Shown piece after piece: positions 1 to 18,654 of a stretch of DNA of 18,654 nt. A program made the position numbers and the translations under genes. This DNA comes from Nitrosopumilales archaeon (GTDB taxonomy: Archaea > Thermoproteota > Nitrososphaeria > Nitrososphaerales > Nitrososphaeraceae): contig JBIQJB010000022.1 in NCBI GenBank assembly GCA_044507735.1, positions 20,134 through 38,787 on the forward strand. The letters are read 5' to 3'. The first letter of the stretch is position 1; every line of letters begins with the position of its first letter. A model generated the notes under the pieces. The model had not been told where the DNA came from. It did no database searches and saw only the letters and a program-made list of their open reading frames with translations.

Positions 1-2
1 GG

Positions 3-1055
3 GGCAGTCTGAACGAGTCTGCCTTTCAGATCGGACAAATAAGCACGGTCGAAGCTTCAGACACCGAACTCACGCTGCCCGACCTGTTCGCAAGAGTGGA
101 AAAATCCGTCGTGCAGATTACCGATAGTCATGAGACAGACCCGCTGGATTCGCGGCTGGGATCGGGTTTTGTGTATGACACCAACGGCCACATCATCACC
201 AACTACCACGTGGTAAATGGCGGAGGTAGGCTTGACGTGACCTTTCTCGACGGCACCGTCTACCGCGCGTCGCTGATAGGCTCAGATCCATATACAGACC
301 TCGCAGTTCTCTATGTGGAAAATGTGCCGCAGGATAAGCTGGTTCCTCTGCCACTTGCCGATTCCTCGTCGGCCCGGGTTGGCCAGCAGGTTGCAGCGAT
401 TGGCAACCCGTTTGGGCTCTCCGGCTCTATGAGCGCAGGCATCATCAGCGGAATCGGAAGGCTGCTGCCTTCGCAGGAAGCCGGCGCCTTTTCGATACCT
501 GATGTCATTCAGACAGACGCCCCCATCAACCCCGGAAACTCGGGCGGCCCGCTGCTCAACATGAGGGGCGAAGTTATTGGCATCAATTCCGCAATCTTTT
601 CGACAACCGGCCAGTTTGTAGGCGTAGGCTTTGCAATCCCGTCAAATACTATTGCCAAGGTAGTGCCTTCACTTATAACCACAGGATCGTTCCAGCACCC
701 GTGGCTTGGGGTGTCAGGAATGGACATGACGCCTGGCATCGCCGAACGGCTGGGACTTCAAGAGCCCCGGGGATTTCTGGTGATGGAAGTAGTGCCTGGT
801 AGCCCTGCAGCGCAGGCAGGCATCAGGGCGGGCACCCAGGACACCACCGTTGACGGCCGTCGCGTAAGCCTGGGCGGTGACGTGATTGTTGCCATCGACA
901 ACCACACCGTGAGAAAGATAGACGACATCCTCGTTTATCTGCAGAGGGAAAAGTCCGTTGGAGATGAACTGCTCCTGACAATTCTCCGCGACGGGCAGGA
1001 GATGCAGATATCGGCGACTCTTGGGGCGAGGCCAAACCAGCAACTTTCGCCCTAG
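3..1055 (+). CDS. htrA: HtrA/DegP-family trypsin-like serine protease with C-terminal PDZ domain (5'-truncated by the window)
   Basis: Catalytic motifs TNYHVV (His), DLAVL (Asp) and IQTDAPINPGNSGGPL (Ser). PDZ-type WLGV...VVPGSPAAQAG...GDVIVAID. The frame is open from base 3 to the GTG at 96, so the true start lies upstream of the window. Confidence 0.95.
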   Translation, partial: GSLNESAFQIGQISTVEASDTELTLPDLFARVEKSVVQITDSHETDPLDSRLGSGFVYDTNGHIITNYHVVNGGGRLDVTFLDGTVYRASLIGSDPYTDLAVLYVENVPQDKLVPLPLADSSSARVGQQVAAIGNPFGLSGSMSAGIISGIGRLLPSQEAGAFSIPDVIQTDAPINPGNSGGPLLNMRGEVIGINSAIFSTTGQFVGVGFAIPSNTIAKVVPSLITTGSFQHPWLGVSGMDMTPGIAERLGLQEPRGFLVMEVVPGSPAAQAGIRAGTQDTTVDGRRVSLGGDVIVAIDNHTVRKIDDILVYLQREKSVGDELLLTILRDGQEMQISATLGARPNQQLSP

Positions 1056-1073
1056 CAATATCATTTATTAGTA

Positions 1074-2279
1074 ATGGACAGCAGTAGTCTTTTGGTACTG
1101 GAATTGCTAGCAAATCTTCCTGCCATTACCGAGATTCTGGGCCGGCCGGAGATTGGCCGGGAAGAAGCGAACCAGCTGATGCAAGAATGCCCAACTAGCA
1201 TGCTTGTGGAAGCGGCCGGCAGGATCAGGGACAGGACGAAACCGGGCGCCATCACTTATTCAAGAAAGGTGTTCATCAACCTCGTAAACCTCTGCAGGGA
1301 CACCTGCACCTACTGCACGTACAAGAAGGAACCGGGAGACCCTCTTCTCTCTTTGCTAGGGCCCCGTCAGGTGCTAGCGATTGCAGAGGCCGGAAAGAGA
1401 TATCGATGCACCGAGGCGCTCTTTGTGACCGGCGAGAGGCCGGAACAAAGGTATCCAGAAGCGATTAACTGGCTCAAGTCTCTTGGACATTCATCGACGG
1501 TTGAATACATACGGGAAATGAGCGAGCTTGTTCTTGAAAAGACGGGGCTTCTCCCGCACACAAATGCGGGCAGCATGACAAAAAAGGAAATGGCGATGCT
1601 AAAGGATACAAACGTGAGCCTTGGGGTGATGCTGGAAACTTCAAGCGAGCGCCTGATGGGAAAGGGCATGCCCCACGAAGGAGCACCAAGCAAGAACCCA
1701 AAAGTCAGGATAAAGACGCTGCAAAGTGCGGGCGAGCTGAAATTTCCTATGACGACTGGCCTTCTGGTAGGAATAGGTGAGACTCCTGAAGAGCTGGTGG
1801 ATTCTCTCTTTGTGATAAAGCAGCTGCATGAAAGATACGGTCACATACAGGAAGTGATATTGCAGAATTTTGCGCCAAAGCCGGAAACCCAAATGGCCGA
1901 CTTTCCTCCGGCGCCGACAGAATACTTTATCCGTGCAGTTGCGATTGCGCGCATGATCATGCCAGAGATGAACTTGCAGGTTCCTCCAAACCTCAACCCC
2001 GATATCTTTGGTACCTACATCGATGCAGGGATCAACGACTGGGGAGGAATATCGCCCGTGACCATTGACCATGTCAATCCGGAATTCCCGTGGCCCTCAA
2101 TTGCATCTGTGAAGAGCGTGACAGAATCAAAGGGATACGGGTTCAGGGCAAGGCTTCCTGTATATCCTGAATTCATCAAAGGTGGATTTATTACATCGGA
2201 GCAGCTTTTGCATCGCATAGATTTGATTGCCGACAGCTCTGGGCTGGTAAGGGAGGATTACTTCGCCGATGTCAATTGA
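1074..2279 (+). CDS. cofG: FO synthase subunit CofG (radical SAM; F420 biosynthesis)
   Basis: ITYSRKVFINLVNLCRDTCTYCTY (CxxxCxxC), CTEALFVTGERPE, LLPHTNAG, GHIQEVILQNF, QVPPNL and GINDWGGISPVTIDHVNPEFPWP. Followed directly by cofH. The exact start is uncertain. Confidence 0.95.
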   Translation: MDSSSLLVLELLANLPAITEILGRPEIGREEANQLMQECPTSMLVEAAGRIRDRTKPGAITYSRKVFINLVNLCRDTCTYCTYKKEPGDPLLSLLGPRQVLAIAEAGKRYRCTEALFVTGERPEQRYPEAINWLKSLGHSSTVEYIREMSELVLEKTGLLPHTNAGSMTKKEMAMLKDTNVSLGVMLETSSERLMGKGMPHEGAPSKNPKVRIKTLQSAGELKFPMTTGLLVGIGETPEELVDSLFVIKQLHERYGHIQEVILQNFAPKPETQMADFPPAPTEYFIRAVAIARMIMPEMNLQVPPNLNPDIFGTYIDAGINDWGGISPVTIDHVNPEFPWPSIASVKSVTESKGYGFRARLPVYPEFIKGGFITSEQLLHRIDLIADSSGLVREDYFADVN

Positions 2280-3516
2280 CTCGCTGCTAAAGAGCGCTGA
2301 CCCTGTAGTGGCAACTGCGCTTGATAAAGCCCTTTCAGGCAAGGACATCTCTACCGACGAAGCCGTTGCGCTGTTTGACTCTACCGGCCTTGAGATGAAC
2401 CTTGTGGTGACTGTGGCCGACGAGCTCCGGCGCAGGACGGTCGGTGACAATGTAACTTATGTTGTGAACAGAAACATCAACTTTACAAACGTCTGCATAA
2501 AGCAATGCGGCTTTTGCGCTTTCAGCAGGGACTTTAGGGAAGAGGAAGGATACTTTTTGCCAACAGAAGAGATTGTGAGAAGGGCACAGGAAGCAGCGGC
2601 GCTTGGCGCGACTGAAGTGTGCATCCAGGCGGGGCTGCCGCCCAAGATGGATGGCAACCTCTACCCTGACATCTGCAGGGCGGTCAAGAAACACCTTCCA
2701 GACATTCACATCCATGCCTTTTCGCCAGAAGAGGTCTTGTATGGAGCGGTAAGATCTGAGACGCCGGTTCCAGAATACCTCAAAATGCTGAAGGAGGCCG
2801 GAGTTGGAAGCCTGCCGGGGACGGCGGCCGAAATTCTGGACCAGTCCCTCCGTGATGTCATCTCCCCGGGGAGGATTTCTGTCAAGGACTGGGTCTCTAC
2901 CATAAAGGAGGCACATGCACTTGGAATACCGACCACCTCAACCATAATGTACGGACACATCGAAACATCGCGCCACAAAGCAGAACACATCGCCTTCCTG
3001 CGTGAGATCCAGAAGGAGACACACGGCTTTACAGAATTTGTGCCACTCAGCTTTGTTCACACCGAGGCGCCGATGTTTGGCCGAGGCATGGTGCCCAACA
3101 TCAGACCTGGCCCCGATGGGAATGAAGTGATCAAGATGCACGCAGTCTCCCGGATAATGCTGAACAACCACATTCCAAATATCCAAGTCTCGTGGGTCAA
3201 GGAAGGCCCGAGGATGTCTCAGCTGCTCCTTGGGGCAGGCGTCAACGATTTTGGCGGCACGCTGATCAACGAGAGCATCTCCACTGCCGCCGGCGCCCAG
3301 AACGGGCAGCTGATGAGGCCAAAGGAAATACGGCAGCTGATAAGATCTGCCGGCAGGATACCTGTTCAGCGCTCCACAACTTACAAGGCGCTCAAAGTAT
3401 TTTCAGATGAAGATGATTCTGCCGCAGATTCCGCGCTTGACAGGGCTGATGCTTCGCAGTTTGGATCCTACCACCAGCTGATCAAACTGGACAAGTTCAG
3501 GTACAAGAAGCAATAG
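2269..3516 (+). CDS. cofH: FO synthase subunit CofH (radical SAM)
   Basis: VTYVVNRNINFTNVCIKQCGFCAFSR, HIHAFSPEE, SLPGTAAEIL, TTSTIMYGHIE, NIQVSWVKEG and NDFGGTLINESIS. Overlaps the cofG end by 11 nt. Confidence 0.95.
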   Translation: MSIDSLLKSADPVVATALDKALSGKDISTDEAVALFDSTGLEMNLVVTVADELRRRTVGDNVTYVVNRNINFTNVCIKQCGFCAFSRDFREEEGYFLPTEEIVRRAQEAAALGATEVCIQAGLPPKMDGNLYPDICRAVKKHLPDIHIHAFSPEEVLYGAVRSETPVPEYLKMLKEAGVGSLPGTAAEILDQSLRDVISPGRISVKDWVSTIKEAHALGIPTTSTIMYGHIETSRHKAEHIAFLREIQKETHGFTEFVPLSFVHTEAPMFGRGMVPNIRPGPDGNEVIKMHAVSRIMLNNHIPNIQVSWVKEGPRMSQLLLGAGVNDFGGTLINESISTAAGAQNGQLMRPKEIRQLIRSAGRIPVQRSTTYKALKVFSDEDDSAADSALDRADASQFGSYHQLIKLDKFRYKKQ

Positions 3517-3669
3517 CTGCGGTGGACGCATTTAAGGCGACTAGATAAGTAAAACGATACAATATTCTAAAACCACGAATGGGTGGCGTCTAACTATAAT
3601 ATGATATGTGTTATATTTCTAAAATAACCATGCACAGTCCTTTAAAGGGACTTATCGCTGTCTGTCCCC

Positions 3670-4803
3670 GTGTTATCTAGTCGAGAGCCAACAGGCGCCA
3701 GCAATAACAATGGTGGCAGCGGCCTGCAGCTCTGCACAGTTTGCAGTGGACAATTGATCTGCGACGCCGACAGCGGCGAAGAAGTTTGTGTCAGCTGCGG
3801 TGTAGTTGCACGCGACAACTCGGAGCTGTCCGCCGAGCGGCGCGCGTTGACTTTGGACGAGATGGGCAAGAGATACAGAGCCGGCGAACCTACATCGCTC
3901 ATGATGTATGACATGGGTCTTGCAAGCCTTATTGACAACAAGAACATTGACGCAAATGGCAAGCATATCCGGGCAAGTCCGGAGATCGAGAGGCTGCGGA
4001 GACTGAACAGGATGGCAATGTCCAACAGTTCCAAGACCAAGAACCTCAACAAGGCCATGCGCGAGATCCGCCGGATAACCGAGATCCTTGGACTCGGGGC
4101 GCCTATTGCAAAGCGGTCCGCATACATCTACAGAAAAGCCCTAGACAGAGACCTGATAAGGGGCAGGTCGATCACCGGCATCGTAGCAGCAACCATATAC
4201 ATCGCCTGCAAAGACACTGGCACACCGCGCTCAATAGGCGAAATCCAAGAGGTGATCGGCAAGAGTGACAGAAAAAACATTGCCTACTATTACAAGTTCC
4301 TGATGCGCAAGATGAAGATCCACTTGCCGCTGCCCGTCCCTTCAAACAGCATGTCTCGGATAGCTGACAGGGCCAGGTTGTCTGAGAGGACAGTCAGGAA
4401 GGCCCTGGAAATATTGTCTCAGGTAGGAGATGATGCCCTCCTGTCCGGCAAGAACCCTGTTTCGCTTGCCGCTGCTGCCCTCTACCTCGCGGCAGTGGAG
4501 ACAGGCGAATACACAACGCAGCTCAAGATTGCCATAGCGGCCGGTGTCAGCACCGTGACTGTAAGAAAAAGATGCATTGAGATAGTCGGCCTCGTCAGGC
4601 AAGTAAATTCGCAAATATTGGTCAAGTCAATCCAGCAGGGCCGCGATCAACCAACAGAAGGAAGAAGAAAAGCCGGAGAGCAAGGCCCACAGGTGCAGGG
4701 AGCGGAAGAGGGAGAAGAGGGAGAAGATGGAGCCTCTGAAAAAAAGAACATCAAGCACCTTTTCCTTGCAAGCAGGGGACTACTACAACAACAGCAGCAC
4801 TGA
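3670..4803 (+). CDS. tfb: Transcription initiation factor IIB (TFB) paralogue
   Basis: N-terminal Zn ribbon CTVC...DADSGEEVCVSCGVV. Two cyclin-fold repeats (IYRKALDRDLIRGRSI...AATIYIAC; SGKNPVSLAAAALYLA...TQLKIAIAAGVSTVTVRKR). Acidic/Gln-rich C-terminal tail. GTG start is uncertain. Confidence 0.93.
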   Translation: MLSSREPTGASNNNGGSGLQLCTVCSGQLICDADSGEEVCVSCGVVARDNSELSAERRALTLDEMGKRYRAGEPTSLMMYDMGLASLIDNKNIDANGKHIRASPEIERLRRLNRMAMSNSSKTKNLNKAMREIRRITEILGLGAPIAKRSAYIYRKALDRDLIRGRSITGIVAATIYIACKDTGTPRSIGEIQEVIGKSDRKNIAYYYKFLMRKMKIHLPLPVPSNSMSRIADRARLSERTVRKALEILSQVGDDALLSGKNPVSLAAAALYLAAVETGEYTTQLKIAIAAGVSTVTVRKRCIEIVGLVRQVNSQILVKSIQQGRDQPTEGRRKAGEQGPQVQGAEEGEEGEDGASEKKNIKHLFLASRGLLQQQQH

Positions 4804-4819
4804 TCTTCGGTTGCTGCTC

Positions 4820-5563
4820 TTATCTGATCTGCCAGTGCACTGAATATGAGGATCGCAGGGCATCCATTGAATTATCGAACGGCTGCGATGGCGCCGCCCC
4901 TATAAGCTCTGGGCTTGAAAACACAATCACGCCCGCAAGCACTATCCCGAGGGCAAGTGCGGACAAGACCGTGCCCTTGTATCCAATGGCAGGATATGAA
5001 TGCCTGCCAAACACCAGGAAGGAAGCCAAGAGTGCGGCCGCTATTCCAAGCGATGCCACGATCCCGGTATTTGCGGCTGAGAATGCTGCCAGGATCTGCC
5101 AATTTGCGATCCCACCTGCAAGTATGATTGCGGCAGCAGCCGAAGCTGTCAATATGCCTGCAAACATCAGCCGGCGCCCTTCAAAATGATGTGCCTGCCT
5201 TACTGGCTCCTCAGGTCTGTCCTGCGTCGCAGTCTTTGTAGGTTGCGGCTGTTGTTGCGGCTGTTGTTGCTGTTGCTCTTCCTTTGGTTGATGAGGGGAA
5301 ATTCCTCCCGCATATTTGGGGTCTGCTTCCCGCAGGAACTGCAGCCCCTCTTCAGTTATCATGTAGTGCTTTGAGTCTTTGGTAACGTAGTTGCTCATCC
5401 TCTCCAGGTGGTAGTAGATCGAACCAGTCGAGAGGCCCGTTGAAGACTTGATGTCGGAAAACCCTGCAAGGCCGTTCTTTTCTGCTATGGCCCTCAGGAT
5501 CTTTATCCTCGTCCTTCTAGCGCGTAGCTGGGTCTCTCCCTTCAAACTGCCCATCATAGTCAT
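4820..5563 (-). CDS. Membrane-anchored winged helix-turn-helix (ArsR-like) transcriptional regulator
   Basis: N-terminal RIKILRAI...FSDIKSSTGLSTGSIYYHLERM...YMITEEG wHTH pattern, then a Gln/Pro-rich linker and about three hydrophobic TM-like segments. Confidence 0.8.
   Translation of the reverse strand: MTMMGSLKGETQLRARRTRIKILRAIAEKNGLAGFSDIKSSTGLSTGSIYYHLERMSNYVTKDSKHYMITEEGLQFLREADPKYAGGISPHQPKEEQQQQQPQQQPQPTKTATQDRPEEPVRQAHHFEGRRLMFAGILTASAAAAIILAGGIANWQILAAFSAANTGIVASLGIAAALLASFLVFGRHSYPAIGYKGTVLSALALGIVLAGVIVFSSPELIGAAPSQPFDNSMDALRSSYSVHWQIR
5242..5276. repeat. Short coding tandem repeat (GTTGCGGCTGTT x2 plus GTT/GCT triplets) encoding the poly-Gln/Pro linker
   Basis: Read directly from the sequence; encodes QQQQQPQQQPQP on the minus strand. 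Confidence 0.75.
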
Positions 5564-5670
5564 TGAAATTTTTTATCACTTTCGAAATGAGCTCGTAGAA
5601 CAATTATCGAGAAGATAGATCAAAATAAGCGTTAAATGCAATCTCTGTTCTTACTAGATCACTGAACGTT

Positions 5671-7044
5671 TTGGTCCGTCATGCATGGATAGCTTGTACA
5701 CTACTGGTGTTTATTATCAGCCCATCCTACGCGCAGCAGGGATCATTTGAAGAAGGGCCAAGGTTTGAAGCTGCACAGGTTGGAGAGAAAACTGTGGTGC
5801 TCCTTCCAGCAAACTGGACCGCCAGTGCATCAGATGCCGAGTTAACACTAACCTCTTCAGCCAAGGTGGAAGAGGTACTTGGCTCGGACGAGTGGAACGT
5901 GACTGCGCATGACAATAATGCAGTGACATTTGTTATGGTGGGAAAGGCTGGTAACAACACCTCGTCAAAGTTCATTATCCGCACAAACTCCACCAATCCC
6001 AGCTACAGCTACAAGCTGGTGTTGAATGGAACGGAATATGAGGGCAACATACAGCCCAGAGCTCTTGTGAAAACAAGCCGCCACTTTGCAATGTGGACCG
6101 ATCAGAAAGAAGGGGCCGCAACAGCCTTTATCCCGGAAGGATGGAGTGCCGACCTGCAGATAATCCGGCCTTATGGATCAATGACGGGCTTTTTGTTCTT
6201 CGCCAGAGGAAGCGAGAACACGCTTGTCTATGTCTTTCAGCCGTTCATGCCGTTGCACCTCATTCCAAACGACTCGCTCTGCGACGTTGCGGGGCTGTGC
6301 CCGGGCATGATTTCGGCAGAAAGGGTGAGGGAAATGTCGCTTGGAAACGCTCCAATTATCGTGTCCAGCCCAAAGACCCCTGAACAGTATTTTGAAACCG
6401 AGGTGTTGCCTGTGCTGAGGAAGAATCTGGGCGGATATAGTGTGACGTCAGAGCAGGCCGGTCATGCGCTCGAATACAGGCGGGGCAACAGTACTAGCGC
6501 TGGCGACACCAATTCTACGGAAATGGTCCCTGTGTATGATGTGAATTACAGCTTTGAAGTGGAAGGCAAAAAGATAGCTGGCAGGGCGATGATTATTACT
6601 AACAATCATACTGCCGGCGACATAGGCATATGGAATGGATATATCGTGGGCATCGAGTCGTATGAAAAAAACTTTGACAAAGCGATCCAGCAAGCTTCCG
6701 TCACGCTCTTGACTCTGCAGTTTGACAGAGAATGGTTGGCGGCTGAAGAGGATGTATTGCTTGACAATGTGAACTCAACCAGTATACTTGGCACAGTGCA
6801 GGGACTGATGGCAAAGAGCACGTCGGATGACTTTAATCTGATTGTCCACACCGCCGCTCACAAGATGGTAAGGACTTATAACAACACCCTGATAGGAGGC
6901 TATCTTGACTTGGAGACGGGGCGGGAGCTGCACCTGCCACTATTTCCTGATTCGCAGTATTGGTACCTCAATGATGCCAAGCTTGTCGGCACGAATATCA
7001 ACTGGAACCCGATGAACTCGACATCGCTCGCTCAACTTTTCTAA
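5671..7044 (+). CDS. Secreted/surface hypothetical protein, probably glycosylated
   Basis: 457-aa ORF with TTG start, signal-peptide-like N-terminus (WIACTLLVFIISPSYA|QQ) and about 14 N-x-S/T sequons. No catalytic motif recognised. Confidence 0.75.
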   Translation: MVRHAWIACTLLVFIISPSYAQQGSFEEGPRFEAAQVGEKTVVLLPANWTASASDAELTLTSSAKVEEVLGSDEWNVTAHDNNAVTFVMVGKAGNNTSSKFIIRTNSTNPSYSYKLVLNGTEYEGNIQPRALVKTSRHFAMWTDQKEGAATAFIPEGWSADLQIIRPYGSMTGFLFFARGSENTLVYVFQPFMPLHLIPNDSLCDVAGLCPGMISAERVREMSLGNAPIIVSSPKTPEQYFETEVLPVLRKNLGGYSVTSEQAGHALEYRRGNSTSAGDTNSTEMVPVYDVNYSFEVEGKKIAGRAMIITNNHTAGDIGIWNGYIVGIESYEKNFDKAIQQASVTLLTLQFDREWLAAEEDVLLDNVNSTSILGTVQGLMAKSTSDDFNLIVHTAAHKMVRTYNNTLIGGYLDLETGRELHLPLFPDSQYWYLNDAKLVGTNINWNPMNSTSLAQLF

Positions 7045-7116
7045 ATGACGAAATAATCTCGCAAGACTTATACGGACATGCTAATGCTACCCATAACACG
7101 ATGCCAAATCGTCGGT

Positions 7117-7256
7117 GGGGTCGTAGCGAAGCCAGGCATCGCAACGGGCTCCAGATCTAACAAACAAAAGGGCTAGGTTAGAAGAAGAAACCCGTGGGTC
7201 AAGGGTTCAAATGATTGCGGTGGATCGCCGCGTCAGAATAGATCCCTTCGGCCCCA
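7117..7256 (+). tRNA. tRNA-Trp(CCA) with two introns: 7155-7189 (position 37/38) and 7211-7241 (position 58/59, T-loop)
   Basis: Acceptor GGGGTCG/CGGCCCC plus A73, D stem GCGA/TCGC, anticodon stem ACGGG/CCCGT with CT-CCA-G, and T stem AAGGG/CCCTT with TTCAA|AT loop. Removing the 35-nt and 31-nt inserts gives a 74-nt cloverleaf. CCA end is not encoded. Confidence 0.92.
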
Positions 7257-7286
7257 TTCTTGGATCTGCGCTGTTGGACAGGTCCG

Positions 7287-7322
7287 GCGGTTCCGGGGCT
7301 GGCGATCAGCCCCCGACCCCGC
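7287..7322. repeat. GC-rich imperfect inverted repeat (hairpin) downstream of tRNA-Trp
   Basis: Core GGGGCTG-gcgat-CAGCCCC (7295-7313), extended by GCGG/CCGC. Confidence 0.55.
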
Positions 7323-7580
7323 TCTTCTTCAGCTAGATGTTGTTGCCGTCGTTACCAAAATCCAGATTCTGAACATCTGCAGGAATCGGCTCGAATGATT
7401 CCGAACCTTTTTCTTGTCCTGTGGAAATATTGTGCACCGACCTGTCAAGCACCGTCTATCCGGGTGCAAGACCCAATAGGGTGTTGCATTGATGCATACT
7501 TGTTACATGAAAATCCTCGGTTTGTTGTTATAGAACGTCGCTGCCCAATTCTTAATATCTCTTGTCAAGGGAAAGTCGTA

Positions 7581-8540
7581 ATGTTATATCCGCACTCGGC
7601 CATATTGAGAGCTACAAAAGCAATAACATTGAGCAGCATGCTGTTGCCGCTGCTATTGATTCCGGCTTTGTCGATATCCTCTGCGCATTTTTCAACAGCT
7701 GGTGCTACAGGAGGGGACGATGATGATAAGGCCGATGACACTGGCGTTGTAGTCTATTCAGTATGGGTAGAGAACGCAACAGGTGGCAATCCCGACGTGT
7801 TCTTTGCCAGAAGTGATGATGGAGGCCAGAATTTTGGTGACCCGATCAACCTGAGCCATAACGATGATTGGTCAACACTACCAAAAATCGCCGTCGCTGG
7901 CAATCACATACATGTGGTGTGGCTGGATTCTCACCGCGAACTTGAAGAAGAGGAACGCGGTGTGGTCACGGTCAGGAGCAGCGACGATGGCGGCGAGACA
8001 TTTGACGATGCCGTAATAGTGAGTGAGCGCGAGGTAGGACAGCCGTACAGTAGGCTCAACATTCTGCAGATACATGCAACAACAAGCGACGACGACGAGG
8101 ATGATAGCAACGTGTACATCAGCTGGGTCGCATCTCCTGGTGGACAGTATGCCGGACGCCTCAACTTCGCAAGAAGTGATGATTCCGGTGAGAGTTTTGA
8201 TCTGATGACCGGGCTTGTGCGGGGTGTAGACAATATAGAGATGGAGGTGGTAGCTTCCGGTAACGACGATTCCGACAATATCTATATCGCAGGACAAGCA
8301 TCATCGGAGAACGACATTACGCTCACACACCAGGTCTTTTTCCTAAAGAGCACAGATGGTGGTAAGACATTCGATGACCCCATAATACTGGAAGATGTTG
8401 ACCCGGATGAAGGAGAATCCGTCCGCTTTGAATCAATGGAATTAGACGATGACCAGATCCAGGCGACGTGGTTGAGCGGAGATGAGAATCAACAGACACA
8501 CTTTGCAGTGAGCACCGATGGAGGGGAGACGTGGGGCTAA
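7581..8540 (+). CDS. Secreted BNR/Asp-box repeat (sialidase-like beta-propeller) protein
   Basis: Five Asp-box motifs: RSDDGGQNF, SSDDGGETF, RSDDSGESF, KSTDGGKTF and VSTDGGETW. Hydrophobic signal-like segment LLPLLLIPALSISSA and very acidic composition. Start is ATG 7581 or 7638 rather than the TTG at 7260. Confidence 0.85.
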   Translation: MLYPHSAILRATKAITLSSMLLPLLLIPALSISSAHFSTAGATGGDDDDKADDTGVVVYSVWVENATGGNPDVFFARSDDGGQNFGDPINLSHNDDWSTLPKIAVAGNHIHVVWLDSHRELEEEERGVVTVRSSDDGGETFDDAVIVSEREVGQPYSRLNILQIHATTSDDDEDDSNVYISWVASPGGQYAGRLNFARSDDSGESFDLMTGLVRGVDNIEMEVVASGNDDSDNIYIAGQASSENDITLTHQVFFLKSTDGGKTFDDPIILEDVDPDEGESVRFESMELDDDQIQATWLSGDENQQTHFAVSTDGGETWG

Positions 8541-8860
8541 GGAAAGAAGAAACGCCCTTATGAAAATGCGATTTAGGCCAACTCGCTACTCTTCATTTTT
8601 CTCCTCTCCTCTTCCTCAATACCGAAGAGTGTGTGAACATTGGTTGCTAGCCATGGTCAACGTTAGGGAAAAACGATAAACACAAGATCAATGCAGTCAG
8701 GACTCGTGGCTGGCGAGCGCAGACAATATTGGATAGCACGCTACGGGGGTAGCACCCATTCCGCAAAGATTTGACTAGTTTCTTGCGAATCGTGAGAAAT
8801 AAGATTCCGGAAAAGCTGATCAAGTAAATTGATGATCCTCTATAATAGGTTCGCAGAAAT

Positions 8861-9181
8861 TCAGAGAGTCGGCAAGTCGCCCAAATTGTCGCCTCTGGTT
8901 TTTTCACCGTCTGCCCTCATGAAATCTCCCTCTGGGAAGGAATACTTGGCGATCTTGTTTTTCAGCACAAACCTGCCGTTGTTGAAGATGGCAGTGTAGT
9001 AGATCATACCAACTCCCAAGTTAGAGATAACCTGCTGGCGCGATACAACCTCGCCCTGCCCGACAATGCTGTTGCCATAAAGGCGGTGTTGCTTCACAGA
9101 ATCCACTATTATTGCGGTCGCCTTCCTGTTCCCTCTGCGATACCGTGCAGCCGAGATCACGAAATCGATCTTCGTTTCCAT
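8861..9181 (-). CDS. DUF3892-like small protein
   Basis: Pattern ISAARY...SRQQVISNL...YYTA...FMRADGEKTRGDNLGDLP, with the C-terminal R-x-D...DNL..LP signature of DUF3892. Start is ATG 9181 (alternative GTG 9190). Confidence 0.7.
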   Translation of the reverse strand: METKIDFVISAARYRRGNRKATAIIVDSVKQHRLYGNSIVGQGEVVSRQQVISNLGVGMIYYTAIFNNGRFVLKNKIAKYSFPEGDFMRADGEKTRGDNLGDLPTL

Positions 9182-9481
9182 GCTTGGCACTCGAGGTCAT
9201 ATCTTCTACATATGAGTATATGACATTGACTGAGAAATGAGCACATTTTATGGAGGTTGGTGACGTAAGACAGACTACTTTTGGAAAAGTTGATCACATT
9301 TGCTCCTCGCACTGTCTTGCATGCTCAAAATAATGCGATCTCACAATTAATAGTCGACCTAGGACGCAGCTGGGGTCATACGTATGCGTCGCCCGGGGTT
9401 CAGGTTACAGCATCGAGACAAAATTGATAGGATGTGCACGCAATGTATTGTATTGCACTGCATTGCGCGAAGGTTCTCTCT

Positions 9482-9497
9482 AAAAAATTCTTAAATA
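9482..9497 (+). promoter_or_regulatory. Putative BRE/TATA promoter of amoA
   Basis: A-run followed by TTAAATA (9491-9497), about 25 nt before ATG 9521. GGTGA at 9509-9513 is a possible SD. Confidence 0.6.
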
Positions 9498-9520
9498 CAT
9501 CTTTAGTTGGTGATGGATTG

Positions 9521-10171
9521 ATGGTTTGGTTAAGACGTACAACACACTATCTGTTCCTAGTTGTGGTTGCAGTTAACGGCACGCTGCTAACCATCAACAC
9601 AGGCGACTACCTGTTCTACACAGACTGGATGTGGACCTCCTTCGTAGTATTCTCGATCGGGCAATCGACCATGCTCGTTGTGGGTGCGATATACTACATG
9701 CTCTTCACAGGAGTACCAGGAACTGCCACATACTATGCGACCATAATAACAATCTATACCTGGGTTGCAAAGGGTGCATGGTTCGCACTGGGCTATCCAT
9801 ACGACTTCATCGCGACGCCTATATGGATACCTTCAGCAATGCTGCTGGACCTCGCATACTGGTCAACAAGGAGGAACAAACACGCGGCGATACTCATAGG
9901 CGGCTCACTGGTTGGGCTATCGCTCCCGCTGTTCAACATGGTCAACCTGCTGCTCGTCAGGGATCCACTCGAAGTGGCCTTCAAGTATCCAAGGCCGACC
10001 CTTCCTGCATACATGACTCCAATCGAGCCTCAGGTAGGCAAGTTCTACAACAGTCCTGTAGCCTTGGGTTCGGGAGCAGGAGCAGTGCTGTGTGTTCCAA
10101 TGGCAGCATTAGGAGCAAAACTGAACACCTGGACATACAGATGGATGGCCGCATGGAGCAAGTGGGATTAG
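9521..10171 (+). CDS. amoA: Archaeal ammonia monooxygenase subunit A (216 aa)
   Basis: MVWLRRTTHYLF...GDYLFYTDW...FTGVPGTATYY...AFKYPRPTLP.YMTPIEPQVGKFYNSPVALG...KLNTWTYRWMAAWSKWD. The 651-nt length is canonical. The ORF-track start at 9434 is too long. Confidence 0.98.
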   Translation: MVWLRRTTHYLFLVVVAVNGTLLTINTGDYLFYTDWMWTSFVVFSIGQSTMLVVGAIYYMLFTGVPGTATYYATIITIYTWVAKGAWFALGYPYDFIATPIWIPSAMLLDLAYWSTRRNKHAAILIGGSLVGLSLPLFNMVNLLLVRDPLEVAFKYPRPTLPAYMTPIEPQVGKFYNSPVALGSGAGAVLCVPMAALGAKLNTWTYRWMAAWSKWD

Positions 10172-10178
10172 ACCTCCA

Positions 10179-10212
10179 CTCCTTTTCCCCTTTTTCCTTT
10201 TTTCTCTTTCAC
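10179..10212 (+). terminator. Oligo-T/pyrimidine tract, likely archaeal terminator of amoA
   Basis: CTCCTTTTCCCCTTTTTCCTTTTTTCTCTTTC a few nt after the stop codon. Confidence 0.65.
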
Positions 10213-10562
10213 TCTTATGTTCTGCAAAGAATTCTTGTTGAATAGAATGTCTGATCTGCCCTCCAAAAGACGACAATTGCAATATCAATTGACAGCAAAG
10301 GAGGTTTTGAAGGGTGAAAATAATACGCTGCCATGTCTAATGCAAGCTGGAAAGAAACCTGTTGTTGTGATGGCGGGAATATCTTCTTTAAAACCTAGTC
10401 AAAGTGCCATTACTTGTCATGCAATGCATACAAACCAAATAAATATCACTGCAGAATTTTTTGTGATAGCCTAAGCCAGGCCGTTGGAACCCTGAACTGA
10501 ATTAGTGATGGTTTGGCTAAGACAGAACGGGGTTCCAACAAACCAAGGCTGAGGATGGAAAG

Positions 10563-10581
10563 AGAGAAACTGGTATATAAG
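10563..10581 (+). promoter_or_regulatory. Putative BRE/TATA promoter for the 10614/10858 gene pair
   Basis: Purine-rich AGAGAAAC followed by TATATAAG (10574-10581), about 33 nt upstream of ATG 10614. Confidence 0.5.
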
Positions 10582-10613
10582 AATATGCGAAAAATTTGGG
10601 GGGATTTGTCAAC

Positions 10614-10853
10614 ATGATATTGAGTGGTGCAAGGGGTGTACTTCAGAAAATCGACGCGGCAGAAAAGACCATTACTCTGGTCAAGCATACGGGAACTGAG
10701 AATTATCAATGCGCAGATGTAGAGTTTGAACCAGGCAAGTGGGATTCGCTCATAGGAAAGACGGTGGATGTCCAGCTGTGTGACTTTCTTGTTGTGGATG
10801 TATCCGAGCATTCAGAACAACAGGGTGGATCGGATAACCCGGGAGAAGAATAG
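10614..10853 (+). CDS. Small hypothetical protein, possibly OB-fold-like beta barrel
   Basis: 79 aa with GVLQKIDAAEKTITL...LIGKTVDVQL beta pattern, an upstream TATA box, and a 4-nt gap to the next gene. Confidence 0.6.
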   Translation: MILSGARGVLQKIDAAEKTITLVKHTGTENYQCADVEFEPGKWDSLIGKTVDVQLCDFLVVDVSEHSEQQGGSDNPGEE

Positions 10854-10857
10854 AAGA

Positions 10858-11286
10858 ATGCTGGTTTCTTATTCGGAGCTGTGCGAGCAGGTGGTTGCTC
10901 TGGACGCCAGCATACGATTTGCAGGCGTAGCAAACAAGATGGGGAAAATCACTGCCTCTGCGTACAGGAGCGGCCTAGTTCCCCTTCTTTCCAAGGAAGA
11001 GACTGAGCGGACCATCCCGCAGTATCTACTCCGGCTCAGCCCGTCACCAGACCTGGAGAGCAAACTCGGCAGGCCAGTCTACTCTGTTACAGCCTACGAA
11101 AAGATAAGGAGGGCAATTATTCCATTATATGATCCGTATGGAAACACCCGCTCGCTTCTGCTGGTGTCATTTGACATTGAAGCATCCAATCACGATTCGC
11201 TCATTCAAGACAGGATCCTGCCACTGGTAAGAGGGAACGACGACAGCCATATGCCCGACCGCAGAAATTATCAGGATTGGAAGTGA
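10858..11286 (+). CDS. DUF6659-like (roadblock/LC7-like) thaumarchaeal protein, copy 1
   Basis: YSELCEQVVALDASIRFAGVANKMG...LGRPVYSVTAYEKIRRAIIP...LLVSFD. Clear paralogue at 12340. Confidence 0.8.
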   Translation: MLVSYSELCEQVVALDASIRFAGVANKMGKITASAYRSGLVPLLSKEETERTIPQYLLRLSPSPDLESKLGRPVYSVTAYEKIRRAIIPLYDPYGNTRSLLLVSFDIEASNHDSLIQDRILPLVRGNDDSHMPDRRNYQDWK

Positions 11287-11819
11287 TCCTGCTCGTTCAA
11301 GTGTGACTGCTCCTGCACATGATATCTGCTGTGGGAACTTTCTGTGTTCGTATGGGTTCTTTGTGCAATCGCCAATGGTTCAGACAATGTCAGAGTTTCA
11401 CCCTCTACTACTTGAACTGCGTGCCTGAAGCTTATCGCGCGACCCCCCATATGATGACATTGTTTGCGGCGGTTCTGTTCACTAGCTCTTTCTGCACCTC
11501 AAATGTTTCCGCGCCGATTTTCTCCTATCCGATCTTCCTTTTTTAGCCAACGGCAAACTATGTTAGAATGGGGCTTGTCAGTGGGGACCCAATCCTCCGA
11601 TTGTCTGCAGCATTTTTGCAGTTACAGCAGAATCGAGTATTCCAAGGTCAGCAGCATTGATCTCTGATACATGTCCTATCAGCTTCGCTTCTGTTCCTCT
11701 TTCCTTTTGCAGGCGCGAATTGGCGAATCCGCATTTTGCACCTAGATGCTATGCAGTGCAGACTCACTTCCTAAATAGATGTGAATTGCTGGCTGTCTTG
11801 CTATAGCAGGAGAAAAGAA

Positions 11820-12062
11820 ATGTCAAGCTTGAATGGGGAAAATGTTGCCGGCGCAGCCTTTCTGTTCTTCTCTGCTCTTTTGATGGCAGCAGGACAGGTA
11901 GATGCTGTCTTTGGCTCGCTGTACCCTGCATATTACATTTTGGCAGCCACGGGAGTCGCCCTAGTTTTGTTGGGCTACCGGACCTGGCGCATCGAGACAG
12001 CACGAGAAAGTGAAACAAGACCTACGAGGGAGCTGCACAGCACCTCGCCAGACAGGACCTGA
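11820..12062 (+). CDS. Small two-TM membrane protein
   Basis: ATG 11820 preceded by AGGAG. Two hydrophobic segments (VAGAAFLFFSALLMAAG; YYILAATGVALVLLGY) and a charged tail. Confidence 0.7.
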   Translation: MSSLNGENVAGAAFLFFSALLMAAGQVDAVFGSLYPAYYILAATGVALVLLGYRTWRIETARESETRPTRELHSTSPDRT

Positions 12063-12339
12063 CATGGGAGAATGACATTCCCATGGCATGGTTGGATCCC
12101 AGCTTCATTACAGTGCAGCAAGGGAAGTTCTGCAGGCGAGGATGCATGACATCGGCCGGAATGACTGCAGACTATGCGAAATCTTCATCAAATGGGATTG
12201 TAGTAATTATCCTTGGTGCAACTGCGCGAGCCAAATACACTCACAGAGCTGATGGTGCATAGGAATGCGTGAAGAAAAGTCAGATGCAAATGCCGGTAAT
12301 GTGGAGGACAAGCAAGCGTACCTTGGAATCCGGTCAGTG

Positions 12340-12735
12340 ATGTCATACGAAGATTTGTGTCAGCAGGTCGTGTCTCTGGATGGCGGTGTGCGCTTTGCTG
12401 GGATCGCTGACTACCAGGGGAACATCCTTGCCACAAAGTACAGAAAAGACGTAGAAAAATCCCCATTGTTAACAGAGGATGAGCTCAGGCTGTCAATGTC
12501 TCAATCACTCCTTAGGATGGGCACTCGAAAGGCCTCTGAAGGAAGTCTTGGAAGACCTCTATACTCTATAACGACATATGAAAAAGTAAAACGTGCAACC
12601 ATACCCATTGTGTACGATGGCAATGACTACTTGCTAATGATTTCGCTCGATTTGGCGGCACGCCCCGGACCACTGATAACCAAGAAGATACTACCACTTG
12701 TAAAATCGATATCGTCTCCTCCAGCTTCAATCTAG
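12340..12735 (+). CDS. DUF6659-like (roadblock/LC7-like) thaumarchaeal protein, copy 2
   Basis: MSYEDLCQQVVSLDGGVRFAGIADYQG...LGRPLYSITTYEKVKRATIP...LMISLD. Start chosen by alignment to copy 1 (alternative ATG 12265). Confidence 0.8.
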   Translation: MSYEDLCQQVVSLDGGVRFAGIADYQGNILATKYRKDVEKSPLLTEDELRLSMSQSLLRMGTRKASEGSLGRPLYSITTYEKVKRATIPIVYDGNDYLLMISLDLAARPGPLITKKILPLVKSISSPPASI

Positions 12736-13168
12736 ATACAGAAGCGCTTCAATGATTCAAGCGTACTGTGATGTCCTGGCAAGAAGACACGCATCCATTC
12801 GGCATATGGGTGAACAGCAACAACATCATTCACTTTGTCTACCATGTGCTACGTCACCGGCCTTGCAAATATGCTGCGATGACGGCGAGTCTGAAGACCA
12901 TCTTCTCATGGAATCATTGCGGTAAAAGGAAGGTCAGCTTGTCGCCAAAGCAATTCTGCCATAGAGCGCATGCAAAGAAAAAAGGTGGGAAAATAGATTC
13001 ACTGGGGTGCAGGCTTGCTGTCACTGCAGCCTAGAGGGGCACGTTGACTATTCGCATACCTCAAGTGTTTGCGGACACGATTGATTTGATCGCAGGGGAA
13101 TCCTGGATGCATCCGCATTGGGAATAGTCAGACATGCATGCTCATGGAAGTAGCGACACTTGCGGCAT

Positions 13169-13312
13169 TCAAGCCATGCTACTGCTACTGCTACTACTCT
13201 GCCTGATCCTGCCGTTCATCCTTTCCTTTTCCATCTTTTGCCTCTTGTAGCACTCGAAACAGAGGTCGTTATAAGCAGTATCTATCTTGGTCTTGCAAAT
13301 CACACAGAGCAT
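13169..13312 (-). CDS. 47-aa zinc-finger microprotein (CxxC-x11-CxxC), absent from the ORF track
   Basis: Manual translation gives MLCVICKTKIDTAYNDLCFECYKRQKMEKERMNGRIRQSSSSSSSMA*. It starts about 60 nt after the ald stop on the same strand. Confidence 0.6.
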   Translation of the reverse strand: MLCVICKTKIDTAYNDLCFECYKRQKMEKERMNGRIRQSSSSSSSMA

Positions 13313-13375
13313 ATAATCAAAACAGAACAGATTTGCCGTGCTTATATTCAGATTGGAACCTTTTTCTACTAAAAG

Positions 13376-14569
13376 TTACTTCAAATTGTGGGCTCTGGTT
13401 ATTGCCGGGTCCAGCACCTTGCCATCCTTGATACCAACAGCCCTGACAAGCTCGGGCCGCATCGACTTGCTTGCAACTTGCTGTACATAGTCCAGAATTA
13501 TGGATGACAGTTCCATCGAGGCATACCTTGGAACTATCGACGGAATGTTTGGCACGCGGATAAAGATATTGCCGAAATAGTCTGCCTGAGCTGGATTCAA
13601 TATTGTGCCTGTGCTTGATGGCGAATATTCTCCTGCAGGGTCAAAGTATGGAAAGTTGCCACCCTGGTCTACTGCAACGTCGATGATTATCTTTTTCCTC
13701 ATCTCGGAGATTTCTTTGAGCAAGTTCTCATCAACAACCCTGTCTGACTTTTCTTTGTCATAGGTAGAGCCGATCATGACATAGGCGCTGCGCAAGATGT
13801 CTCTCTCGGCCGCAGTGACTACCGTGCATTTTGGGAGGTTGAGCTCTTGCAGGTATTTCCTGCGACCCTCGCGCTTTTCAACAATGGTGATCTTGGCTCC
13901 AAGCGCCGAGCACACCTTCGCAGCGGTCTCACCCACTGTCCCGCCACCAAATATTATCACCATCCTGTCCTGCAGCGACAGCATGCGCTTTAGCTCGTTG
14001 TCGATGTTGTTGTTACTGGCGTTAATGATCTGTTCAAAGCCGTTGACAAACTTGCTCTTGACCTGATCGGCGCCCGTCTTGAGCCTGATGGACTTGTCAT
14101 GTCTGAATGCATAGTTGTGGAAAAAGCCTGCCCAGATACCTGACATCGCCCCTGCAATCCTGCTCATCGGCATCAGGATTGGGGTTTGGCCATTTTCATC
14201 CACTACCTTTTCAAACGATATGAATGTCGCGCGTGACTTCACCGCCGCGTCAGTCAGCTCCTTGCTTGATTCAAAGTGGTTAAAGCCAAAGACCGTGTGA
14301 TGTGGCTTGAGATAGGTGTGTTCACCCTTCGGCACCTGCAACTCCTTCACCTTGACTATCAGGTCACACTCGGAATAAAGCTCTGCTTGCGAGCTCGCGA
14401 TCGATGCTCCAGAAGAGCTGTACTCGTCATCGGAAAAGCCGCTCTTTGAGCCCGCCTGAGACTCGACATAAACCTTGTTGCCTGATCTGACGAGCGACGA
14501 AACAGAGCGCGGAGTCAGGGCCACCCTGTTCTCGTGGTCCTTTATCTCCTTTGGAATACCGATTATCAA
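13376..14569 (-). CDS. ald: Alanine dehydrogenase / AlaDH-PNT family oxidoreductase (bacterial-type, divergent)
   Basis: MIIGIPKEIKDHENRVALTP, LIVKVKE, FGFNHF, MPMSRIAG, Rossmann IFGGGTVG, IIDVAVDQGGNF and VPNIPSIVPR. TTG start preceded by AGGAG. Confidence 0.8.
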   Translation of the reverse strand: MIIGIPKEIKDHENRVALTPRSVSSLVRSGNKVYVESQAGSKSGFSDDEYSSSGASIASSQAELYSECDLIVKVKELQVPKGEHTYLKPHHTVFGFNHFESSKELTDAAVKSRATFISFEKVVDENGQTPILMPMSRIAGAMSGIWAGFFHNYAFRHDKSIRLKTGADQVKSKFVNGFEQIINASNNNIDNELKRMLSLQDRMVIIFGGGTVGETAAKVCSALGAKITIVEKREGRRKYLQELNLPKCTVVTAAERDILRSAYVMIGSTYDKEKSDRVVDENLLKEISEMRKKIIIDVAVDQGGNFPYFDPAGEYSPSSTGTILNPAQADYFGNIFIRVPNIPSIVPRYASMELSSIILDYVQQVASKSMRPELVRAVGIKDGKVLDPAITRAHNLK

Positions 14570-14924
14570 ACACTTCTCCTAGTAGCAAATCACTTATTAT
14601 ATTTACGTCCAAGAGAACGACCACGTGTGTTCATTTCCTTCCATTCCAAAGCGACATTACATGAAGGGCGGAGCAGCCAAGCAGTCGATGCTGCTAACTC
14701 TAATAGGGCAATCGACACTTCAAACTTTTTCGCTTCAAAGATTCTGTTGCATGAATCGGAACTAAAGAAATGATGTTCTGAAACACATGTCAACGAAGCC
14801 GGAATTTGCGAGTTTATAATGCGTTTCTGTTGTCGGAAAAATTCAGAAATGGCGACTCTTCCAAGTCGTACAACAAATCATCATGTAGGAAACTGTCCAC
14901 TTCGCCCTTCTCAATCCGTGGAAA

Positions 14925-15140
14925 TCATGTCCTTTCTTCTCTCTTCACAATCCTGGCGACATGCTTGCCATTCTCAACTAGCAGAGCTATCTCCAAGACG
15001 GAACCCTCCTCAATACCCAGAAATGCTTTCATGCTTGCTGGTATCTGCATTCTCAGGGAGTTGCTCCTGGGCTGGTTCTTTGTAGCCTTGCTCGATATTG
15101 AGAAGACTGGAATTCCTACGCCATCGCTCTGATCTTGCAT
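14925..15140 (-). CDS. AbrB/MazE/SpoVT-family DNA-binding protein
   Basis: SLRMQIPASMKAFLGIEEGSVLEI matches the swapped-hairpin IP...LGI..G..L pattern; 71 aa. Confidence 0.75.
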   Translation of the reverse strand: MQDQSDGVGIPVFSISSKATKNQPRSNSLRMQIPASMKAFLGIEEGSVLEIALLVENGKHVARIVKREERT

Positions 15141-15153
15141 CCTCGTTCCTACT

Positions 15154-15249
15154 CTAGTATAAGTCTAGCCTAGGATTAGTATAATAGATTTTCTAGTGAC
15201 TGACCAATAACCTAATATTAGTGTATAAGGTTCCATAGTATAATTCTAG
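15154..15249. promoter_or_regulatory. Divergent promoter region with direct repeats TAGTATAA
   Basis: TAGTATAA at 15155, 15177 and 15236, variant TAGTGTATAA at 15219, and five CTAG tetramers in under 100 bp. Confidence 0.55.
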
Positions 15250-15251
15250 AT

Positions 15252-17075
15252 ATGTCAAACAAGTCTATAGGACTCGTGGGCGCACTTGCGATAGCCATAT
15301 TTTTTGTAACTGGAAGCGCGCTTGTGCCAATACTGCCTGTGGTATATGCAGAAAGTGAAGGACCGATCAATGCGGGTTCATTCCGTAGTTCAAGTGCCAG
15401 CGTATCCGGCGTTGCCTGGAGCAATTGGTCGGATGCTAAGACGTCTGATGATCAGCGAGCTACGGTGAGTTTGAATGATGGTCAAAATAGCCAAACCCTC
15501 AATGCAGTAAATTTTGATTTTAATATACCGAGCGATGCAATAATAACAGGTGTTCTCGTAGAAATTGAAAAGAGTGCAGCAACCGCAGATAGAATAAAGG
15601 ACAATACTGTTAGATTGATAACCAGTTCCGGTTCTACAGGTGATAACAAGGCTCTCGATGAATTTTGGGGTACAACTGACGAATATTCTAGCTATGGCGG
15701 AGAGGACGATACATGGGGAGTTAACCTGACACCATCTATAGTAAATTCAAATACTTTTGGTGTAGGGATCTCGGCAATCAAACCGGGGGACGAAGATGCG
15801 GGTGTTCAGGCGAGAGTTGATCATATTCGCATGACGGTCTACTACTTCATTGCAGAACATCAAGGACCGAACGCTCCAGCTAATGCGGCTACCGCAGCTC
15901 GTGCAGGTGCAGATGCAAATTGGGCAAATGTTGACAACATAAAAGCATCAGACAATAGCCGCGCAACAGTGACAGTTGATCACGATGGCGATACAAGTAA
16001 TTACCTGCAAGGCACTGGCTTTAACTTCGATATTCCTGCAGGAGCAACAATACACGGAATTGAATTAAGGATTGAAAGAAGTGAAGCACAAGGTACTGCT
16101 GAGATACGAGACGATGTAGTACGGTTAGTTAAGGGTGGTACGATTGTTGGAAACAACAAAGCTCGTAACGGGGAGTGGCCAACCAGTGATGCGACTGCTA
16201 CATATGGAGGCCCCGGAGAACTCTGGGGAACAACATGGACAGCAAGCGACATCAATGATTCACAATTCGGTTTCGTGTTGTCTGTGGAAAGAGATGGTCG
16301 AAATATGGGCTCGGGTCTAGCAAGGGTTGACTTTGCTTCCATAACCGTATACTACTTCATACCAAACAGCCCACCAGAAGCAGAAAGCGCTGTGGTCACC
16401 ACTTACAAAGACACTCCTGTTCAGTTCAAGCTTAATGCAACCGATGCCGAGGGCGATCCATTCACTTTCTCCATCGTAGATGAACCTTCAAACGGAGAGG
16501 TAGAAATTCTTGATGAAAATACCGGCGAAGCGCAATACACCCCTGACGCCGGCTTTGAAGGCACCGACTCGTTCACGTTCAAGGCAGGCGACAGCAGCCC
16601 AGCGACTATAACGATCCAGGTGGTGGAAAACACCGACATTGATGGCGACGGTGTTCCAAACAACGAAGACAATTGCCCAACTATTCCGAATACACTCCAA
16701 GATGACAATGACCATGATGGAATCGGGAATCTGTGTGACGAAACACCAAACGGCGACGGCGGTAGCGTCAATCAGGTAGTAGCTCAGGAGTATGCGGACA
16801 AGATTTCGGACAAGATTCAGGAGATTATAGACAATCTACCGATAGATGACCCGAAAAAGACCGCGACAGTTGACCCGAACGACCTGATACCTGAACTTAA
16901 CCTGTCGGGAACTCTCCTGCCCAATGGCGAGACTCTACAATATGAGACACTCTCCGACCTGCAGCCCTATATTTCACCGACACTGGCTTGGGCATTCCAC
17001 ATGGCGGGAATCGACTGGAACTCGCTGTCGCCAGAACAGCAGGCTTGGCTATACGTACAAGTAGTGCTGTTGTAA
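15252..17075 (+). CDS. Modular secreted/surface protein: two tandem ~168-aa beta-rich domains, a Big_9/cadherin-like domain, a thrombospondin type-3 repeat and a C-terminal helical tail
   Basis: Signal peptide; internal duplication (15354-15851 and 15858-16361); NSPPEA...LNATDAEGDPFTFSIV..PSNG...YTPDAGFEGTDSFTFKA (Big_9); DIDGDGVPNNEDNCP...DNDHDGIGNLCD (TSP3, 16635-16739). Confidence 0.85.
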   Translation: MSNKSIGLVGALAIAIFFVTGSALVPILPVVYAESEGPINAGSFRSSSASVSGVAWSNWSDAKTSDDQRATVSLNDGQNSQTLNAVNFDFNIPSDAIITGVLVEIEKSAATADRIKDNTVRLITSSGSTGDNKALDEFWGTTDEYSSYGGEDDTWGVNLTPSIVNSNTFGVGISAIKPGDEDAGVQARVDHIRMTVYYFIAEHQGPNAPANAATAARAGADANWANVDNIKASDNSRATVTVDHDGDTSNYLQGTGFNFDIPAGATIHGIELRIERSEAQGTAEIRDDVVRLVKGGTIVGNNKARNGEWPTSDATATYGGPGELWGTTWTASDINDSQFGFVLSVERDGRNMGSGLARVDFASITVYYFIPNSPPEAESAVVTTYKDTPVQFKLNATDAEGDPFTFSIVDEPSNGEVEILDENTGEAQYTPDAGFEGTDSFTFKAGDSSPATITIQVVENTDIDGDGVPNNEDNCPTIPNTLQDDNDHDGIGNLCDETPNGDGGSVNQVVAQEYADKISDKIQEIIDNLPIDDPKKTATVDPNDLIPELNLSGTLLPNGETLQYETLSDLQPYISPTLAWAFHMAGIDWNSLSPEQQAWLYVQVVLL

Positions 17076-17077
17076 CA

Positions 17078-17109
17078 TCCCCCCCTTCTTTTCCTTTTTT
17101 CCTTCTTTC
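17078..17109 (+). terminator. Pyrimidine/oligo-T tract after the surface-protein gene
   Basis: C-run followed by TTCTTTTCCTTTTTTCCTTCTTTC directly after the stop at 17075. Confidence 0.6.
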
Positions 17110-17850
17110 AACCTACCCTAGTCCTCTACAAATAGCACCACAGAGCAACAACGAATCAGGAAGATATTGCTGCGTATGTAGTTTGACGCCGGGAAATAGC
17201 ATCGAATCAGAACAATTTTTCCTGTACGTTCGTCCTCAATTGTTGTGCCAAGATTGGCTGGTGGACATAACCTTAAAGTTCTCCTCACTAGTGCCAGATA
17301 TCGACAGCAATCAGCTCTTTCGAGCTATGGGGTGCGGCATATAGCTTCTCACAGGAGGGCAGAGCGGGCTCGCATGTACGAGTACAGCTGGTCGCGGAGA
17401 CAAGATAGGATCCCTGCTGCTTCAACTACTGCCCTTGTCGGTAATGAAGCCGTAGAAGGCAGAGGTATGGGGAGCAACGTCTCTACCGCACCACCTGTCG
17501 TAAATTTGCTTTAGATTATGGGAATGTAGCGTACCCTGGACAGGATTGCAAAGTGCCTGAGGGGTAGCAAATGCTGGTCCCAAAAATCCGAGCAGTAAAG
17601 TTCGAGGCCGCCCAAGCTGTTATCAGAGTTAAATCATCAAGACAATAAGAAGAGACGAGGTAGAAAAAAACGGGCCGGACTGCAAACTAGGCGCGCATGA
17701 GTCGACAGCAAGGGACGGTGGCATGGAATATTGCGTGAACTACATCAGGAAATTGCTGCATCTGTGGTGTCCCTCATTTGAGGGACAAATTTCAATCTTG
17801 CATCGGATGAAGATGTGGACTGCCATCAAGACAAAATCCTTTGAAATCGT

Positions 17851-18096
17851 TTACTCTGCATAGATAGCACTAGAGTCCTCTTCTGGTGACAAGGGCTTGC
17901 CTGACATCGTCCTGTACTTTACGATAACGACTGATTGGCCCTGATAGGTGTCGTGATCCTTGGCCGACCTGGGCACCAACTCCTGATCAAATACCACGTC
18001 TATCACTTCAACATCTGATCTTGACATGAACCTGTTTGCCGCTTGTTCTAATTCGGCTTCGTGACCTATTGCGCTTGAAAAAATTTTGATTTGCAT
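17851..18096 (-). CDS. Small hypothetical protein resembling the Cse60-like family
   Basis: MQIKIFSS...ELEQAANRFMS..DVEVIDVVF...SVVIVKY pattern. A TATA-like CTTATAG lies about 25 nt upstream of ATG 18096. Confidence 0.6.
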   Translation of the reverse strand: MQIKIFSSAIGHEAELEQAANRFMSRSDVEVIDVVFDQELVPRSAKDHDTYQGQSVVIVKYRTMSGKPLSPEEDSSAIYAE

Positions 18097-18514
18097 GACT
18101 ATTTTGGGGTTTGTTCTGCTATAAGAATAGCTATCTTCATTTCCTACTCTACACCTCTTTTCGTGGCCGAACTCAGAATAATCCTGCCCAATTTTCAACA
18201 TCGATCTCTATGCCGCAATTCCTTTTAGCAAGGACACCTGATAACCGTGCTATCGTGGAAGCCTTGCCGAGTTAAAATGTTCACATTTCTTCACATTTCT
18301 TCACATCAATTACTTTCCTCAGGAAATGGTGCTTTCTATATTTACGACCCTTCAGACGTGCTCAAGTCTTGTACGTGCAAGTCGATGCGTTTTATTGGCA
18401 ATGATGATTCTGGCTGGGATATGAAATTCAAGAATTTCTGTGACGACAACAAATCTGAACCCGTTACCGGGAATGGGGATTGACGCGCACGTGGCTCAGA
18501 GTCAGTCAGCCAAG

Positions 18515-18652
18515 TCAACCACGGATGCATCTTGCGATCTCGTCGTATGAACCAAAGGTCTTGCTTGCCTCTGGAAAGTGCATCTTTATCGCTCTTGCCG
18601 CAGACTTTGCGAACAGCTCAGAGGCGTCATATCTCTTTACCAGCTTTGCGAA
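18515..18652 (-). CDS. C-terminal part of a gene entering from the right edge
   Basis: Open frame FAKLVKRYDASELFAKSAARAIKMHFPEASKTFGSYDEIARCIRG* runs from the window edge. Function not recognisable. Confidence 0.5.
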   Translation of the reverse strand, partial: FAKLVKRYDASELFAKSAARAIKMHFPEASKTFGSYDEIARCIRG

Positions 18653-18654
18653 CT

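Follow-up and report, generated by a model that had tools for sequence, protein, structure and literature searches.

An intact amoA gene without an adjacent amoX was found in an 18,654-nt stretch of contig JBIQJB010000022.1 from a Nitrosopumilales archaeon (positions 20,134 to 38,787; this whole stretch is referred to as the window). Comparison with related genomes made it likely that the gene (referred to as amoA2) belongs to a paralogue lineage of single origin in a sub-clade of Nitrososphaera, additional to the canonical amoX-amoA locus (whose gene is referred to as amoA1). The features of the window are collected in Table 1.

Table 1. Genes, promoter and terminator signals, and companion element of the window (positions counted from its first letter)
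Feature	Position	Strand	Remark
HtrA-like protease with PDZ domain	3-1055	+	Pfam
Two radical-SAM CofG/CofH-like genes	1074-2279, 2269-3516	+	Pfam
TFB	3670-4803	+	Pfam
Winged-helix protein	4820-5563	-	Pfam
BNR-repeat protein	7260-8540	+	Pfam
Motif TGCATTGC (reverse complement GCAATGCA)	9459-9466	+	62 nt 5' of ATG; candidate operator of amoA2 promoters
A-run (BRE-like) and TATA box	9482-9497	+	A-run 9482-9487; TTAAATA 9491-9497, 23 nt 5' of ATG
amoA2	9521-10171	+	Intact 216-aa AmoA paralogue, stop included; Pfam PF12942
Pyrimidine/T-rich tract	10172-10215	+	Likely archaeal terminator; directly 3' of stop
Second GCAATGCA core and TATA-like ATAAATAT	10421-10428 and 10439-10446	+	~20 nt before element; candidate promoter
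Conserved companion hairpin element	10465-10554	+	85-90 nt; one per amoA2 locus
5' arm of element	10469-10482		Antisense to canonical amoA 5' end, nt 3-16
16-mer in element	10508-10523		Sense copy of amoA2 5' end
Alanine dehydrogenase	13376-14569	-	Pfam
Big_9/cadherin-like protein	15252-17075	+	Pfam

The amoX-less amoA in the window and in related genomes

The ORF of the window matched Archaeal_AmoA (PF12942) over the whole profile (positions 1-183 of 183; E-value of 2.1e-115; 383 bits with a cut-off of 25.6), and all 81 amoA genes compared (80 loci, see below, and the window) were intact and coded for 216 aa. A first-pass annotation of 9521-10212 had placed the ATG correctly at 9521, and its end includes the T-rich tract that follows the TAG stop at 10169-10171. 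AmoA2 and AmoA1 were 92-94% identical in amino acid sequence, with conservative replacements. The dN/dS values were ~0.05 between the window and L002 (0.017/0.354) and 0.023/0.566 between L001 and L004, and thus ~0.04-0.05 within amoA2; at the level of sequence, purifying selection was shown to act on amoA2, with function apparently kept. The AlphaFold2 model of AmoA2 (36-row alignment) had a mean pLDDT of 27.9 and was unusable for residue placement, a PDB sequence search with AmoA2 gave no matching chain, and a hydropathy threshold scan of AmoA was too crude for defining every helix. In a protein search with AmoA2 using 90% clustering, both paralogues fell into one cluster (P0121; 2003 members), the size of which is uninformative on amoA2 frequency because this clustering merges the paralogues.

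A TATA box of its own and a T-tract had also been brought forward as special to this gene. Both are present, but they represent the norm rather than a peculiarity: Bartossek et al. 2012 (PMC3379541) reported TATA/BRE elements at 23-24 nt before amoA for every AOA in their comparison, and the T-rich tract after the stop was common to all 17 amoA loci aligned. The same authors concluded in favor of a separate promoter and a probably leaderless transcript for amoA (PMC3379541), and the amoA2 mRNA of the window is also probably leaderless. The homology of the window with canonical loci stops at ~10203-10216. A scan for sigma-70 promoters and hairpin terminators found nothing relevant, this method not being applicable to archaea.

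GTDB species representatives were scanned with the window AmoA, yielding 80 loci, all of the Nitrososphaeraceae type. ORFs were called in all loci and then clustered, and the profile of an amoX-like cluster was run on six-frame translations. The members of this cluster (median of 100 aa, two hydrophobic segments) lie immediately upstream of amoA on the same strand, and their profile matched in 70 of the 81 sources. The remaining 11 sources consisted of the window, L001-L005 and five loci with a contig end less than 75 nt upstream; therefore, an amoX-like gene was found in 70/70 canonical loci with enough upstream DNA versus 0/6 loci of the window type. The window itself departs from the definition of a canonical locus, an amoX directly upstream on the same strand. 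amoX has been described as a conserved hypothetical gene always beside amoA, with two transmembrane segments in the soil group (PMC3379541; PMC10030591), and a 2026 cryo-EM preprint (bioRxiv 10.64898/2026.08.31.748207) confirmed AmoX as a subunit that packs with AmoC. NCBIfam and Pfam had no family for the amoX-like protein, and a protein search returned 818 relatives, for which all 120 names listed were "hypothetical protein"; since no database names this protein, its designation as AmoX rests on position, size and the two hydrophobic segments. The AmoB cluster (Pfam Monooxygenase_B, 31 bits) was found within 10 kb of amoA in 35 sources, which include neither the window nor L001-L005.

Pfam was run on 80 window ORFs (20 + 60) out of 109 ORFs of at least 50 aa, a selection that included every ORF of at least 100 aa not nested inside another tested ORF. 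The assignments in Table 1 came from the 20 ORFs, and the 60 others gave nothing relevant. Among these 80 ORFs, there was no match to monooxygenase B or C families; furthermore, the AmoB-cluster profile had no match in the window, and neither did the profile of the ~100-aa protein with two transmembrane segments in its six-frame translation. These profile and Pfam searches agreed with the first-pass annotation that amoX, amoB and amoC are missing within 9.5 kb upstream and 8.5 kb downstream. On the other hand, its proposal of an accessory region was not supported: CofG/CofH-like, TFB and alanine dehydrogenase genes flank amoA2, the window and L002, from a related species, were syntenic over ~12 kb at ~83% nucleotide identity, Pfam found no mobile-element family and no transposase among the 80 window ORFs, and neither a tRNA nor a GC anomaly was found across the window. 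Given this synteny, the amoA2 locus is conserved between species and is no mis-assembly. L001 and L005 shared a second genomic context unlike that of the window, and in L003 the amoA cassette (equivalent to 9448-10216 of the window) was inverted relative to the same downstream block.

L001-L005 were the five best matches to the window AmoA (95-97% amino acid identity), all without amoX, and in 4 of the 5 MAGs containing them a canonical amoX-amoA locus was present on another contig: JAJUFP01 (amoX-less L001 and canonical L008), DASVCY01 (L002 and L007), JBFLWZ01 (L003 and L022), and QCWB01 (L004 and L013). These four canonical loci had the usual Nitrososphaera context, including amoX. The two bin14 contigs were 218 and 186 kb in length, and their names carry coverage tags (39.5 and 43.9). 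No canonical locus of the fifth MAG (L005) was among the 80 loci kept. Because of these four MAGs with both types of locus, the window-type amoA was regarded as a paralogue lineage. The gene had initially been interpreted as either a broken amoA-amoX linkage or an extra paralogue, and the comparative data (the two-copy MAGs together with the conversion tracts described below) favored the latter. This reading is supported by the relatives, short of proof for the genome of the window, of which 18.7 kb is covered; from the relatives, we infer that the organism of the window also holds amoA1.

Diagnostic sites, mosaic phylogeny and probable gene conversion

T27 and L31 were found in all six amoA2 copies, and G20, G47, I76 and T99 in five of six each. 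In contrast, the 22 canonical copies of the sub-clade all had S20, A27, I31, S47 and M76, and position 99 was V in 21 and T in one (L006). In the window, the canonical residues are replaced by G20, T27, L31, G47 and I76, and position 99 is T. Three of the amoA2 replacements need two base changes (ATC to CTG, TCG to GGN, and GTN to ACG). Silent bases were also diagnostic between amoA2 and canonical copies: nt 6 (6/6 versus 1/75), nt 93 (6/6 versus 0/75), and nt 594 (5/6 versus 3/75). The window lacks the canonical 5' codons ATGGTCTGGCTT, with GTT and TTA as codons 2 and 4.

In the full-length tree, the six amoA2 copies formed two clades, one with the window, L002 and L003, and the other with L004, L005 and L001 next to L008; monophyly of amoA2 was neither recovered nor rejected, at a cost of 31 log-likelihood units (AU p of 0.09). 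The gene was then divided at nt 300 and at other split points, all of which were picked after the diagnostic sites had been seen. The six amoA2 copies were a single clade in nt 1-300 (support of 100/98) and monophyletic in nt 1-150 and nt 1-240 (SH-aLRT of 98), and monophyly was not rejected for nt 1-360 and nt 1-420. In nt 301-648, however, it was rejected (AU p of 4.5e-6), and each copy grouped with the canonical copies of its own lineage; rejection was also obtained for nt 241-648 (p of 0.0006), nt 361-648 (p of 0.0016), and nt 421-648 (p of 0.007). In codons 1-100, dS was 0.31-0.54 between amoA2 and amoA1 of the same lineage and 0.54-1.05 between the amoA2 copies of the two groups. Since dS thus follows lineage even in this part, the 5' clade rests mainly on the replacement sites and a few linked silent sites. 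We read the lower dS toward same-lineage amoA1 as a probable trace of pervasive conversion, in which selection would hold a few sites.

In a permutation test of runs of identical polymorphic sites in 378 pairs, all four pairs from the same MAG ranked among the longest identical runs: L003-L022 (nt 408-534; p<=0.001), L001-L008 (nt 459-570; p of 0.002), L004-L013 (nt 166-252; p of 0.007), and L002-L007 (nt 147-192; p of 0.013), with p values uncorrected for the 378 pairs. The identical tracts shared within a MAG were 46-127 nt in length, and that of L004-L013 included codon 76, at which L004 is back to the canonical M. The mosaic structure (one clade in the 5' part, lineage grouping in the 3' part), together with these tracts, points to gene conversion inside one genome.

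Upstream motif and companion hairpin element

The GCAATGCA/TGCATTGC core was present at -130 to -30 of the ATG in 5 of the 6 amoA2 loci versus none of the 70 canonical loci, with 42 occurrences of the GCAATGCA core overall in 1.01 Mb; the L003 promoter had forms of GCAATGCA with one mismatch. Canonical promoters had AAAATTTTATATA-type boxes in common, and GAWWTYCGCAC was found further upstream in 13 of 70 of them versus 0 of 6 amoA2 promoters. The GCAATGCA motif may, judging from this distribution, function as an operator. With different upstream motifs, amoA1 and amoA2 are probably under different regulation.

In a repeat search, the 18 nt at the start of amoA were found again at 10506-10523 of the window. 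The 16-mer, allowing up to two mismatches, occurred 16 times in 1.01 Mb: ten at amoA starts, and the other six one per amoX-less locus, with none in the 75 canonical loci. These six copies lie within an element that could be aligned across both genomic contexts, whereas the surrounding intergenic DNA could not. Identity of the element was 93-96% within group I (window, L002 and L003), 88-96% within group II (L001, L004 and L005), and 77-84% between the groups. A covariance model matched only the six elements in 1.01 Mb (E-values of 1e-22 to 5e-27), and Rfam 15 had no family for it (best E-value of 5.1, far below gathering scores). The element is predicted to fold into a long hairpin (MFE of -39.8 kcal/mol; z of -5.45), and none of 200 shuffled sequences was equally stable. 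In the alignment, 95% of the cells were paired, with two compensatory pairs; the evidence from covariation is weak because there are effectively only two groups. In 5 of the 6 loci, a GCAATGCA core lies 41-45 nt upstream of the element and is followed by a TATA-like box. The element is downstream of amoA2 and in tandem with it in the window and L002, and upstream and divergent in L001, L003, L004 and L005; a simple inversion between the 16-mers or between palindromic motifs was rejected as the origin of the two orientations, as the breakpoints do not fit.

The sense 16-mer fits the silent codons of amoA2 (GTT as codon 2, and CTA or TTA as codon 4), whereas canonical codon 2 was GTC in 71 of 75 copies and codon 4 was mostly CTT. 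The 5' arm was invariant and could pair with nt 3-16 of amoA1 at 13 of 14 positions, one G.U included. Duplexes predicted in the six genomes were -23.5 to -26.1 kcal/mol with amoA1 versus -15.4 to -18.1 kcal/mol with amoA2; the 5' window of amoA1 ranked 9th of 124 windows along the gene for duplex energy, and is not exceptional in this respect.

Several other identities of the element were tried and rejected. A degraded second amoA at 10506-10746 was discarded because the 12-mer at 10735-10746 belongs, in frame, to a small gene that is conserved, and tblastn detected no other piece of amoA at the six amoA2 loci. C/D box sRNAs have conserved C, D', C' and D boxes, and the CTGA/TGATGG-like boxes of the window were lost in L001, L004 and L005. 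A small peptide was not retained either, as its reading frame was not conserved between the two groups. The element may be a regulatory RNA or a palindrome bound by a protein, or it may have been conserved as a by-product of the rearrangement.

Competing explanations, known systems and meaning

The proposed explanation starts from amoA2 as the gene for an alternative AmoA subunit, with fixed differences from AmoA1 in the N-terminal half; G20, T27 and L31 would lie on one face of the predicted first hydrophobic helix. The BRE/TATA promoter of amoA2 would give a leaderless, monocistronic mRNA, and the gene product would assemble with AmoB, AmoC, AmoX, AmoY and AmoZ encoded elsewhere; we infer that AmoA2 enters the enzyme in this manner. 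amoA1 and amoA2 would exchange sequence by gene conversion, while selection keeps the amoA2-specific sites as islands of divergence, and the hairpin element, preceded by the same upstream motif, might regulate the amoA pair as an RNA or serve as its operator. A more elaborate version, for which we see only a small chance, combines amoA2 and the element into an isoform-switch module: amoA2 and a putative small RNA would both be activated through a common palindromic operator, the 5' arm of this RNA would pair with nt 3-16 of the leaderless amoA1 mRNA, amoA2 would escape by the two lineage-specific silent changes in codons 2 and 4, and AmoA2 would then replace AmoA1 in the enzyme. The predicted duplex energies speak for this version, and the rank of the amoA1 5' window (9th of 124) speaks against it.

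Other origins of the amoX-less gene were weighed against the single-origin paralogue lineage. If the gene were the sole amoA of its genome, amoX would have moved elsewhere, as on fosmid 19c08. Nothing within the window contradicts this, the MAG of L005 had no canonical locus among the 80 loci kept, and the soil group has one reported case of amoA apart from amoX (PMC3379541); it is nevertheless unlikely, because four of the five MAGs of the window's type, including the syntenic L002 (with L007), have two copies, because the conversion tracts and the phylogeny of the 3' half need a second resident copy, and because no transposases flank the window amoA, unlike 19c08. Very unlikely, in our estimation, is a binning artefact, in which the amoA2 and canonical contigs would come from different co-occurring Nitrososphaera populations and no cell would have two copies. 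Every two-copy genome is indeed a MAG, and the authors of a Nitrosocaldus MAG put its extra amoA down to such an artefact (PMC7819960); however, the pattern recurred in four MAGs with four different assembly accessions, and the 3' halves of amoA2 group with the canonical copy of the same MAG's lineage and share identical tracts of 46-127 nt with it, as expected from exchange within a single genome. Furthermore, the Nitrosocaldus copies are 99% identical in identical contexts (PMC7819960), whereas here the contexts differ completely and the differences are at fixed sites.

The amoA2 copies may instead have arisen by separate duplications in two Nitrososphaera lineages, followed by parallel residue changes. 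The two clades of the full-length tree, each beside the canonical copies of its own lineage, the synonymous distances, which follow lineage and not paralogue type, and the different genomic contexts of the two groups are all in the direction of such convergence. We rate it as highly improbable because of the silent diagnostic bases common to the six copies (nt 6, 93 and 594) and the homologous companion element in both groups (77-84% identical between them), to which the two-base codon changes, the GCAATGCA promoter motif in both groups, and the 5' monophyly (100/98) may be added. Concerning function, amoA2 might also be a silent spare copy without a role of its own, kept intact mainly by conversion from amoA1. 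In batch culture, Ca. N. okcheonensis did not transcribe its second amoA (PMC5767755), conversion is evident in the present copies, and the replacements are conservative. On the other hand, the diagnostic sites persist among copies at dS of 0.5-1.3, although conversion would remove them; dN/dS within amoA2 is ~0.04-0.05, and amoA2 has kept its specific promoter motif and its conserved companion element, so that a spare copy appeared quite unlikely.

The paralogue lineage has partial precedents. Ca. Nitrosotalea okcheonensis CS has two amoA genes (Herbold et al. 2017, PMC5767755), the second of which lies over 400 kb away from the cluster, has 95.5% identity to the first and was silent in batch culture. 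This orphan is similar to amoA2 in being far from the amo cluster, without adjacent amoX, amoC or amoB, and highly similar to the first copy. It belongs, however, to a single Nitrosopumilales strain with 95.5% nucleotide identity between the copies, and no paralogue lineage was described for it, whereas amoA2 is present in at least six Nitrososphaera genomes; the diagnostic residues, own promoter motif, mosaic conversion and companion hairpin also set amoA2 apart. Therefore, the suggestion in the first-pass annotation of an undescribed system holds only in part: an orphan second amoA had already been published, while the lineage and its features appear new. In the literature searched on a Nitrososphaera amoA paralogue lineage, archaeal amoA conversion and amoA antisense RNA, only the Nitrosotalea and Nitrosocaldus cases were found, and the amoA2 lineage, its diagnostic sites, mosaic evolution, promoter motif and companion element thus appear to be new.

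Multiple dispersed amoC paralogues, proposed to adapt the enzyme to conditions, have been reported in Nitrososphaeraceae (Hodgskiss et al. 2023, PMC10030591); they resemble amoA2 as extra dispersed copies of an AMO core subunit, the duplicate here being the A subunit. Fosmid 19c08, given by Bartossek et al. 2012 (PMC3379541) as the sole known case of amoA apart from amoX, resembles the window in having a soil-group amoA without adjacent amoX, but this amoA is described together with amoB between transposases, whereas the window has neither amoB nor a transposase. Among bacterial counterparts, amoA2 differs from amoCAB in being a single gene with partial conversion that leaves fixed differences, instead of whole operons under concerted evolution. 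In ammonia-oxidising bacteria, these operons are multi-copy, near-identical and homogenised by gene conversion. Methylocystis has two isozymes of a copper membrane monooxygenase per cell (pmoCAB1 and pmoCAB2), which are used at different substrate levels. An isoform switch in AMO would be functionally analogous, except that Methylocystis has two strongly diverged versions of the entire operon, while here only the A subunit is duplicated, with 92-94% amino acid identity.

AOA are counted and classified by amoA, which serves as their standard marker and is assumed to be single-copy. Estimates of abundance and diversity based on amoA would be too high if common soil Nitrososphaera carry a conserved second copy, and partial gene conversion would blur amoA phylogenies. 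Residues 20, 27, 31, 47, 76 and 99 are a defined set for possible effects on substrate affinity, inhibitor sensitivity or subunit pairing, and the companion element and shared promoter motif are concrete handles on the very poorly known regulation of archaeal amo genes. The concept of interchangeable AMO subunits is extended from AmoC to the A subunit, and a core subunit of the enzyme may be exchangeable in some nitrifying archaea.

The hairpin element and the genes 3' of amoA2

Among the amoA loci compared, the hairpin element, which contained the 5' end of amoA2 in sense and the 5' end of canonical amoA in antisense, was found only beside amoX-less amoA genes (see table for positions). In the window it was followed by two tandem pairs, each consisting of a small gene and a paralogue of 142-156 amino acids, the latter with a weak match to DUF6659 (E 0.009). 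The first small gene, preceded by a TATA-like box at ~10575, was kept in the amoA2 loci L002 and L003. The listed ATG (10768) of a 172-aa ORF in the window is probably too far upstream. A 121-aa minus-strand ORF overlapped the hairpin element as well as the small gene on the plus strand, and probably does not represent a gene. A further member of this paralogue family was located near the canonical amoA of L022, from the MAG also holding L003. In L001 and L005, the second genomic context of amoA2, a strongly hydrophobic 175-aa protein was encoded directly 3' of amoA2; no family was found for this protein in Pfam or NCBIfam.

Features of the window and of other amoA2 loci
Feature	Locus	Position	Strand	Remark
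BNR-repeat protein ORF	window	7260-8540	+	TTG-started
121-aa ORF	window	10446-10811	-	conserved in L002 and L003
Hairpin element	window	10465-10554		conserved
Hairpin element	L001	9806-9889
Hairpin element	L002	11314-11403
Hairpin element	L003	3318-3409
Hairpin element	L004	3313-3396
Hairpin element	L005	1753-1836
Tandem pair 1	window	10614-10853, 10858-11286		small gene, then paralogue
Tandem pair 2	window	11781-12062, 12265-12735		small gene, then paralogue
175-aa protein	L005	2759-3286

Start of the BNR-repeat gene

Translation of the BNR-repeat protein probably begins 3' of the TTG, since the first ~100 codons are rich in Arg, Cys, and Pro and non-coding in appearance, and are followed by a signal-peptide-like stretch.

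Canonical amo loci of other genera

In the full-gene phylogeny, amoA of L037 and L078 (record titles "Nitrosopumilus sp.") was nested within the Nitrosocosmicus clade; the organism names of these MAGs appear to be wrong. As in the window, CofG/CofH-like genes were located no more than 10 kb from amoA in L021, L047, L051, L057, and L063. A TFB-family gene adjoined amoB in L036, L052, L054, L058, L070, and L071. In many canonical loci of other Nitrososphaeraceae genera (L021 and L031-L080), amoB was directly upstream of amoX-amoA on the opposite strand; in Nitrososphaera-type loci it was ~8-9 kb downstream. The amo genes are thus dispersed to a lesser degree than the description "no conserved operon" implies.
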